Part shown: piece after piece, positions 1 to 64,000 of the stretch | How the letters are laid out: every line of letters begins with the position of its first letter | Numbering within the stretch: the stretch's first letter is position 1 | Virus record (IMG/VR): IMGVR_UViG_3300044644_001243 | Span: 1-64,000 of that record | Source: an uncultured virus (IMG/VR IMGVR_UViG_3300044644_001243) | Taxonomy: Duplodnaviria > Heunggongvirae > Uroviricota > Caudoviricetes | Direction: 5' to 3' (one strand) | DNA length: 64,000 bases | The notes under the pieces: generated by a model | The model's input: only the letters and a program-made list of their open reading frames with translations | Told to the model about the DNA's origin: nothing | The model's database searches: none | Made by a program: the position numbers and the translations under genes

Positions 1-41
1 AATGTTATTTTATAATAAATATATTGAGTTGTTAAAATAAA

Positions 42-776
42 CTATAATCCAAATCTAGATTTTGTTGCATTATAGTTTTGCAAGACTTCTGTTGCTGTTA
101 AAGCTTTATTATAAATTGTTATGTTTGAAATCGCACCTTTCCATAACCAACTATTTGTAGTGTTTTTAACAAACCCAACACCTAATGAAAAACTACTATC
201 ACCTACTGATAAAGTTGAAGTGTTTGAACTAGCACCAAAAACAACACCATTTCTGTAAAATTGATTAGTAGTTCCATTACCAACAACAACAATATTAACC
301 CAATCAGTAGTATTAAGAAAACAATTACTAACGGTAAAACTTAAAACTGGTATACCAGCAGTACCTTTTGATGCAAACATAGTAATTGAAGTACCATTAC
401 CAGTACCAAAATAAAAACCTTTTTGACCAGAAGTACCATTATTATTACCTAAAATATACATTTCTATATTTATTACTGATGGTTTCACCCAAGCAGATAT
501 CGTATATATTCCAGTATTTTGTATAAAAGAAAACGAACTTACTGAACCAACATTATCAACATAATCATCTGTACCATCAAATACTATATTACCACCATTA
601 GAACTACTAAATGTAGGACCATTTACTAATGTTCCATTATTTCCATTGCCAGAAATATCTCTCCAAGTTGCAGTTGAAATATATCTATTATATGAATTAT
701 TAGTAGCAACATCTAAATACAACACCAATCCATCTTTAATAATGTTAGGTCCTCTATAATTTTTAGCTGTACTCAT
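42..776 (-). CDS. LamG/concanavalin A-like lectin-domain virion protein (paralogue 1)
   Basis: GLVLYLD..SY....W.DISGN.N.GTLVNGPTF, FDGTDDYV, TISAWVK and C-terminal IYNKALTATEVLQNY motifs typical of phage LamG-fold proteins. Confidence 0.8.
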   Translation of the reverse strand: MSTAKNYRGPNIIKDGLVLYLDVATNNSYNRYISTATWRDISGNGNNGTLVNGPTFSSSNGGNIVFDGTDDYVDNVGSVSSFSFIQNTGIYTISAWVKPSVINIEMYILGNNNGTSGQKGFYFGTGNGTSITMFASKGTAGIPVLSFTVSNCFLNTTDWVNIVVVGNGTTNQFYRNGVVFGASSNTSTLSVGDSSFSLGVGFVKNTTNSWLWKGAISNITIYNKALTATEVLQNYNATKSRFGL

Positions 777-1045
777 GGCATTGGTCTATCATCAGTCCAT
801 TCTGGGCCATTTAATATTATTGATATTTCATCATAAGTATATGGTCCTTCACTTGTTGTTAAATCTAATACCGATGAAGGTATTTCAACTGAATCCCATT
901 TAACAAATGTTTTGGTACCATCGATTGATTTTCTAACTGTATCAATTGATGTTTCTTGTACTTGAGTAAAATCAATAAGTACTAATTCAGATACATTAAA
1001 TATCATGAATTTTCTGTTTTCGTAATCATTTAAATTTGTTTCCAT
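773..1045 (-). CDS. small hypothetical protein in the LamG cluster (possible fibre accessory protein)
   Basis: 90-aa ORF overlapping the start of the next gene by 4 nt. Confidence 0.7.
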   Translation of the reverse strand: METNLNDYENRKFMIFNVSELVLIDFTQVQETSIDTVRKSIDGTKTFVKWDSVEIPSSVLDLTTSEGPYTYDEISIILNGPEWTDDRPMP

Positions 1046-1048
1046 AAT

Positions 1049-1714
1049 TTATAAATATCTACCTTTTGTTGCATTATAGTTTTGTAAGACTTCTGTAGCT
1101 GATAACGCTTTATTATAAAATAATATTTGACCTATATTACCAGTTAATGGTAATGGTTGATTTATCCATTTACCAATAACTATTTGAGCTGATGAAGGTG
1201 TGAATGTTCTACTAGCGGTACCATTCTGAGACCCATTATTATAAAATACTTGACTACCATTACTATATGTAGCAACTAGATTATACCAAACATTTGATGA
1301 CATTACAGTTGTCGCTTGTGTAAACCCACCTCCAGGATAGCATTGAAGTAAAAATTTACTTTGATAAATTTCAAAATTCCAACCACTTAAAGAGGCATTA
1401 GCACATTGAAATAACATTTGTTCAGTAGCAATTACACTAGATTTAACCCAAATACTAAATGTAAACTCAGTTGCTGAATTAATTGTTGTTGCTGAATTAA
1501 TTGTTGCGTAATCATCAAAACCATCAAATAATATAGTACCACCATTATTTGAACTAAACACTGGACTATTTACCAATGTAGAATTATTATTTGTGTAGCT
1601 AATATCGTTCCATGCTGTACTTCCACTAACATAAGACGCTTTTTTACCAGCATCTAAATCTAATACTAACCTATCTTTAACTATTCCACCGTAATATGAT
1701 ATTCTTCCAGCCAT
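1049..1714 (-). CDS. LamG/concanavalin A-like virion protein (paralogue 2)
   Basis: LVLDLDAG..SY, FDGFDDY, FTFSIWVK, WYNLVATY, YNKALSATEVLQNY. Confidence 0.8.
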   Translation of the reverse strand: MAGRISYYGGIVKDRLVLDLDAGKKASYVSGSTAWNDISYTNNNSTLVNSPVFSSNNGGTILFDGFDDYATINSATTINSATEFTFSIWVKSSVIATEQMLFQCANASLSGWNFEIYQSKFLLQCYPGGGFTQATTVMSSNVWYNLVATYSNGSQVFYNNGSQNGTASRTFTPSSAQIVIGKWINQPLPLTGNIGQILFYNKALSATEVLQNYNATKGRYL

Positions 1715-2409
1715 TATTTCCCAAATCTTGATTTTAATGTGTTATAATTTTGTAAAACTTCAGAATCTGATAATGCTTTATTGTAAAGTTGTACTTGACT
1801 AATTCTTCCACTAAACGCTTGACCAGATATAAATTGATTTCTCCAACCAACAAATAATTTACTATTAGAATGTGCTAATAATGAAGTATTTTCTGGTTGA
1901 TTATATATTAACACACCATTAACATACATTTTTACAGTATTATTAGTATCATCAAATACTGAAACTACATTATACCAAGTATTAATTGAATTTATTATAT
2001 TTGTAGTGGTTTCATGTATTCTAAAACTACCATTATGAAACCAAAAATATAAATTACCATTAGGAGAAGTCGTTAATCCATAATCTAAATCGTTTGTAGC
2101 ACCTTCCTTTGTTATTATATTTTTATAACCAGCTGTAGTTGTTTGATAAATCCAAGCTGATAGTGTTATATTTACTGGTAAAATAATATTAGTTGTACCA
2201 TAATCAATAAAATCATCAGTATTATCAAACACTATACTACCACCATTAGCTGAATTATAAGTCGGTCCGTTTGTTAAACTACCTTTAGCACTAGATTTAC
2301 TTAAATCATTCCATACTGTACCACCACTAACAAATGATTTTGGATTAGCTGCGTCTACATTAAATATAAGACCATCGGTTACTATTTTGGGTGAATATCT
2401 AAATGCCAT
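1714..2409 (-). CDS. LamG/concanavalin A-like virion protein (paralogue 3)
   Basis: GLIFNVDAANPKSF, ITLSAWIY, WYNVVSVFD, MYVNG, YNKALSDSEVLQNY. Confidence 0.8.
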   Translation of the reverse strand: MAFRYSPKIVTDGLIFNVDAANPKSFVSGGTVWNDLSKSSAKGSLTNGPTYNSANGGSIVFDNTDDFIDYGTTNIILPVNITLSAWIYQTTTAGYKNIITKEGATNDLDYGLTTSPNGNLYFWFHNGSFRIHETTTNIINSINTWYNVVSVFDDTNNTVKMYVNGVLIYNQPENTSLLAHSNSKLFVGWRNQFISGQAFSGRISQVQLYNKALSDSEVLQNYNTLKSRFGK

Positions 2410-2410
2410 G

Positions 2411-4306
2411 TTATATACTTCTTACAATTGTTTTTAATGTCCATCCAGCAGTTGTTGCTGAACTACTTAACACTGCATTACTACCAACTACTGCAACTGA
2501 GAATGAAATACCAGCTGTTGTTCCTATATCGTTTGTTGATACATCAGTAGATTGTGCTGTTGTACCACTCCATATAGACATAATTGTTCCAGCTCTAGCA
2601 CCAGTTGAACTTATCACTGTGTAATCAAAGAATGCTCCAGTATAACCACTTGTTGGAATTGAATAAACTGTATTCGTACCAGCTGTAAGTGTTACTTTTA
2701 CAGTTGTATTTAATGAAGGTGCTTGATAACTACCCATTAAAATAGTATTATCAGAGAACACCTCGACAATTGGTAAACCAGAAATATCGTTGACACTAAA
2801 TAATGAACCAGTTAATGAATCGGTAACACTAAATAACTCACCTTGAGAACCAACAACGCTAAATATAGGTGATGTCGTACTATTCCCAGAACCAATAACA
2901 GTTAAAATATTTTGACCAGTTCCAGATGCTGTTAAAGTATTTGCACTTACACCACCAGTGAAGTAAGTTGCTCCAGCTACAGTACCACCAGTAAAAGTAC
3001 CACCACCAGTACTGAAACCAGTTACTGTAAATGTACCACCAGTATTGTTAGTAAATGTAGCGGTACCACTAGTATAAGTACCACCAGTGACTCTTATGTC
3101 AATTGGTAAATTAAAATATGTAGTAGCAGAAATAGTTGTTGCAGTTAAACCATTCGTAAATGTTGTTGGACCAGTAACAGTCCCACCACTAAATGTACTA
3201 CCACCACCAGTACTGAAACCAGTTACAGTAAATGTACCACCAGTGTTATTGGTAAATGTAGCAGTTCCAGAACTATAAGTACCCCCAGTTACTCTTATGT
3301 CAATTGGTAAATTAAAATATGTTGTAGCTGAAACTGTTGTAGCTTTCATCTGACCACCAACACTTGTATCACCAGTTACAGTATAAGAACCATTAAGAGT
3401 TTTACTATTAACCCAAACATTACTACCATTATATGCTGAATATGTTAACAAATCACCATATGTTACCCCAGTTATTTTAACATCGTGTAATTCATCTAAT
3501 TCATACCCATTTTGAATTTGATATTCTATATATCCATTAGTTGGAGAAGTTCTAACTACCTTACCAATATAAACTAAATGATTTGGTGCGTATGGTTTAA
3601 CATTTGTAATATAACCAGCATTAGTTGGGGATAAATAAATTGTTTGTCCATCAGATAAAGTATCTATTGTGAATGGATGTGTTGCAGAAGTTCTTGTATC
3701 TAAATTAGTTATTGAACCAATTGTTACTACATCACCAAAACCATTGTTTGCAATATCATTTTTTAACACACCAAATGTTCTGGCTGATGTCATCTCAGAG
3801 TTCGCTTGTGCTAATAGTATTGTAGGTTTATTCCCCGTTGACCCATTCATATACACTACTTGACCTCTATACATATCTGAACCACTTTGGTTACGACAAT
3901 TAACCACGAATTCAGTCGCTACTGCCGATATACCAGTTAGATTAGAACCATCACCATAATAAGTTGTAGCACTCATAGTATTGGCTGTTAATCCGTTTGT
4001 AAAATTAGTTGGTCCAGTTACTGTACCACCAGTAAACGTTGATGAAGGTAAGTTAAGATATGTAGTAGCAGATATTGTTGTGGCAGAAATAGAAGGTGCG
4101 TATAAACTACCAGTCATTGTGTCACCAGTCCTAGCAACTCTATCCCAACCTATTGGAAGGATTGAATTTGCTGTCGTTCCAGAAGCGTATAATATTCCGT
4201 CAGCTGTATTTATAGCTAACTCACCAAGTCTTAAATCACCAGCTGCTGGTACTTTTCCAGCAACATTTGAACGTTTAAGTAAAAACGTATTATTTCTATT
4301 TGCCAT
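2411..4306 (-). CDS. tail fibre-like protein with Mtd-N-like N-terminus and internal repeats
   Basis: LKRS...P...L.LGELAINTADG.LY N-terminus; Gly/Thr-rich; 67-aa internal duplication. Confidence 0.7.
   Translation of the reverse strand: MANRNNTFLLKRSNVAGKVPAAGDLRLGELAINTADGILYASGTTANSILPIGWDRVARTGDTMTGSLYAPSISATTISATTYLNLPSSTFTGGTVTGPTNFTNGLTANTMSATTYYGDGSNLTGISAVATEFVVNCRNQSGSDMYRGQVVYMNGSTGNKPTILLAQANSEMTSARTFGVLKNDIANNGFGDVVTIGSITNLDTRTSATHPFTIDTLSDGQTIYLSPTNAGYITNVKPYAPNHLVYIGKVVRTSPTNGYIEYQIQNGYELDELHDVKITGVTYGDLLTYSAYNGSNVWVNSKTLNGSYTVTGDTSVGGQMKATTVSATTYFNLPIDIRVTGGTYSSGTATFTNNTGGTFTVTGFSTGGGSTFSGGTVTGPTTFTNGLTATTISATTYFNLPIDIRVTGGTYTSGTATFTNNTGGTFTVTGFSTGGGTFTGGTVAGATYFTGGVSANTLTASGTGQNILTVIGSGNSTTSPIFSVVGSQGELFSVTDSLTGSLFSVNDISGLPIVEVFSDNTILMGSYQAPSLNTTVKVTLTAGTNTVYSIPTSGYTGAFFDYTVISSTGARAGTIMSIWSGTTAQSTDVSTNDIGTTAGISFSVAVVGSNAVLSSSATTAGWTLKTIVRSI
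3001..3330. repeat. 201-bp-period direct repeat (67-aa module) inside the fibre gene
   Basis: caccaccagtactgaaaccagttac...ctcttatgtcaattggtaaattaaaatatg begins at 3001 and again at 3202; differences are mostly synonymous. Confidence 0.9.
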
Positions 4307-4377
4307 GTATATAATGGTATGTCTTAAAAATCTCTATAAAGAGTTATGTGTATGGGTTATGTAACCTCTATAAAATA

Positions 4378-4407
4378 AATATGCACAATCGTTAAATTGT
4401 GCATATT
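4378..4407. promoter_or_regulatory. perfect 12-bp inverted repeat overlapping a putative late promoter
   Basis: aatatgcacaat (4378-4389) - cgttaa - attgtgcatatt (4396-4407); overlaps ATAAATAT at 4375-4382. Confidence 0.65.
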
Positions 4408-4436
4408 ATAATTATGATATTTTTAAAGTAAATCTT

Positions 4437-5846
4437 TTAATAAGTACCGCCATCTAAAACATCGTTTTCAGCCAATACTCTCACACCATTTGGTGAGTTT
4501 TTGTCATAGTTAGTATTTCTAATTATAATATCACCAACTTGTGTGAATATGTTTCTATTCGCATTACCAGTTGAAGAAGTATATTCAGTGTTAGGGCTTA
4601 AATTAGCGTTTGTGTATGATAAACCAATATTTAAAGTTGTTGCTGTGTTTGCAATACCAGAACCATCTTGAATTGTCCAACCAGCACCTAACGAAGTAGA
4701 CGTAGTATTTCCAGTAGGGTTATAGTTAAGTGTGATGTTATCATCTTCTACATATAATTGACTAGTAAATGCTGAAATGGAAGGACCAAATACTGTTAAT
4801 GAACCTTGAACAACTGCATCACCAGCAACACTTAACCCACCAGTACCAACACTAACTGAACCATCAGAAGGTACACTAAATGCATTTGTAGAAGCGTTGT
4901 AAGTAAACCCAGCTTCGTCTGTTAACAAACCATTAGTACCAACATAAACAACTCTACCAGCTGTTAAATTAGATAATGTTAAACCAGAAACTGTAGTAAA
5001 TTGAATTGGTAAATCAGCTTGACCTTGATTTTGTTTAATTGTAAACGTATTTGTTGTAGGTGAATAAGTAAATCCAGTAACAAATGTATCAGTTGTAGCT
5101 AAACCAGTAACACTAAAAGAACTATTATTATTATTAGTTAATGTAATTGTACCAGCATTAAATGTACCACCAGTTACATAAATGTCGCTTAACCCAGTAA
5201 TCGTTACGTCTGTTGTATTTCTTCTATTCAATAGTAACGAACCACTAGGACCAGTATAAGAAATAGTACCAGCTGTAACATAAATGTCGTTATTTTGTGT
5301 ATAAGAAGTTAAACTACTATAATTAACGATATCATTAGCACTACTAGCAGCACTACTTACAGTACCATTTGTTAAATTTAATGTAGTGGCAGATAGAGTA
5401 CCATTAACCGTCAACCCAGTCATTGTATTAACAAGAACCGATAAATCAGATTGACCTTGGTTTTGTTTAACGGTTAAAATGTTATTTGAGTAAGTTAATC
5501 CAGTTACGTAAGTATCAACACCAGAAATTGTACTAATATCAGCAACAACAAAACCATTTGTAGTACCAGATAAAAATTTACCAGTTAAGTTAGTAAGACC
5601 ACCATATGATGTAATCTGATTTCTAATTTTTAAATTATAAAGATTAGAACCTACTTCAAAAAAGTTTGCGTTACCACCAGTACCAGCTGGAACCCAGTCA
5701 TTTGTACCAGTAGTTACACCAGATAACATCATAATACCAGCAGCGGTATTAACAATTGGTTCACCAGCATATAGCGTAGCACCAGAAAAAGGAGCTGACG
5801 AATTTGCATTATTTTTTAGTATAAACCTAGTATTTCTATTTGCCAT
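4437..5846 (-). CDS. tail fibre-like protein
   Basis: MANRN N-terminus paralogous to 2411-4306; D.YVTG modules; ends LDGGTY. Confidence 0.7.
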   Translation of the reverse strand: MANRNTRFILKNNANSSAPFSGATLYAGEPIVNTAAGIMMLSGVTTGTNDWVPAGTGGNANFFEVGSNLYNLKIRNQITSYGGLTNLTGKFLSGTTNGFVVADISTISGVDTYVTGLTYSNNILTVKQNQGQSDLSVLVNTMTGLTVNGTLSATTLNLTNGTVSSAASSANDIVNYSSLTSYTQNNDIYVTAGTISYTGPSGSLLLNRRNTTDVTITGLSDIYVTGGTFNAGTITLTNNNNSSFSVTGLATTDTFVTGFTYSPTTNTFTIKQNQGQADLPIQFTTVSGLTLSNLTAGRVVYVGTNGLLTDEAGFTYNASTNAFSVPSDGSVSVGTGGLSVAGDAVVQGSLTVFGPSISAFTSQLYVEDDNITLNYNPTGNTTSTSLGAGWTIQDGSGIANTATTLNIGLSYTNANLSPNTEYTSSTGNANRNIFTQVGDIIIRNTNYDKNSPNGVRVLAENDVLDGGTY

Positions 5847-5879
5847 TTTTAATTGTTTTTATATAAATATATTATTTTT

Positions 5880-6527
5880 TTAATAAGTTCCACCCAAAAG
5901 AGCGTCATCTTGTATTATTGAATTATTTGCTGTGATTTGTCTTAAATTACCTAGAGAATCATTACCTAAATCTAATGTAGGTGTTGTCACTTTAATAGTT
6001 GAAGTCCAAACAGTAGATGTTCCACTAACAGTATTTATATCTCTAAATCTTTTAGATGAAGTACCAACATCAATAGTAGCGTCTAAGTTTGGTGTTAGAT
6101 TAGTGTTAAAAATTGTTTGACCACTAGATAAACTAATTTGAGTGTCACCACTACAACTAATTAATTTATTTGTCTGTACTGATGTACAAGCACTTATTGT
6201 AGTTGCTGATAAACCAGCAGTAAAGGTTGTTAAACCATTTACAGTACCACCAGTAAAAGCAGAACTTACTATATCAGATATAGTAGCAAAGACATTAGTA
6301 CTACTAGGTGATGTAGCACCAGTAATAGCATTAAATTGGTTTTGAGTTAAAGTAAAACCCCCACTGTTATTTGTTTCCCATGTAGCAATACCATCTTTAT
6401 TGATGTATAATATTGCTGTATCTAAATTTACGAACAATGTACCCTTAGAGGAAATGTGTGTTGGAACACCATTCCCATTTTGTATAAGAATTACACCAAT
6501 TGATATCGACCTAATGTTAGTTGCCAT
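5880..6527 (-). CDS. fibre-associated structural protein
   Basis: Ser/Thr-rich; DVGTSSKRFRDI fibre motif; ends LLGGTY like 4437-5846; late-promoter motif upstream. Confidence 0.6.
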   Translation of the reverse strand: MATNIRSISIGVILIQNGNGVPTHISSKGTLFVNLDTAILYINKDGIATWETNNSGGFTLTQNQFNAITGATSPSSTNVFATISDIVSSAFTGGTVNGLTTFTAGLSATTISACTSVQTNKLISCSGDTQISLSSGQTIFNTNLTPNLDATIDVGTSSKRFRDINTVSGTSTVWTSTIKVTTPTLDLGNDSLGNLRQITANNSIIQDDALLGGTY

Positions 6528-6555
6528 CTACTTATTTATTTATAAATATTAAACC

Positions 6556-7362
6556 TTAGCTTATAATCTCCCAATTTGAAGACCATGTATAATTTTTTGC
6601 TGTTTCACCACTAATAATAATTGATAAATTACCACTATTTGCAGAGTAAACAATTGAGTTTGGTGTCATTCCACTAGAAATTCTATCAAAATCAGAATTT
6701 TCACCTATTATTGTTAACACACCAGATGTTTTATTTAATGCCAATGTTCTTTTCCAGAACCCATAGTTAGTAGAACTATTGTATGCGTTAACATATGAAA
6801 CAAAAAATGTGTTAGAATTATCTTTAATTGCAGTTACTGTATCAATAATTAATGTTTGGTTAGATATCGTTTGACCAGTATTACTTAAAAAAGTTCTAAC
6901 TGGTAGTTCAACATCTATTTTTTGGTTATCATTTCTAGTGTAACTTAAAATTTTTGTTGTTTTATTAAATGTACCACCAGTAATATAATAATCAGTAACG
7001 CCAGTTATATTTAAAGAACTACCATTACCCTTAAATAAAGTTAAAGTATCTGTATTATTATTAAATGTACCCCCAGTTATTGATTGATTTGAAGTAGTCG
7101 ATATTATTATGTCAAAAAGATTTGTACTACCACTATAATATGTTGCAGCGTTAAAAGTATTTCCACTAATATTTTCACCACTAACATTACCATCAAATAT
7201 TATAGTTCCAGTACCCATAATAATTTGGGTATCACCGCTACATGAAGCGAATGAATTACTAAAAATTGCGGTACATGCTGAAACTGTAGGTATATCACCA
7301 CTTAATGATAAAGCTTCAATAATAAAAGTTTCATTTACGTCATAATTATACAGATATCCCAT
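6556..7362 (-). CDS. structural protein with fibre-type ITGGTFN modules
   Basis: ITGGTFN twice; SAC...SCSGDTQI motif shared with 5880-6527. Confidence 0.55.
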   Translation of the reverse strand: MGYLYNYDVNETFIIEALSLSGDIPTVSACTAIFSNSFASCSGDTQIIMGTGTIIFDGNVSGENISGNTFNAATYYSGSTNLFDIIISTTSNQSITGGTFNNNTDTLTLFKGNGSSLNITGVTDYYITGGTFNKTTKILSYTRNDNQKIDVELPVRTFLSNTGQTISNQTLIIDTVTAIKDNSNTFFVSYVNAYNSSTNYGFWKRTLALNKTSGVLTIIGENSDFDRISSGMTPNSIVYSANSGNLSIIISGETAKNYTWSSNWEIIS

Positions 7363-8420
7363 TACAATGTACTTCCTATTAATCTAAAACTTCCATTTGA
7401 ATAGAAGTTTTTATAAATTCTTATTACAACAGTATCACTACCATTTATAGTAATTGGTGTGGTTAAAACTGTGCCATCAAAAACAACAGAACCATTAATT
7501 GAAATGACTATCCTATTTATGTCCACAACATCTTTTAATTGCGTTATATAAGCACCATATTGTGATACAAATGAAAATCTAGGTTCAGATTTTGATTTGA
7601 ATAAAAAGTTAAAAGTAAGGGAATTACCTCTTTTAACTGGTTCAAATATAACGTCATTGTATATTTTGTCAGTAGCTATTTCTAAAGTAACCATTTGTCT
7701 GTTTATTGTTGGCACTATTTCATAATCATTTTCATCTAAAATATAACCTAACAACTTCATTTCAAACAATTGAACATAAAATCTTCTATTTTCAAAATCA
7801 TCAATATTACTTTCATCACCGATTGACTCTAAATGCAGCGGCATAGGGTGGCCATTTACGTTTATGTAACACTGTCTAGATTGAAAAGCTCTTTGAATTA
7901 ATCTATTAAACTCATTCAAATCTTTCATTCTGTTAGTAAACAATCTCACTTCATATGACATATCAACTGAAGTAGGTTGCGGTACTTTATAAACATCAAC
8001 ACCACGTCTAACACCGTCCCAAGTAGGAACCTTCATATATGTATAAGTTCTATTTACTGGAATATTCCATAACCCAGCTTGGTTTTGACCTTGTTGAATA
8101 TCTGGTTTTCTAACAATTGTAATAAATGGTAATTCAATGTTTTTAAATTTATCGGAAAATTGCCATGTTTTGCTAAACTCTGTCCATCTTTGAATAGTTA
8201 AAAATATAACTGGAACTTTCTTACCATCGATATTTAAAGATATCCTTTTATCGCTGTTTATAAACTCTAAGAAAGTTTGGTCCATATCTTCCTCTAGGAC
8301 ACCTCTAGGTAAAAAGGTACCATTATCAGCAATCCCATCCAAAATTTCTTGTCGTCTTTCTGGACCTACTTTCTGATTTGTAATTTTTATTCCCGTTTTA
8401 AATCCTTTAGGTACACTCAT
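7362..8420 (-). CDS. tail terminator / sheath stabiliser, T4 gp15-like
   Basis: VPVIF...QRW, ELPFITIVR, PQP.VDMSYEV.L.T pattern resembling the gp15 family; next to the gp14-like gene. Confidence 0.55.
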   Translation of the reverse strand: MSVPKGFKTGIKITNQKVGPERRQEILDGIADNGTFLPRGVLEEDMDQTFLEFINSDKRISLNIDGKKVPVIFLTIQRWTEFSKTWQFSDKFKNIELPFITIVRKPDIQQGQNQAGLWNIPVNRTYTYMKVPTWDGVRRGVDVYKVPQPTSVDMSYEVRLFTNRMKDLNEFNRLIQRAFQSRQCYINVNGHPMPLHLESIGDESNIDDFENRRFYVQLFEMKLLGYILDENDYEIVPTINRQMVTLEIATDKIYNDVIFEPVKRGNSLTFNFLFKSKSEPRFSFVSQYGAYITQLKDVVDINRIVISINGSVVFDGTVLTTPITINGSDTVVIRIYKNFYSNGSFRLIGSTL

Positions 8421-8426
8421 TGTTTA

Positions 8427-8945
8427 TTACATTCCATTAAATTCGCTAGAATCAACTGCTGCACAAACAATCGTTCTATATGCTGCTTTGTATCCCATTA
8501 TTGTGTGTTGATTATCATAATTTTTAATACCGTCATTAACAACACTAAAGTATCTTATTTCCGTTTCGCTTACTGGGTAACCTATATAATCACCATAATA
8601 AATATTTGTATCTAATTCACTTAATTGACTATCATAAATACCAAATGTAAATTGACCATCTTGTAAATATCTTAACATACCTTCATTGTATGCTTTATTT
8701 TCTGCTGCGGCCATCATCGGAGCCACTTTAAGTTCAACTGGCGGTAAAAACTTAATACCATCAATAGGTGCTTCACCATATACATTATCAGATGCTGACA
8801 TTTCTCTATCAACACTATATAAAATTATAGTAAAATTACCATCACCTTCTACGGCCTCTCTACCCATAGAAATTTCTAGATTAAAATCCTCATTTGAGAA
8901 GAATTTATTTATCCTAGTAATCGGTGTTATTTTGTTATTTCCCAT
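8427..8945 (-). CDS. head closure / neck protein, T4 gp14-like
   Basis: IILYSVD.....DNVYGEA...KFLPPVEL, GDYI.Y motifs; context next to the gp15-like gene. Confidence 0.55.
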   Translation of the reverse strand: MGNNKITPITRINKFFSNEDFNLEISMGREAVEGDGNFTIILYSVDREMSASDNVYGEAPIDGIKFLPPVELKVAPMMAAAENKAYNEGMLRYLQDGQFTFGIYDSQLSELDTNIYYGDYIGYPVSETEIRYFSVVNDGIKNYDNQHTIMGYKAAYRTIVCAAVDSSEFNGM

Positions 8946-8990
8946 ATCTTTATTTATAAATATTAATCTAATAAATAATAATCACAACTA

Positions 8991-9019
8991 TTGATTTTTA
9001 TTTAAAAATTTATTATATT
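8991..9019 (+). promoter_or_regulatory. sigma70-like early/middle promoter for the SNF2 helicase
   Basis: TTGATT-17 nt-TATATT; the same hexamer pair and spacing occur at 33999-34027. Confidence 0.55.
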
Positions 9020-9055
9020 TAAATATTATAACATTGTTTAAATAAACAAATAAAA

Positions 9056-10894
9056 GTGATTGATATTAATGATTTAAAAAGCCATTCAGCCTTATCTTTA
9101 CTAGAAGGATATGAGGGTATAAATCCGTATATTAAAAAACTTAAAAACGAATTCATTAAGAATAAAAAGATTCAATTAACAGAGAATCAATCTAGATATA
9201 TCGTAGAGAATCACGATAAAGAACCACAATATATTAATAGAGTTATAGGTATTACACCTTATTTAGGGGAAGAACTTAAAAAGTTAGATGAGTTATCATT
9301 TATACCAGAAAAAGTTCTTATTGAATTTATATTAGCTGACACAGATAAAAGTTTTCACATATACGGTAAAATAAAACAAAATCAAAAGGAATCAAAAATG
9401 TATTGGTTACCAAAAACACAAGTAACTGATGACCCATATTTTGAACAGATACATGTTGATGTTGATTTTACTAAATACAATGATATTCTAAGCCAATACG
9501 GGAAAAGTTTATACAAACACCAAGAAGACGGAATTAAATTTCTATTATCTAGAAATGGTTGTATATTAGCCGATGACATGGGTTTAGGTAAATCGATGCA
9601 ATCAATCATCGCTGCAATAGAAAGTGGTGCTGATAAAATTCTTATCGTAACTACATCATCAACAAAAATAAACTGGGAACGTGAAATAAAAGTGTTCTGT
9701 AATGAAACCACAATCATTGATGGTAAAAAATGGGATTCTAGTAAATTCACAATAATAAACTTCGACATATTAAAGAATTTTCATACTTTAGAAACACCTA
9801 AAAAGAAAAAAGAGGGTGAAAAAGAACCTATCTTAATTAGAGATATGGTTAATGAAAAATTTGATTTATGTATTGTCGATGAAGCACATAACTTGAAAAA
9901 CAATGAAAGTATTAGAGGTAAAATCATGGTTGATGTATGCGTCAAGTATAATATACCAAAAGTATGGCTTCTTACTGGTACTCCAGTCGCAAATAGACCT
10001 ATGGACTTTTTTAATCTTTTAAAGATAATTAAGTCTCCTATCGCAGATAATTGGAAACACTATGCTGTAAGATACTGTGAAGGTAGACAGTTCTTTAGAA
10101 CGCTTAAAAATGGCCAAAGAAAGCAAATCTGGTTAACAGATGGTGCGTCAAATCTAGAAGAATTGTCAAACAAAACCAAAAACATCTTATTAAGACGTTT
10201 GAAAACAGACGCTATCGACATGCCAGACAAAATCGTTACTCCAATGTATCATCAATTAGATGCTAAAGGTTGGAGAATGTATGAACAATTATGGGATGAA
10301 TATGTTGAGCTTAAAAAGAAACAAGGTAAAAGAACTAACGAATCTCAAAAAGATTTGGTTGAACTTATTTTGTTAAGACAGTTTATCGCCAATGAAGCAA
10401 TTCAATACACTATTGAAATGGTTGAAAACGCTATTGAAATGGGTAGAAAAGTTATTATATTTACATCATTCTCAGATGAGTTAGAAACAATTGCAAATCA
10501 TTTTGGTAAAATTGCTGTAAGACACAATGGTCTTATGTCATCTACCAAAAAACAACATTCAGTTGACCAATTCCAAAACAATGACAAAATAAAAGTTTTT
10601 GTTGGAAACATCAAAAGTGCTGGTGTTGGTATTACATTGACTGAAGCAACCGTTGTTATATTTAATTCGTTTGATTGGGTGCCAGGTAACAATGAACAAG
10701 CTGAAGATAGAGCATATCGTATTGGTCAAAATAATGATGTAAACGTTTACTACCAATTGTTTGAGGATACTATCTCAACAAGAATGTGGGAAATGCTTAG
10801 AAATAAAAAAGATGTGATTTCAACTATTATGGGTGAAAAAACAAGAACAGAAGATGAAATAACTGCTTTATTAGCAGAACAATTAATAGATTAA
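9056..10894 (+). CDS. SNF2-family (SMARCAL1/HARP-like) helicase/translocase
   Basis: ILADDMGLGKS (motif I), VDEAH (II), LLTGTP (III), GVGITLT (V), QAEDRAYRIGQ (VI). Confidence 0.95.
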   Translation: MIDINDLKSHSALSLLEGYEGINPYIKKLKNEFIKNKKIQLTENQSRYIVENHDKEPQYINRVIGITPYLGEELKKLDELSFIPEKVLIEFILADTDKSFHIYGKIKQNQKESKMYWLPKTQVTDDPYFEQIHVDVDFTKYNDILSQYGKSLYKHQEDGIKFLLSRNGCILADDMGLGKSMQSIIAAIESGADKILIVTTSSTKINWEREIKVFCNETTIIDGKKWDSSKFTIINFDILKNFHTLETPKKKKEGEKEPILIRDMVNEKFDLCIVDEAHNLKNNESIRGKIMVDVCVKYNIPKVWLLTGTPVANRPMDFFNLLKIIKSPIADNWKHYAVRYCEGRQFFRTLKNGQRKQIWLTDGASNLEELSNKTKNILLRRLKTDAIDMPDKIVTPMYHQLDAKGWRMYEQLWDEYVELKKKQGKRTNESQKDLVELILLRQFIANEAIQYTIEMVENAIEMGRKVIIFTSFSDELETIANHFGKIAVRHNGLMSSTKKQHSVDQFQNNDKIKVFVGNIKSAGVGITLTEATVVIFNSFDWVPGNNEQAEDRAYRIGQNNDVNVYYQLFEDTISTRMWEMLRNKKDVISTIMGEKTRTEDEITALLAEQLID

Positions 10895-10899
10895 AAAAT

Positions 10900-11154
10900 A
10901 TGGTAACTATTTATGGATTTAATGGCTGTCCTTATTGTGCAGAATTAAAAGAAATTTTAACTAATGAAGGTATTGAATTTAGAGATGTCGATATTCAATT
11001 AGATGAAAATGTTGAAGAATTTGAAAAAGTAAGAAAAATTTCTAATGCTGATGAAGTTCCTATCGTTAAAGTTGGTAATCAATTATTGATTCCAAACGTT
11101 TCGTTTAAAAGTATTACAGAAGCTGCTGAATTAACAAAGAAATTTTTAGCATAA
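10900..11154 (+). CDS. glutaredoxin/NrdH-like redoxin
   Basis: CPYC active site, VP cis-proline motif, 84 aa. Confidence 0.9.
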   Translation: MVTIYGFNGCPYCAELKEILTNEGIEFRDVDIQLDENVEEFEKVRKISNADEVPIVKVGNQLLIPNVSFKSITEAAELTKKFLA

Positions 11155-11193
11155 TTGTGTTTATTCTCATATTTATAAGTAAATAAATAAATT

Positions 11194-12339
11194 ATGGGAG
11201 TTAGTTTAGAAGAAAAAGAAAAACTATTCAGACAGTTAAGACACTCATTGGGTGCCCCTACACGTCAAATTGAATTAACGGATGACCAATTATGTACGTT
11301 ATTAGAGATTTGTATTGAAGATTACGCACAATATGTTCAAGAATGGTTAATTGAACATCAATGGCAATCATTGATTGGTCAAAGTATAGACACATTGGAT
11401 ATGGCATTTGCGTTGAGTGTTAGAAATTTTGATTTCATGACACAATATACGTATGCTTACTCTAAACAAGTAGGTTTACAGACAAGAGGTCCATGGGAAC
11501 TTAAAAAAGATTTTGTTACGTTAGAATCTGGTAGACAAGTTTACCAAATTCCAGCTGGTCGTGAAATAAATGAAGTATTATGGATTACACCACCAGCAAC
11601 AAGCCAAGCGTTACTAGCTAACTATGGTGGTATTGACTACGGATTTGGTGGTGGATTCGCACAAATGGGTGGTGGTTTAGGTACTGGTGGTGCTGGTGGT
11701 GCTGCTCGTTCTGGTTATTACATAGCACCAGCATTTGATATTTTATTAACAGCTGCCGATATGAATTTAAAAAATCGTATTGTTAGAAGTGAATTGGTTC
11801 ATAAAATAACTGCTGGACCAGACGGAACAAAATTATTACATTTAATGAGCACCCCAGGTTCTAAATTATCATTTGGACAAGGTATCGGTGGTGTTGGTAG
11901 TTCTATTAATATGACTGGATGTCAAGTATGGTATTTTTATTACGACACTAACCCAGATAATGTTGACCAATGTAGACAAGACAATCCAGATATTATCAAA
12001 ATGCCTAATCAAGTCCCATTATCTAAATTAGATTATGCTGACTTTAACGAACCAACTAAAACACTTGTTCGTCAATTATTTATAGCTGAAGGTAAAAGAA
12101 CTTTAGGTAGAGTTAGAGGTAAATTTGGGGGTATTGTAGGTGTTGAAGGAGCTGAAAGAACTATGGATTATGATTCATTACTATCTGAAGGAAATGATGA
12201 GAAAAAAGCTGTGTTAGAAAGATTAGACGCTAGATTAGAAAGACTATCATCTACTAAACAATTAGAAAGAGGTGCTAATGAAGCTGAGAACTTAAATAAA
12301 GCAATGAAATTCAGACCTATGGGGTTCTGGGTATATTAA
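11194..12339 (+). CDS. neck / head-tail adaptor protein, T4 gp13-like
   Basis: N-terminal LGAP...IELTDDQL...LE.C.E.Y resembles the gp13 signature; C-terminal LG.VRGKF. Confidence 0.8.
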   Translation: MGVSLEEKEKLFRQLRHSLGAPTRQIELTDDQLCTLLEICIEDYAQYVQEWLIEHQWQSLIGQSIDTLDMAFALSVRNFDFMTQYTYAYSKQVGLQTRGPWELKKDFVTLESGRQVYQIPAGREINEVLWITPPATSQALLANYGGIDYGFGGGFAQMGGGLGTGGAGGAARSGYYIAPAFDILLTAADMNLKNRIVRSELVHKITAGPDGTKLLHLMSTPGSKLSFGQGIGGVGSSINMTGCQVWYFYYDTNPDNVDQCRQDNPDIIKMPNQVPLSKLDYADFNEPTKTLVRQLFIAEGKRTLGRVRGKFGGIVGVEGAERTMDYDSLLSEGNDEKKAVLERLDARLERLSSTKQLERGANEAENLNKAMKFRPMGFWVY

Positions 12340-12344
12340 AAAAG

Positions 12345-12370
12345 AAAAGGGGCTTAATCGCCCCTTTTTT
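12345..12370. terminator. bidirectional intrinsic terminator between the convergent neck and polymerase genes
   Basis: aaaaggggc-ttaatc-gcccctttttt. Confidence 0.85.
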
Positions 12371-12375
12371 ATTTA

Positions 12376-15300
12376 TTAGAATCCCCATTCATCTTCTGGT
12401 TCTTCTTGTTTAGTTTCTACTTGTAGTTCTGGTTCTTTATCCACACCATTCACACTAGCTAACATATCTAGATATTCTTCTGGCATTTCACCGAAAGTGT
12501 CATCATACTCATCATCTAATTGTAAATCTTCGTCATTTCTGATGATGTTACCATTTTCATCCTCTTCTAAGTCATCATCTTCATCTTCTTCGTTTTCCGA
12601 ATATTTTCTTTTAGGTTTGATAACTTCTGTATTTGCAGCAACAATAGACTCTAATTTTTTACTAACAGTTTGAATAATAGACTTAATTTCTTCTTCATGT
12701 ATTACTGGGTCAAAATCACATGGTGCTTCTTCATAATCAGAATAAGTATGTGTTTTACCAGTCATAACTTCACATTCTGCAATATAATCTAACCATTGTT
12801 CATATCTATTATCATCATTCTCATTACCAGTTATATTATAATATTTATCTCTTTCAGTAGCTTCTTTTTGATATTTAAACACATCTGTAATATGATAAAG
12901 TGGTTCACCCCATTTTCTAGAAATTAACATACCAGAACCTTCATCATCAATACCAACAATGTTTAGAATTTCAAGTCCTAAATCACCATTTTTTCTGATA
13001 CCAATTAAAGCACTTAATTCTAAATGTTTGAACATTTTATCTAAAAGTTCTTTTTCATGCTGAATACCTTCTTCTTTTGCTATTCTCATTCTTTCATGGT
13101 AATCAGCTCTTATTTCTTCCCATTCTTCCACTTCCATGTTATTTGGAACTTTATTAACCTTATCCCAGAATTTGATTTCTTTATCTTCCATTCTCATAAG
13201 GTCTTCATATGAATCTTGGTCGCTATCTTTAAATGGCATTCCAGAAACTAGTTCACATTCACCTTTTGTGAATATAACTCTTTCTTTTAATCGCTCAACA
13301 GCTTTTTTAGTAGTCTTGTCTTTTACTTTAACAATATCTAATAATATTTTTGAACGAACATCTGGATTAAAACAAACTAAAAGAGGTTTAACTTTCTTAT
13401 TAAATGCATCTAAATAACGAGCAACGTTATACTCATCAGTATATAGGTTGTTATCTATTTCTTGTATTCTTTTTTGAATGTTTTTATACTCTTCAGTGTC
13501 TTTTTCTTCATTCTCTTCCATCGCAACCAAAGCTTTTTTAAGCATTTCCATTTCTTTAATGTTCTCAAAATCACGTTCAACTGTATCTTGGTCGATAAGT
13601 TTACAATTTAACTCAACAACTTTATCAACTGGTGGGTAATGACCATTAGCTTCAAAAAATGCTTGTTTTTCTTTTTTGGTCATTTTGTTTTTATCAACAG
13701 TTTTTAAATCACCATGAGACTTTGCTGAACCAGTGTTAATATAATACATTACATCACCTAAATTAACATCCAAATTGCTTTGCATTATTAACTCCATGTG
13801 TGCTTGTTTAGGCATCGGATTACCAGCTTTATTCTTCGTTAAAGACTTCTTTTTGTATTCGTTGATGCTTGACTTCACTTTTGCTTTTGAAGCCATCTTA
13901 ACAAGCGGAATTTGATAATTATAAATCTTATCAACATATTCATGGTATAAGTTAATAAAACTATAACCATCACCATCCAATAACATTCTAATTCCTTTCC
14001 CTAAAAATTCTTCAATGTAAACTGACATCTTTTTAGATTTAACCGAGTTACCAACCAACTTAATCTTACCACCTATATCATTCGCATAGTTCTTACGAGC
14101 AAAGTTGATTGTTGAGTTACAAATATCATCGATATCTAGACCCATACGACCTTCCATGTAATTCTCATTGAATTCTGCCAATACAGCATCCAACCCAATT
14201 AATTCTTTCCCTCCATCATCAACAGTTTTCCAGTGTGAACCCTTAGCAACATATTTTATTTCATCAATGTTATCTGGAAAAGCAAAGTTGAAACCATCAG
14301 TATCACCTACAAGAGCTCTAAAACCATGTTTTTCAGTGAAGTGACGCACCATAAGACGTAAGTATTGACGACCACGACAAGTTGTTTCTTCCGCAGAGTC
14401 AGTATCACCCCAGTTAAAGATATATGGTGCACCATATGAACCAAACCATGAGTTAGCCAATATTTTAAGAGGTAACTGTTTCTTATCATAAATGTTAGCC
14501 AATGCTTTATGCTCAGCAATTTTTTGTTTTATTTCATTTAACTCTTCTTTACTCATAGCTGCAACTCTAGCTTGTATTTCAGCTATTTCTTCTGGGGTCA
14601 TTGTTTTAGGGTCTGGTTTAATCAGCATTTCAAGTTTCTTAGCTTTTTTCTTTTCAGTACCAGTCAAGAATTTAAACTTATCACGTGTATCAACAACGTA
14701 TGTTAACATTCCTTCCATCACACCAGAAATATCTAAGTCTGGGAAGATTAAGTGAGTTAACTGAATCTTAGGGTATAGTGCAGCAAAGTCTAACTTAACA
14801 ACACCTCTAGCATAACCAACTTCCAATAGACGAGATAAACCACCAGTAAAATCTCTTTTAGGTAACCCAGCTGGGATAGCTAATCCTCTTTCATAAGACC
14901 ATGCAGCCATGATAAGTTTCCATTGACCAGCAGTACCCATCGTAGAACTACGCATAAAAGTTGTAGGTAACATTTTAGCAATAAGGAAAGATGCTTGATT
15001 GAAAATATTATCAATCTGTTCAGTTTCCCATAAGTCATCACAAAGATATCTCTGAACAATATAATCACCTTTAACTATTCTGTAACCATCTTTTAATGGT
15101 TTTTTATCAGTAATTATATACCAATCACCATCAGTATTGTTAAATGCGTATTGGTTTACCTTATCAGCCCATGTTGTGTTTATTTTATCACCTGGAACAT
15201 AAACACGATTAGGTTTTGCAATTTCAGAATATTGAGTAATATACTTCAAACCCCAAGATTTAATCTCAGAGTTAATAGCCATTGCTCTACGTACAGCATG

Positions 15301-16242
15301 TGAAATATCCATGATGTTATAACCAAACATATGTGTTTGTTTATATCTTTCAGTTTCACCACCTAATTTAAGTGACGAATCTTTTCTTTTAATCTTAGAT
15401 AACCTATTAAGTGTAATAGCTAACTCTGTAATTGGAATAGATAAACGTTCAGCACGTTCAAATAAGAAAGGCCAGTCAAAGTTCTCAGAGTTATAACCAG
15501 TAATAATGTCTGGTTGAACTGCATCGATAATTTTAAAGAACTTCTCAATGTTTTCTCTCTCACTATTACGTTTATCAACAGAAGTAGAACCAATAGTTTC
15601 TAAAACACCTTCTAGTCCTTTGTTATCACGTACACCTATCTGAAAGATTGCATTTTTACTTGCAAACAATCCTTCAGTCTCTAAGTCAAATTGAAATCTA
15701 TGGACATCATCATAGTCATCCATTCCATTGAACAATCTTTTACCACTTTGGATAAGGTATTGTTCAGTAGGGCTAAACATAACAAAGAAACTTCTAAACA
15801 TTGGTGACTTATCATCATTTGGGTCAATGTGTTTATCACTAAATACATCTATACCACCCTCTTTAAAAAACTTTAAAAGGTTGTTGTAAGAATGTTTACA
15901 AGTAGCCATGTACTTATATCCATCTTCCATGCGTTCTGGTGTATAACCATCTTCGCTGCTAGTATTAAGTTTTGTGATTTTAATACCATAGTCACGACAA
16001 GCTTGCATGATTTTAAGGCGTTTACCGCCATAAATCATAGAAGTTACTTCTTCTTTAAACCATAAGAACGGTTTATAGGTATCATTGTATAAGTATTTAC
16101 CGCTTTCTGGGTCATTGACAACCAACGTAACTGTTGGTTCACTGTAGTTAGATTCTATAGCTACAATGTATTTTTCTGGGTTTGAACCTTGCAAAAAGGT
16201 TTCTATTTCCTCATTACTTACTTTTGTTTTTGTACTACTCAT
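12376..16242 (-). CDS. polB: family B DNA polymerase with long acidic C-terminal extension
   Basis: exonuclease FDLETEG, GYNSENFDWPF, YLCDD; polymerase DFAALYP, K...NSWFG, GDTDG. Confidence 0.95.
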   Translation of the reverse strand: MSSTKTKVSNEEIETFLQGSNPEKYIVAIESNYSEPTVTLVVNDPESGKYLYNDTYKPFLWFKEEVTSMIYGGKRLKIMQACRDYGIKITKLNTSSEDGYTPERMEDGYKYMATCKHSYNNLLKFFKEGGIDVFSDKHIDPNDDKSPMFRSFFVMFSPTEQYLIQSGKRLFNGMDDYDDVHRFQFDLETEGLFASKNAIFQIGVRDNKGLEGVLETIGSTSVDKRNSERENIEKFFKIIDAVQPDIITGYNSENFDWPFLFERAERLSIPITELAITLNRLSKIKRKDSSLKLGGETERYKQTHMFGYNIMDISHAVRRAMAINSEIKSWGLKYITQYSEIAKPNRVYVPGDKINTTWADKVNQYAFNNTDGDWYIITDKKPLKDGYRIVKGDYIVQRYLCDDLWETEQIDNIFNQASFLIAKMLPTTFMRSSTMGTAGQWKLIMAAWSYERGLAIPAGLPKRDFTGGLSRLLEVGYARGVVKLDFAALYPKIQLTHLIFPDLDISGVMEGMLTYVVDTRDKFKFLTGTEKKKAKKLEMLIKPDPKTMTPEEIAEIQARVAAMSKEELNEIKQKIAEHKALANIYDKKQLPLKILANSWFGSYGAPYIFNWGDTDSAEETTCRGRQYLRLMVRHFTEKHGFRALVGDTDGFNFAFPDNIDEIKYVAKGSHWKTVDDGGKELIGLDAVLAEFNENYMEGRMGLDIDDICNSTINFARKNYANDIGGKIKLVGNSVKSKKMSVYIEEFLGKGIRMLLDGDGYSFINLYHEYVDKIYNYQIPLVKMASKAKVKSSINEYKKKSLTKNKAGNPMPKQAHMELIMQSNLDVNLGDVMYYINTGSAKSHGDLKTVDKNKMTKKEKQAFFEANGHYPPVDKVVELNCKLIDQDTVERDFENIKEMEMLKKALVAMEENEEKDTEEYKNIQKRIQEIDNNLYTDEYNVARYLDAFNKKVKPLLVCFNPDVRSKILLDIVKVKDKTTKKAVERLKERVIFTKGECELVSGMPFKDSDQDSYEDLMRMEDKEIKFWDKVNKVPNNMEVEEWEEIRADYHERMRIAKEEGIQHEKELLDKMFKHLELSALIGIRKNGDLGLEILNIVGIDDEGSGMLISRKWGEPLYHITDVFKYQKEATERDKYYNITGNENDDNRYEQWLDYIAECEVMTGKTHTYSDYEEAPCDFDPVIHEEEIKSIIQTVSKKLESIVAANTEVIKPKRKYSENEEDEDDDLEEDENGNIIRNDEDLQLDDEYDDTFGEMPEEYLDMLASVNGVDKEPELQVETKQEEPEDEWGF

Positions 16243-16268
16243 AAATTATTTTTTCATTAATATACAAA

Positions 16269-16354
16269 CAAAAGTAATACAATTCAAGAAATAATACAAC
16301 ATTTTTTTTAACTTTGTACATTACAAAGTTACGAAATTAATTTCAGATTGTCAA
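16269..16354 (-). promoter_or_regulatory. host-RNAP promoter(s) for polB with Bacteroidota-type TAnnTTTG boxes
   Basis: minus strand TTGACA (16354-16349)-17 nt-TAACTTTG (16331-16324); second TACTTTTG at 16276-16269. Confidence 0.55.
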
Positions 16355-16355
16355 G

Positions 16356-16730
16356 TTATTTTTTAATTGACCCCTCTAAAACATTTATAAATAGTTCTTC
16401 TCTGATAGGAACAATAAGCGTTCCACTACCATCTAAAAATTCAATTTCAAATTGACCAATGTATCTACCACCAATAGACGTTTGTTTTGATGTAAATTGA
16501 TAAACTAAATAAAACTCATCACAATTACAGTCACCTTTAGGTAAAACTTGTTCAATAGACGCATTACTACATGCAACACGTTTAACACCAGTAACAACAT
16601 CAGACATAGTAAATGTTATATTAGCATTTTGGATTTTATCGTGAAATTTGTTAAAATCATTTCTACCATCCTTGATTAGTTCAAGTTTTAATTTTGGTAA
16701 TGTTGCGTTTTTATTAATATAGAATTCCAT
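16356..16730 (-). CDS. BppU N-terminal-like baseplate/fibre-attachment protein
   Basis: FYI.K..TLP.L...L, A.ITFTM, VYQF....T...G.Y.GQFEI.F.DG....VP pattern. Confidence 0.6.
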   Translation of the reverse strand: MEFYINKNATLPKLKLELIKDGRNDFNKFHDKIQNANITFTMSDVVTGVKRVACSNASIEQVLPKGDCNCDEFYLVYQFTSKQTSIGGRYIGQFEIEFLDGSGTLIVPIREELFINVLEGSIKK

Positions 16731-16747
16731 AATTATAAATATCTTTT

Positions 16748-17593
16748 TTAACCGATAAATCCATATTTAGATTTAAAATAATTCCACACAGTTGTTAAAC
16801 CAGCATTAGGTACAGCACCATCGTAGAGTAAAACCTCTGCAACATCTAAAGCAGTTGCTTGAGCAAATGTAGTACCATTATAACCACCAGCAATAGAAAA
16901 CTTACCGTTACTTGAAACAGTCTTCATTGTTTTATTAGAACCTACAGCAACTATTGTATCTCTAAGTGTTGACCCAGCATAAGCAGTAATAGTACCAGCA
17001 CTCATTCTAAACGTATAATAATAAAAATGGTCTTCATTAACACCACCACTACCCCATGGTATTTCAGCGGTTGTAACATTAAATGAATTATTATAATACC
17101 ATAACTGCATAAAATTTGGACCAGCATCAGCATCAACACCAAATCCCTCGCTTTCACTAGACCAAGCAGCGTTGTATTCAATTATAGGGTTACCAGCACT
17201 CCACGTTCTTAATGGGTTTTTTCTCATAACAAAAAACAATGTAAACCCAGTACTAATTGCTTGCAAACTAGCTGTTCTAGGTATTTCTAAACGTTCTGAA
17301 TTAATATCGGAAAATCTCATGAATGGGAATGAAGATGACGTACCACTAGGTGAGAATGTAGTTGCTGAATAAGTAGGTGAAGTCGAAGTGTTAGCAGTTA
17401 AATTATTACCATATATTGTTTGGTCTTGCCATAATCTAATATTAGTATTATTTAAAGTTGCTGCACTATATGGAAAACCATTAAAAACACCTTTTAAAGA
17501 ATCAACCCATAGAATAGCCTTGGCTGACCCAAAAACTGGTATCGGGTCACCAGAACTATATCCTTCTCTATAATTAAATGGTATGTTAAACAT
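16748..17593 (-). CDS. LamG/ConA-like virion protein
   Basis: LWVDS, W.DQT..GNNL, FTLFFV, VAEVLLYDGA...VWNYF..KYG. Confidence 0.65.
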   Translation of the reverse strand: MFNIPFNYREGYSSGDPIPVFGSAKAILWVDSLKGVFNGFPYSAATLNNTNIRLWQDQTIYGNNLTANTSTSPTYSATTFSPSGTSSSFPFMRFSDINSERLEIPRTASLQAISTGFTLFFVMRKNPLRTWSAGNPIIEYNAAWSSESEGFGVDADAGPNFMQLWYYNNSFNVTTAEIPWGSGGVNEDHFYYYTFRMSAGTITAYAGSTLRDTIVAVGSNKTMKTVSSNGKFSIAGGYNGTTFAQATALDVAEVLLYDGAVPNAGLTTVWNYFKSKYGFIG

Positions 17594-20500
17594 TATCTAA
17601 AATCTTTTGCTATTAGACCATACAAGTCTGTACCGTCACTTATAAATGTAAATATATCAACAGCATTTGATATTGATGTTAATATTGGTGCAATACCAGA
17701 TTGCCATTTGTACTGAGAACCCCAAGTTACCACTCTAGAACCAGTCGCATTTTGTTTAACAATCATAGTATAAACCGCACCATTCTTAACGTTAGTACCA
17801 TTTGCAATTGTTGTCGTTGCAGCTGATAATATAACATGTTGTATGTTGCTATTATTCCAGTTTGGTGTATGTGTAGCAGTTACAGTACCAGCAGTATAAA
17901 CTGGGTTATTTGCTTGACCAGTATAAGTTAAATTACCATTTATTGTTAAACCAGTCATTGTATTGATATTAACAGATAAATCACCACTAGATTGTTTAAC
18001 AGTTAAATTATTATTTAAATATGTAAACCCAGTCACAGATGTTGAACCAGTACTGAATCCAGTTACATTAAATGTACTACCACTATTATTAGTAAATATA
18101 GCTGTTCCAGTAAAATTACTATATGTACCTCCAGTTACAAACGTATCACTTGTTTTAAAACCAGTTACACTAAATGTACCACCAGTGTTATTTCTAAACG
18201 TAGCTGCACCAGCATTATAAGTACCACCAGTCACAAAAACATCTAGAGGTATCTGTCTAGTTCTAACAAAACCATCACCATTTCTAACTAACATTGTAGT
18301 TATTGAATTATCAGTTGTTGCAGACTGGACATTTAAATATGGTACATAAACCGTATCAGCACTTAACCCATTTATATAAGAACCACCAATAACCGCACTT
18401 CTAATACCAGTAACGGTAGATTCTGTAGACCATATAAAAGATAAATTACCAGTAGCAATTGTGTTATGACCACCAGCAAATGAATAATCACCAAACGATT
18501 CAGTATTTTGTCCAACCGACATTGAAGAAATACCTCTAGCCCACGTTGAATAACCAGCAGCAAATGAATTATCACCATCAGCCATTGTTGAATTGTTTAT
18601 CGCAACAGCATAATCACCATTTGCATCTAACCCAGTACTATTAATAGCCTTTATTGAACCAATACCAGTCGTACCAGAAGCCCATAATGTATCACCACCA
18701 GTTGAACCACTACTAGAACCACTAATACTACTTAAATTCCTATAAGCAATGTTATTATTAGCATCTAATGTTAAAAATCTAGTTGTAGTATTGTCATTAG
18801 CAGCATTTTTAATATTTAATCTTTGAACATAAACTGTATTGTTTGTTGAACCAGTTATATTTTCACCACCTAAAATAACAACGCCTATTTTACCGTATGG
18901 GATAACATTTTTATAACCACCTAAGATAAATGATAATTCAGAATTATTAATAGTGTTACCAGTACCACCAATAATAGCGTTGTAATATCTCGTAAATGCT
19001 GGATTGCTATCAGATAAAATACTGTTATCAGAACCACCAATAAGAGCAGAACCATCACTATCAGCCATTTCGTTTGAATTACCACCAATAATAGCTGCAA
19101 ATTTAGATGAAGTTATTGAGTGAAATTGTCCATTTAATATTGTTGATTGTTTACTATTACCACTAATAGAGTTTGTAAATCCATTAAAAATAACAGCTGT
19201 ATCACTATCTAAAATTTGGTTACCGTAACCATTAAGTATTGATGTATAATTAGGTTGATTTACTCCATCAACAGCTTGATAAATACTATTATTTGCACCA
19301 CCTAAAATGTTTGCATGTGATATACCATAACCATTAATATATGAATTTGAAGCGTTTATAATAGCATTGTTATTTGATTCTAAACCACCAGTATTATCAT
19401 TTATATAAGATTCATATGAACCAATAATTGTTGATGTATCTTGATTTGTAAGTGTAGAGTCAAAAGAGTTATATATACCGTTATATTGATTATCACCTAT
19501 GATAGTGTTTCCATTACCTCCAATAATAGCACTTGATTCATCAGAAACACCACCACCAGTTTGTATTTTGTTATTTGAACCACCAGCAATAAATCCATAT
19601 GCTGGACCATAATATGCAAATGCATCGATAAGGTTATTATAACCACCAATAACAGCTGAACTGTCCGCTTGTATTGTACCATTTTCAGTACCACCCAAAG
19701 CAACACCGTTAAACGTATCAATCAATAAATTAGCATCACCACCAAAAATACCAGAGTTAATACTTATACCAAATAATATATGACCATTACCACCCATTAT
19801 AACACCACTAGTAGAACCAGAATACATATAATGGTCTTTACCACCTAAAATAGCTGAATAATTAGCATATGTACCATAATTGCCAGTTCCAAATTGTCCA
19901 TTACCACTTACAAATTGATGGGCGAATGAAGAAATACCATCAGCTACAACATAATTAGAACCCACACCTTCACCACCAGCATGTGAACTATCACCACTTG
20001 CTAATGTACCAGTACCTTCAGCATGTGACATATCACCACTTGCAATTGTTCCGTTACCTTCAGCATGTGAAGCGATACCACTCGCAATAGTACTACCACC
20101 TTCAGCATGTGACGCTGAACCATATGCTTTAGTTAATTCACCTTCTGCATGTGATGTAGCACCAGTTGCCATAGACGACCAACCTTCAGCATGTGAATAA
20201 TCACCTCTTGCTATTGTATCGTTTCCTTCTGAATGTGACGCATAACCAAATGCTCTTGTTTGAAAACCCTCTGCATGTGAAGCAACACCTCCAGCAATAG
20301 TCTCAACACCAAATGTAGAAGAAGAGGCACCACTAGCAATAGTGTCAACACCAGTAGCTAAAGAAAATTGTCCACTAGCCAATGTTGCATGATTTATTGC
20401 TACAGCATTAGTTCCAGTTGCGTCTAACCCAGTAGTGTTAATAGCTTTTATTGAACCAACACCAGTTGAACCAGATGTCCAATATGAATCAGAACCACCA

Positions 20501-20709
20501 GAGCCACCAGAACCACCAGTTGAAGCACTAAAAGTAATAGTTTCTCCGTTATATTTTTTTAATGTAACTAATCCTCCACTATTTTCAGCTTCATAAATTA
20601 TATGACCTTTTAGGTATATAAAGTTACTATCAACATCTTGATGTGACAATGTAGCATTTCTGGTTAAATCGTTAGCATAAGGGCTATTTAATATTCTTAG
20701 AATTATCAT
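17593..20709 (-). CDS. long tail fibre / adhesin-like protein with YadA-head-like repeats
   Basis: 8 SH(A/S)(E/G)G 14-aa repeats, many IIGG..N repeats, C-terminal KQ.ATGSR.VTW...W..G.AP.LT....DIFTF domain. Confidence 0.8.
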   Translation of the reverse strand: MIILRILNSPYANDLTRNATLSHQDVDSNFIYLKGHIIYEAENSGGLVTLKKYNGETITFSASTGGSGGSGGSDSYWTSGSTGVGSIKAINTTGLDATGTNAVAINHATLASGQFSLATGVDTIASGASSSTFGVETIAGGVASHAEGFQTRAFGYASHSEGNDTIARGDYSHAEGWSSMATGATSHAEGELTKAYGSASHAEGGSTIASGIASHAEGNGTIASGDMSHAEGTGTLASGDSSHAGGEGVGSNYVVADGISSFAHQFVSGNGQFGTGNYGTYANYSAILGGKDHYMYSGSTSGVIMGGNGHILFGISINSGIFGGDANLLIDTFNGVALGGTENGTIQADSSAVIGGYNNLIDAFAYYGPAYGFIAGGSNNKIQTGGGVSDESSAIIGGNGNTIIGDNQYNGIYNSFDSTLTNQDTSTIIGSYESYINDNTGGLESNNNAIINASNSYINGYGISHANILGGANNSIYQAVDGVNQPNYTSILNGYGNQILDSDTAVIFNGFTNSISGNSKQSTILNGQFHSITSSKFAAIIGGNSNEMADSDGSALIGGSDNSILSDSNPAFTRYYNAIIGGTGNTINNSELSFILGGYKNVIPYGKIGVVILGGENITGSTNNTVYVQRLNIKNAANDNTTTRFLTLDANNNIAYRNLSSISGSSSGSTGGDTLWASGTTGIGSIKAINSTGLDANGDYAVAINNSTMADGDNSFAAGYSTWARGISSMSVGQNTESFGDYSFAGGHNTIATGNLSFIWSTESTVTGIRSAVIGGSYINGLSADTVYVPYLNVQSATTDNSITTMLVRNGDGFVRTRQIPLDVFVTGGTYNAGAATFRNNTGGTFSVTGFKTSDTFVTGGTYSNFTGTAIFTNNSGSTFNVTGFSTGSTSVTGFTYLNNNLTVKQSSGDLSVNINTMTGLTINGNLTYTGQANNPVYTAGTVTATHTPNWNNSNIQHVILSAATTTIANGTNVKNGAVYTMIVKQNATGSRVVTWGSQYKWQSGIAPILTSISNAVDIFTFISDGTDLYGLIAKDFR

Positions 20710-20745
20710 TTTATTAGTTTTTATATAAATATTTAAACTTATTGT

Positions 20746-22062
20746 TTATTGGTAGTATTCGATTATAAATCTGAATTTAAAATCTGGTATTGTACCATAA
20801 TTAAAGTCGTAAGCAAATGGTTGTATTTGAAATGAAATATAAGACGAATAAAATACATCAACAATATCACCAGTGTTTATTTCATTATCAGAAATATCCC
20901 AAGTTTGATAATAAGGATAAGCTGTAGAGTTTAATGGTTTATTCCCTATAAATGTACCACCTTCAGTACCTAAACTAACATTTGAATATGAATCAGTATT
21001 AGCTACTTTTTCACCCCATAATGTCCCAGCGTCCCCGATATTTGCTGATGTGTATATTGTACTGGCAGATACGGCAACACCAGATATAACTTTATTCGTA
21101 TACACTCTAAGTAATTCACCATTAGCCGCACCAAGTCTAGTATTTAATATAGAACCATCATATGGTGAATAATAATCAGATTCACCACCAGCCGCTACCC
21201 TAGCTAAAGTACTTCTTGTTCTATTACTATCAATTAAATTAGTATAAATTTTAATCTTACTAATACCTTTCCATGGTGTTTCTGGTCTGAATGCTAAATA
21301 ATAATCACCATTATAATAACTACTTAAAATAGCTGATTTATTTTTACCATCGTAACCCCAATTAGTACTATTAAAATTAGGACCAGCCCCAACATAATTA
21401 GAATTATATGCAGTTATCACTGGATTGGACCCACTTTTAGTTAATGCACTAATTGAAATTGTTATTTCACCACTATCATATTGACCAGTTGCTGGTGTTG
21501 AAAACGTCCACGCACCTGGTAATGGATTCTTAATACAAATGAATTCATATAAATTACCATCTGGTGGTATAACCGCTGGTGTGTTTATTGGTAAATTATT
21601 TACTTGACCACCAATATTAGAAGGAAATATATGTAATAATGTAGAACCATTATTAATTACTTTTACACTTTTTCCAGTAACTGGTTGCGGCAATTTAGTT
21701 GCATAATTAGTTGATGTTACACCAGTAAACACATTAACACCATAAACCATAACAGATGTAGTTGCGGTTGTTGTATTATTGGCATTTAAATTATCATTAA
21801 CAGTATAAATTGAATCAGAAATATTTGAACTACTGCTAATACCAGAAACACTAAATGTTCCACCAGTATTGTTACTAAATGTAATGGTACTATTAGAATA
21901 AGTACCACCAGTTACGAACACATCTGTCGCACCACTTAACACATACTCTTTTAAGTCATCAACAACCATATTTTTGGTTGTCCCAGAATCCATTATTAGG
22001 ATTAATTCAGTACCTTGAATAGCTGTATCCGCAGAAAATTGATTTATTTTTTTATTTAACAT
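20746..22062 (-). CDS. fibre/structural protein
   Basis: KKINQF N-terminus, DVFVTGGTYSN.T.TF.NNTGGTFSVSG module shared with the other fibres. Confidence 0.6.
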   Translation of the reverse strand: MLNKKINQFSADTAIQGTELILIMDSGTTKNMVVDDLKEYVLSGATDVFVTGGTYSNSTITFSNNTGGTFSVSGISSSSNISDSIYTVNDNLNANNTTTATTSVMVYGVNVFTGVTSTNYATKLPQPVTGKSVKVINNGSTLLHIFPSNIGGQVNNLPINTPAVIPPDGNLYEFICIKNPLPGAWTFSTPATGQYDSGEITISISALTKSGSNPVITAYNSNYVGAGPNFNSTNWGYDGKNKSAILSSYYNGDYYLAFRPETPWKGISKIKIYTNLIDSNRTRSTLARVAAGGESDYYSPYDGSILNTRLGAANGELLRVYTNKVISGVAVSASTIYTSANIGDAGTLWGEKVANTDSYSNVSLGTEGGTFIGNKPLNSTAYPYYQTWDISDNEINTGDIVDVFYSSYISFQIQPFAYDFNYGTIPDFKFRFIIEYYQ

Positions 22063-22126
22063 TTTTACGTTTTTTAATAAATATGATAAAATTTTACTTT
22101 GTATAGCATATTCAATTATTAATTAA

Positions 22127-24022
22127 TTAATTCCACATGTCACCATATTTTTCAACTATACCTTCATAGCTTAATGGACAAACATAGAATTTAAATTTAG
22201 ATATTTTACCAATGAATGTTCCAGCAAAATTTTCTTCAATTAATAACCCTCTATCGTTAAAATCTAACCCATCAAAAGTTTGACTCTCTAATAACCCTTG
22301 AGACCCACCACCTAAACTAAAATTAAACGGAACACCTACTTGTTTATCTTTATATTCGTTTAGTCTTTTAGCGATAAATTCATCAAATTCATCTACCCAA
22401 TAAATTAATTTACTGTTAATATAAAAAGATAATCTACCCTTTCTTGGTTTTGCTATTTTTAAGTCACAATCATCTAAATAATCTTGTGATTCATATTTAA
22501 TTACCACATGTGTCCACATGTCTTCTGGGACAGTATTTGGTGCTGAATAACCCTCTTCAATTGTGGCACCAGTAACATAAGATACGACACCAGTACTAGC
22601 GGTAACACATTGACCAGTATAAGTTAATAATCTATAACCAATACTACCATCATCTTTTACTCTAAAACCTATAGCATTATCAATAACGTCTATTTGATTA
22701 TTTAATTCCGTAATATCAGATGTAAAACCGCTAAAAGTACAAACAGTGTCTCTTCCTAACCCATCACTTTCACCGCTGCACGAATAACAATTACATTTAT
22801 TACTAGCAGCTCTACCATAAATTAAAAATGGGTTTTGAGTATTGGTTACTCTTTTTGTGTTTTTAACAACAACAATACCTTTTCCGTCATACGAACATGC
22901 GGTTTGAGTTCCTAACCCATCGCAACCACTAGAACATGGGTTACAACCACATCTACCACAAGACGAACTTATTTCAGTTGAATCATTATTTAATATTAAA
23001 AATCTAGTTGATTCCGAAACAATAATTTTTTCATCTTTTTCAGTAACAATATATTCTCCAAACTCATCAATTAAAAAAGATGCTGAATCACCAGATAATC
23101 TTTCATGTGGTTTACACGTTGACCTACCATAAATTAAAAATTGATTTGTGATTAAATCTATCTGTACTGGCGGTGGCGACAATGGTATTGCAATACCGTA
23201 ATCTCCTATAATTCTAACATCAGTTTCTTTTATAGGTGTACACCATGGACTTAATGTATCAGTACAACCAGTAGGTACTACACATGTGCTAGTACATCCA
23301 GTATCAGCACCTTCCCATACATTCCAAAATTTATTTTCAGCTCTAGTACCCATATAGAAGAAAAATCCTTTATTATTTGGGAAATCTTGATTTAATATTT
23401 TGGAATTAGAATTATGACACTCACCTGGATATTCTTGAAAATTTGGATTCAATACGAATTCAGATGACCATCCTATATTCATTCTTACTGGTAAAACTTC
23501 GTAATCATATCCATCTATTTTATAAAAACCTTGATAAAACCCACCACAAAATTGAACAAAAGGGTTAGTAACACCAGTAACAGCATATGTTGTATAATCG
23601 TATTCTTCAGTAGTACCAGTAACTTTATTCATAAACATTTTTTTGTTGTCTTTTTCCAAAATTAAAGTACTTCCAGTCAAAGCTTCAACTAGTGTTTGAT
23701 TTGTAGTATCACCAGTGTTCCTTTCAAAAGTCACATACCCATTATCAATACCAGTTAAACCAAAAGTATCAAATGTATAACCAGTATTTATAGCACCAGA
23801 CCAAGTAGATAAACTAATTATTGTTGTTGAAGTATGTGCACTATTTTTAAATGTTTCTATTTTACCAAAATTAAAGTTAACTGCTGCTCCACAACCAGCA
23901 CCACCTCCACCACCAGCACCACAAGCGTTATAATCATCAGATGTTATTATAAAATCCCAGTAATCAGAATTTGATAATTTTAAATCTAATTTGTTAAAAT
24001 TGAAGTTTTTAATATTTCCCAT
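22127..24022 (-). CDS. cysteine-rich virion structural protein with LamG-like C-terminus
   Basis: several Cys clusters; WTHVVI...LSFYIN...F.G.IS.FKFY..PL C-terminal pattern. Confidence 0.55.
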   Translation of the reverse strand: MGNIKNFNFNKLDLKLSNSDYWDFIITSDDYNACGAGGGGGAGCGAAVNFNFGKIETFKNSAHTSTTIISLSTWSGAINTGYTFDTFGLTGIDNGYVTFERNTGDTTNQTLVEALTGSTLILEKDNKKMFMNKVTGTTEEYDYTTYAVTGVTNPFVQFCGGFYQGFYKIDGYDYEVLPVRMNIGWSSEFVLNPNFQEYPGECHNSNSKILNQDFPNNKGFFFYMGTRAENKFWNVWEGADTGCTSTCVVPTGCTDTLSPWCTPIKETDVRIIGDYGIAIPLSPPPVQIDLITNQFLIYGRSTCKPHERLSGDSASFLIDEFGEYIVTEKDEKIIVSESTRFLILNNDSTEISSSCGRCGCNPCSSGCDGLGTQTACSYDGKGIVVVKNTKRVTNTQNPFLIYGRAASNKCNCYSCSGESDGLGRDTVCTFSGFTSDITELNNQIDVIDNAIGFRVKDDGSIGYRLLTYTGQCVTASTGVVSYVTGATIEEGYSAPNTVPEDMWTHVVIKYESQDYLDDCDLKIAKPRKGRLSFYINSKLIYWVDEFDEFIAKRLNEYKDKQVGVPFNFSLGGGSQGLLESQTFDGLDFNDRGLLIEENFAGTFIGKISKFKFYVCPLSYEGIVEKYGDMWN

Positions 24023-27000
24023 TAGAAGTTTTCTAAATTAGTTCTTTTCCAACCAGTACTAGTTTTAACGTACATATAGTTATCATCTCTCGTTATGTTA
24101 CCTTCACTACCAGCAGTATCGTTAGATGATGTTGGTGTGTATAAAGGTATTGTTAATGCATTAGGTTTAAAATCGTTGTTTGTGATGAAATTACCGTTAG
24201 CATCAGTTATCAAATCAGCTGATTGGTCTTGACCTTTTGCATGTAATACACTTAAACCACCACCTAATGATGTTTCTTGCGTTCCATTGAAATTTAATTC
24301 AATGTTATTATCTTCAGCTAATATTGTTTGTGTTTCTAAATGAGTATTATTTGATGTTGTAACACCAGACGATAATTCTTTTACTGCCTCGATTAATAAA
24401 GCAACTACATTATCATAATGCACACCCATATATTCTTCTTCTGTGTTTTTATTCACAAAAGTTAACTCTGGAACTATACTATTAACTTCTTGTGCTATTA
24501 AACCTATCCTAACATCACCATTCGGTTCTTCAGTCCAATTATATTTTACACCTCTTAATTGATTTACTTTATCCAACGCATTAGTAAGTGTTTCAATGTT
24601 TGTTTTTAATCTTTCGTCTGATGTATTTGTAGTTAATGTACCATCAGAAGTATAATGTAATGCACCAGCTGAAGCTGACGAACCAACACCTCTAAATCTA
24701 GCGTTACCATTAACATCTAATCTTTGTGTAGGGTCTTGATTGTGAGGTACATTAATAGCAACATAACCTCTAGATGAACCAGAACCTTGTATATGTAAAT
24801 CTGGGTTATTAGAAGCACCAGCACCAGAAGTTTGACCAGCATAGAATCTAATATAATCAGCACCAGTACCAGATGTTGAACCATCATTTGAAATAATATT
24901 TAACCCATTTGTAAAAATACCAGCATATATGAATGCATCACCTTGATAACCATATACTGTATATATAGCATCATCCCAAGCTCTAGCACCCATACTTATC
25001 GAAGCTAATTTATTTGCGGTATTAGCTGTACCAGCAACCACTCCAACACTTGGTAGACCAGTTGTTGCTGAAAGAGTTATATTACCTACACCAGTACTAC
25101 TATAAAATAATCTATTTCCAGTTCCTCTAGCATCAATCAAATATTGTGGATTACCAGTTTGAATACCAATATAACCTCTATTTGTACCATCACCTTGAAT
25201 CTGAAAATCTGGTACTGCTGCTGCACTAACACTATTTATACCAGCATACATTCTTATATTGTTAGTACCACTACCACCACTTCTATTAATGATGTTTAAG
25301 TTGTTTGTTTTTTGTGATGAACTTAAATATGTATCACCAGAAAGTCCAACCAATTCTGAAGTGGCTGTTGATATTGAATCATCACCCAAAACACCCATTT
25401 GTAAAGATAACCCAAAACCACCTAAATAACTATTAGTAGCAGCCGCTATTTGTGGTACGTTGGTACTATTAGCTGAAAAAACAAAACTCTTAAAAGGTAA
25501 ATCATCACCAGTGTAAATATCAGCCAAAACAAGTCTAGCATTATTAGCTCTAGCATCAATAACATATTCTGGTGTTTTTGTATTTATACCTAATTTAGAT
25601 GCTGTACCGCCACTATTAACAATTAAATTAGGTACATAAACATAATCACTTGTTGTCGCTGTAATATCACTACCACCTAAAATAACGCTTCTACTAACAT
25701 ATTGGTTAATAACATTTCTTCTACCACCAATTATAGCTGAATTATAATTTGTATTAGAAGTAGCATGACCATTTATTGTATTACCAGACCCTCCTAAAAT
25801 TGTACAATGAGCAGTTTTACCAGTAATTGTGTTATCAACACCACCAATTATTGTGCTAAAGTTTGTCACATCATTACCATCAACATTGTCACCACCAGTA
25901 CCAGAATTATAAATGGTGTCAGTACTAAAATCAAGCAATCTATTACGTAATCCACCTAAAATAATTGACGAAGTGTAATTTTGTATTTCATTATATGTCC
26001 CTCCAACGATACTAGAAGATGTTGATGCAGATATAGTATTAAAAGCACCACCTAAAATAGTTTCATTACTCTTTCCTTCAGTTCCAGCTAAATCAAAATG
26101 TATAGTATTACCCATACCAGCCAATATAGCTGAATAAAAATGACCATTAATTGTATTACCAGACCCAGCAATTATTGCTGAACTAATAGTAGTAGCATAA
26201 TTAGCAAATCCTCTTTCGATACTGTTTAGTTTACCACCTAATATTACTGAATCATTTGCAGCGTCTTTAATAACATTTCCAGTACCACCACCAATAAACG
26301 AATTAGAACTACCAGTTATAGTGTTTTCAAAACCACCAGTTATATTAGAATAACTAGATAATTGTAATACTGAAGCAACACTAACATCAGAAGATATATT
26401 ATTTCCAGCACCACCTAAAATACTAGCATAAGATATGTCTTGACCAAAATAAGTGGACCTACTATTCATAGTATTCCCAGACCCACCTACAATAGTATTA
26501 GCATTGCCACCATTACCAACATGACTAGTATAAAGATTCTTATATCCACCAAATATTGAAACATCAGAAACACCTTCACCAGTTACTTTATTTTGATACC
26601 CACCAATAATTGTAACTCTAGCACCACTACCACTAATAAGACTGGTACTAGGATTATATTCATTTTCCTCACCACCAATAATAATTGAACTTGAAACATA
26701 ACTACAATAAGAAGGTTTTATACTATTATTAAGACCACCAATTATACCAGAACGAACACTAGTAAAAGCAGAACAATTCACACCACCTAGTATAAAACTA
26801 CTAACACTACCTATACCAGCTGTTCTACCATCAATTAAGTTATTATTACCACCAGCAATAAATGAATTATCAGCAACATAAATTGAATTATTAGCACCAC
26901 CAATTATAGATTCATTAGATGAATCACCATAGTTATTTAAACAGAAATCAATAAAGTTATTAAAACCTCCAACTATTACTGAATTTGAGTGACCAGAAAT

Positions 27001-28857
27001 TGTATTGTTTCGACCAGCAATGATTGCAGCGTATTTAGAAATATTAGATATTGTATTACCAGTACCAACAAAAATACCAGAACTAATCGAACCACCAGAT
27101 ATCTCATTATTACGACCACCAACTATAGCTGAGTCATTACTATATTTATGTATTTCATTCTCTCTACCACCCAATATTGTTGAGTTATTTGTTGCCTCAT
27201 AAATAATATTGGAATAACCACCACCAATAAAAGAATTTTCAGCATTTGCGTTAAAACCTGGTTGAGCTATACCTAAAATATTATATCTACCACCTAAAAT
27301 ACCAGAATAATCGGATAATTCTATATAATTCTCTTTACCACCTAAAATATAACTGTTTTCACCCCCACTAGATATAACTGATTGATTCGAATGAATAAAA
27401 CTATAATTACTGTCAGTACGTGAACTATAACCACCAGCGTGTGAATTTGTACCATACGCTATTGTGTCACTACCCTCAGCATGGGATGCAAACCCACTAG
27501 CTATTGTACCACTACCTTCAGCGTGAGATACACTACCACCAGCTATTGTATTTTGACCCTCAGCGTGTGATGTAGAACCACTTGCGATTGTACTAGAACC
27601 TTCAGCATGTGATTGAGACGCAGAAGCTATTGTATTAGAACCTTCGGCATGCGAACTATCACCACCAGCTATCGAACCAGAACCCTCAGCATGTGATGTA
27701 TCACCACTTGCAATAGTAATATTACCTTCAGCATGACTTCTATAACCACTAGCTATTGTATCTTTTCCTTCAGCATGTGAATAACCACCACCAGCTACCG
27801 TATTACCACCTTCAGCATGTGATGTATTTCCACTCGCTATTGTACTATGACCTTCAGCATGCGAATTACCACCACTTGCGGTTGTACTCTCACCTTCAGC
27901 GTGAGAAACAACACCACTTGCTATTGATAAATAACCTTCAGCATGACTTCTAGCATTACTAGCTATTGTATTACTACCTTCAGCATGTGAATAAACACCA
28001 CTTGCAATTGTATTAACACCTTCAGCATGTGCTGCTGTATTACTAGCTATTGTATCTTCACCTTCAGCATGAGACAAATCACCTAACGCTTGTGTACCAC
28101 CACCTTCAGCGTGTGAAGCTATACCACCAGCTCTTGTATTAACACCTTCAGATACAGAAGTAGAACCACTGGCAATACCATTAGAACCACCTAATACAGC
28201 TGAATTAGCACCAGTACCAGCAGTCCATATTGTTGCTGTTGTGGCACTTGAATTAAAAACCCAACCACCCATACCTTCTGAATCCAAACAAGTCCAAACA
28301 TATCCAACTTGTGGATTATCTGAAATTATTAATTTTTCAGTTCTAGTTATACCAGAAACATCAACCCATATTGTTCTACCAGTATAATCTAACGTTGAAG
28401 CAGTATAAACATCAAAGTTATTTGTTGTTATAGTACCACTATATGTTGATGGAGTTAATTGTGCTATTGTTACTACTGAAATGTCAAAATTAACACCAGA
28501 ATAAGTCAAAGCAACTGTGTTCCCATCGATTACTGTTGTTGTATTAGGTGTCCAAACAGCACCAGTATTTTGTGTTAAACCAGATGTTGATGAAGTTAAC
28601 GCAGATAAAGCTGAAACACCTAATTGCATTCTTGGGTCTGACCAATTATAAACTGTTGTTGTATTATTACCAGAAAACGTACTTGCTATATAAGTATAAT
28701 TTCCAGTAATAGCACTAGTTGTTAAATTTGGTCCACTAGGTAACAAATTAAAAGGTAAACCAAATGACGTACCACCAGATAAAACTGTTCTAGTTATAGG
28801 TCTTTGTTTTGCTTGTCTATTGTCTGAAAAATCTAATTTTGTTCTAAATCCACTCAT
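24022..28857 (-). CDS. very long tail fibre with YadA-like repeats and an internal peptidase S74 chaperone domain
   Basis: 16 HAEG + 1 HAGG 14-aa repeats; IIGG..N repeats; TSDERLK.NI...IGLIAQEV...LIEAVKEL; start moved to the ATG at 28857, 15 nt after the late-promoter motif. Confidence 0.85.
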   Translation of the reverse strand: MSGFRTKLDFSDNRQAKQRPITRTVLSGGTSFGLPFNLLPSGPNLTTSAITGNYTYIASTFSGNNTTTVYNWSDPRMQLGVSALSALTSSTSGLTQNTGAVWTPNTTTVIDGNTVALTYSGVNFDISVVTIAQLTPSTYSGTITTNNFDVYTASTLDYTGRTIWVDVSGITRTEKLIISDNPQVGYVWTCLDSEGMGGWVFNSSATTATIWTAGTGANSAVLGGSNGIASGSTSVSEGVNTRAGGIASHAEGGGTQALGDLSHAEGEDTIASNTAAHAEGVNTIASGVYSHAEGSNTIASNARSHAEGYLSIASGVVSHAEGESTTASGGNSHAEGHSTIASGNTSHAEGGNTVAGGGYSHAEGKDTIASGYRSHAEGNITIASGDTSHAEGSGSIAGGDSSHAEGSNTIASASQSHAEGSSTIASGSTSHAEGQNTIAGGSVSHAEGSGTIASGFASHAEGSDTIAYGTNSHAGGYSSRTDSNYSFIHSNQSVISSGGENSYILGGKENYIELSDYSGILGGRYNILGIAQPGFNANAENSFIGGGYSNIIYEATNNSTILGGRENEIHKYSNDSAIVGGRNNEISGGSISSGIFVGTGNTISNISKYAAIIAGRNNTISGHSNSVIVGGFNNFIDFCLNNYGDSSNESIIGGANNSIYVADNSFIAGGNNNLIDGRTAGIGSVSSFILGGVNCSAFTSVRSGIIGGLNNSIKPSYCSYVSSSIIIGGEENEYNPSTSLISGSGARVTIIGGYQNKVTGEGVSDVSIFGGYKNLYTSHVGNGGNANTIVGGSGNTMNSRSTYFGQDISYASILGGAGNNISSDVSVASVLQLSSYSNITGGFENTITGSSNSFIGGGTGNVIKDAANDSVILGGKLNSIERGFANYATTISSAIIAGSGNTINGHFYSAILAGMGNTIHFDLAGTEGKSNETILGGAFNTISASTSSSIVGGTYNEIQNYTSSIILGGLRNRLLDFSTDTIYNSGTGGDNVDGNDVTNFSTIIGGVDNTITGKTAHCTILGGSGNTINGHATSNTNYNSAIIGGRRNVINQYVSRSVILGGSDITATTSDYVYVPNLIVNSGGTASKLGINTKTPEYVIDARANNARLVLADIYTGDDLPFKSFVFSANSTNVPQIAAATNSYLGGFGLSLQMGVLGDDSISTATSELVGLSGDTYLSSSQKTNNLNIINRSGGSGTNNIRMYAGINSVSAAAVPDFQIQGDGTNRGYIGIQTGNPQYLIDARGTGNRLFYSSTGVGNITLSATTGLPSVGVVAGTANTANKLASISMGARAWDDAIYTVYGYQGDAFIYAGIFTNGLNIISNDGSTSGTGADYIRFYAGQTSGAGASNNPDLHIQGSGSSRGYVAINVPHNQDPTQRLDVNGNARFRGVGSSASAGALHYTSDGTLTTNTSDERLKTNIETLTNALDKVNQLRGVKYNWTEEPNGDVRIGLIAQEVNSIVPELTFVNKNTEEEYMGVHYDNVVALLIEAVKELSSGVTTSNNTHLETQTILAEDNNIELNFNGTQETSLGGGLSVLHAKGQDQSADLITDANGNFITNNDFKPNALTIPLYTPTSSNDTAGSEGNITRDDNYMYVKTSTGWKRTNLENF
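27430..28150 (-). repeat. 42-bp (14-aa) tandem coding repeats, TIASG..SHAEG
   Basis: cc(t/c)tc(a/g)gc(a/g)tg recurs every 42 bp. Confidence 0.9.
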
Positions 28858-28872
28858 TTTATTCTTTTTATT

Positions 28873-28902
28873 ATAAATATTAAAAGAAATGAATATATTT
28901 AT
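28873..28902. promoter_or_regulatory. back-to-back divergent putative late promoters
   Basis: ATAAATAT at 28873-28880 (minus-strand gene) and ATATTTAT at 28895-28902 (plus-strand gene), each 15 nt from a start codon. Confidence 0.7.
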
Positions 28903-28917
28903 AAATAAAGATTTTTT

Positions 28918-29409
28918 ATGAAAAGAATAACTAAAAAACAATTAGATGAATTAGTAGGTGGTGATTTCACTAGCAGCGGAAGTGATATAAACATCATAGG
29001 CAATAGAGAAATACAAACTGGACCTATTGAAAAACCTTATAATGACGATTCTACTTACGAAAAGGGTATTTCAACATTTACTGATGTAGTTTTTGGTAGA
29101 TATAGACAAAATATTCCATGGTTTGCTGTTTACAGCTTTGGTGGTATTAGAACTGGTGGTATTACACTTAATTATGGTTTATCTGAAAATAAAAAAAACA
29201 TTTTAACAAAAGAAAATATTGAAGAATTAATTGAAGACTTAGTAAAAAAAGGTAAAGATTCAGATGTAAAACCTAAAAACTATAACCCAGATGTTGAAAA
29301 AGTTATGGATAAAATTTCTGATTTAGAATTATCTGAAGAACAAATAGAACAATTGTTAAAAGCTTTAGAAGACAAAAAGAATAACCCTTCAAAAACAAAA
29401 AACATTTAA
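28918..29409 (+). CDS. hypothetical protein, possibly virion-internal
   Basis: ORF under the late-promoter motif; LSE/IEE/LIE motifs. Confidence 0.65.
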   Translation: MKRITKKQLDELVGGDFTSSGSDINIIGNREIQTGPIEKPYNDDSTYEKGISTFTDVVFGRYRQNIPWFAVYSFGGIRTGGITLNYGLSENKKNILTKENIEELIEDLVKKGKDSDVKPKNYNPDVEKVMDKISDLELSEEQIEQLLKALEDKKNNPSKTKNI

Positions 29410-29410
29410 C

Positions 29411-29833
29411 ATGGCTAACAGAGCAATAAAAGATAATAATTTAACTATAGACAACGAAACAAAGAAGTATAAAGCTTATGCTACTGAAGAAACACGTTTA
29501 AAACAAGCTAAAGAGTTATGTGAAGTACAGAAAAATTGTTCTGAATATAATAGATTAGGTGGTGAAAATAGATTAAGAGAAGTCGAAAACTTAGTTCACC
29601 AAGAACAAAAAAAAGACGAATTAAAAAGAAATGTTCAAGACGTTACTAGTCCAAAAAACGTTCATCAAAAGGAAAAAAACCCTACAGAAGTACCAACACC
29701 TAATGTTGCTAAAAAAAGTCATGATAAAAACGGTACTATTTTATCTATTTCTGACGCTTTAAAGGAAGAAATTTCAACAATGAAATATTTAATAGAGTAC
29801 ATGAATAACAATAACAAAAAAATAAATTTATAA
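29411..29833 (+). CDS. hypothetical protein
   Basis: coupled ORF; LKEEI..MKYLI C-terminal motif. Confidence 0.65.
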   Translation: MANRAIKDNNLTIDNETKKYKAYATEETRLKQAKELCEVQKNCSEYNRLGGENRLREVENLVHQEQKKDELKRNVQDVTSPKNVHQKEKNPTEVPTPNVAKKSHDKNGTILSISDALKEEISTMKYLIEYMNNNNKKINL

Positions 29834-29837
29834 AATT

Positions 29838-30314
29838 ATGCCAACTCCTTACATTTACGGTCAAACTCCGTTAGAAAAATTCGCAATAAATGGTAATCCA
29901 TCATATGGTAACTCTGGTAGACTTTGGTTAATTCAACAATCTAAAGTTGGTACTGGTAAATACCCATATGCTGGACCATATAAAAACCCAGATATTACTG
30001 GTAATCAAGGTGATAAATATAGTGTAACACATACAAACGCTAAAGCTGACACAGTATCACCTTATTTAGGTAAAGGTACTGGTAACCAAATTGATGTTGT
30101 AGACACATATAAAGGTGTTACTGCTAGAATTAATTATGCTGGTGGTAGTTTAGAAGATATAAAAGGAAATGTAACTAATGGTGGACTTGGTAGAGAAAAA
30201 CAACAACTTTTAAACTCTACTACATGGGGATATGGTACTAAAGTATTAAATTACAAAGAGTACGATAAACAACCAGATATGACAGCTAATAAAGGACAAG
30301 TAAATATTATTTAA
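29838..30314 (+). CDS. Gly/Tyr-rich virion protein, tandem paralogue A
   Basis: MPTPYIYGQTPLEK start identical to the next gene. Confidence 0.7.
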   Translation: MPTPYIYGQTPLEKFAINGNPSYGNSGRLWLIQQSKVGTGKYPYAGPYKNPDITGNQGDKYSVTHTNAKADTVSPYLGKGTGNQIDVVDTYKGVTARINYAGGSLEDIKGNVTNGGLGREKQQLLNSTTWGYGTKVLNYKEYDKQPDMTANKGQVNII

Positions 30315-30320
30315 TAATAT

Positions 30321-30779
30321 ATGCCAACTCCTTATATTTACGGTCAAACTCCGTTAGAAAAAGCAGCAATAGCTCAACGTTTATGGTTAATTCAACAATC
30401 TAAAGTTGGTACTGGTAAAGTATATGTTGGCCCTTACAAAAATCCAGCCATTACTGGTATGTTTGGTGGTATATATAGTCTAACACATACAAACGCTAAA
30501 GCTGATACAATAACACCTAGTTACGGTAAAGGTACAAATCAACAAATAGACGTTACAAACACATATAAAGGTGTTGTTGCTAGATTAAATTATGATGGTG
30601 GTAGTAAAGAAGATAGAGACGGTGTTTTAGGAATTACGGATTCTGGACGTAACGCACAATTACAACTTAATAGTACCACATTTGGTTATGGTCCTGGTCC
30701 AACTCCAGGTCCTAGTATTGGTTTTCAATATGCTAAACCTTCCTTAACAGCGTTTAACACTGGAAAAATTATATTTTAA
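30321..30779 (+). CDS. Gly/Tyr-rich virion protein, tandem paralogue B
   Basis: shares RLWLIQQSKVGTGK, THTNAKADT and TYKGV with 29838-30314. Confidence 0.7.
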   Translation: MPTPYIYGQTPLEKAAIAQRLWLIQQSKVGTGKVYVGPYKNPAITGMFGGIYSLTHTNAKADTITPSYGKGTNQQIDVTNTYKGVVARLNYDGGSKEDRDGVLGITDSGRNAQLQLNSTTFGYGPGPTPGPSIGFQYAKPSLTAFNTGKIIF

Positions 30780-30791
30780 AAAAAATAATTA

Positions 30792-31583
30792 ATGAAACTT
30801 TACAATCTATATCAATCAGTTATATTAGAAGAAATCATTAGGTTGACACAACTAAACGAAGCGGTGTCAACTAGTGATGTTGATAATATTTTGAATGGTG
30901 ACCCAAACAAACAAGGTAAATTTTATTACGTGTCGTTTAATTATCAAGGAAAAGATGGTGAAGTTTCTAATAGATGGGTTCAAGTAACTCAAAGAAATGT
31001 CTCAACAGCTGATAACGGATTAATTGATGCGTACCAAGTTTCTAAAAACGGTAAATCTTCAAGTCCATCAAATGAAGCACGTAGTGCTACTGGTTGGAAA
31101 AAATTTGATTTGAACAGAATGAGTGATATTAAAGTTTCAAAAGTGCCTTTTTATCAAGAACCAAAACCTTATACTTCTGGTTATAGAGCAGATGGTACAC
31201 CGATAATTGCAAGATTTAATAAGACTGGTAATAATTCACCATCTGTGAAAAGTACAGAAAAAATTGCTGCTCTTGGTTCATATCAATACGCTGATAGTAC
31301 TGTAGCTAATAAAGAAAAACAAAAACAAAAAGCCGAAAAAGATACACAAGCAAGATTACAACAACAAAAACAAAACTTTGGTAATAGACAACAAGCAGCA
31401 CAACAACAACAAGACGTAGAGAAAAAAGAATTACAAAAAGTAGAGTTTGATAAATTTAAAGAAAGACAACAACAAAAACAGTTGCAACAAAAACAGTTGC
31501 AACAAAAACAAACTCAAGAACCACAAGATGGTGAGATAGAAAATAATGATATAGAAAATAAAGATGAACTAAATAACGTATAA
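30792..31583 (+). CDS. WYL-like domain protein with Gln-rich tail
   Basis: VSFNY....G..SNR.V ... LIDAY ... GWKKFDLNRMSDI resembles the WYL consensus. Confidence 0.55.
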   Translation: MKLYNLYQSVILEEIIRLTQLNEAVSTSDVDNILNGDPNKQGKFYYVSFNYQGKDGEVSNRWVQVTQRNVSTADNGLIDAYQVSKNGKSSSPSNEARSATGWKKFDLNRMSDIKVSKVPFYQEPKPYTSGYRADGTPIIARFNKTGNNSPSVKSTEKIAALGSYQYADSTVANKEKQKQKAEKDTQARLQQQKQNFGNRQQAAQQQQDVEKKELQKVEFDKFKERQQQKQLQQKQLQQKQTQEPQDGEIENNDIENKDELNNV

Positions 31584-31584
31584 T

Positions 31585-32175
31585 ATGGATACACCAGCAC
31601 CAGTTAATTTAGCAGCACTTAAAAGTATTTTAGCAAAGGCTAAAACTGTTATGAACAAAGTAGAAGAAAACACTACTCCAATAAAATCTAGTAATAAATC
31701 TGTTAGAGAAGACTACGATAGTTATCAACAACCAGCTTATGATGAAAGAGATGAAAGAGAACCAATTTATGAACAATTTTCTCCACAATCATCATCTAGT
31801 ATGCAACCACAAATGTATACAGCTGAACAAGTAATGGCTTCAAATTTGCCTCAAGCGATAAAAGAGGCTATGATTAAAAATCCAATACCACAATTACAAG
31901 GACCACCATCTAGTTTTTCATTGGAAGACTTAGGTGAATTGGTTGAAAAACCACAATCTAAATTTAAATCACCAAGTGTTCCATTACGTGAATCTTCTGG
32001 TAGTTACCAACAACAAATGACTATAGACCCTAACATGTTAAAGTCTATGGTTAAGGAAGCGGTTGCTGAATACTTTAAAGAATCTTACGAAAAAAGAATA
32101 ACAGAAACCACAATTGCAAAGACAATAAATTTACTGATAAAAGAAGGTAAATTACAAACAAAGAAAAAAATATAA
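31585..32175 (+). CDS. hypothetical protein
   Basis: 196-aa ORF, Pro/Gln/Ser-rich, ends at the terminator. Confidence 0.7.
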   Translation: MDTPAPVNLAALKSILAKAKTVMNKVEENTTPIKSSNKSVREDYDSYQQPAYDERDEREPIYEQFSPQSSSSMQPQMYTAEQVMASNLPQAIKEAMIKNPIPQLQGPPSSFSLEDLGELVEKPQSKFKSPSVPLRESSGSYQQQMTIDPNMLKSMVKEAVAEYFKESYEKRITETTIAKTINLLIKEGKLQTKKKI

Positions 32176-32202
32176 AAAAAGGGGTTTAAAGACCCCTTTT
32201 TT
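32174..32202 (+). terminator. intrinsic terminator (possibly bidirectional)
   Basis: aaaaaaaggggtt-taaa-gacccctttttt. Confidence 0.85.
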
Positions 32203-32265
32203 ATTTACATATAAAATTTTATTCTTATAATTAAAATATTAATAAAAAGTTTTTAAATAAATTTT

Positions 32266-33537
32266 ATGAAAAAATTAAAAGTACTAGTAGTACCAAGTGA
32301 CAGAACTGGTGTTTCATATTACAGAAGCACAAACCCTCATATCGCATTAGAAAATAACTACCCAACTGAATTTCACGTTGACGTTGATTATGAGCCACAA
32401 TTAAACAATGACGAATGGTTAAAACAATATGATATTATCCATTACCATAGAACATTAGGTAATTATGAACAAATGGGTCCGTTATTAGAAAAATTAAAAT
32501 CTTTAGGTATTGTTACCATTATGGATTTAGATGATTATTGGTCTCCAGGTGAACATCACCCAGCGTATCATTTAATCAAAGCACATAAAATCGATGAGAT
32601 GATTTTAAATAACATTAAATTAGCTGAAAATGTAACAACTACAACAACTTTATTCGCTAATGAAATTGCTAAATTTAATAAAAATGTTCACGTTTTAGCT
32701 AACGCAATCGAACCAACAGAAAAACAATTCACCCCTAACTTAGAACCATCAAATGGAAGACTTAGAATTGGGTGGTTAGGTGGTTCATCGCATTTAAAAG
32801 ATTTAGAAATTTTAAAAGGTATTGTCGCTAAACTTACAACAGATAAATTAATTGATAAAGTTCAATTTGTGTTATGTGGATTTGATATTAGAGGAACCCA
32901 CACTGAAATTGACCCAACAACTGGTGAACAAAGAACTAGAAACATTAGCCCAATGGAAAGTGTTTGGTATTCATATGAAAGAATCTTTACTGATGACTAT
33001 AAATCAGTTAGTCCAGAATATAAAGATTTCTTAATGAAATTTATACCTAATTCTGAATTTGAAGGGATTAATAACGAAGCGTATAGACGTGTTTGGACTA
33101 AACCTATTTCTACTTACGCTACTAACTATAATTTATTTGACGTATCGTTAGCACCGCTAGAAGAAAATATCTTTAATAAGGTTAAAAGTCAATTAAAAGT
33201 AATTGAAGCTGGTTTCCACCATAAAGCAATTATCGCTCAAAATTTTGGACCTTATACAATAGATATTAAAAACGCTGTTAAATTTGGTGGTGGGTTTGAA
33301 GAAGATGGTAATGGCATCTTGATTGATGAAGTTAAAAACCATAAAGATTGGTATGCGTCAATTAAAAAATTAATTCAAAATCAAGATATTGTTAAACAAT
33401 TACAAGATAATTTACACAACACAGTTAAAGATACTTATTCATTGAATAAAGTAACCGAACAAAGACGTGAATTGTATTTAAACCTTATTGCTGCTAAACA
33501 AAAAACAATAACAAAAGAAGAAAAAGAAATAGCATAA
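32266..33537 (+). CDS. GT-B (GT4-like) glycosyltransferase
   Basis: GVSYYR...P, MDLDDYW, RIGWLGGSSHLKDL, DVSLAPLEENIFNKVKSQLKVIEAG. Confidence 0.85.
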   Translation: MKKLKVLVVPSDRTGVSYYRSTNPHIALENNYPTEFHVDVDYEPQLNNDEWLKQYDIIHYHRTLGNYEQMGPLLEKLKSLGIVTIMDLDDYWSPGEHHPAYHLIKAHKIDEMILNNIKLAENVTTTTTLFANEIAKFNKNVHVLANAIEPTEKQFTPNLEPSNGRLRIGWLGGSSHLKDLEILKGIVAKLTTDKLIDKVQFVLCGFDIRGTHTEIDPTTGEQRTRNISPMESVWYSYERIFTDDYKSVSPEYKDFLMKFIPNSEFEGINNEAYRRVWTKPISTYATNYNLFDVSLAPLEENIFNKVKSQLKVIEAGFHHKAIIAQNFGPYTIDIKNAVKFGGGFEEDGNGILIDEVKNHKDWYASIKKLIQNQDIVKQLQDNLHNTVKDTYSLNKVTEQRRELYLNLIAAKQKTITKEEKEIA

Positions 33538-33995
33538 TGAGTAGAAAAGACGATATTAAACTTTTATTTAACTTTATGATTGAGTTATTAAGAGAAGATG
33601 AAAAAGAAGAACTTAAAGTTGAATCTAAACAAGTATTAACTGAAACACCTAAAGAAGATGAATCAGCTAAACATATCTTGGACGTTATGAAACGTACTGA
33701 ACTTATGGACAGAATGAGACGAACAACAATGGGTAGACCTACTTTGGTTCCGCATGGTGAAAGAGATGAAGATGAAATAGCTATTGTTGATAATGAAAGA
33801 ATAGAAACGCATAAAAAAGAAAAAGGAACTAAAAACATTAAAGAAATTTTAAGTAACGCTAAAGATTTTATGGATGATTTGGAAACTAAAAAACCAATAA
33901 CACCTAGTGTACCACCAAGTGTTTTAAATGAACAAGAAAACCATTTATATGCACCTATAAATAAATCTGAAGTTTTTGAAAAACTTCAAAAATAA
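33537..33995 (+). CDS. hypothetical protein
   Basis: coupled by a TAATG overlap; charged. Confidence 0.65.
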   Translation: MSRKDDIKLLFNFMIELLREDEKEELKVESKQVLTETPKEDESAKHILDVMKRTELMDRMRRTTMGRPTLVPHGERDEDEIAIVDNERIETHKKEKGTKNIKEILSNAKDFMDDLETKKPITPSVPPSVLNEQENHLYAPINKSEVFEKLQK

Positions 33996-34058
33996 ATATT
34001 GATTTATTCGTATTTTGTTAGTATATTAGTAAATATAAAACTAATAAAATAAAATAAT

Positions 34059-34622
34059 ATGTCATTAACACAAGAAAAAATTGTTGCTAACACAAAAAAA
34101 TATTTTGACACTGCAACAAAATTAGGTTTCATGAATGATGAATTCATGAAATTCTTAGGGGAGTCTTTTATTAAAGCTCCAGCGTCAACAATGGCAGACC
34201 TACACAATGCTTTTGAAGGTGGTTTAATCGACCACCTTCTTAGAGTAGGGTCTTACGCTGTAAAATTCAATAACGCATTACCAGAAGAAGAAAAAGTTGA
34301 CCAAAACTCATTATTGAAAGTTTGTCTTCTTCACCAAATTGGTAAAGCAAATCTTTACAAGCCATGTGATTCAGAATGGCACAGAAAAAACCAAGGAAAA
34401 ATGTACGAATTTAATGAAGACTTAACATCTATGAGAGTGGGTGAAAGAAGTGTTTATTATACTATGTCACACGGTATCCAGTTAACTGAACAAGAATACA
34501 CCGCAATCATTAATTTAGATAAAAGTGATGATAAAATGGTTGAGTATCATAACTCAATGTTAGGTGATTTATTAAAAACAGCTGTATTGTTTGCTGTTAA
34601 AAATGAAAAAACTAAAAAGTAA
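34059..34622 (+). CDS. HD-fold protein (YhaM-like) with degenerate HD motif
   Basis: APAS...H.AFEGGL.DH.L.V then LLHQIGK in place of LLHDIGK. Confidence 0.75.
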   Translation: MSLTQEKIVANTKKYFDTATKLGFMNDEFMKFLGESFIKAPASTMADLHNAFEGGLIDHLLRVGSYAVKFNNALPEEEKVDQNSLLKVCLLHQIGKANLYKPCDSEWHRKNQGKMYEFNEDLTSMRVGERSVYYTMSHGIQLTEQEYTAIINLDKSDDKMVEYHNSMLGDLLKTAVLFAVKNEKTKK

Positions 34623-34623
34623 T

Positions 34624-35214
34624 ATGAGTTTAGATAACGAAGACTTAATAGCAGACATGAGAAACAAAATCTTGTTAATTGCTGACCCAGATAGTGGTTA
34701 CACGCAAGAAGATTTTGATAACGAATTTAACGCTGATAAATTTAGTATTAATTATGATGCTCATAAAATTAAATTTAATTTTAAAAACGAATCAAATAAC
34801 CAAGACCCAGAATATGCAACTTCTGGTTCATCTGGTTTTGATTTAAGAGCTAATTTAGATTCACCGATTACTATACCTTCACATGGTGTTAGAATTATCC
34901 CTACTGGTTTATATTTTGAAATTCCAGAGAATTTTGAAATTCAAGTTAGACCTAGAAGTGGTTTGGCTGCTAAAAATGGTGTAACTGTTTTGAACTCACC
35001 TGGAACTGTGGATGCTGACTATCGTGGCGAAGTTAAAGTTATTTTAATCAACCATGGCGATGAAGCTTTTACTATTAGTCATGGTGATAGAATTGCACAA
35101 GCAGTTATTGCTTCTGTAATCGGCAAAAACTTTATTAATTTAAATAAAGTAGATAACATAGACGAAAACACAGAACGTGGTTCTGGTGGTTTCGGTTCAA
35201 CTGGTGTAAAATGA
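34624..35214 (+). CDS. dut: trimeric dUTPase with N-terminal extension
   Basis: GFDLRA, RPRSGLA, GTVDADYRGE, RIAQ, RGSGGFGSTG; ATG at 34624. Confidence 0.95.
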   Translation: MSLDNEDLIADMRNKILLIADPDSGYTQEDFDNEFNADKFSINYDAHKIKFNFKNESNNQDPEYATSGSSGFDLRANLDSPITIPSHGVRIIPTGLYFEIPENFEIQVRPRSGLAAKNGVTVLNSPGTVDADYRGEVKVILINHGDEAFTISHGDRIAQAVIASVIGKNFINLNKVDNIDENTERGSGGFGSTGVK

Positions 35215-35471
35215 TTAGAGCAGAATTTATAGAAACATTAAAAGAACATGCTAAAACAGCTGGTATCTTCAATGGAAGATTTATAAATATTTCTGATGAT
35301 GAAAATCATTGGAAATATGAAAGACCAGCAGTAGACGCATTAGAACCTTCAATAGATTTATCTACTGAGGGTTTTGTTCTATTTTCACCAAACGTAGGGT
35401 TTAGTGATAATACTATCGAAAAAATAAGTTATGAAGATTTCATAACAAAATATAATTTAACTAGAAAATGA
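35211..35471 (+). CDS. hypothetical protein
   Basis: 86-aa ORF overlapping its neighbours at both ends. Confidence 0.6.
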   Translation: MIRAEFIETLKEHAKTAGIFNGRFINISDDENHWKYERPAVDALEPSIDLSTEGFVLFSPNVGFSDNTIEKISYEDFITKYNLTRK

Positions 35472-37117
35472 TTACAGTAGTATATTGTACCAGACAATCA
35501 AATCCAGAACATAAAGAACATCTTATAAAGTCATCTGGGCTTCATAAACACATTGAGGTGATAGAAATAATCAATAATGGTGAATCGTTAACAAAAGCTT
35601 ACAATCGTGGCTTAAAAATGGCTACAAACGATATTGTTGTTTTTTGTCATGATGATTTAACTATTGAAACTAAACAATGGGGTAACAAATTATTAAAAAC
35701 GTTTGAAAAGAATCCAGAATATGGTATCATTGGTGTTGCTGGAACTAAATACATGTCAGAGACTGGCCAATGGTGGGTTAAATCTAAAAAAATGTATGGT
35801 AGAGTACAGCATACACATGAAGGTAAATCATGGTTATCTTCTTACTCTGAAGATTTAGGTCAATCAGTTGAAGAAGTTGTTATTGTTGACGGTTTGTTTT
35901 TTGCTGTTGATAAAACTAAAATGAAAATTAAGTTTAATGAATCAGTAGAAGGTTTCCACTTTTATGATGTAACATTTTGTTTTGAGAATCATCTAAAAGG
36001 TGTTAAGGTAGGTGTAATTACATCTATTAGAGTTAATCACTTGTCTATAGGTATGACAAACGAACAATGGGAGTCTAATAGACAACAATTCGCTGAAGCA
36101 TTTAAAGATAAACTACCAGTTAATATTAAAAAACAATTAAGAAAAAATGAGAAATTAGATGTTCTTATTGGATGTTTAAGTTTTGCTAATTATACTGGTT
36201 CTGAATTATATGTTTTTGAATTGGCTAAAAAGTTGGTTAAAGATGGTTGTAACGTAAGTGTGTGTTCAAGTATTGGCGAACCTTTGGCTAAAGCAGCAAA
36301 ACAATTAGGTATCAAATTATATTCATTACAAGAACCGCCAGGTTTTAAATTAGGTGATGGTAAATGGCTATTAAAAACTCCAGAAGGTGATGTTACCTCT
36401 CAACCAAATACTTTGTATAAAGTTTCAAATATTGAATTTGATGTAATCCATTTAAACCATAAACCAGTTACTGAGCATTTACTTAGATTATATCCAGAGA
36501 CTCCAGTTATTTGTTCTATTCACTCTGAAGTGATTAATTTAGAGGAACCAGTGTTATCTCCACAAATTAAAAAATACATTGCGATAAGACCAGAAATTAA
36601 AGAACATATTGTTAAGAATTTTAATATCGAAACTGATAAAGTTGAAGTTATTTATAATCCTATAAACGAAGAAAAGTTTAAACCAATTAAATCAACTGAA
36701 AAGAGAGATAAGAAAAGAATTTTATTTGTTGGTACTATTGATTATCTTAGAAAACAAACTATTCAAGACCTTATTAACACTACCAAAGAAAACAATCAAG
36801 AATTATGGCTTGTTGGTAAAGAAAACGATAATTACTTACCTAGTATGATTGAAAACGAACCACATGTTAAATATCATGGTCCAACATCAAATGTTGAGCA
36901 ATATATTCATAAATGTGATGAAACAGCTGGTATCTTATTAGGTAGAACAACTATCGAAGGATGGATGTGTGGTAAAAAAGGTTGGATATATGATGTTGAT
37001 TCATCTGGTAATATTTTAAGTAAAAATTTACATGACATTCCAGAAGATATCGATAAATTTAAAAGTGATAATGTTGTTAAAGAAATTAAACAACAATACG
37101 AATTAATTTTAGATTAA
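35468..37117 (+). CDS. two-domain glycosyltransferase (GT-A/GT2-like + GT-B/GT4-like)
   Basis: SLTKAYNRG, VFCHDD, GFHFYD; then TGSELYVFELA, VIYNPI, ILFVGT. Confidence 0.8.
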   Translation: MITVVYCTRQSNPEHKEHLIKSSGLHKHIEVIEIINNGESLTKAYNRGLKMATNDIVVFCHDDLTIETKQWGNKLLKTFEKNPEYGIIGVAGTKYMSETGQWWVKSKKMYGRVQHTHEGKSWLSSYSEDLGQSVEEVVIVDGLFFAVDKTKMKIKFNESVEGFHFYDVTFCFENHLKGVKVGVITSIRVNHLSIGMTNEQWESNRQQFAEAFKDKLPVNIKKQLRKNEKLDVLIGCLSFANYTGSELYVFELAKKLVKDGCNVSVCSSIGEPLAKAAKQLGIKLYSLQEPPGFKLGDGKWLLKTPEGDVTSQPNTLYKVSNIEFDVIHLNHKPVTEHLLRLYPETPVICSIHSEVINLEEPVLSPQIKKYIAIRPEIKEHIVKNFNIETDKVEVIYNPINEEKFKPIKSTEKRDKKRILFVGTIDYLRKQTIQDLINTTKENNQELWLVGKENDNYLPSMIENEPHVKYHGPTSNVEQYIHKCDETAGILLGRTTIEGWMCGKKGWIYDVDSSGNILSKNLHDIPEDIDKFKSDNVVKEIKQQYELILD

Positions 37118-37118
37118 T

Positions 37119-38075
37119 ATGGTTTTTAATAAATTAAAACAATGGTTTAACAGACGAATGGCTATGTTAACATTAGCTATGAGTAATGTTGAAAAAAATG
37201 CTTTAGGGCAGCAAGGCGAAACGTTGGGTTCAGATGTAAATCAAACCCAACGAAATACCCAAGGTCAATTGGCTGACTCATTAAAACAAGGTGAGATAAC
37301 TCAAGAAGTTATGAACCTTAGATGGAGAACATATAAAATACTAAAAGAAAGTGAAGGTGTTACTGCTGAAATTGTAGGGTATGACGAAGATGGGATGCCT
37401 ATTGTTAAAACTAAAAAAGTTAATAAAAAACTAGGACTTAAAAAAGTTAAATTAGACCCATCTGATGATTATAAATTAGAAATGGTTGTTGATAACTCAG
37501 AAATTGTAATAGGTAGTAACCAAGCAATGAATAACGATAATATATCTTTATTCGATGAAGTTATTCAATCAACAAATGAAAATGGTGACTTAGTTGCAAC
37601 ACATGGTATTATTGAGTCTATTAATTATTTTGCTACAAATAAATCTGAACGTCCTATAATAATCATCAGAGAAAATTTACCTAACTTTTATTTAGAAAAC
37701 TTTACGTTAAAAATGAATGTTAGAACAATAGATAAAACTAATAAATTATTAGAATTTTATGTAAGTAAATATCCAGATGAATACAATAGAACTAGTCGTT
37801 TGTTTATTAGTGAAGTTAAAAAAATCATGAATGATGGCATCAATTCAACAATGTTAGACTTTAATGAAATTAATTTTATCACATATAAAACATTAGGTAC
37901 AGATGATTATTTAGAATATGAATATGACAATATTTCTTATGACAAAATAGTTGAATACAATGGTTATTACGTAATCAAGTTCAACGCTAAAATTAAAACA
38001 GACGGTAACGATATTCTTGACGCATATAGAGTAAAAGAACTTGATAAAAAATATGAACAAAAAGCCAAAAAATGA
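37119..38075 (+). CDS. hypothetical protein
   Basis: 318-aa ORF within the operon; no recognised motif. Confidence 0.7.
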   Translation: MVFNKLKQWFNRRMAMLTLAMSNVEKNALGQQGETLGSDVNQTQRNTQGQLADSLKQGEITQEVMNLRWRTYKILKESEGVTAEIVGYDEDGMPIVKTKKVNKKLGLKKVKLDPSDDYKLEMVVDNSEIVIGSNQAMNNDNISLFDEVIQSTNENGDLVATHGIIESINYFATNKSERPIIIIRENLPNFYLENFTLKMNVRTIDKTNKLLEFYVSKYPDEYNRTSRLFISEVKKIMNDGINSTMLDFNEINFITYKTLGTDDYLEYEYDNISYDKIVEYNGYYVIKFNAKIKTDGNDILDAYRVKELDKKYEQKAKK

Positions 38076-38695
38076 TAGATTTTAAGAAATATTTTGATAA
38101 GGTATATGTGATTAATTTAGATAGAAGACCAGATAGATTTGATTCTTTTAAAAAAGAATTAGAAAAATATGGTATTGAAGAGGTTGAACGCTTTTCAGCT
38201 ATTGATGGAACAACTATCATGTCTAATGAAATACCTTTATTAGCTGGTGAATTAGGTGTATTAGAATCACATCTTCAGATAATAAAAAAATGTAAAGAAG
38301 AGAACGTTAAAAATGTGCTTATTTTAGAAGATGATGTTTATTTTACGGATGAAATTTTAAAATTAGATGAATATATTAATAATGTGCCATCTGATTGGGA
38401 TTTCATTTATTTTGGAGGCAACCATGTCTATGGCCAACCACCACATCTAATTAATGATAAAGTTATCAAGTTAAACTTTACTGTTGCATTACAATGTGTT
38501 GCAATTAACAGCAGCATGTTTGAAATTATAGAGTCTGTGTTAACTAAAAGAAAAAAACAAGTTGACGCATATTATGCTGAATTACATAACAGATTTAACG
38601 CATACGGTTTTTATCCTAACATGGCTAAACAAACAGCTGGGTTTAGTGATATACAAAATCGTAACGTAGATTATTCAAATTTTTTTAACGAATGA
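38072..38695 (+). CDS. glycosyltransferase family 25
   Basis: YVINLDRRPDR, RFSAIDG, GELG...SH, LILEDD. Confidence 0.9.
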   Translation: MIDFKKYFDKVYVINLDRRPDRFDSFKKELEKYGIEEVERFSAIDGTTIMSNEIPLLAGELGVLESHLQIIKKCKEENVKNVLILEDDVYFTDEILKLDEYINNVPSDWDFIYFGGNHVYGQPPHLINDKVIKLNFTVALQCVAINSSMFEIIESVLTKRKKQVDAYYAELHNRFNAYGFYPNMAKQTAGFSDIQNRNVDYSNFFNE

Positions 38696-39513
38696 AAAAC
38701 TATAAAAATCAATTAATAATTTTTTCTAAAAATAGAGCATGTCAATTGAATCTTTTGTTAGATTCATTAAAAACAAATGCTCCACTTTTATTTGACAAAA
38801 TTAGTGTTTTGTATAAAACAGATAATGAAGATTACTTATATGGGTATCAAAAATTATTTGAAAAATATCCTAGTATATATTTCTTTAATGAAAATAATTT
38901 TAGAAAAGATTTATTTAAACTTATTGATGATGAAATCGAAGCAACAACTTTCATGGTTGATGACGCAGTTGTTTATAACCAAATTTTAGCTAGAAAAATA
39001 GATATAATAAAACCAGTTGTTGAAGATTTTGTTATTTTTTCATTACGATTAGGTAAAAATTGTAATTATTCACACCCAGCTGATTTGCATTATGAATTAG
39101 GTGAACACGAAGTTGATGGTGAATACATGACATTTGATTACACTAAGCAGCAAAATGGTGATTTTAAATATCCATTATCAACAGATGGTCATATTTTTAA
39201 CACAACTTTTATAAAAGATTTGTTGATTGAGATTGATTTTAGAAACCCAAACACATTAGAAGCTTTTTTACAAAGATTTGTTGTGACTGATTCCATCCCA
39301 AAAACTGTTAAATCATTTACTGAATCTAAGTTAGTTAGTATACCAGCTAATCTAGTTAATGATACATTCAATAATAGACACGGGTTGCAATTTGGTATAA
39401 GCGAAAAAGAATTAAACGATAAATTTTTATCTGGTGATGAAATTGATTTAATATCTATGGAGTTTTCAGATATAAATGGCCCACATAAAGAACTTAAATA
39501 TGTGTTTAAATAA
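38692..39513 (+). CDS. putative GT-A glycosyltransferase
   Basis: IIFSKNRACQL.LLL.S, FMVDD, FSLRLG, YPLS.DGHIF. Confidence 0.6.
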   Translation: MKNYKNQLIIFSKNRACQLNLLLDSLKTNAPLLFDKISVLYKTDNEDYLYGYQKLFEKYPSIYFFNENNFRKDLFKLIDDEIEATTFMVDDAVVYNQILARKIDIIKPVVEDFVIFSLRLGKNCNYSHPADLHYELGEHEVDGEYMTFDYTKQQNGDFKYPLSTDGHIFNTTFIKDLLIEIDFRNPNTLEAFLQRFVVTDSIPKTVKSFTESKLVSIPANLVNDTFNNRHGLQFGISEKELNDKFLSGDEIDLISMEFSDINGPHKELKYVFK

Positions 39514-40327
39514 CGTAAAAATAATAGATATAAATTTTGCACACGCAAAATACACAACCGATTATCAAATTTCTAAATTTATTAATTGGGATAGAAGTAG
39601 AAACATCAGTCAAGAAGAAATTTTGTTTATTACAGATAACTCTTTAAACAATAGTGTCAATATAGTTAACAATAACAAAATAGGTATGTTAATGGAACCT
39701 AGAGCGATAAACCCAGCGATTTATGAATGGGTTAGTTCTAATCATGGTCACTTTAAAAATGTGTTGACCTATGACAAAAACTTATTAGATAGCTGTTCAA
39801 ACGCATTGTTTTACCCACATTGTGGCTGCTGGATAAAAGAAGAAGACCAAAGCATTTATGATAAAACAAAATTACTATCAATAATTGCATCAGACAAACG
39901 ACAAACTGAAGGTCATAGATTAAGACATGCATCGATAGATGTTTTAAGAGCAAATAATATTGGATTAGATGCGTATGGTAGAGGTTATAACCCAATTGAT
40001 TATAAGTTAGAATCATTAAAAGATTATGCGTTTTCTTTGATAATTGAAAATAGTCGTTCAGATTACTATTTTACCGAAAAATTAATGGATAGTTTTGTTA
40101 CTGGCACCGTCCCAATTTATTGGGGTTGTCCATCTATAGGTGATTTTTTTAATTTAGATGGGATGATTATTTTTAATGATGTAGAAGATTTACTTTCAAA
40201 ATTAAATTTATTATCTTTAGAACAATACAACAATATGCTTCCAGCAATTACAGAAAACTTTGAAAAAGCAAAAGAATTTTTAATTGCAGAAGATTGGATA
40301 TATAAGAACACTAAAATTTTTAAATAA
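39476..40327 (+). CDS. glycosyltransferase family 10 (fucosyltransferase-like)
   Basis: Y.FSLIIENS...YYFTEKL.D.F..GTVPIYWG; alternative start at 39500. Confidence 0.85.
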   Translation: MAHIKNLNMCLNNVKIIDINFAHAKYTTDYQISKFINWDRSRNISQEEILFITDNSLNNSVNIVNNNKIGMLMEPRAINPAIYEWVSSNHGHFKNVLTYDKNLLDSCSNALFYPHCGCWIKEEDQSIYDKTKLLSIIASDKRQTEGHRLRHASIDVLRANNIGLDAYGRGYNPIDYKLESLKDYAFSLIIENSRSDYYFTEKLMDSFVTGTVPIYWGCPSIGDFFNLDGMIIFNDVEDLLSKLNLLSLEQYNNMLPAITENFEKAKEFLIAEDWIYKNTKIFK

Positions 40328-41022
40328 TGGATTTTACTTTTGGTATAGTAACTGGCGGAGATAATGATGGTATGTTAAATGACATTATCAATTCAATAGA
40401 AAAAGAAAACATACCTAACTATGAAATAATCATCATAGGTCACTCAACAATCAATAGAAAAAATACAAGGGTTATTGTTTTTAATGAAAACATAAAACCA
40501 ATGTGGATAACAGCAAAAAAAAATCTAATCACACGTGAGGCTAAATATGAAAATGTTGTATATTTTCACGATTACATTAGATTAAATGAAGGTTGGTATG
40601 AAGGTCAATTAATCGCTGGCAATGACTTCAAAATTAGAATGGATAGAATCATTAACTTAAATGGTGAAAGGTTCAGAGATTGGTGTATTTGGCCACATAA
40701 TGATAATAAAATGGATAATTTTATTCAACGAGAATGTTTAATACCTTATGATATTACACATTTATCAAAATATATGTATATTTCTGGTGCTTATTGGATT
40801 GCTAAAAAAGAAGTTATGTTAGAATACCCATTAGATGAAAATTTAATATGGGGACAAGGTGAAGATGTTTTATGGTCAAAACAAGTAAGACTTAAATATG
40901 ACTTTAACATGAATCCAAATTCTAGCGTTCAAATAATCAAACCAAGCAAGGACAAAGTTTTTGACGAAACTAGCAATGATAAAATAGAAATATTAAATGA
41001 TAAAAAATTATGGTTAAATTAA
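40327..41022 (+). CDS. GT2-like glycosyltransferase
   Basis: FTFGIVT, YEIIIIG, WIT.KKN, YFHDY, GEDV.WS. Confidence 0.7.
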   Translation: MDFTFGIVTGGDNDGMLNDIINSIEKENIPNYEIIIIGHSTINRKNTRVIVFNENIKPMWITAKKNLITREAKYENVVYFHDYIRLNEGWYEGQLIAGNDFKIRMDRIINLNGERFRDWCIWPHNDNKMDNFIQRECLIPYDITHLSKYMYISGAYWIAKKEVMLEYPLDENLIWGQGEDVLWSKQVRLKYDFNMNPNSSVQIIKPSKDKVFDETSNDKIEILNDKKLWLN

Positions 41023-42383
41023 TTATATTTGATTTAGATGGTGTTTTAGTTGACGCAAAAGAAATACACTATGAATCTTTAAATAAAGCTATTGAATTAG
41101 TTGACAAAAAATTTATCATCACTAGAGATGAACATTTGAATAAATACGATGGACTACCAACTAACGTTAAGTTAGATTTATTAACAAAGGAAAAAGGTCT
41201 ACCAGAATCTCAACATAAGTATGTTTGGGAAATGAAACAAAAAATGACATCTGACGTGATTAAAGAAACGTTGACTGAATCAATGGAATTAAAAAATGTT
41301 TTAAGAAAACTTAAAACAGATGGGTACAAAGTATACGTTGCTTCAAATTCAATACGAGAATCAATTAAATTGATGTTATATAAAACTGGTCTTATTGAAT
41401 ATGTAGACCATTATTTTGGTAATGAAGATGTTAAAACTTCAAAACCACACCCAGAGATTTATTTAAAAGCTATGGTTCACGCTGGTGTTAAACCAAATGA
41501 AACAATAGTTGTTGAAGATAGTTTCCATGGAAGACAAGCAGCAATTGATTCTGGGGCCTTTTTATGTGCTGTAGAAACACCAAATGATGTCACATATAGT
41601 AAGATATCAAATTTGGTTAAAAACGTTACAGAAGTCTCTAAAATCAATAATAAATGGGAGTCTGATGATTTCAACATCTTAATACCTATGGCTGGTGCTG
41701 GTTCTAGATTTAGTTCTGCTGGTTATACATTCCCTAAACCATTGATTGAAGTTGACCACAAACCAATGATTCAAGTAGTTGTGGAAAACCTTAATATTAA
41801 AGCTAATTTTATTTATATTGTTCAAAAAGAACATTACGAAAAATACAACTTAAAATATTTGTTAAATTTGATTACACCTAATTGTGAAATAGTACAAGTT
41901 GATGGTGTAACTGAAGGTGCTGCATGCACAACGTTATTAGCTAAAGAATTTATTAATAACGATAAACATTTATTAATCGCTAATTCTGACCAATTTGTTG
42001 AATGGGATAGCAATAGCTTTTATTATTCAATGACAAATGACAACTTAGATGGTGGTATGTTAACGTTTAAAGCGACACACCCTAAATGGTCTTTTGCTAA
42101 ATTAGATGAAAATGGTTTCATCACTGAGATTGCCGAAAAGAAACCTATAAGCGACATTGCAACGGTTGGGATTTATTATTGGAATAAAGGTTCAGATTAT
42201 GTTAAATACGCTGAACAAATGATTGAAAAAAATGTTAGAGTTAATAATGAATTTTATGTTGCACCAGTTTACAATGAAGCAATTTTAGATGGGTTTAAAT
42301 TTAAACCATATAATATTAATAAAATGTGGGGTTTAGGAACTCCAGAAGATTTAAAAACTTATTTAGAAAACTTTACATCTTAA
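41010..42383 (+). CDS. HAD phosphatase fused to sugar-phosphate nucleotidyltransferase
   Basis: FDLDGVL, KPHPEIY, VEDS..G; then ILIPMAGAGSRF...PKPLI, EKKPIS, LGTPEDL. Confidence 0.9.
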   Translation: MVKLIIFDLDGVLVDAKEIHYESLNKAIELVDKKFIITRDEHLNKYDGLPTNVKLDLLTKEKGLPESQHKYVWEMKQKMTSDVIKETLTESMELKNVLRKLKTDGYKVYVASNSIRESIKLMLYKTGLIEYVDHYFGNEDVKTSKPHPEIYLKAMVHAGVKPNETIVVEDSFHGRQAAIDSGAFLCAVETPNDVTYSKISNLVKNVTEVSKINNKWESDDFNILIPMAGAGSRFSSAGYTFPKPLIEVDHKPMIQVVVENLNIKANFIYIVQKEHYEKYNLKYLLNLITPNCEIVQVDGVTEGAACTTLLAKEFINNDKHLLIANSDQFVEWDSNSFYYSMTNDNLDGGMLTFKATHPKWSFAKLDENGFITEIAEKKPISDIATVGIYYWNKGSDYVKYAEQMIEKNVRVNNEFYVAPVYNEAILDGFKFKPYNINKMWGLGTPEDLKTYLENFTS

Positions 42384-42384
42384 C

Positions 42385-43272
42385 ATGAATATAGTAATTC
42401 CAACATATAATAAACATTATAATTACAATGTTAATTTTTTAAATTCGTTTAATGAATTTTGTTTAGATAAAAATAAAGTTACCATTAATTTTATTGTTGC
42501 TTCTAATGAACTAGATTTATTTAGTGGGTTGGTTAATCAATACAGACATTTAAATGTTAGAATAGTAACTCTAAAAGAATTAATGTTTAATGTTGATGGT
42601 GAGTACTACAATGACGACCAAAGTTTCTTCAATACAAAATACCCATTACAGTCAATTAAAAAATTATTTGCATACACATGTGTTGACACTGACTATATAG
42701 TGTTTGATAGCGAAAACTTATGTTTAAAAGAATTTTATTTTGAAGACATTTTTAATGATTTAAAAAATAAACCAATAATATATTCTGATAAAATACATTA
42801 TGATTTACAACGAAATGTTACATCAACATGCAACGATATTTTTGATTTAACTGAAAACAATAAATGGTTCTTTTTAAAAAGTTATTGGTTTTTTGAACGT
42901 AATCATGTTGAAAGTTTAATAACTTTTTTAAAACAAAAGTATTCAAAAAATATAACATTATTTCTAAATAATAAAATATTTTTTGAGTATCAATTATATT
43001 GTACTTTTTTGTTAATTAATAATTTAAAAGAATTTGTAAATATTGATACTTTGATTGATAAAGAAATTAAATTTAGCGAGTTACTTGATAAAGAAAACCA
43101 CAATTATGAATACATAATAACAACCATAAATTCTGACAATGTTTTAAACTATATTAATATTTTACATGAATTAAATGAAAAAATAATTAGATTACATTGG
43201 ACAAGTGAAGAAATTAAAAATAATATAATAACTAACTCAAATGTTTGTATCGGTACATTTCATTGGGACTAA
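42385..43272 (+). CDS. putative GT-A-fold glycosyltransferase
   Basis: IVIPTY start, Q.IKKL, YIVFDSE, FFEYQLY. Confidence 0.55.
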   Translation: MNIVIPTYNKHYNYNVNFLNSFNEFCLDKNKVTINFIVASNELDLFSGLVNQYRHLNVRIVTLKELMFNVDGEYYNDDQSFFNTKYPLQSIKKLFAYTCVDTDYIVFDSENLCLKEFYFEDIFNDLKNKPIIYSDKIHYDLQRNVTSTCNDIFDLTENNKWFFLKSYWFFERNHVESLITFLKQKYSKNITLFLNNKIFFEYQLYCTFLLINNLKEFVNIDTLIDKEIKFSELLDKENHNYEYIITTINSDNVLNYINILHELNEKIIRLHWTSEEIKNNIITNSNVCIGTFHWD

Positions 43273-43286
43273 ATAAAAATAAAAAC

Positions 43287-43994
43287 ATGAATAAAATAGA
43301 ATTTATTAAAGAAAATTTTAAAGATTACTACATTGATAAAGGACCAGAAAATGGTATCCTTCAAGGTACAAAATATGCTGGATGTGCAACACATTGTAGA
43401 GCATGTTTAAACACATTAGTAAGAATGGTAAAACCTAATAGCATATTAGAAATTGGTTCATACCATTACGATAGTACTATATCGATGTCTAACGGTATGG
43501 ATACGTATTTAACCCCAAATGAAGGTATAATACATACTTTTGATATCAAAAAAGGTGGATATGATGGTATGGGTGTAACTACACATTTACCTAGCCGAAT
43601 CAAACCAATGTACTGGTATCCATATAAGACTGATTATGACGAATGGAAATTGACAGATGAAGGTATTGTTTTTAAAGATTTTTTAAACCACACCAACGAA
43701 GAATTGTTTGAAATGAACCATAATATCTTAGAAAGTATAGCACCAGAAGGTGGTTACGATTTAATCTTTATTGATGGCGACCATTCATATGAAGGTGCTA
43801 AAAAAGACTGGGAACATGCATTAAAGTTTTCACATAAAGAAACGTTAATTGTTATTGATAATATTTGGGATATTAGATTAAAAGAAGTTAGACGTTTTTA
43901 TGATGATATGACAACAAACAAATGGGATTTTGAAGAATGGAACGATGCTAACAGAACCATGGTTCAAGATACTGGTGTTTTATTAACTTATTAA
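43287..43994 (+). CDS. class I SAM-dependent methyltransferase (Methyltransf_24-like)
   Basis: ILEIGS, YDLIFIDGDHSYEG..KD, VIDN; ATG at 43287. Confidence 0.85.
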   Translation: MNKIEFIKENFKDYYIDKGPENGILQGTKYAGCATHCRACLNTLVRMVKPNSILEIGSYHYDSTISMSNGMDTYLTPNEGIIHTFDIKKGGYDGMGVTTHLPSRIKPMYWYPYKTDYDEWKLTDEGIVFKDFLNHTNEELFEMNHNILESIAPEGGYDLIFIDGDHSYEGAKKDWEHALKFSHKETLIVIDNIWDIRLKEVRRFYDDMTTNKWDFEEWNDANRTMVQDTGVLLTY

Positions 43995-43995
43995 A

Positions 43996-44316
43996 ATGAC
44001 AATAACAAATTTAAACGAATTTTTTAAAGGTTGGTTTGTTGGTAATTTTGAACCAACATTAAACACAACTGAAGATTTTGAAGTTGCTGTTAAAAGATAC
44101 AAAACTGGTGATTATGAAGAAAAACACCACCATAAAATAGCAACTGAAATCACTGTAATTGTTGAAGGTGAAGTTGAAATGAATGGAGTAAAATATGTAA
44201 AAGATGATATTATAACCATTCAACCAAATGAATCCACCGATTTCAAATGTATAACTGATGTTGTTACAGTTGTTGTTAAAACTCCATCAGCAAATAATGA
44301 TAAATATATAAATTAA
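43996..44316 (+). CDS. cupin-fold protein
   Basis: KGWFVGNFEP, H.HKIATEIT.IV.G cupin metal motif. Confidence 0.8.
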   Translation: MTITNLNEFFKGWFVGNFEPTLNTTEDFEVAVKRYKTGDYEEKHHHKIATEITVIVEGEVEMNGVKYVKDDIITIQPNESTDFKCITDVVTVVVKTPSANNDKYIN

Positions 44317-44319
44317 AAT

Positions 44320-44964
44320 ATGAGAACAAAAGAAGAAATATTAGATTTCGTATTAAACGCTGGTTCAGACAGCGTAGAAGTATTTGGAGGGAACTTCAAA
44401 GGAGGTTATGAATTACAACAATGTCCAGAAGAAATAACAGAGTTTTTAAACACTTATCAAAACTCTGAAATTAATAATTTCCTAGAAATAGGTGTTGCTG
44501 CTGGTGGGAACACTAGAATCTTTACTGACTTTTTAAAAATTAAAGATGTTTATGTAATGGATTTAAATGTACATCCATCGATTAGTTATGATGGCAACCC
44601 TAACGCTAGAGATAATAATTTTAATCATTTAAAGAACTCTGGTGAATTAAAAAGTTTTTTTGGTGATAGTCATTCAGAAGAAGCAAGAAAGTGGTTAGAA
44701 AGCTTAAATATTAAATTCCAAATGGTTTTTATTGATGGTGACCATACAGAACATGGGATTAAATTAGATACTGAATTAGTATTACCTTTTTTAGATGATA
44801 ACGCTTATGTAATTTACCATGACACAGTTGTTAATGTTGGTTCAGATGAATTTGATAGAAAATTAAAAAATGGGTTAATTACTGAATTAAAACATGAAAA
44901 AGACTTTATTAGCGAAACAATTTATAAAAAAGGAATTTCTGTATATCGTTATGTTAAAGGATAA
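44320..44964 (+). CDS. class I SAM-dependent methyltransferase (Methyltransf_24-like)
   Basis: LQQ.P.E, FLEIGVAAGG, FIDGDHT, YHD. Confidence 0.85.
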   Translation: MRTKEEILDFVLNAGSDSVEVFGGNFKGGYELQQCPEEITEFLNTYQNSEINNFLEIGVAAGGNTRIFTDFLKIKDVYVMDLNVHPSISYDGNPNARDNNFNHLKNSGELKSFFGDSHSEEARKWLESLNIKFQMVFIDGDHTEHGIKLDTELVLPFLDDNAYVIYHDTVVNVGSDEFDRKLKNGLITELKHEKDFISETIYKKGISVYRYVKG

Positions 44965-45607
44965 GATAATAGTATTTGTTCATGTTGCAACTATTGGTAA
45001 CTACCAAGAAGTTGTCAATGAAATATTTGAGTCATTAACAAAAACAAATTTAATTAACACAGCAGATTCTATAAATGTATGTGTTGTAGGTAATGGTGAA
45101 TTAAACATCCCAACAAATTGGAATCTAAAAATTAACCAAATATCGGATATTAATATTGGTGAGTTCTATACGTTGAAACAAATAGAAACACATTGTAAAA
45201 ACACAATAACTAATGATAAAATTTTATATGTTCATACAAAAGGTGTTACATGGCCTAATAATGAATGTATAATTGATTGGCGTAAGTACATGTTATACTT
45301 TAATGTTGAGCAGCATGAACAAGCGGTAAAAGAATTAGAAAATTATGACACATATGGTGTTGATTTAGTTACAGAACCAACAAAACATTATTCTGGTAAT
45401 TTCTGGTGGGCTAACTCAAACCATATTAAAAAACTACCATTAATTGATGAAATTTCAAAAGCAGATGCTAAAGCAATTTTAACAATTAGACATAATGCTG
45501 AATTTTGGTTAATGATGGTTGACGGTGAGAACAAATCAGCACACAACTCAAACATAAACGTCTATGAAAGACATTTACATAGATATGAAGAAAAAAATTA
45601 TTTATAA
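44951..45607 (+). CDS. putative glycosyltransferase-like protein
   Basis: E..TL, ILYVHTKG, WRKYM.YF, HYSGNFWWA, R..AEFW; ATG at 44951. Confidence 0.55.
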   Translation: MLKDKIIVFVHVATIGNYQEVVNEIFESLTKTNLINTADSINVCVVGNGELNIPTNWNLKINQISDINIGEFYTLKQIETHCKNTITNDKILYVHTKGVTWPNNECIIDWRKYMLYFNVEQHEQAVKELENYDTYGVDLVTEPTKHYSGNFWWANSNHIKKLPLIDEISKADAKAILTIRHNAEFWLMMVDGENKSAHNSNINVYERHLHRYEEKNYL

Positions 45608-46299
45608 TGTTTGTTATACCATGCAAATATAATCCAAATTTTCCTTTTATTATTCAATTAGTTAAAGATATTAGAACCTATCATCCAACTGAAAAGATAG
45701 TTGTTGTTGATAGTGATTCAAACGATAAATCATATTTTGAAATATTAAAAGAATATGATGTTATAATTGAAGACGTAAATAATAATAATTGGATGGTAGG
45801 TGCTTATTGGCATGCTTACAACAAATACCCTAATGAAGAATTTTATTTCTTCTTGCATGATTCAATGAGAGTTAAAGCTAATTTAGATTATCTTAAAGAA
45901 CGTGATTTAGTAACTTTAATGAATTTTGACAGAGTGTTAGGTAATTTTAATACATGGGGTGAAAGAATAACATTAGAATCTGAGTATAATTATCTTAATG
46001 AAGGTAGCGGTTGTTATGGTCCTATTTTTTTCTGTAAAAATAAAGTAATGAAAAGAATGCTAGAAATGGGGGCTAATAAATTTTTACCAAATAATAAAGC
46101 AGAAACTGGTTATTGTGAAGGTTGTTATGGTTTCTTTTTTGAAGAACAAGGCTATGATTTAACACAATGCTCTTTATTTGGTGATGTACTTTTTAACGAA
46201 AGCCCTAGTGGAAAATCTGGGTTACCACCACACAAAACAGATTGGCAATTTCCAGTAGAAAAATTTTATGCTTCACATGTTGACAAAAACAGATTATAA
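45607..46299 (+). CDS. putative GT-A glycosyltransferase
   Basis: FVIP, IVVVDSDS, FFLHDSM. Confidence 0.55.
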   Translation: MFVIPCKYNPNFPFIIQLVKDIRTYHPTEKIVVVDSDSNDKSYFEILKEYDVIIEDVNNNNWMVGAYWHAYNKYPNEEFYFFLHDSMRVKANLDYLKERDLVTLMNFDRVLGNFNTWGERITLESEYNYLNEGSGCYGPIFFCKNKVMKRMLEMGANKFLPNNKAETGYCEGCYGFFFEEQGYDLTQCSLFGDVLFNESPSGKSGLPPHKTDWQFPVEKFYASHVDKNRL

Positions 46300-46315
46300 T
46301 TAAAAAAATAAAATT

Positions 46316-46675
46316 ATGAATAGACCAAAAACAATTTTTTTAGACATTGACGGAACACTCATTGAGCATTCCGAAAACATTGCAGAGCAATTTACTAAAA
46401 CACCTAGACTTTTAGATGGTACTTTAGAAAAGTTATCCGAATGGGATAGAAAAGGTTATAACATTATTTTAACAACTGGAAGACGTGAAGGTGTTAGAGA
46501 TATAACCGTTAAACAATTAGCTGAGTTAGGTATCTTTTATGACCAATTGATAATGGGTCTAGGAGGTGGAATTAGAGTCGTTGTCAATGATAGAAAAAAA
46601 GACAAAGAATATGACACAGCAATAGCCATAAACCTTAAAAGAAATGAAGGTATTAATTCAATAAAAGATTTATAA
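46316..46675 (+). CDS. minimal HAD phosphatase (capsule-biosynthesis BcbF/EcbF-like)
   Basis: FLDIDGTL, ILTTGR, YDQLIMG, VVNDR. Confidence 0.8.
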   Translation: MNRPKTIFLDIDGTLIEHSENIAEQFTKTPRLLDGTLEKLSEWDRKGYNIILTTGRREGVRDITVKQLAELGIFYDQLIMGLGGGIRVVVNDRKKDKEYDTAIAINLKRNEGINSIKDL

Positions 46676-46676
46676 T

Positions 46677-47030
46677 ATGAAAAAAGAAGTTACAAAAGTT
46701 GATAAACCATGGGGATGGGAAAAATGGATTGAAGTTAATGAAAATTACGTAGTTAAAGAATTATTCATGACAGCTGGAAATAGTTGCAGCTTACAGTACC
46801 ATGAAAAAAAACATGAATCTTTTTATGTTTTAAAAGGTCAAATTAAATTTGAAATTGGCCCAGACAAAGACACCTTAACTGAAATGATTTTAAATGAAGG
46901 TGAGTATTACACAATTGAACCATTTGTAGTTCATAGAATGTCGGCAATCGTTGACAGTTTGTATTTAGAAAGTTCTACAAATTTTCTAGATGACGTTATT
47001 AGAATAGAAGATAAATATGGTCGAGTATAA
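46677..47030 (+). CDS. cupin, mannose-6-phosphate isomerase type II C-terminal-like
   Basis: KPWGWE, SLQYHEKKHE, VHR, DDVIRIEDKYGR. Confidence 0.85.
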   Translation: MKKEVTKVDKPWGWEKWIEVNENYVVKELFMTAGNSCSLQYHEKKHESFYVLKGQIKFEIGPDKDTLTEMILNEGEYYTIEPFVVHRMSAIVDSLYLESSTNFLDDVIRIEDKYGRV

Positions 47031-48567
47031 AGTTTTAATAACCACTAGTGGTGTTGGTTCTAGATTAGGTGATTTAACTAAATACACTAATAAATGTTTA
47101 GTTAGAGTTGGTAAAAAACCAGCGATATCATATATCGTAGAAGCATACCCTAAAGAAGTTGAATTAGTTGTAACTGTTGGTTATTTTGGAGAACAAGTTA
47201 AAGATTTTTTAACACTAGCTTATCCAGAAAGAAAAATTACATTTATCGAAGTTGATAAATATGAAGGTGAAGGTTCATCTCTTGGTTACTCAATGTTAAA
47301 AGCTAAAAATGAATTACAATGTCCATTTATATTTCATGCAGCAGATACTATAATAACTGAAGAAATTAAAGAACCAACAGAAAACTGGTTGGCTTGTCAA
47401 TTCAAAGAAAACAATTCACAATATAGAACTTTATCTTTTATTCCTAATAGAATGATAAATGACAAAGGAGATTTAACCTCTAAATTTGCTTATATTGGAC
47501 TTGCTGGTATAAAAGATTATAAATTGTTTTGGGATTCATTACAAGAGGAATATGAAGCAGATACTAGCGATACAACATTAAGCGATTGTCACGCAATCAA
47601 TCGAATGAATATTAAATGGGAAACAAAAGAATATTTCAATTGGTTAGACATAGGTAATGTATTTGAATTAAAACACGCTAGAGAAGTTATATACGACAAA
47701 TTTGAATTGTTAGATAAAGTAGATGAATCAATCTTTTTATTTAATGATTTCGTTATTAAATTTTTCTATAATAAAACAGTTTGTGCTAACAGAGTTGAAC
47801 GATGTAAACAACTATCTGGGTTAACACCTAAATTGATTGACAGTAAAGATAATTTTTACAAATACGAATATGCTGCTGGTGATTTATTAGCAACGTCAGT
47901 AAATGAAATTATTTTTGAAGATTTTTTAGATTGGAGTAAAAACAACCTATGGGTTAAACATGGTCAGTCTGAAGACTTTAAAGAAATAACTAAAAAGTTT
48001 TATTTTGATAAAACTTATGAACGATTACAAAAATTATTTAATGATAATAAAATAAGTGATGAAGAGATTACCATCAATGGTATGGTAGTACCACCAGTTA
48101 TTGATATGATAAAAGAAATAAATGAAAACTGGTTATGTTCAGACACTTATTATCAATTTCATGGTGATTACATTTTAGATAATATTATTTATAAAGGTAA
48201 TCGTGAATTTGTGTTATTAGATTGGAGACAAGACTTTGGAGGTGATTTAAAAAATGGTGACATCTATTATGATTTAGCTAAATTAAATCACAATTTATTA
48301 TTCAATCACGATATTGTCCATCAAGAATTATTCTCAGTTAAAAAATCATCAAACGGTATTAAATGCGATATTTTAAGAAGTGATATTTTAACTAATTGTA
48401 GAGAAAAGTTACATAAGTGGATTTTTGACAATGGGTTAGATTTAAAAAAGGTTCAAACACTGACAGCAATCATATGGTTAAACATGTCGCCATTACATGA
48501 TTACAAGATGGGTGAGTTTTTATATTATTTTGGTCGCTTTAATCTTTACAAAGTGTTTTATAAATAA
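47017..48567 (+). CDS. nucleotidyltransferase fused to an APH/choline-kinase-like phosphotransferase
   Basis: LITTSGVGSRL..LT...NKCL, WLDIG; then FHGDYILDNI, LLDWRQ.F, YDLAKL. Confidence 0.85.
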   Translation: MVEYKVLITTSGVGSRLGDLTKYTNKCLVRVGKKPAISYIVEAYPKEVELVVTVGYFGEQVKDFLTLAYPERKITFIEVDKYEGEGSSLGYSMLKAKNELQCPFIFHAADTIITEEIKEPTENWLACQFKENNSQYRTLSFIPNRMINDKGDLTSKFAYIGLAGIKDYKLFWDSLQEEYEADTSDTTLSDCHAINRMNIKWETKEYFNWLDIGNVFELKHAREVIYDKFELLDKVDESIFLFNDFVIKFFYNKTVCANRVERCKQLSGLTPKLIDSKDNFYKYEYAAGDLLATSVNEIIFEDFLDWSKNNLWVKHGQSEDFKEITKKFYFDKTYERLQKLFNDNKISDEEITINGMVVPPVIDMIKEINENWLCSDTYYQFHGDYILDNIIYKGNREFVLLDWRQDFGGDLKNGDIYYDLAKLNHNLLFNHDIVHQELFSVKKSSNGIKCDILRSDILTNCREKLHKWIFDNGLDLKKVQTLTAIIWLNMSPLHDYKMGEFLYYFGRFNLYKVFYK

Positions 48568-48579
48568 TATATTTGGTGT

Positions 48580-49578
48580 ATGAAACCAAAAATATTTATA
48601 GGACCGATGAGTAAAAATATTGTTGACGCAATTATTAATTACTCAAATGAAAATAACGTTGAAATTGGATTAATACCATCTAGAAGACAAGTAGAGTTTA
48701 ATGGTGGTTATGTTAACAATTGGACAACTAAAGACTTCTGCGAATACGTAAGAAGCAAATCTAATAAAATCTTATTAGTAAGAGACCATTCTGGTCCATC
48801 ACAAGGATATAGTGAAGATGACGGTATGGATTCTTTTATTGAAGATTGCAAATATTTCGACATTATACATGTTGATGTTTGGAAAAAACATAAAGAATAC
48901 CGTGATGGGTTATTAGCCACAGTTGAATTTATTTTAAAAGGTTATAGATTAAATCCAAACATGTTATTTGAGGTTGGAACTGAAGAAGCAATCAGACCAA
49001 CAAATGAAGTAGAATTAAACAATCTTTTAGAAGACTTAAAAGAATTACTACCATTAGACATATATGGTCAAATTAAATACGCTGTAATCCAATCTGGAAC
49101 AGCATTAAAAGGTAACACAAATATTGGTAGTTTCAATCAAGATAGATTAATTGAAATGGTTAAAGTTGCCAAAAATCATGGCATGATTTCAAAAGAACAT
49201 AATGGTGATTACCTAACAAATGAATTAGTTAAATCGAAATTTAATAATGGGTTAAACTGTATCAATATTGCCCCAGAATTTGGACAAATAGAAACAAAAA
49301 TTATTTTAAACATAATTAAAACTAATCATATAGAATTACTAGATGAATTTTATGAGATTTGTTATGAATCAAAAAGATGGGTAAAATGGGTTGACTCTGA
49401 TTTTATACCAGAAGATAACAAAGAAGAAATCATAAACATAAGTGGTCATTATGTTTTCTCTGAACCTAGATTTATTGAACTTAAAAATAAATTGAATTAT
49501 AACAATTTAGATTCTGAAGTGCAACAAGCAATATACAACAGAATTGATGAATTAATTAAAACTATAAATGAAATCTAA
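48580..49578 (+). CDS. GatZ/KbaZ-like TIM-barrel protein (tagatose-6-phosphate 4-epimerase-like)
   Basis: GPMS, SRRQV...GGY...T...F, RDH.GP, IHVD, FEVGTE, KEHN.DY, NIAPE. Confidence 0.7.
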   Translation: MKPKIFIGPMSKNIVDAIINYSNENNVEIGLIPSRRQVEFNGGYVNNWTTKDFCEYVRSKSNKILLVRDHSGPSQGYSEDDGMDSFIEDCKYFDIIHVDVWKKHKEYRDGLLATVEFILKGYRLNPNMLFEVGTEEAIRPTNEVELNNLLEDLKELLPLDIYGQIKYAVIQSGTALKGNTNIGSFNQDRLIEMVKVAKNHGMISKEHNGDYLTNELVKSKFNNGLNCINIAPEFGQIETKIILNIIKTNHIELLDEFYEICYESKRWVKWVDSDFIPEDNKEEIINISGHYVFSEPRFIELKNKLNYNNLDSEVQQAIYNRIDELIKTINEI

Positions 49579-50359
49579 AACAGCGTTTATAATATTTGCT
49601 CACTCAACAACACACACGATTGAAGATGTTGATGATATGATAGATAACATATCTTATTTCCATGATAATTGTGATTTCATGATTAATCACCCAACATTAG
49701 ACCACCCTAAAATTAGAATGCGTCATATGCTTGGTCCTTTAAATCATTCTAACTTTATTTTTGGTGCGTTGATTGATTTAATTAGAAATATAAGTGAAGA
49801 TGAAATAAATAGTTTTGAACACTTCTGTTTAGTTTCAGCTAACCAATACTTTATAAATGGAATTAACTTTGAAAAAGGTGTTAATTATGCACAATTTTTA
49901 AATACTGAAGATTGGGTTTCATCATATAACGGAAAAGACTCAGACAAAACTATTGTAGGGTTTCCATTACAGCAACCATATGGTCGTTGGGACCCTAAAA
50001 ATTTATATCTTGAATATAATATAGAATTACCTATGAGTGCTAATTGGGAATGTATGACAGTAACAAAAGAAGTTATGTTATTGGCTAAGCAGCATTTAGA
50101 CAAATGTTTAGAATATTACCCTAATGATGATATGATAAATATTTTTCTACCTTATATGATTTTACTTAGCGGACAACAATGGGAGTTTCCACCTTACTTT
50201 GGTACTTACGACCCATCAAATAAACCTAATTATAATTGGGTAATTACAATAAATCAAATTGTTGAAAAATTCAATCAAGGTTATTTCTCTGTTAAAAGAG
50301 TTAATTACCATAAAAATTGTGAATTAAAACAATTCATTAGACAAAATTATATGAAATGA
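49568..50359 (+). CDS. hypothetical protein (possible glycosyltransferase)
   Basis: ORF coupled within the glycosylation operon. Confidence 0.6.
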   Translation: MKSKTAFIIFAHSTTHTIEDVDDMIDNISYFHDNCDFMINHPTLDHPKIRMRHMLGPLNHSNFIFGALIDLIRNISEDEINSFEHFCLVSANQYFINGINFEKGVNYAQFLNTEDWVSSYNGKDSDKTIVGFPLQQPYGRWDPKNLYLEYNIELPMSANWECMTVTKEVMLLAKQHLDKCLEYYPNDDMINIFLPYMILLSGQQWEFPPYFGTYDPSNKPNYNWVITINQIVEKFNQGYFSVKRVNYHKNCELKQFIRQNYMK

Positions 50360-51339
50360 AAACAATAACTATAAATTATTTATCACACAATAGATTAGAT
50401 TACTCAAATTTAATGTTCTATTTTTTATCTAAAATAAAACCAGAAAATAAACTAAAATTAAAATTAAATGTTTTAGCAACCCATGACAATGATTGGGTTA
50501 ATAAATGTGATAGTTTAGGTATTGAATATACAATACATGTAATTAACGGACATCATAATTACTTAAATAAAATAAGAATTGCTATTTCAACTGATACTGA
50601 ATATTCAGTTAAATTAGATGAAGATTGTTTTATTAACAATTATGTTTGGGATTACCTAATTGAAAATGTTGATATGTTAAACAATGATGAAGTATTAACT
50701 TTATCACCAACTATGTCTAATAATATTCCATCATGTGATTTTTTTATTAATGATTTTATTGATGATTTATCAGTTAGAGATATTGTTTATAAACATTTTT
50801 TAAACAGACCAATGCCAAATGGTTTATGGAATGTAGACTACACACCTTTGAATCAGTTTACAATAAACGCTACTGAATGGGATTATAATAAGTTTTACGA
50901 AGGTTTAAATTCATTAAACACTATTACAAAAGGTATTCACCCACTTAGGATTTCATATGAAGCTCAGATGGAAATTAATAACTATATTTTAAAAAATATT
51001 GATAAATTCACTTCCGATAATAATTATGAATTATTTGAAATCCATTCACCATATTTCACTAATAGTATGTTTTTTATAAAAACATCTGAATGGGTTAATA
51101 TATTATCACAACCAACAGTGGACGCATACGATGAAATAGCGTTAAATAAATACAAAAGGGATAACAATAAAAAGTTTTTATTTGTTAAAAATGGATTTGG
51201 TATTCACCCTATGTTTAATACTGTTTATGCTAATCAAAACCCATGGGCTATTGGTGGTGAAAATGGTGAACAAGATGAAATTAATTTTTATAACAATTTA
51301 AGTAAAAACATTATGAATTATGATACATTGTATAGGTGA
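50356..51339 (+). CDS. putative GT-A glycosyltransferase
   Basis: YSVKLDEDCF DxD-like motif; operon context. Confidence 0.55.
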   Translation: MKTITINYLSHNRLDYSNLMFYFLSKIKPENKLKLKLNVLATHDNDWVNKCDSLGIEYTIHVINGHHNYLNKIRIAISTDTEYSVKLDEDCFINNYVWDYLIENVDMLNNDEVLTLSPTMSNNIPSCDFFINDFIDDLSVRDIVYKHFLNRPMPNGLWNVDYTPLNQFTINATEWDYNKFYEGLNSLNTITKGIHPLRISYEAQMEINNYILKNIDKFTSDNNYELFEIHSPYFTNSMFFIKTSEWVNILSQPTVDAYDEIALNKYKRDNNKKFLFVKNGFGIHPMFNTVYANQNPWAIGGENGEQDEINFYNNLSKNIMNYDTLYR

Positions 51340-51964
51340 TAGTCACTCTGCTGTTTTCAGTGGTAAAGAAGAAATGCAACCAATATGGCCACAAAGGTCT
51401 GATGACATAACTCCATTTTTTAAAAGTTACAGAATTGGGCCAGCAACCGCTTACCAACTTGAAAATAAAATGCCAGTAATTGATGAAATAATTAATTATA
51501 ATGTTAATATTGATAATGATTATGTTTTATTTTGTTTTGGTGAAGTTGATATTAGAGCTCATTTAATTAAACAAATGGAATCGCAAACTAAAACTGTTAA
51601 TGAAATAGTTAAAGAATGCGTTGATAGATATTTTAGTGTTTTATTAAGATATAAAGAAGCTGGTCTTAAAGTTATCGCATGGGGTCCAATTGCGTCATGG
51701 CATGAGTCAAAACAATATACTGGCGGACCTTCATTTGGTACTTGTTTAGAAAGAAACTTAGTTACTGAAGAATTTAACAGATACTTAGAAGAATTGTGTA
51801 ACCAAAATGGTATTGAATTTGTAACAATATTTTATAAAATGATAGGTGAAAATAAAATAACTAAACCAGAATATTTGGATAATTGGGAAGGTTCACATAT
51901 GCATTTGAGCCAAACATCAATGCCGCTTATTTTAGAATCATTTTCAGAAAAGAATTTAATATGA
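51320..51964 (+). CDS. SGNH/GDSL-fold hydrolase or acyltransferase
   Basis: IGDSH (block I), FGEVD.R, C-terminal HMHL. Confidence 0.75.
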   Translation: MIHCIGDSHSAVFSGKEEMQPIWPQRSDDITPFFKSYRIGPATAYQLENKMPVIDEIINYNVNIDNDYVLFCFGEVDIRAHLIKQMESQTKTVNEIVKECVDRYFSVLLRYKEAGLKVIAWGPIASWHESKQYTGGPSFGTCLERNLVTEEFNRYLEELCNQNGIEFVTIFYKMIGENKITKPEYLDNWEGSHMHLSQTSMPLILESFSEKNLI

Positions 51965-52404
51965 AGTTAATATCACATAGAGGTAACATAAATGGAAAAA
52001 TGGAGAGTTGGGAGAACGAACCAACTTACATTGACTTAGCAATATCCAAAGGTTATGATGTTGAAGTTGATGTTTGGTACAAAGACAATATTTTCTGGTT
52101 AGGTCATGATGAACCACAATATGGTGTTGATTTTAGATGGTTTCGAGATAGGATTTCAAAATTATGGATTCACTGTAAAAACATAGAAGCGATGACCTAT
52201 TTCAATGCTAATTTTGAATTCTTTCCTTTTAATTATTTTTGGCATGAAAATGATACCGTTACATTAACAAGCCTTAATTACATATGGGCTTTTCCAAATA
52301 AACAACCAATAAGAAATAGCATTGCTGTTATGCCAGAGCTACATAATGAAGATGTTTCTTCAGCTATTGGTGTTTGTAGTGATGTTGTTGAAAATTATAA
52401 ATAA
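51961..52404 (+). CDS. short glycerophosphodiester-phosphodiesterase (PLC-like) protein
   Basis: LISHRGN, EN, GYDVEVDVW, LGHD, WIHCKN, GVCSD; ATG at 51961. Confidence 0.8.
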   Translation: MKLISHRGNINGKMESWENEPTYIDLAISKGYDVEVDVWYKDNIFWLGHDEPQYGVDFRWFRDRISKLWIHCKNIEAMTYFNANFEFFPFNYFWHENDTVTLTSLNYIWAFPNKQPIRNSIAVMPELHNEDVSSAIGVCSDVVENYK

Positions 52405-52467
52405 GATTGACAAAGTTAAAATTTTTAACTAATATTAAATTAGAAGATATTTATAATAAAGTTATAT

Positions 52468-53361
52468 ATGAACAAAAAACCTATTGCAACAAAAACTACT
52501 AGAACTACTAGAACTACTAGCACTAGAGCTAAAAAAATTACAACAGAAGACGAAAGTTTTACCAAAGGACCAACGGTTTTATTATCTCAAATTAAAATTG
52601 ATATAAAACACAAAAATGAGACGCAAAAGAAGTTAACCAATTCAATTAAGACCAATGACGTGACTTTTTGTACTGGTCCAGCTGGCACTGGTAAAACACT
52701 TTTAAGTGTTGCCGAAGCATTATTGTTACTTAAAAACAATCCAGAAATTTATCGTGAAATTAAATTAGTTAAGTCTGTTGAACAATTAAAAGGTGAAGAT
52801 TTGGGTACGCTGCCTGGTGATGAAAAAGACAAACTTAAATTCATTATGATGTCTTACTTTGATGCTTTTTATAAATTGATTGGTGAAGAACTTACTAACA
52901 AATTAATGGAAGCTGGGTACATCAAAATGGAAGTGTTTGGTTCTATTCGTGGTAGGTCTTTTTCTAACTGTATTATTATCATTGATGAATACCAAAACGT
53001 TAGACATAAAAACTCTAAAACATTCTTAACACGTTTTTCTGAAAATACTAAAGTAGTTGCTTTGGGTGATACTGGACAAATAGATTTAAAAGATGAAAGC
53101 GATAGTGCGTTAGAAGCGTTAATTGAAGACGTTAAAAACAATCCAGAAGAAGGTGTTGGTGTCGTTGAATTTAATGCTGATGAAGTTGTTAGACATAGGT
53201 TGACTTCTTATTTCATCAAGTTATATGACAATAGAAAAAAAAGACTGTTAGATGAAAAATCCAGACAAACACAAATAGTAAAACCAGAGTCACCAAAATC
53301 TCAGATTATTAAAGAAAAAAGTATTTTTGGTAAAGTTTTATCATTTTTTACAAAAAAATAA
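52468..53361 (+). CDS. phoH: PhoH-family ATPase
   Basis: GPAGTGKT, LG.LPG, IRGRSF, IIDEYQN, LTR, GD.GQ.D, VVRH. Confidence 0.93.
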   Translation: MNKKPIATKTTRTTRTTSTRAKKITTEDESFTKGPTVLLSQIKIDIKHKNETQKKLTNSIKTNDVTFCTGPAGTGKTLLSVAEALLLLKNNPEIYREIKLVKSVEQLKGEDLGTLPGDEKDKLKFIMMSYFDAFYKLIGEELTNKLMEAGYIKMEVFGSIRGRSFSNCIIIIDEYQNVRHKNSKTFLTRFSENTKVVALGDTGQIDLKDESDSALEALIEDVKNNPEEGVGVVEFNADEVVRHRLTSYFIKLYDNRKKRLLDEKSRQTQIVKPESPKSQIIKEKSIFGKVLSFFTKK

Positions 53362-53405
53362 ATTTTTAACTTTACTTATCACCACCTATCAATTAAATTG
53401 GTAGC

Positions 53406-54011
53406 ATGAAGATAGGTATTACTATAAACGAGGTATTGCGAGATTTTATCGGTCAATTTGCTTATACATATAATAAGTATATTGAAGAAATTGACATCAC
53501 AAATGATGATGTTACCAGTTTCAATTTAATTGAACATTTTAAGTTTGATGACATCAATAAACTTAATAGGTTTCTATATTTAGAAGCACCTCTAGAAATT
53601 TTTGGTCATGCTGACCAGATGTCAGATGGTTTAATGAATCATTTCAATAATTTCTTAACAGATATTGAAGATGAAGGAGAACATGAAATTATCTTAATAA
53701 GCAGAGAAGTGGAAAAAAGCATTCCTTCAACTTTCTTCTTTTTATCAAAAACTGGCTGCCGAATTAAAAACATAAAATTTGTTCTAAACTACGATGAAAA
53801 ATGGGACGATGTAGATGTTTTAATCACAGCTAATCCTAAAACATTAGAATTAAAACCAAGCGGTAAAATAAGTATCAAAGTTAAATCTTCTTATAACAAA
53901 GACGTTGTGTCTGATTATGAGATTGATTCAATATTGGACTTTATTAATAATGAAGAATTAAGAAATAGAATCTTAAATACTAAAATAACAAATTACGAAG
54001 AAATTGATTAA
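53406..54011 (+). CDS. 5'(3')-deoxyribonucleotidase-like HAD-fold protein lacking catalytic aspartates
   Basis: MKIGITINEVLRDF corresponds to the IGIDIDGVL.DF start of NT5C-like HADs; later DVLITAN where DD is expected. Confidence 0.55.
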   Translation: MKIGITINEVLRDFIGQFAYTYNKYIEEIDITNDDVTSFNLIEHFKFDDINKLNRFLYLEAPLEIFGHADQMSDGLMNHFNNFLTDIEDEGEHEIILISREVEKSIPSTFFFLSKTGCRIKNIKFVLNYDEKWDDVDVLITANPKTLELKPSGKISIKVKSSYNKDVVSDYEIDSILDFINNEELRNRILNTKITNYEEID

Positions 54012-54012
54012 C

Positions 54013-54372
54013 ATGATTGAATTTGGCGGTAACATATACTACATCGATGTTGATGCTTTAGAAAGCACAATTAAATCTATCGGAACTAAATCTGGTAAAA
54101 AAATTATTGAAAAAGAAACTAAAACTTATCTTGATGAAAATGGTAAAGTTTTAAGTTCTGAAATAACAGAAGTTGAAAGAGAAAGACCAAGAGAAATTGA
54201 CGCAACTAAATACGATATTTTAAGAGTTATGATTGAAATATTAATGGACGCAACCGAAGATACTGACGATGATTCATTAGGTGCTGAAAGAGCTCTAGAT
54301 AAAACTTCATTAGGATATAAAATAGCTTTTAATACATTATATAATTACGGTATTTTAAAAGAAAAAGAATAA
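54013..54372 (+). CDS. hypothetical protein
   Basis: ATG at 54013 just after the previous stop; ends AFNTL..YGIL. Confidence 0.7.
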   Translation: MIEFGGNIYYIDVDALESTIKSIGTKSGKKIIEKETKTYLDENGKVLSSEITEVERERPREIDATKYDILRVMIEILMDATEDTDDDSLGAERALDKTSLGYKIAFNTLYNYGILKEKE

Positions 54373-54393
54373 CCAAATAATAACACTAAAAAT

Positions 54394-55545
54394 ATGGAAC
54401 AAAAAAAACAAATTGAAGAACAAATAAGCCAAATAGCTTTGGCTTTAAATAACTTTGAAACTAAAAACTTTAGAGTTTATTTCTTTGTGCTAGACACAAA
54501 AGGTAACCCAACCGCTGGTATCGCTAACATTTACGAACACGTTAAAATTTTAAATGATTTAGGATACAGTGCATGTGTGTTACATGAAAAAAATGATTAT
54601 AAATTAAGAGGTGACCAAGAAGGTAATGGTGTCGCTGATTGGTTAGGTGAAGAATATGCTGCTTTACCTCACGCTTCAATTGAAGGGCAAGAGTTAAACA
54701 TATCACCTTCTGATTTTGTGGTTATACCAGAAATTTTTTCTAACATTATGGACCAACTTAAAGGGTTTCCATGTAAAAAAATAGTTATATCACAAAGTTA
54801 TGATTATTTATTAGAATTGTTACAAATTGGTAAAAGATGGAACGTTGATTACGGATTTAACGATGTAATTACTACATCTGAAAAACAAGCGGATTATGTT
54901 AAATCATTATTCCCTTCAATTCAAACACATGTTGTACCAGTATCTATTTCTGATTATTTTACAGATAGTGATAAACCTAAAATCCCAGTTGTTTCTATTT
55001 TAACTAGAAACCATGGTGAAGCTGCTAAAATAGCTAAATCATTCTACTTACAATACCCACTTTACAAATGGATTACATTTAAAGAATTAAGAGGGTTACC
55101 TAAAAAACAATTTGCTGCTGAATTATCTAAATCTTGTTTAGCTGTTTGGATTGATGACCAATCTGGATTTGGTACTTTCCCATTGGAAGCAATTGAGTCA
55201 AACACACCAGTAATTGGTAAAATACCTAACATGGTTCCAGAATGGATGGAAACAACAAATGAGAGTGGTGTTAAAGTAATTAAAAATAATGGTGTTTGGA
55301 CTAACACAACTTTAAACATTCCAGAACTAATCGCTAACTATTTAAAAGTTTGGTTTGAAGATTCATTACCACAAGAATTATTAAATGGTATGGCTGAATC
55401 TAAAGGTCAATACACTAGTGAAAAACAAATCGCTGCTGCATCTGAAGTTTATACTAAACTTTTTGAAAGTAGAAAAGCAGAATTAGGTATTGTTTTAGAA
55501 AAATTAACTGAATCTTTAAGCGAGGTTGAACCAACTAACGCATAA
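54394..55545 (+). CDS. GT-B (GT4-like) glycosyltransferase
   Basis: G...IYEHV..L...GY, D.VVIPE, GFGTFPLEA....PVIG. Confidence 0.75.
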   Translation: MEQKKQIEEQISQIALALNNFETKNFRVYFFVLDTKGNPTAGIANIYEHVKILNDLGYSACVLHEKNDYKLRGDQEGNGVADWLGEEYAALPHASIEGQELNISPSDFVVIPEIFSNIMDQLKGFPCKKIVISQSYDYLLELLQIGKRWNVDYGFNDVITTSEKQADYVKSLFPSIQTHVVPVSISDYFTDSDKPKIPVVSILTRNHGEAAKIAKSFYLQYPLYKWITFKELRGLPKKQFAAELSKSCLAVWIDDQSGFGTFPLEAIESNTPVIGKIPNMVPEWMETTNESGVKVIKNNGVWTNTTLNIPELIANYLKVWFEDSLPQELLNGMAESKGQYTSEKQIAAASEVYTKLFESRKAELGIVLEKLTESLSEVEPTNA

Positions 55546-55566
55546 TAAAATATTAAATTAAAAAAT

Positions 55567-56361
55567 ATGGAAAAAAATAATATAAGTGTAATTTTACCAG
55601 TGCACGCTTTAAATGAAGTGACTAAACCTTTATTAGATAACGCAATTAAAAGTGTCTTAACTCAAAATGTTAGACCAGAAACTTTAATAATTGTAGCACC
55701 TAAAAATAGTGATGTAGTAAAACATATTAAAACTCTAGATTTTGGTGATTATAGCAATTCTGTTGTTATTGCTGAAAATGATGGACAAACTGATTTCGCA
55801 TCTCAAATAAATTATGGTGTGTCAGTATGTAAAACAGAATGGTTCTCAATCTTAGAACTTGATGATGAATATTCTAATATTTGGTTTAAAAATGTTGTTG
55901 AATATCAAAAAGCACATACTAACGTAGATATCTTTATGCCTATCGTTATTGACGTTAATGAAAATAATGAGTTTATTGGTTTTACAAACGAAGCAGTATG
56001 GGCTCAAAGTTTTTCTGATGAATTAGGAATCCTAGATAACAATGCTCTATTAGCTTACCAAAACTTTAATGTTGATGGGTTTGTAATGAAAAAATCAATG
56101 TATGATGAGTTCGGAGGATTTAAACCAAGTATTAAATTAACCTTCATTACTGAATTCTTATTAAGAATGACATTTAAAGACGCTAGAGTTATGGTTATCC
56201 CTAGATTTGGATACAAACATATTAACCAAAGAAAAGACTCATTATTTGCATCTTACAGAGAAACTATTGACCCAGTTGAGGCAAGATGGTGGTTAGCAAC
56301 TGCTAAAAAAGAATATTATTTCGCTAAAGATAGAAATATAACGTATGATTCACAAAATTAA
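55567..56361 (+). CDS. GT2 glycosyltransferase
   Basis: ISVILPVH, AIKSVL.Q, N.GV, W.SILE.DD. Confidence 0.8.
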   Translation: MEKNNISVILPVHALNEVTKPLLDNAIKSVLTQNVRPETLIIVAPKNSDVVKHIKTLDFGDYSNSVVIAENDGQTDFASQINYGVSVCKTEWFSILELDDEYSNIWFKNVVEYQKAHTNVDIFMPIVIDVNENNEFIGFTNEAVWAQSFSDELGILDNNALLAYQNFNVDGFVMKKSMYDEFGGFKPSIKLTFITEFLLRMTFKDARVMVIPRFGYKHINQRKDSLFASYRETIDPVEARWWLATAKKEYYFAKDRNITYDSQN

Positions 56362-56364
56362 AAA

Positions 56365-57090
56365 ATGGTTACAAAACGAGGACGAAAAAGAACAAACGAA
56401 ATGTACTTTGGTCCAGAAGAAGAAGAAGCAGTAATCAAATTTTTAGAATCAACAGACGAAACAGAAAGGAATCTAATTTTTAACGAGTGGCTTAAAGGGC
56501 CACTCGATAAAATGATAGAGTCGATAATTAGAAAGTACAAGTTGTATAGAAAGGGTGAGACATTTGAAGAGTTGCATAGCGACACTTTATCTTTCCTAAT
56601 GACAAAAGTACACAAATTTGAAAGTGGTAGAGGCAAAAAAGCTTATTCATATTTTGGAACAATTAGTAAACACTATATTTTAGGGTTACTAATCAAAGAT
56701 GAAAAATATATTAGACAAACAACATCTTACGAAGAATTAAACGATAGCATCGAAGAAAGGGAAGATTTGACATACGTTATCGATAGAGATAGTGTTGAAA
56801 TGGGTGACTTCATTAAAAAATTAGTCGGTGAAATTAAAACAGAATTAGAAAGCGAAAATAACCATAAGAAAAAATTAAATGAAAATGAAATTAAAATTGG
56901 TTATGCGTTAATAGATATTTTAGAAAATTGGGAATTAGTCTTCTCTTCAATGGAAGGAGGGTCTAAATATAATAAGAATTCTTTCTTAGAAACTATGAGG
57001 AATTACACCAATTTATCAACTAAAGATATTAGGATTGGAATGAAACGTTATAAACTACTTTATGAAGTTTTAAAAAACTATGGTTTATAG
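56365..57090 (+). CDS. phage sigma factor (region 2-like; probable late sigma analogous to T4 gp55)
   Basis: ERN.IF...L..P..KM.E.II, EEL..D....L..K..KF....G.KAYSYFGTI.K.Y resembles sigma region 2. Confidence 0.7.
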   Translation: MVTKRGRKRTNEMYFGPEEEEAVIKFLESTDETERNLIFNEWLKGPLDKMIESIIRKYKLYRKGETFEELHSDTLSFLMTKVHKFESGRGKKAYSYFGTISKHYILGLLIKDEKYIRQTTSYEELNDSIEEREDLTYVIDRDSVEMGDFIKKLVGEIKTELESENNHKKKLNENEIKIGYALIDILENWELVFSSMEGGSKYNKNSFLETMRNYTNLSTKDIRIGMKRYKLLYEVLKNYGL

Positions 57091-57164
57091 ATGTTTACAT
57101 TATTTTTTTTAATATATTAGGTATTTATATATATAGATAACAAACATTTTAAAACTAAAATAAA

Positions 57165-57557
57165 ATGCCTAGAAAAAAGAAACAAGACGTAAAAGTTAAC
57201 GATACAGAATCATTAGAAGGTTTAATGCAAGAAACTTATAATGACGCATGTTTACAAATAAATGACGCTCAAAAAACTATCAATGAATTAGCAGCTAGTG
57301 CTTCTCCAGTAGACGTTGATGATTTAACTAAAATAGCAAAAGAAAAAGGTAGTTTACTAAAAGTAAAAGACTCAGCAATCAGAATTAAATTAGAAATCGC
57401 TAAATTACAAAGTGATATAATTAAAAATCGTGGTGACGTTGAATCAACTATTAATGAACGAAGCCAAGGCAGTGCATCATTAAATGATTATAAATCAATT
57501 AGAGAAATGATTAAAAATGGTGGGTTGAACGAAAATAACGACAATGAATTATTTTAA
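57165..57557 (+). CDS. hypothetical coiled-coil protein
   Basis: 130-aa ORF downstream of a GTATTTAT promoter variant. Confidence 0.65.
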   Translation: MPRKKKQDVKVNDTESLEGLMQETYNDACLQINDAQKTINELAASASPVDVDDLTKIAKEKGSLLKVKDSAIRIKLEIAKLQSDIIKNRGDVESTINERSQGSASLNDYKSIREMIKNGGLNENNDNELF

Positions 57558-57560
57558 TGT

Positions 57561-58982
57561 ATGGCATTACTTGACCAAAAAAAGAAAGTTTTCGGATATA
57601 TTGCATCAGCTAGGGTTTTAACAGAGCAAATGCCAATTATGAAATTAATAAACTCTTTACCATCATTAAACAATGGTAAAGACCCTATTGTCTTTTTAAC
57701 CGATTTAATAAAATCATTAATTGGTTACGAAGCGTTAAGAGACTCTGTTGTTGATATCCTAACTTACTCATTCGATGAGATAGAACTTAAAGTTAAAACA
57801 GCTTTAAAAAGAGAATTAATAACACTAGTTAGTTGTGGTGTTAATCCAAGCATTCCAAGTTTTTTAAAATCAACTGGTGCTGGTATTAACATTGAAGTTA
57901 AAAAAGCAGATTTCTTAGATATGTTTAAAGTAGATGCTAATTCAAAAGTTGGTATCTTATTATATGATGATATCACATCACCATTAACAAATTCTTCAGA
58001 TTTTAACACTTTTTTATATGGTGTTACTCAAAATGATGGTATAACACAATCATGGAAAGGTATATTAGATATTACTTTTAATTCTTTAGGTAACGTTAAT
58101 AGACCAAATAATACATTTACTATTAGAGTTAACCAAAGTTATGACAATAAAACATTAACTGATTTAAATAATGATTTTATTGATTCACTCACATTATTCA
58201 ATGCACAAAAAGTAGTTAATAACATTATGGATGTTATTTTCGGTTCAATATCTGTAACCATTTCAAAAACAAAAAAACAATTAGACCAAGAAGGTAAAAT
58301 AAATAATATTGTTGATAAACTAATAAATGATGATGGTTGTGATGATGAAATAGATGATAGTTATTTCACTTTTGATAATCAACAAATAGCGACAATAGAA
58401 AGAGATTCAGCAAGAAGACAAAGTGGTATGATTAAAGTAAAAACATCAACAGAATCAATTTCCACTGTTGGTTCAGATACGTTAATCACTTTTAATGAGG
58501 AAATGAACAACGCTGCATCGTTTGTTGATAAAAAACAAACATTAACAGCTAACATAGATAAAATGAGTGATGAAAGTGCTAAAAACGTACCAAATCAAAG
58601 TGATAAAATTTCTGTTAAATTAGATTTCATACAAAAATTAATTAGTAGCTTGACAAAAGCAATTGTTAGTGTTATATTATCACCTAAAATACTAATGATA
58701 TTTCTTATTAACTTTAAAATAATTTATACTTTAAGTGGTGAATACAAAGACCCAGTTGAATTTATTAAAAAGAATAAAAGGTTAATTAAAGAAATGATTA
58801 AAACAGTTTCAGATATTGTGGTAGAAAAATTATTAGCAATAGGGATGAAAGAAATGACAAAATTAGCAAATAGTGTTGTTGCTAAAAAAGCTGTTGAAAA
58901 AAGTAAAAATAAGTTAGCACAGTTGTTGAGCTTAACTGGAGTTCCACAAGACGCTATCAGAATTATTAAAGGATTATCATAA
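57561..58982 (+). CDS. hypothetical (probable baseplate-region) structural protein
   Basis: 473-aa ORF in an operon with the spike gene. Confidence 0.6.
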   Translation: MALLDQKKKVFGYIASARVLTEQMPIMKLINSLPSLNNGKDPIVFLTDLIKSLIGYEALRDSVVDILTYSFDEIELKVKTALKRELITLVSCGVNPSIPSFLKSTGAGINIEVKKADFLDMFKVDANSKVGILLYDDITSPLTNSSDFNTFLYGVTQNDGITQSWKGILDITFNSLGNVNRPNNTFTIRVNQSYDNKTLTDLNNDFIDSLTLFNAQKVVNNIMDVIFGSISVTISKTKKQLDQEGKINNIVDKLINDDGCDDEIDDSYFTFDNQQIATIERDSARRQSGMIKVKTSTESISTVGSDTLITFNEEMNNAASFVDKKQTLTANIDKMSDESAKNVPNQSDKISVKLDFIQKLISSLTKAIVSVILSPKILMIFLINFKIIYTLSGEYKDPVEFIKKNKRLIKEMIKTVSDIVVEKLLAIGMKEMTKLANSVVAKKAVEKSKNKLAQLLSLTGVPQDAIRIIKGLS

Positions 58983-59440
58983 TGGCAAAAACATCTTGTA
59001 AACCAAATACACCAAATGCCCCTAACGCAAGTACTAATTTTTCATTACGAAATTTAAGTGGGATTATAAATCTTCTTCTAAGTGTTTTTAAAATACCAGA
59101 AAAACCAGCAATACCATTACCACCACCATTGATAATGTTAGGTGCTTCATTACGACCAGGTTTGTCAGCAAAATCAATTGCTTCTAGAATTATAGCAAGA
59201 CAATCAGAAGCTGGTAGAGTAACTGGTGATGTTTTTAGTAACAGTCCAAACACTGAAGAAATAATGGAATTAATAAGAGCAGAAGAAATGGTAAACGCCT
59301 TACAAACAGAAGCTGTAGTTCAAGTTGCTTTGCCGCCTGGTATTCCAGTAACTACTGTTGCTATTGGTAACCTAGGTATTCCAACTGTTGGACAAGGTGC
59401 TACTACTGGTATGGCCATGGGTAATGGTATAATGACTTAA
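58982..59440 (+). CDS. hypothetical baseplate-region protein
   Basis: RPGLSA..IASRII, PPG.PV; coupled ORF. Confidence 0.6.
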   Translation: MAKTSCKPNTPNAPNASTNFSLRNLSGIINLLLSVFKIPEKPAIPLPPPLIMLGASLRPGLSAKSIASRIIARQSEAGRVTGDVFSNSPNTEEIMELIRAEEMVNALQTEAVVQVALPPGIPVTTVAIGNLGIPTVGQGATTGMAMGNGIMT

Positions 59441-59452
59441 AAAAGTTTTAAT

Positions 59453-59647
59453 ATGAGTGAAGAAAATAAAAATAAAGATTTAGATGATAAAACAAACAAT
59501 GAAATTTTGTTTGAAGTTAAACAAATGGAAGCTGATTACGAGTCTTTGAAATTAAAGATGTTAAAAGATTTTGATGAATTAGTTGAGATTGAAAATCGTT
59601 TTAATTATGCAAATGTTTTATTATTAAAAAGATTAAAAAAAGATTAG
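59453..59647 (+). CDS. hypothetical protein
   Basis: 64-aa helical ORF within the operon. Confidence 0.6.
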   Translation: MSEENKNKDLDDKTNNEILFEVKQMEADYESLKLKMLKDFDELVEIENRFNYANVLLLKRLKKD

Positions 59648-59648
59648 A

Positions 59649-60665
59649 ATGTATTTTATAGGTAAATTTAATGTCACAGATAAAAACATATTTCAAAAGA
59701 ATATTTTTAAGATAGCTCAAATTGCTATCGTTAAAGGAATTTATGATGAATATGGTTTTGGGAGAATACAAGTAGATATACCAGCAACACCATCTGTTGG
59801 TGGTACTGGAGTTAAACTAGACGCTAAAGGTAACAGAATATGGACAACAGCTATTCCATTATTACCAAAACATTTATCAGTTATTCCTAAAGTAGATGAA
59901 GCAGTGCTTGTTTTCACATTTGAAGGTGCAATGACCCAAGATGTTTATTATATAGGACCAATAATTTCATCATTAGATAAATTAAGAAAAGATGAAGGGT
60001 CCATATCTGCTAGACGAATGTTTTCATATGGGACGGGTAAGATAGACCCACCAGTTACTAGTATAAAAACAAACAATAACATTATACCAAGTTTAAAAGG
60101 TGTTTTTGCTGACCCAGAAGATGTCACTATTCAAGGTAGATACAACACAGATATCATACAAAAAGAAAACGAAATATTAATAAGAGCTGGTAAATTTGTG
60201 AGTTCAAAAAAAGGTGAAAACAATAATCCTTATGATTTTAAATTTAATTTGGCAACACAAGGGTTCATACAAATAAAAAATAATTTTAATTTTTCAAAAG
60301 ATAAAAAAATGACCACGTTAGGTACAGTCACTAATATTGTGTCAAATAAAATAAATTTATTAACATACGGTGGCAGCCCAAATGTCATTTTAAATCAAGA
60401 TGATTTATTGTCTAAAGACCAAATAAATAATTTAATGAGTGATGACCGTAATATAGCTGCACACCCAATACCATTTGGTGATATTTTATTAGACATGTTA
60501 AAACTGTTAAAAAGCGGTATTGTTTCACACGTACACAGTACTCATGGTAAAAAAGCCGAAGACATACAAGCGGAAGGTAACCAAGTAGGTGTTATGGAAA
60601 CATTTGAACAAGAATTTGGTAAACTAGAAAAAATATTGTTATCTAAAAACATTCGTATTAATTAA
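59649..60665 (+). CDS. baseplate central spike, gp5/gpV-like
   Basis: OB-fold V...D....GRI.V.IP...PLLP......PK..E.V.V...YIGP; C-terminal G..L...L....HVH tip motif. Confidence 0.7.
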   Translation: MYFIGKFNVTDKNIFQKNIFKIAQIAIVKGIYDEYGFGRIQVDIPATPSVGGTGVKLDAKGNRIWTTAIPLLPKHLSVIPKVDEAVLVFTFEGAMTQDVYYIGPIISSLDKLRKDEGSISARRMFSYGTGKIDPPVTSIKTNNNIIPSLKGVFADPEDVTIQGRYNTDIIQKENEILIRAGKFVSSKKGENNNPYDFKFNLATQGFIQIKNNFNFSKDKKMTTLGTVTNIVSNKINLLTYGGSPNVILNQDDLLSKDQINNLMSDDRNIAAHPIPFGDILLDMLKLLKSGIVSHVHSTHGKKAEDIQAEGNQVGVMETFEQEFGKLEKILLSKNIRIN

Positions 60666-60695
60666 TATTTTAAGATATTTATTAATAAAAAACAA

Positions 60696-62099
60696 ATGGT
60701 AATACGCACATATTTTGACAAAAGCAATACTATAATTAGTAACTCTAATGTTAATACTGGTTTGAACCCAGTAACTGAATTATTTTATGGTGGGGCATTA
60801 ACTCAACAAAAATACACTAGATTCTTATTTCACTTTGATGAAGCAAGGTTAAAAAATTTTTATACTGGTGGTACTTTTACTGAATTATCAAATCTAAAAC
60901 ACACATTAAGAATGACCAATACTGGTTCGTTTGATAAAGATTTATTAAATACTGGTATGGGCTCAAAAGATAGGACTACATCTTTTGATTTAATTCTTTT
61001 TAAAATCAACCAAGATTGGGATAATGGTGTTGGTTATGATTATGAAATACCTATATTACTTACTGGTGATTACGGTTACAGTACAAATCCATCTAATTGG
61101 ATAAGACCAAAAATAGGTTACGATTGGGTTGGTGGTGCTGGTGTTTATTCTGGTTCACCAAGTGCTATTACTGTCACTTACCAACATTTTGATAAAGGTA
61201 ATGAAAACATTGAAATGGATGTTACTGATTATGTTAATGGTGTTTTAACTGGTAACACAAACTATGGTTTAGGTATAGCATTTGCATACCCATTTGAATT
61301 ATTAAATACTAGCCAATACCAATATGTTGGTTTTTTCACAAACAACACACAAACATTCTATGAACCATTTATTGAAACCGTTTATACTAATTATATAAAT
61401 GATGATAGAACAGATTTTTATACTGACAAACCAAATAAATTATATTTATATGTTAATGTAAATGGTAACCCAACTAACTTAGATTCAAAACCTAGTGTTA
61501 ATGTTTATAATGATAATGATATATTATTTTCAGCTTACACATCAAACAAAGTTAAACATGTAACCAAAGGTGTTTATTCAATTGATATAATTGTACCATC
61601 AAGTTATGGTGATTGTGTTATGTTTAATGATGTTTGGACTGGTATAACAATTAATGGCGTTACTAGACCTAATATTTCTTTAGATTTTGTATTAAAAGAT
61701 TCAATGGATTATTATAACATTGGCGACAATAGTTTTTTACCTAAAAAGACAGCTATTACTGTTAGTGGTATTCAAAACAAAGAAAGAATCAAACGTGGTG
61801 ACATTAGAAAGGTTATAGTATCAGCTAGAATACCTTATACAGTTGAACAATCACAAAAAATAGACGATATTAAATATAGAATATTTGTTTCTGAAGGTGC
61901 TGCTGAATTAACCGTTATTGATTTCCAACCAATAGAAAAAACAAATAATCATTACTATTTCTTATTAGATACTGCTAGTTTAATTCCAAATACTTATTAC
62001 TTAGACGTGTTAGTTACATCTAATCTAGAAACTACAACTATTAAAAATGCAATTCAATTTGACGTAGTTAATCAATCAGATTTAAGAAAAGGACAATAA
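60696..62099 (+). CDS. virion structural protein
   Basis: late-promoter motif 13 nt upstream; beta-rich; NTGLN, W..G.G, EMDVT..V, T.TF..P. Confidence 0.6.
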   Translation: MVIRTYFDKSNTIISNSNVNTGLNPVTELFYGGALTQQKYTRFLFHFDEARLKNFYTGGTFTELSNLKHTLRMTNTGSFDKDLLNTGMGSKDRTTSFDLILFKINQDWDNGVGYDYEIPILLTGDYGYSTNPSNWIRPKIGYDWVGGAGVYSGSPSAITVTYQHFDKGNENIEMDVTDYVNGVLTGNTNYGLGIAFAYPFELLNTSQYQYVGFFTNNTQTFYEPFIETVYTNYINDDRTDFYTDKPNKLYLYVNVNGNPTNLDSKPSVNVYNDNDILFSAYTSNKVKHVTKGVYSIDIIVPSSYGDCVMFNDVWTGITINGVTRPNISLDFVLKDSMDYYNIGDNSFLPKKTAITVSGIQNKERIKRGDIRKVIVSARIPYTVEQSQKIDDIKYRIFVSEGAAELTVIDFQPIEKTNNHYYFLLDTASLIPNTYYLDVLVTSNLETTTIKNAIQFDVVNQSDLRKGQ

Positions 62100-62100
62100 T

Positions 62101-62427
62101 ATGAAAAGTTTTATAAAAAAAAGAATTAGAGAACAAATTAGTTTAGATGAAAAAAATTTAAATTATTCTAATGTTTGTAAAAAAATGACTATTAATTCTT
62201 TTGAAGAAGCCTTTAATAATGTTGAAGAAGCCTTAAAAAACGTTGATAGAATAACTAGGTATAAGATTATGCGAAAAATTTATACACCTTTACATAATTT
62301 AAAACATGAGCAAGATTTAATAGCTAATGAAGTTAAAGAAAAAGGTATGTCTGGTGATTCAATTCCAGATGAAGCTGACACATATTGGCACCAAATACAA
62401 AATATATTTTGTAAAGGTATTTACTAA
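62101..62427 (+). CDS. hypothetical protein, possibly head-packaged
   Basis: MKSFIKKRIRE..SLDE N-terminus. Confidence 0.6.
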   Translation: MKSFIKKRIREQISLDEKNLNYSNVCKKMTINSFEEAFNNVEEALKNVDRITRYKIMRKIYTPLHNLKHEQDLIANEVKEKGMSGDSIPDEADTYWHQIQNIFCKGIY

Positions 62428-62452
62428 AAACATTTTTTCACTATATTTATAA

Positions 62453-62527
62453 ATGTGTTAACTCACGTATTGGTCCCGACCAGAAATGGTTTAGAGCTGT
62501 CAAGGCAGCAAAGGTATCGGTACAATA
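62453..62527 (+). ncRNA. candidate structured RNA leader
   Basis: 50% GC over 62461-62520 in an AT-rich genome; gacca-GAAA-tggtt and gctgt-caag-gcagc hairpins enclosed by tattg..ccga / tcgg..caata. Confidence 0.6.
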
Positions 62528-62553
62528 ATAACAAAAATTAAAAGTTAATTAAA

Positions 62554-63423
62554 ATGTATTTAAATTATTCTGCGGCACAATCTGTGCCTACAGCTAATAT
62601 TGCTGTGAACAAATCAAGACTTAAAGTCTACAACAATACGGGCGATATGCCAACGTATTATCTACAAAAGGGACAAGAGTTCCAAATCGAATTATTTAAT
62701 CCAACAACGGATGTTATTCTGGCTAAAATCATACTTAATGGTAATCCTATTTCACAAGGTGGTTTGGTATTGAACCCTGGCCAAAGAGTATTCTTAGACA
62801 GATACTTAGATGTTGCTAAAAAATTCTTATTTGATACTTATGAAGTTTCAAATACTGAAGAAGTTAAAAAAGCAATCGAAAAGAATGGTGATTTCAAAGT
62901 AGAATTCTACAGAGAAAGAGTTCCTAATTACTTAAACACACTAGCAATAAATAGTAATACTGCTAGAGGTTTTGGTGGAACTATAAACAATACAACAATT
63001 GGTGGGTATGCTTCATCTATACCTAACGGTAGCGTTAATATTACAAACACATCTGGTCATATTGGGTCTACTGCGTTATATACTTCTTCAGTTAGTAATA
63101 GTGTACCAACACTTGATTCAATGAATGATATGTTATCAATGGACGCACCAAAAGAAGCTAATCCAACTAGAACGCTAAAGAGTCGTTCTAAGAGCATAGA
63201 AACTGGTAGAGTAGAGCAAGGTTCAGTTTCTGACCAAAAGGTTGTTACAGTGGATAAAAAGTTTGAATACTGGGCTTTTCACACTATTGAATGTAAAATG
63301 TTACCAGTGTCACAAAAAATAAACACAGTTGAAGATATCAATGTAAAAGTATACTGCACAAACTGTGGTGCTAAATTAGGAAAAGGACACAAGTTTTGTG
63401 GTCAATGCGGCACAAAAGCATAA
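62554..63423 (+). CDS. uncharacterised protein with C-terminal zinc ribbon
   Basis: beta-rich N-domain (EFQIELFNP...GGLVL.PGQRVFLDR), low-complexity S/T/N linker, CTNC...CGQC. Confidence 0.8.
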   Translation: MYLNYSAAQSVPTANIAVNKSRLKVYNNTGDMPTYYLQKGQEFQIELFNPTTDVILAKIILNGNPISQGGLVLNPGQRVFLDRYLDVAKKFLFDTYEVSNTEEVKKAIEKNGDFKVEFYRERVPNYLNTLAINSNTARGFGGTINNTTIGGYASSIPNGSVNITNTSGHIGSTALYTSSVSNSVPTLDSMNDMLSMDAPKEANPTRTLKSRSKSIETGRVEQGSVSDQKVVTVDKKFEYWAFHTIECKMLPVSQKINTVEDINVKVYCTNCGAKLGKGHKFCGQCGTKA

Positions 63424-63451
63424 AATAAATTAACGAGTTAACACATAAATT

Positions 63452-63482
63452 AAAACCGAGGATTTGCATCTTCGGTTTTTTT
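63452..63482 (+). terminator. intrinsic terminator
   Basis: aaaaccgaggat-ttgc-atcttcggttttttt (one G-U pair). Confidence 0.85.
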
Positions 63483-63509
63483 ATTGTACATTAGTTAAAA
63501 AATATTGTT

Positions 63510-63674
63510 ATGAAAAATATGAAATTAGAATTAGTAGAAGCAGCGTTAACTGACATTAAAAATTTAGTTAAAGAAAATCCAAATGATATGGATTTAGGTA
63601 AACGTGTTAGAAGTTACTTCCTTAATTTACCAGAAGTGGTTAAAGAATTTAAAGAAGAAATAGATAAACAATAA
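63510..63674 (+). CDS. small hypothetical protein (54 aa, not in the ORF track)
   Basis: MKNMKLELVEAALTDIKNLVKENPNDMDLGKRVRSYF...; fills the intergenic gap. Confidence 0.65.
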   Translation: MKNMKLELVEAALTDIKNLVKENPNDMDLGKRVRSYFLNLPEVVKEFKEEIDKQ

Positions 63675-63703
63675 TTATTTCACTTAGTTTTATATTAATA
63701 AAA

Positions 63704-64000
63704 TTAACCGTATTTAACTTTTCCCATTACACATAATTGTAAAAATACGTCTGCGTCATCTGCATCAAACTGGCCATTTAAAATTCTATAATGTATTTCA
63801 CTATATTCATTTTTTAATAAATTAATAGCATCTAATATTTTATCAATATCAACATAACCCAAATAACCCTTTTCATTCATATATTCATATCCATCATCAG
63901 AATCATCACCAATATTCTCATCTTTATCATAGAAATACATTTTACCTCCACCTAATAAAAATTTACTAATTGCTTTACTACCATGTACACCCATATGTTG
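63704..64000 (-). CDS. hypothetical protein, probably truncated by the window edge
   Basis: reading frame stays open to the window end; ends DADDADVFLQLCVMG.V.YG. Confidence 0.6.
   Translation of the reverse strand, partial: QHMGVHGSKAISKFLLGGGKMYFYDKDENIGDDSDDGYEYMNEKGYLGYVDIDKILDAINLLKNEYSEIHYRILNGQFDADDADVFLQLCVMGKVKYG

What the first reader, a model, noticed from the sequence alone, without database searches (positions are those of the whole stretch)
62443..63482. Self-contained unit whose transcript ends pair: promoter, 12-bp arm, structured leader, zinc-ribbon ORF, 12-bp arm, terminator
Seen: atgtgttaactc (62453-62464) starts 2 nt after the late-promoter motif ATATTTAT (62443-62450). 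Its exact reverse complement gagttaacacat (63435-63446) lies 11 nt after the stop codon and 5 nt before a strong terminator. Inference: the 5' end of the ~1 kb mRNA would pair with its 3' end, closing the leader and ORF into one loop. This resembles rRNA leader/trailer stems or retron a1/a2 arms, but it brackets a protein gene, and no other gene here shows it. Possible roles are RNA end protection, processing or circularisation, or an RNP with the encoded zinc-ribbon protein. Alternative: 62454-63445 reads TGTG...CACA with TAAA on both sides, like a small non-autonomous mobile or invertible cassette. TAAA is weak evidence in an AT-rich genome.
Basis: partly seen in the sequence, partly recalled or inferred. 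Interest (0 to 1): 0.85.

Follow-up and report, generated by a model that had tools for sequence, protein, structure and literature searches.

The report
Phage mRNA with base-paired ends
A one-gene message of a large phage starts and ends with sequences that pair with each other next to a conserved folded leader, and related phages keep this pairing through matching mutations, so it is a real RNA structure that most likely protects or controls the message.

Summary
ATGTGTTAACTC (62453-62464) and its exact reverse complement (63435-63446) bracket the 289-aa zinc-ribbon ORF 62554-63423, between a promoter-like site and a terminator.

Within this genome alone a 12-nt inverted repeat is not exceptional. 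Comparison makes it significant. In 65 of 76 non-redundant homologous units the transcript start pairs with the 3' UTR at the same two places. The arm sequences differ (51 distinct arm pairs) and include wholly different 17-23 bp arms in the most distant loci.

Wobble pairs (19 G·U against 1 C·A mismatch) point to RNA pairing on the sense strand. Most exceptions are explained: homing endonuclease genes inserted at the gene's 3' end pushed the original arm about 1 kb downstream.

The arm abuts a three-way-junction leader, where 17 of 20 predicted pairs show compensatory changes. The leader has no Rfam match and occurs only upstream of this gene.

The mobile-cassette, invertible-segment and retron readings fail. 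The "late promoter" is the -10 element of a sigma-70-family promoter.

The function is inferred. The most likely role is end protection or stabilisation of the complete message, as in B. subtilis hbs mRNA. Transcript ends are unmapped. This scan has already reported the same architecture on other genomes.

The parts
62420..62450 (+). Promoter-like site: -35-like TTTACT (62420-62425), 16-nt spacer, -10 TATATT (62442-62447, extended TATATTTAT to 62450). The predicted start is about 62453-62455.
   Evidence: 9 of 12 match. In relatives the same -10 is preceded by TTGACA at about 17 nt; 57 of 65 aligned hexamers are TATATT. The start site is inferred from spacing, not mapped.
62453..62464 (+). 5' arm of the long-range helix P1 (AUGUGUUAACUC).
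   Evidence: It pairs with 63435-63446. It is kept by covariation in relatives. It is present in the MFE and centroid fold of the 1030-nt transcript.
62467..62523 (+). Leader three-way junction. P2 is 62467-62477 with 62513-62523. P3 is 62478-62481 with 62488-62491. P4 is 62496-62500 with 62505-62509. The conserved junction strands are UAGA (62492-62495; alignment consensus UUUAGAG spans P3's last bases to P4's first) and AAA (62510-62512; consensus AAAG runs into P2's first base).
   Evidence: RNAalifold on 74 sequences gives 20 pairs, 17 with both-side changes, and three invariant G·U/U·G pairs. The window's leader alone folds the same way, -20.9 kcal/mol, z -2.2. Model R1 hits here at E 3e-20 and nowhere else in the 128-kb record. 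There is no Rfam family at E<=10 beyond noise.
62524..62553 (+). Conserved A-rich, unpaired translation initiation region without a Shine-Dalgarno sequence (…AAAAGUUAAUUAAA before AUG).
   Evidence: conserved columns. Only 6 of 127 genes of the record have an SD-like tetramer.
62554..63423 (+). ORF of 289 aa: a split beta-sandwich (residues about 10-125 plus 214-255), a hypervariable low-complexity insert and a C-terminal CxxC…CxxC zinc ribbon. Its function is unknown.
   Evidence: PF13240, E 2e-6; AF2 pLDDT 83.7. The family is large: 2536 hits and 2914 cluster representatives. No informative solved fold was found.
63435..63446 (+). 3' arm of P1 (GAGUUAACACAU), 11 nt after the stop codon.
   Evidence: In relatives the arm starts a median of 11 nt after the stop.
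63452..63486 (+). Intrinsic-terminator-like hairpin (63452-63479) and T run.
   Evidence: An equivalent GC hairpin plus T run follows the 3' arm in relatives.

Best explanation
The unit 62420-63486 is a single-gene transcription unit. Its mRNA is closed by a 12-bp RNA helix (P1) between its first nucleotides and the 3' UTR just upstream of the terminator hairpin. P1 lies 2 nt from the closing stem (P2) of a conserved three-way-junction leader, so the two helices can stack.

Shown:
- The complementarity, its fixed position and its maintenance through compensatory and wobble changes in relatives.
- That it follows the ends of the transcription unit rather than the ends of the ORF.
- The covariation-supported leader fold.

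Inferred: the transcript starts at about 62453-62455, so its 5' end is fully paired. Only a complete, terminated transcript can form P1. The closed form shields the 5' end and leader from 5'-end-dependent or endonucleolytic decay, giving a stable, well-translated message. Before the 3' arm is made, the 5' arm may sit in a short local hairpin with the linker.

I put about 0.9 on P1 being a real, selected sense-strand RNA helix. I put about 0.45-0.5 on stabilisation or end protection being its main role.
For: Position and covariation:
- In 65 of 76 units the cognate duplex is -11.9 kcal/mol or better. The median is 12 bp (range 9-23).
- The helix starts a median of 5 nt after the -10 hexamer and ends 0-5 nt before P2. 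The 3' arm starts a median of 11 nt after the stop.
- There are 51 distinct arm pairs. The most distant loci, L171 and L172, have unrelated 17-23 bp arms (GUAUUGAAAGGUGCCUUU type) at the same places.
- The column-wise test beats shuffles and slides.

Strand: 19 G·U/U·G pairs against one C·A 1x1 mismatch. The leader also has invariant G·U pairs.

Arms track the transcript ends:
- In L021, L048 and L091 a homing endonuclease gene enlarges the unit to about 1.9-2.0 kb, and the arms still bracket the whole unit.
- Where an endonuclease was inserted at the 3' end, the original arm and terminator lie 0.87-1.2 kb downstream, still complementary with 0-2 substitutions in 6 loci.

Fold: the MFE and centroid structures of the full 1030-nt RNA keep P1.

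Local 5' hairpin: mean -2.5 against -0.7 kcal/mol in shuffles, and 28 of 62 distinct sequences are reached by 10 or fewer of 200 shuffles.
Against: - No transcript end is mapped. The only RNA-library data were assembled contigs of relatives. One of them runs through the promoter, so it says nothing about the start.
- In this window the -35 is weak (TTTACT) and no terminator separates the gene from the upstream genes. Read-through transcripts in which the arm is internal are therefore possible.
- P1 is not universal. It is displaced by endonuclease insertions in 6-7 loci whose genes look intact. It is absent in L050, L082, L173 and L067, and partial in L053.
- Among eight records of very distant huge phages it is detectable in only two (L180, L181), although the leader is found in five at E of 0.002 or better.
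- Nothing measures stability or translation.
- In this genome alone the repeat is within chance expectation.
Confidence: 0.5

Rival explanations
1. P1, alone or stacked on P2, is a processing site for a double-strand-specific RNase (RNase III type). It would excise or mature the message from longer transcripts, as with rRNA leader/trailer stems and T7 early mRNAs, or trigger its decay.
For: P1 (median 12 bp) lies 0-5 nt from the roughly 10-bp P2, so a stacked helix of about 22 bp is geometrically possible. L171 and L172 have 17-23 bp arms. In this window there is no upstream terminator and the -35 is weak, so a precursor is plausible.
Against: In most relatives the complementarity begins at the predicted start of a unit with its own strong promoter. 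In about ten loci a terminator hairpin overlaps the -35, so the unit is insulated. P1 alone is shorter than typical RNase III substrates (recalled knowledge). No RNase III gene is in the 128-kb record, which is only 38% complete.
Confidence: 0.2
2. The closed end helix plus the three-way junction is a binding platform for a protein. The protein could be the encoded zinc-ribbon protein (autoregulation) or a host or phage factor that sets translation or timing. A variant is hok-like storage of an inert closed message that is activated by 3' trimming.
For: The leader has invariant G·U pairs and invariant junction strands, beyond what pairing alone needs. Leader and gene are strictly linked: 82 model hits on 84 loci, one per gene plus two degenerate duplicates, and none elsewhere. 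The leader is more widely conserved than P1. The 5' arm can also pair locally just downstream, like the hok tac element (PMC9841398, passages read).
Against: There is no evidence that the protein binds RNA; its fold is a generic beta-sandwich with a terminal zinc ribbon. The initiation region is unpaired in the consensus structure. Arm-to-initiation-region pairing shows no cognate signal, -3.9 against -3.8 kcal/mol.
Confidence: 0.2
3. The arms act on DNA: as terminal inverted repeats of a small mobile or invertible cassette, or as paired operator sites for a DNA-binding protein.
For: The arms are inverted repeats with a palindromic core (GTTAAC) and TAAA on both sides in this window. Inverted repeats bound by one protein could also change together.
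Against: The gene is always in the same order and orientation: 68 of 68 contexts with the upstream marker and 51 of 51 with the downstream marker. No empty site or second copy was found. No resolvase or reverse transcriptase is in the record. The flanks next to the arms are further complementary in relatives, not direct repeats. G·U is tolerated 19 times against one C·A, which a DNA site would not distinguish. The arms follow the transcript ends when the unit is enlarged.
Confidence: 0.03

Closest known systems
B. subtilis hbs mRNA 5'/3'-UTR long-range interaction (Braun, Durand and Condon 2017, PMC5737220; abstract and section 16 read)
   Same: A perfectly complementary stretch of similar size (14 nt, -19 kcal/mol, against 12 nt, -17.4 kcal/mol here) joins the 5' UTR to the 3' UTR just upstream of the terminator of a short monocistronic message with a structured leader. 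In hbs it restrains endonuclease cleavage in the leader.
   Different: There is no sequence relation. In hbs the 5' element lies inside the leader downstream of two hairpins, not at the extreme 5' end. hbs support comes from mutagenesis in one species; here it comes from covariation across many phages with no experiment. The host here is probably SD-less, so hbs's ribosome/SD protection logic need not apply.
hok mRNA tac/fbi fold-back of the hok/Sok type I toxin-antitoxin system (as summarised in PMC9841398; passages read)
   Same: The extreme 5' end pairs with the 3' end of the full-length mRNA. The 5' element can alternatively pair with a region immediately downstream in the nascent transcript.
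   Different: hok encodes a roughly 50-aa toxin with an overlapping mok frame, an antisense Sok RNA and SD sequestration. Here the ORF is 289 aa, no antisense RNA is evident and the initiation region is unpaired.
S. aureus icaR mRNA 3'-UTR/5'-UTR pairing (PMC3868564; search listing and start of abstract seen)
   Same: A bacterial-type mRNA whose 3' UTR base-pairs with its own 5' UTR.
   Different: As recalled, icaR's 3' UTR pairs with the Shine-Dalgarno region to block translation and invite RNase III. Here the partner is the 5' terminus, and pairing with the initiation region showed no signal.
rRNA leader/trailer stems and phage T7 RNase III sites (recalled knowledge)
   Same: A long-range helix encloses a whole functional RNA.
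   Different: Those helices are 20 bp or longer and lie within longer precursors. This one is 9-23 bp (12 bp here), encloses a protein-coding message and begins at the predicted transcription start.

Membership tests
hbs-type 5'/3'-UTR long-range interaction (functional class) | Complementary stretch in the 5' UTR and in the 3' UTR just upstream of the terminator of the same mRNA | tested here: met
   12 of 12 nt, 62453-62464 with 63435-63446, 5 nt before the terminator hairpin; -17.4 kcal/mol.
hbs-type 5'/3'-UTR long-range interaction (functional class) | Pairing shown to matter (compensatory changes restore it) | tested here: met
   Natural compensatory changes: 51 distinct arm pairs, 65 of 76 units paired, tests against shuffles and slides. 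No mutagenesis was done.
hbs-type 5'/3'-UTR long-range interaction (functional class) | Pairing modulates ribonuclease cleavage or mRNA stability | not testable with these tools
   Needs half-life and cleavage mapping in mutants.
hok/Sok-type fold-back mRNA (type I toxin-antitoxin) | 5' end pairs with 3' end of the full-length mRNA | tested here: met
hok/Sok-type fold-back mRNA (type I toxin-antitoxin) | Alternative local pairing of the 5' element in the nascent RNA | tested here: inconclusive
   Local hairpin mean -2.5 against -0.7 kcal/mol; 28 of 62 sequences are reached by 10 or fewer of 200 shuffles.
hok/Sok-type fold-back mRNA (type I toxin-antitoxin) | Small toxic peptide ORF with an overlapping leader ORF and an antisense RNA | tested here: not met
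   The ORF is 289 aa, a conserved beta-sandwich protein. No antisense element was found beyond chance-level promoter-like sites.
RNase III processing stem (rRNA / T7 type) | Double helix of about 20 bp or more | tested here: inconclusive
   P1 is 12 bp here, with a median of 12 and a range of 9-23. About 22 bp is reached only if P1 stacks on P2.
RNase III processing stem (rRNA / T7 type) | Lies within a longer precursor transcript | tested here: inconclusive
   The window has no upstream terminator and a weak -35. Many relatives have a strong promoter, and about ten have a terminator overlapping it.
Retron (a1/a2 arms around msr-msd) | Adjacent reverse transcriptase gene | tested here: not met
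   No RVT_1 match in the 128-kb record. The neighbours have no such domain.
TIR-bounded mobile or invertible cassette | Variable location, empty sites or inverted orientation among relatives | tested here: not met
   Same order and strand in 68 of 68 and 51 of 51 contexts. One leader copy per genome or locus.
TIR-bounded mobile or invertible cassette | Cognate recombinase or transposase | tested here: not met
   No resolvase match. The record is only 38% complete, so absence is weak evidence.
Any Rfam 15 family | Covariance-model match to the leader or 3' UTR | tested here: not met
   Only noise-level hits, E 1.1-9.3, all far below the gathering scores.

The most novel reading that the evidence does not exclude
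The closed-end helix and the three-way-junction leader form a licensing device specific to this message. Only a completely transcribed and terminated RNA folds into the closed form. That form is what a phage or host factor recognises, either to exempt the message from the RNA decay that large phages impose during infection or to time its translation. Opening it, for example by 3' trimming, would switch the message to the other state. This would be a phage-wide, hok-like conformational timer on an ordinary structural or accessory gene. The leader alone is conserved from roughly 130-kb freshwater phages to 460-735-kb megaphages.
Probability: 0.15. Interest if true: 0.85.

Novelty: new variant of a known kind. 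Interest (0 to 1): 0.7.

Why it matters
End-to-end pairing of a bacterial-type mRNA is known experimentally from very few cases, such as hbs and hok. Here the same design is supported by dozens of independent compensatory changes. The protein family has thousands of members in large and huge phages, and the design comes with a leader fold that is in no RNA family library.

If the helix controls decay or translation, it gives a natural, evolution-validated model for how 5'-3' communication stabilises prokaryotic messages. It would also be a portable module (promoter, arm, leader, ORF, arm, terminator) for testing and perhaps engineering mRNA stability in hosts that lack Shine-Dalgarno sequences. 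It also marks this gene as under unusual expression control although its function is unknown.

Tried and rejected
- Chance: rejected by comparison, although the repeat is unremarkable in the single genome.
- 3' or 5' arm pairing with the translation initiation region (icaR-like): cognate -3.9 and -4.8 against non-cognate -3.8 and -4.5 kcal/mol, so no signal. There is only a hint in L171/L172.
- Rfam: no family. tRNA/tmRNA: none in the window.
- Expression evidence: four public runs hold only 5-9% of the sampled words, as assembled contigs of relatives. They cannot show starts, ends or strand, and one contig includes the promoter. No conclusion is drawn.
- Protein function:
  - Pfam gives only the zinc ribbon. 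PHROGs gives nothing useful.
  - The first AF2 model from 22 sequences was poor, pLDDT 45.
  - The second, from 150 sequences, was good. It found no PDB match at E of 1e-3 or better and only generic Ig-like/MSP sandwiches at Z of 6.4 or less.
  - The protein atlas returned only its own family.
- The count of structure pairs on the 1672-column alignment: my structure string had the wrong length. I computed the same counts and controls in a script instead.
- Mobile cassette, invertible segment, retron: see the membership tests.
- Literature: two full-text searches for a phage mRNA with paired ends or for this leader motif found nothing relevant. A third, broader search returned only the icaR and other non-phage papers. 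Subscription journals are not covered.

Full report
**What is in the window.**

The stated coordinates are exact.
- ATATTTAT lies at 62443-62450.
- The 5' arm ATGTGTTAACTC lies at 62453-62464.
- The ORF runs 62554-63423 (289 aa).
- The reverse-complement arm lies at 63435-63446, 11 nt after the stop codon.
- A terminator-like hairpin with a T run follows at 63452-63479.
- The repeat finder extends the pair to 19 nt at 84% complementarity.

The window is the first half of a 128,170-bp virus record (30% GC, estimated 38% complete). The record encodes a DNA polymerase, a helicase, tail-fibre-like proteins and many unknowns.

**Is it more than chance?**

Not in this genome alone. The record holds 111 exact 12-mer inverted pairs spaced 200-2000 nt apart. 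In a crude comparison of upstream and downstream segments for 157 genes, this gene ranks 8th. The case therefore rests on comparison with relatives.

**Relatives.**

The protein family is large.
- The word-indexed search gave 2536 hits.
- The exhaustive search gave 2914 50%-cluster representatives at E of 0.001 or better.
- Many hits lie on contigs of 200-360 kb.

Three scans of viral contigs gave 173 loci. Of these, 79 are non-redundant with both flanks present. I aligned the window plus 75 of them (A3). I dropped four:
- L001, which is identical to the window.
- L021, L067 and L091, where an inserted gene separates the leader from the ORF. These three are treated separately below.

**The end-to-end helix (P1).**

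- In 65 of 76 units the best duplex between the segment after the -10 element and the first 40 nt after the stop is -11.9 kcal/mol or stronger, and it lies at the same two places.
- Cognate duplexes have a median of -16.3 kcal/mol against -8.4 for non-cognate combinations.
- The helix has a median of 12 bp (range 9-23).
- It starts a median of 5 nt after the -10 hexamer (39 of 65 at 5-6 nt) and ends 0-5 nt (median 2) before the leader's closing stem.
- Its 3' strand starts a median of 11 nt after the stop codon.
- There are 51 distinct arm pairs. Examples are UGUGUUAACUC, UUACGUUAACUC, UGCGUUAACU, AUAUAGUUAACUA, AUCGUGAUUGA, AACGUGAUUAAACUA and GUUAACCCGUGUA.
- The most distant viral-contig loci, L171 and L172, have unrelated arms of the GUAUUGAAAGGUGCCUUU type, at -27 and -25 kcal/mol.

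I also ran a column-wise test on the unsupervised MAFFT alignment. All 76 rows were kept, including those without an adjacent arm.
- 83% of cells are standard pairs against 72% in shuffles (0 of 500 reach the observed value).
- 97 cells are changed on both sides against 35.5 in shuffles (0 of 500).
- 12 of 15 pairs show such double changes, but 31 of 500 shuffles reach that count, so this measure is weak.
- Sliding the 3' partner by 1-3 columns leaves only 25-43% of cells paired.

These counts came from my own script. My structure string for the count of structure pairs had the wrong length.

**RNA or DNA, and which strand?**

Within the predicted helices there are 19 G·U/U·G pairs but only one C·A 1x1 mismatch. 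On the opposite strand, or for a DNA site, these two would be equivalent. The asymmetry therefore points to pairing in the sense-strand RNA.

One caveat applies: the duplex predictor itself favours G·U. The minimum-free-energy and centroid folds of the 1030-nt predicted transcript both keep P1 and the terminator hairpin.

**The arms follow the transcript, not the ORF.**

In L021, L048 and L091 a GIY-YIG/NUMOD homing endonuclease gene sits in the 5' part of the unit, with a duplicated N-terminal piece. The unit is then about 1.9-2.0 kb, and the arms still bracket all of it at -13.5 to -17.5 kcal/mol. L067 has none.

Conversely, six of the 11 rows that lack an adjacent 3' arm (L009, L015, L031, L044, L081, L085) carry an antisense LAGLIDADG or GIY-YIG gene right after the ORF. 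The complement of their 5' arm lies 0.87-1.2 kb downstream, with 0-2 substitutions.
- In L015 that arm sits next to a stranded stub of the original C-terminus and the original terminator.
- L035 is doubtful.
- L050, L082 and L173 have no arm.
- L053 has a partial arm of 7 bp.

These invaded genes end at a new terminator. Their messages presumably lack P1, which argues that P1 is not strictly essential, at least over short evolutionary time.

**The leader.**

RNAalifold on 74 leaders predicts a three-way junction.
- P2 is the closing stem, and P3 and P4 are hairpins. There are 20 pairs in all.
- 17 of the 20 pairs show both-side changes.
- Three G·U/U·G pairs never vary, and the junction strands (UUUAGAG, AAAG) are conserved.
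- The window's leader alone folds the same way, at -20.9 kcal/mol and z -2.2.

A covariance model (R1) gave the following results:
- It finds one copy in the 128-kb record, at 62454-62555 with E 3e-20.
- It gives 82 hits on 84 loci. Each gene has one hit just upstream, and L021 and L048 each have a second, degenerate duplicate. There are no hits elsewhere or on the other strand.

Rfam 15 has no match beyond noise.

**Out-of-sample huge phages.**

tblastn found 30-39% identical homologues in Lak megaphages and in 460-735-kb uncultured phages. R1 was not trained on them. Its hits were:

| Locus | Record | E-value |
|---|---|---|
| L180 | LR756500 | 5e-9 |
| L175 | LR756504 | 7e-9 |
| L182 | LR756501 | 3e-6 |
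| L179 | LR756508 | 2e-4 |
| L181 | LR745206 | 2e-3 |
| L177, L178 | Lak-C1, Lak-A1 | 0.07 |
| L176 | Lak-B5 | 2.7 |

End pairing is detectable in only two of the eight records: L180 (z -3.9) and L181 (z -2.5, an 8-bp GC-rich helix next to the terminator). It is not detectable in L175, the three Lak records, L179, or the 735-kb phage, where the next gene starts 10 nt after the stop. The leader is therefore older or more widespread than P1.

**Promoter and host.**

In most relatives the -10 TATATT(TAT) is preceded at about 17 nt by TTGACA. This is a sigma-70-family promoter, not a demonstrated late promoter. It also fits the Bacteroidota TTTG/TAnnTTTG pattern that I recall. In this window the -35 is only TTTACT and lies in the end of the upstream gene.

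Only 6 of 127 genes in the record have an SD-like tetramer, and positions -10 to -13 are A-rich. As I recall, this is typical of Bacteroidota hosts. The start site at about 62453-62455 is inferred from spacing only.

**Protein.**

With 150 diverse sequences, AF2 gives pLDDT 83.7.
- The core is a beta-sandwich built from residues about 10-125 and 214-255.
- It is interrupted by a low-confidence, hypervariable N/S/T/G-rich insert.
- It ends in a zinc ribbon (PF13240).

No solved structure matches at E of 1e-3 or better. The best VIA Z is 6.4, to generic MSP/Ig-like sandwiches.

In BFVD the top hit is a phage homologue ending in a SHOCT domain (7e-22). It is followed by uncharacterised proteins of giant viruses, iridoviruses, nudiviruses and white spot syndrome virus (2e-9 and weaker). 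The protein's function remains unknown.

**Mechanism.**

The shown facts are the helix, its position, its covariation and its linkage to transcript ends and to the leader.

The most economical inference is that the complete message closes on itself. It would then have no single-stranded 5' end and a shielded leader, which would slow 5'-end-dependent or endonucleolytic decay.

The nearest experimental precedent is B. subtilis hbs mRNA. There a 14-nt 5'/3'-UTR pairing just upstream of the terminator restrains RNase Y cleavage, and compensatory mutants restore it (PMC5737220; abstract and section 16 read).

The spacing of about 11 nt after the stop would keep the 3' arm just outside a terminating ribosome. 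This rests on my recalled knowledge of ribosome footprints.

A short local hairpin between the left half of the 5' arm and the linker is moderately supported. It recalls the metastable pairing of the hok tac element (PMC9841398; passages read).

The rival readings are an RNase III-type processing site, a protein-binding or autoregulatory platform, and a DNA-level element. They are weighed in their own sections. The DNA-level and mobile readings are essentially excluded.

**Earlier notes of this scan.**

A look-up by sequence showed that the scan has reported the same architecture at least five times on other genomes. It has also reported twice the homing-endonuclease replacement of this gene's C-terminus.

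I took the hbs paper as a lead from those notes and read it myself. All counts given here come from my own calls on this window and on independently fetched loci.

**Limits.**

- No transcript end is mapped. The sequencing runs available held only assembled contigs of relatives.
- The relatives are related to one another, so shuffle-based figures are not probabilities.
- The duplex predictions choose the best pairing in a window, which favours finding some helix. The non-cognate and slide controls address this.
- The literature searches cover only open-access full text.

Noticed in passing
L009, L015, L031, L044, L081, L085 (3' end); L021, L048, L067, L091 (5' part): The zinc-ribbon gene is a hot spot for homing endonucleases. 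Antisense LAGLIDADG (L015) or GIY-YIG (L081) genes sit directly after the ORF. They leave a stranded stub of the original C-terminus plus the original 3' arm and terminator about 1 kb downstream. GIY-YIG/NUMOD genes are inserted near codon 19-40 with a duplicated N-terminal piece and a degenerate second leader.
   Followed up: partly
Upstream of the -10 in relatives, e.g. L058, L060, L062, L069, L070, L090, L157; L003, L005, L008, L017, L019: Two kinds of hairpin are embedded in the promoter. In about ten loci a GC-rich terminator-like hairpin (-10 to -16 kcal/mol) plus a T run holds the -35 TTGACA in its loop or stem. In the main clade the -35 (TTGACAAA) is repeated inverted (TTTGTCA) just before the -10. 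The window's own lineage has neither.
   Followed up: no
window 62101-62427 and 62420-62425: In this lineage the usual 'TTTCAATAAAA…TTGACA' upstream element is replaced by the 3' end of the variable small gene 62101-62427, leaving only TTTACT as the -35. L002 has a 99% identical zinc-ribbon protein yet keeps the canonical TTGACA.
   Followed up: no
window 62554-63423 (protein): The predicted fold is a beta-sandwich split by a disordered insert. It matches uncharacterised proteins of giant viruses, iridoviruses (including one named immediate-early ICP-18), nudiviruses, baculoviruses and white spot syndrome virus in BFVD at E 2e-9 to 1e-3. One phage homologue carries a SHOCT domain in place of the zinc ribbon.
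   Followed up: no
L085:2345-2400: A hairpin-forming insertion of about 45 nt (TTTCAGAAAC…GTAAATAATTTCTGAAAC) lies between the 5' arm and the leader's closing stem. The leader is otherwise intact.
   Followed up: no
Downstream of the terminator in many loci (e.g. L023, L025, L028, L034, L061): A recurrent 'GTATATTTG(C/T)A' follows the T run. It resembles the Bacteroidota TAnnTTTG promoter element (recalled) and presumably drives the next gene. The window has TTATTGTACATT at the same place.
   Followed up: no
L180 (LR756500.1), 5' region about 483-510 and the 3' UTR: The 5' region has two adjacent segments, TGTTAAGG and TCTCACTTTG. Their complements in the 3' UTR (CCTTAACA … CAAAGTGAGA) stand in the same order rather than the nested order. 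The two helices therefore cannot both form without crossing, so they are either a pseudoknot or alternatives.
   Followed up: no
G000:C1 126147-126506 (- strand) and neighbours: The upstream and downstream regions of this small gene carry near-identical terminator-like hairpins (ATTATCC(C)CTAC…GTAGGG). This gives a strong but probably trivial up/down complementarity of -23 kcal/mol.
   Followed up: no

Follow-up and report, generated by a model that had tools for sequence, protein, structure and literature searches.

A covarying three-way junction in the leader and complementary ends in the mRNA of an Ig-fold/zinc-ribbon gene of huge phages

Introduction

Autogenous translational operators are exemplified by ribosomal protein leaders and by the operators of genes 32 and 43 of bacteriophage T4. 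The phage leader described here resembles such operators in being structured, tied to one gene family and shared with a functionally linked gene, and is, in contrast to them, a putative operator. A short helix that joins the 5′ and 3′ UTRs across the whole ORF has been described for the hbs mRNA of Bacillus subtilis (PMC5737220). A helix of this kind is likewise present in the phage message; compared with the hbs helix as presented in that report, it shows covariation across many phages, begins at the inferred +1 position and lies next to a conserved junction, and in one clade the phage system has a putative loop-loop counterpart. In the type I toxin mRNAs aapA and hok, as they are portrayed in PMC6733600, a transient pairing of the start region can be replaced by a 5′-3′ long-distance interaction, which is also what we propose for the phage message. 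The full-length form of those mRNAs is silent, whereas the phage end helix would free the start region. Assignment of the phage transcript to the type I toxin mRNAs was itself rejected, its product being a protein of 289 aa and not a short peptide, and its end helix excluding the start region. Structured regulatory RNAs of huge phages have barely been catalogued.

Results and Discussion

The locus and its leader

The window analysed in this study is a stretch of 64,000 nucleotides that makes up the initial half of a virus record, which is linear, 128 kb long and an estimated 38% complete. The phage presumably infects a member of the Bacteroidota, as judged from its relatives, Lak and phages of 460–735 kb. 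The features of the locus are collected in Table 1.

Table 1. Features of the Ig-fold/zinc-ribbon locus (coordinates refer to the window).
Feature	Position	Strand	Remarks
Promoter element TATATTTATA	62442..62451	+	common to many genes of the phage
5′ arm	62453..62464	+	12 bp with 3′ UTR; weak pairing with start region
P1, 5′ strand (T helix if a k-junction)	62467..62477	+	conserved wobbles U·G (62470) and G·U (62473)
P2 (C helix)	62478..62491	+	includes G62478·U62491 and A62479-U62490; loop variable
Junction strand UAGA	62492..62495	+	L2, L3, G1b, A2b in the k-junction reading
P3 (NC helix)	62496..62509	+	loop is the putative kissing sequence in one clade
Junction strand AAA	62510..62512	+	A or G at 2n, invariant A at 1n, then one extra base
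P1, 3′ strand	62513..62523	+	pairs with 62467–62477
Translation-initiation region, A-rich	62524..62553	+	conserved AAAGUUAA, weak complement of 5′ arm
289-aa ORF	62554..63423	+	predicted Ig-like beta-sandwich, low-confidence linker (~122–213), C-terminal zinc ribbon
3′ arm	63435..63446	+	complement of 5′ arm; just 3′ of stop codon
Intrinsic-terminator-like hairpin and U tract	63452..63483	+	inverted repeat I7

The promoter element is nearly invariant across 60 homologous leaders, and in many relatives TTGACA-like letters are found approximately 17 nt 5′ of it; transcription is likely to start near position 62453. Another inverted repeat, I6 (62520–62531 with 63478–63489), overlaps P1 and the U tract. 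The slot 5′ of the promoter is variable, since a 99%-identical relative (L002) differs from the window immediately upstream of the promoter motif. In the window, a 108-aa ORF lies 5′ of the promoter (62101–62427). A conserved upstream gene precedes the gene for the 289-aa family in 90 of 131 loci, and members of an opposite-strand family are found near it in 46 loci; the longest of these members reads, by eye, like a T4-type major capsid protein.

The preliminary description of this DNA, made without database searches, had singled out the leader for its G/C content and its length, and was correct on both. Thirty of the 60 bases at 62461–62520 are G or C, whereas intergenic DNA has a G+C content of 23.7% and its regions, 114 in all, have a median of 17/60; this is the richest 60-mer among the intergenic stretches of the window. 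Outside the window, eight stretches at 100–116 kb of the genome reach 30–37 G/C of 60. Several intergenic 60-mers with 28–37 G/C, possibly tRNAs or other structured RNAs, were noted in G000 C1 (100955–128000). From the end of TATTTATA to the ATG the leader measures 102 nt; 19 of 36 such sites lie 3–28 nt from a start codon.

The three-way junction that had been drawn for this leader is indeed its minimum free energy fold (z −2.43; 4 of 200 shuffles were as good), and the P2 (cca-GAAA-tgg) and P3 (gctgt/gcagc) helices fold as proposed. The outer helices had been placed out of register: the pair probabilities of tattg/caata and ccga/tcgg are 0.009 and 0.003, respectively, and that of the actual P1 (62467–62477 with 62513–62523) is 0.98. 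The finer details of the proposal did not withstand comparison with homologues. The gacca/tggtc pairing, thought to exclude the hairpin drawn, has a probability of 0.01 or less and all five of its pairs are possible in 8 of 100 homologues, leaving a switch through mutually exclusive local pairings unsupported. The GNRA loop is not conserved, GAAA being present within P2 in 13 of 100 homologues, and the 3-bp ccg/cgg pseudoknot draws on P1 bases, its three pairs being possible in 52 of 100 when G-U is included. Any switch would use the 5′ arm, for which both the start region and the 3′ UTR are potential, alternative partners.

A covarying three-way junction

The leader contains a real, uncatalogued three-way junction of 57 nt (62467–62523). 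In order to follow it through related phages, 60 distinct leaders from 80 IMG/VR loci were aligned, with duplicates, truncated loci and two loci carrying insertions (L021 and L048) left out. The three helices are paired in 95.7% of the cells of this alignment, against 35–49% in slid controls, and 17 of the 20 pairs show two-sided changes. With distant phages included (70 cores), 20 of 21 pairs are compensatory, although the rows of this set were excised by a structure-guided parse and are hence biased towards the structure. The preliminary description had suggested a structured cis-element and had named missing covariation as what would speak against it; homologous leaders do covary, in the 60- and the 70-sequence sets alike, and the structured, conserved cis-element is strongly supported. 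The element is small, covaries strongly and lends itself to tests in vitro.

The same architecture was recovered by the structure-guided parse in 100 distinct cores, obtained from 131 loci after removal of duplicates and of loci with less than 90 nt upstream. The order of elements is P1-(G·U)(A-U)-P2, U W G A, P3, R A W, P1. The first junction strand reads U (96 of 100), variable, G (93) and A (100), and the second A (70) or G (29), A (100) and A (94), the figure of 100/100 for the two adenines being partly built into the parse (six of the rows were re-parsed with both adenines required). Both A62511 and A62495 are invariant in plain MAFFT alignments (60/60 and 70/70). The two closing pairs of P2 covary in the 100 cores (G·U 90, C-G 5, G-C 2; A-U 88, G-C 4, U-A 4), so that P1 and P2 can stack directly. 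Two wobbles of P1 are kept, G·U in 89 and U·G in 85 of 100 cores, and the hairpin loops vary in both length and sequence. In nearly all cores the motif is located 18–42 nt upstream of the start codon. Of 98 sources, 91 were matched by model R1, whose training rows account for many of them; L082, L088, L112, L125, L128, L129 and L130 were missed by the model and are recovered by the parse alone. An AT-rich insertion of ~35 nt, forming a hairpin, separates the 5′ arm of L100 from its P1 (upstream of 1893).

An Rfam scan, one of the checks that had been proposed for this leader, matched it to no riboswitch or ribozyme family. There were no matches to Rfam 15 within the window at the gathering threshold; at a loose E-value, the region 62380–62620 gave only sub-threshold, unrelated matches, the DUF3268 model being included in the search, and the leaders of 14 distant loci had no match. 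No description of the motif was found in the literature; four supplementary files of PMC10690425 contain no match, and the other candidate lists of that study may include the motif. This k-junction-like leader is thus absent from Rfam and, while belonging to known kinds of structured leader, is not previously described in the literature found.

Relation to k-junctions

K-junctions organise TPP riboswitches (PMC4005666), and the sequence of the phage junction makes it rather likely that it adopts the same fold. The third helix is on the non-bulged strand, with P2 corresponding to the C, P3 to the NC and P1 to the T helix, and all three helices covary. With the k-junctions of TPP riboswitches and of the DUF-3268 RNA, as these are described in PMC4005666 and PMC10573300, the leader shares the three helices and a four-base L1/L1.1/L2/L3 strand followed by G1b and A2b before the NC helix, as well as near-invariant adenines at 2b and 1n. 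As in TPP k-junctions (PMC4005666, PMC10573300), L1 and L1.1 are paired across in covarying pairs (c1:L1 and c2:L1.1), and as in the DUF-3268 RNA (PMC10573300) there is no insertion between 1b and 2b. L3 is variable (A 64, U 28, G 7 in 100 cores).

Two features fit the described pattern less well. Position 1b is G in 93 and A in 6 of the 100 cores, and 2n is A in 70 and G in 29, where the k-junction pattern has G at both. The prevalence of A at 2n is unlike the solved k-junctions; an A·A pair has been described at 1b·1n for the TPP riboswitch of E. coli and at 2b·2n for Kt-23 (PMC4005666). In addition, one extra base (A in 94 of 100) separates 1n from P1, whereas the solved k-junctions, according to the text of PMC4005666 and the E. 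coli sequence, join 1n directly to the T helix. The T helix of the leader would be the open P1, unlike that of the TPP and DUF-3268 junctions. Since L7Ae did not fold the k-junctions tested in one study (PMC10573300, 2023), a host L7Ae-like protein is not an obvious ligand. If the fold is indeed a k-junction, the leader would be a natural example outside TPP riboswitches, rRNA and the DUF-3268 RNA.

Pairing of the mRNA ends

A feature absent from the preliminary description is that 62453–62464 is the exact complement of 63435–63446. In the full transcript this end helix, which starts at the inferred +1, has a probability of 1.0. The equivalent duplex is at −8 kcal/mol or below in 75 of 97 distinct loci, and in 74 of the 97 it is stronger than 98 or more of 100 shuffles; its mean energy is −14.3 kcal/mol, versus −7.9 across loci and −6.4 for shuffled sequences. 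The arm sequences are wholly different between clades and yet still complementary, those of the main clade having a palindromic core, GTTAAC. Internal mismatches of the arms are G-U over A-C at 13 to 4 (p 0.049), as against 12 to 19 at flanking positions, and the excess of G-U lends modest support to pairing of RNA over pairing of DNA.

A nearby end helix is missing in 22 of the 97 loci, Lak included. For six of these (L009, L015, L031, L035, L044 and L100) the 3′ arm is found 850–1190 nt downstream, behind an antisense ORF of 260–360 aa that is homing-nuclease-like and lies between the stop codon and the arm; in L009, L015 and L031 the end helix may not form, because a terminator-like hairpin follows the stop codon. 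In L081, L082, L084 and L085 (Lak and a 636-kb phage), which are without end helix, a local hairpin over the start codon could be seen by eye after P1. No end helix was seen by eye for the copies of the motif that precede vWA genes (see below).

One clade without a 3′ arm displays a different complementarity, namely that of its P3 loop (UCACGG) to the terminator loop (CCGUGA). A search pattern with this P3 loop fixed retrieved 80 loci, 76 of which have the family gene downstream. The terminator loop is CCGUGA in all 71 loci with a complete 3′ end, on eight different stems, and in none of 104 other 3′ UTRs, where 83 terminators carry 72 different loops. Since these loci are closely related and their two loops do not covary, we only infer that the leader loop kisses the terminator loop in this clade. 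Having two independent ways of joining mRNA ends, one of them putative, would make it directly testable why an mRNA of bacterial type should form a closed loop.

The 5′ arm was also compared with the start region, taken as the AUG and the 17 nt that precede it. In 81 of 93 loci, and in 25 of 30 arm clusters, the pairing of an arm with its own start region is better than the cross-cluster mean, an effect clearest for CCUU arms with AAGG start regions. The mean energy is −4.6 kcal/mol, and the pairing beats 95% of shuffles in 25 of 93 loci. In the RNA of the window the probability of this pairing is 0.06 or less, so an off state would need a stabilising partner.

The Ig-fold/zinc-ribbon protein

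The family of the 289-aa protein comprises 1660 representatives at an E-value of 0.001 or better, including relatives in Lak and in phages of 460–735 kb at 30–39% identity. The predicted model (mean pLDDT 83) consists of a beta-sandwich (residues ~13–121 and 214–251), a low-confidence linker and a zinc ribbon. A wide search of solved structures returned generic Ig folds only (best Z 6.5), the DNA-binding domains of Grainyhead, p53-like and CP2 proteins being among the structural ties (Z 5.7–6.5); Pfam CP2 was detected in 3 of 138 members. Foldseek found no match in the PDB at an E-value of 0.001, PHROG and Pfam no family beyond the zinc ribbon, and sequence searches no solved relatives except zinc fingers. 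Predicted viral structures gave 21 matches at E ≤0.001, mostly to uncharacterised proteins of large eukaryotic DNA viruses, and the Atlas leads, all below 0.9, were NCLDV, SHOCT and DUF7918 clusters. The top match among the predicted viral structures was a SHOCT-bearing phage protein. In L087 and L088 the translation has a SHOCT-like C-terminal tail in place of the zinc ribbon. The invariant or near-invariant residues of the family include K24, R78, R83, K90 and Y96, a conservation compatible with binding of nucleic acid.

A second target gene and natural insertions

In the 735-kb phage LR756501.1, a second copy of the motif (51.9 bits) is located 31 nt before a gene for a vWA-domain protein. 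A metagenome scan using a pattern built from this lineage yielded 26 matches, of which 13 precede Ig-fold genes, 10 precede vWA genes, one precedes a cut ORF and two are due to chance. The ten vWA matches represent about nine distinct leaders, L292 being the same as L303, which ends at a contig end. Contig Ga0268283_1000016 carries both copies, before the Ig-fold and the vWA gene, 145 kb apart. A scan of viral sequences gave 24 matches: 20 before the family gene, two before nuclease insertions into that gene, one before a vWA gene and one cut. The vWA gene is directly 3′ of the Ig-fold gene in 7 of 131 loci, from two lineages, and was not found in any of five close, mostly complete relatives by a search that had no positive control. 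The motif links an orphan Ig-fold protein family to a vWA partner. The same fold before two unrelated genes is probably a shared control element for the production of their proteins, and the constancy of the Ig-fold gene, with the vWA gene as an optional associate under the same motif, is what one would expect to see if autogenous control had been widened to include a partner.

Natural insertions bear on what the motif is needed for. In L021 (1172–1870) and L048 (1047–1862) a GIY-YIG gene has entered the Ig-fold gene at its 5′ end; it has taken over the original leader, and the displaced gene has a new start preceded by a second, diverged motif (56.8 and 45.5 bits, respectively). Nuclease-like insertions in L067 (~1179–2007) and L103 (~485–1315), and also in L102 and L104, bring their own TATATTTATA and a replacement N-terminus. 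There the original leader is now 5′ of a short stub and no second copy of the motif was found at the displaced gene, which implies that the motif is not needed for expression. Being re-supplied in some insertions and yet dispensable for expression, the motif is easier to reconcile with a regulator than with an obligatory enhancer. The original leaders at all these insertions are near-perfect (71.6–78.3 bits), so that a role in trans is conceivable.

How the leader might act

The reading we favour, with a probability of roughly 45%, is that of a translational operator through which a bound protein would exert autogenous control, with the pairing of the mRNA ends as a modulating input. An autoregulatory binding site for a protein had also been among the initial suggestions. 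The leader would fold co-transcriptionally into a compact three-way junction of the k-junction type, with P1 stacked on P2 and P3 kinked back through tandem sheared pairs. The shape of the junction and the two conserved G·U wobbles of P1 would form a binding site, most likely for the downstream Ig-fold protein, which would thereby restrain its own production and, wherever a duplicate of the motif exists, the production of the vWA partner. The 5′ arm may serve as the expression platform: its weak pairing with the bases before the start codon would represent the off state, and once the message is complete its strong pairing with the 3′ UTR would leave the start region free and the ends protected. 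A point against an operator is that the protein has no known RNA-binding domain, its structural matches being generic Ig folds. In a bolder version, which we hold to be rather doubtful, the k-junction leader would be read by the Ig-fold protein together with the vWA protein, and translation would be licensed only when the ends meet, by helix in most clades or by a loop kissing the terminator in another, constituting a completeness checkpoint for a bacterial-type mRNA.

Alternatively, the junction might be an aptamer for a small molecule or ion, controlling two functionally linked genes as a riboswitch with the 5′ arm as its expression platform. That two unrelated genes share one motif, and that it is retained among phages with proteins 30–39% identical, would fit such a role, as would the metal motif of the vWA partner, which we take to be of the DxSxS type. 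The organisation of TPP riboswitches by k-junctions (PMC4005666) also points in this direction. Yet the few conserved unpaired bases are explained by the junction, the two hairpin loops are free to vary, so that no second arm closes a pocket, and no Rfam riboswitch was matched even at a loose E-value. Moreover, a shallow search (35 candidates scored per genome) did not find the motif in 150 other sampled genomes of one bacterial phylum. Taken together, these observations make a riboswitch unlikely.

It is quite unlikely, too, that the element is a device for stability or processing only, in which the junction and the closed ends shield the mRNA from nucleases or mark it for processing without a dedicated regulator. 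The position of the end helix at the inferred +1 and its certainty in the predicted full transcript would be in keeping with this, as would the putative loop-loop contact that takes its place in one clade; in the hbs mRNA, a 14-bp helix that links the 5′ UTR to the 3′ UTR is described as modulating cleavage by RNase Y (PMC5737220). Such a device would leave unexplained the restriction of the motif to the Ig-fold gene and its vWA associate and the conservation of the wobbles, and the junction persists where end pairing is absent.

The near-perfect original leaders at sites where a nuclease gene has displaced the coding part, and the existence of two architectures that join the mRNA ends, might also be expected if the closed-loop transcript or a released leader formed a particle with the Ig-fold and vWA proteins or bound a host factor. 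We regard such a trans-acting or scaffold RNA as improbable: the nuclease insertions may be recent, the distance between motif and start codon is fixed, the motif has been re-supplied in cis in L021 and L048, and no stand-alone copy was found in the phage's own fragment, in five relatives, in LR756501.1 or in the viral and metagenome pattern scans.

The hammerhead ribozyme has a CUGANGA core with a C3-G8 pair and G12 as the general base in GAAA. The GA and RAA strands flanking one helix of the leader recall hammerhead stem II, but a self-cleaving ribozyme, whether of hammerhead-like topology or of a new class (an unrecognised ribozyme had been among the initial suggestions), is very improbable, given that the strand is UUUWGA in the 100 cores, that the C3-like position covaries with its P2 partner (G-C 69, C-G 26 or more of 100), that the would-be G12 is A in 70 of 100, that no Rfam ribozyme is matched and that cleavage would remove the pairing of the arm with the 3′ end. 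Equally remote is the idea that the arms are DNA operators for a looping transcription factor, possibly the Ig-fold protein, for which the palindromic GTTAAC core and the weak likeness of the model to p53, Grainyhead and CP2 folds could be cited: the arms change completely between clades while staying complementary, their internal mismatches, though not the flanking ones, favour G-U over A-C, and the junction would be left unexplained.

Distribution of the motif

Phages with the operator-like leader range from ~360 kb to Lak and the phages of 460–735 kb. One strong copy of the motif is present in the 128-kb fragment studied here, and a single strong copy was likewise found in each of five larger relatives; blanks for additional copies carry little weight, because the stricter copy filters missed even known copies in Lak records and in LR756502.1. 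Three public sequencing runs, in which these phages make up a small share, gave contigs of relatives only. All 13 matches to genome contigs (L119, L121 and L126 among them) come from genomes that are uncultured or assembled from metagenomes and whose labels are unrelated and extend to archaea; they are probably mis-binned phage contigs. In one contig binned as a Firmicutes genome (L123), tmRNA and tRNA genes (1109–1873) are located ~1 kb upstream of the family gene.
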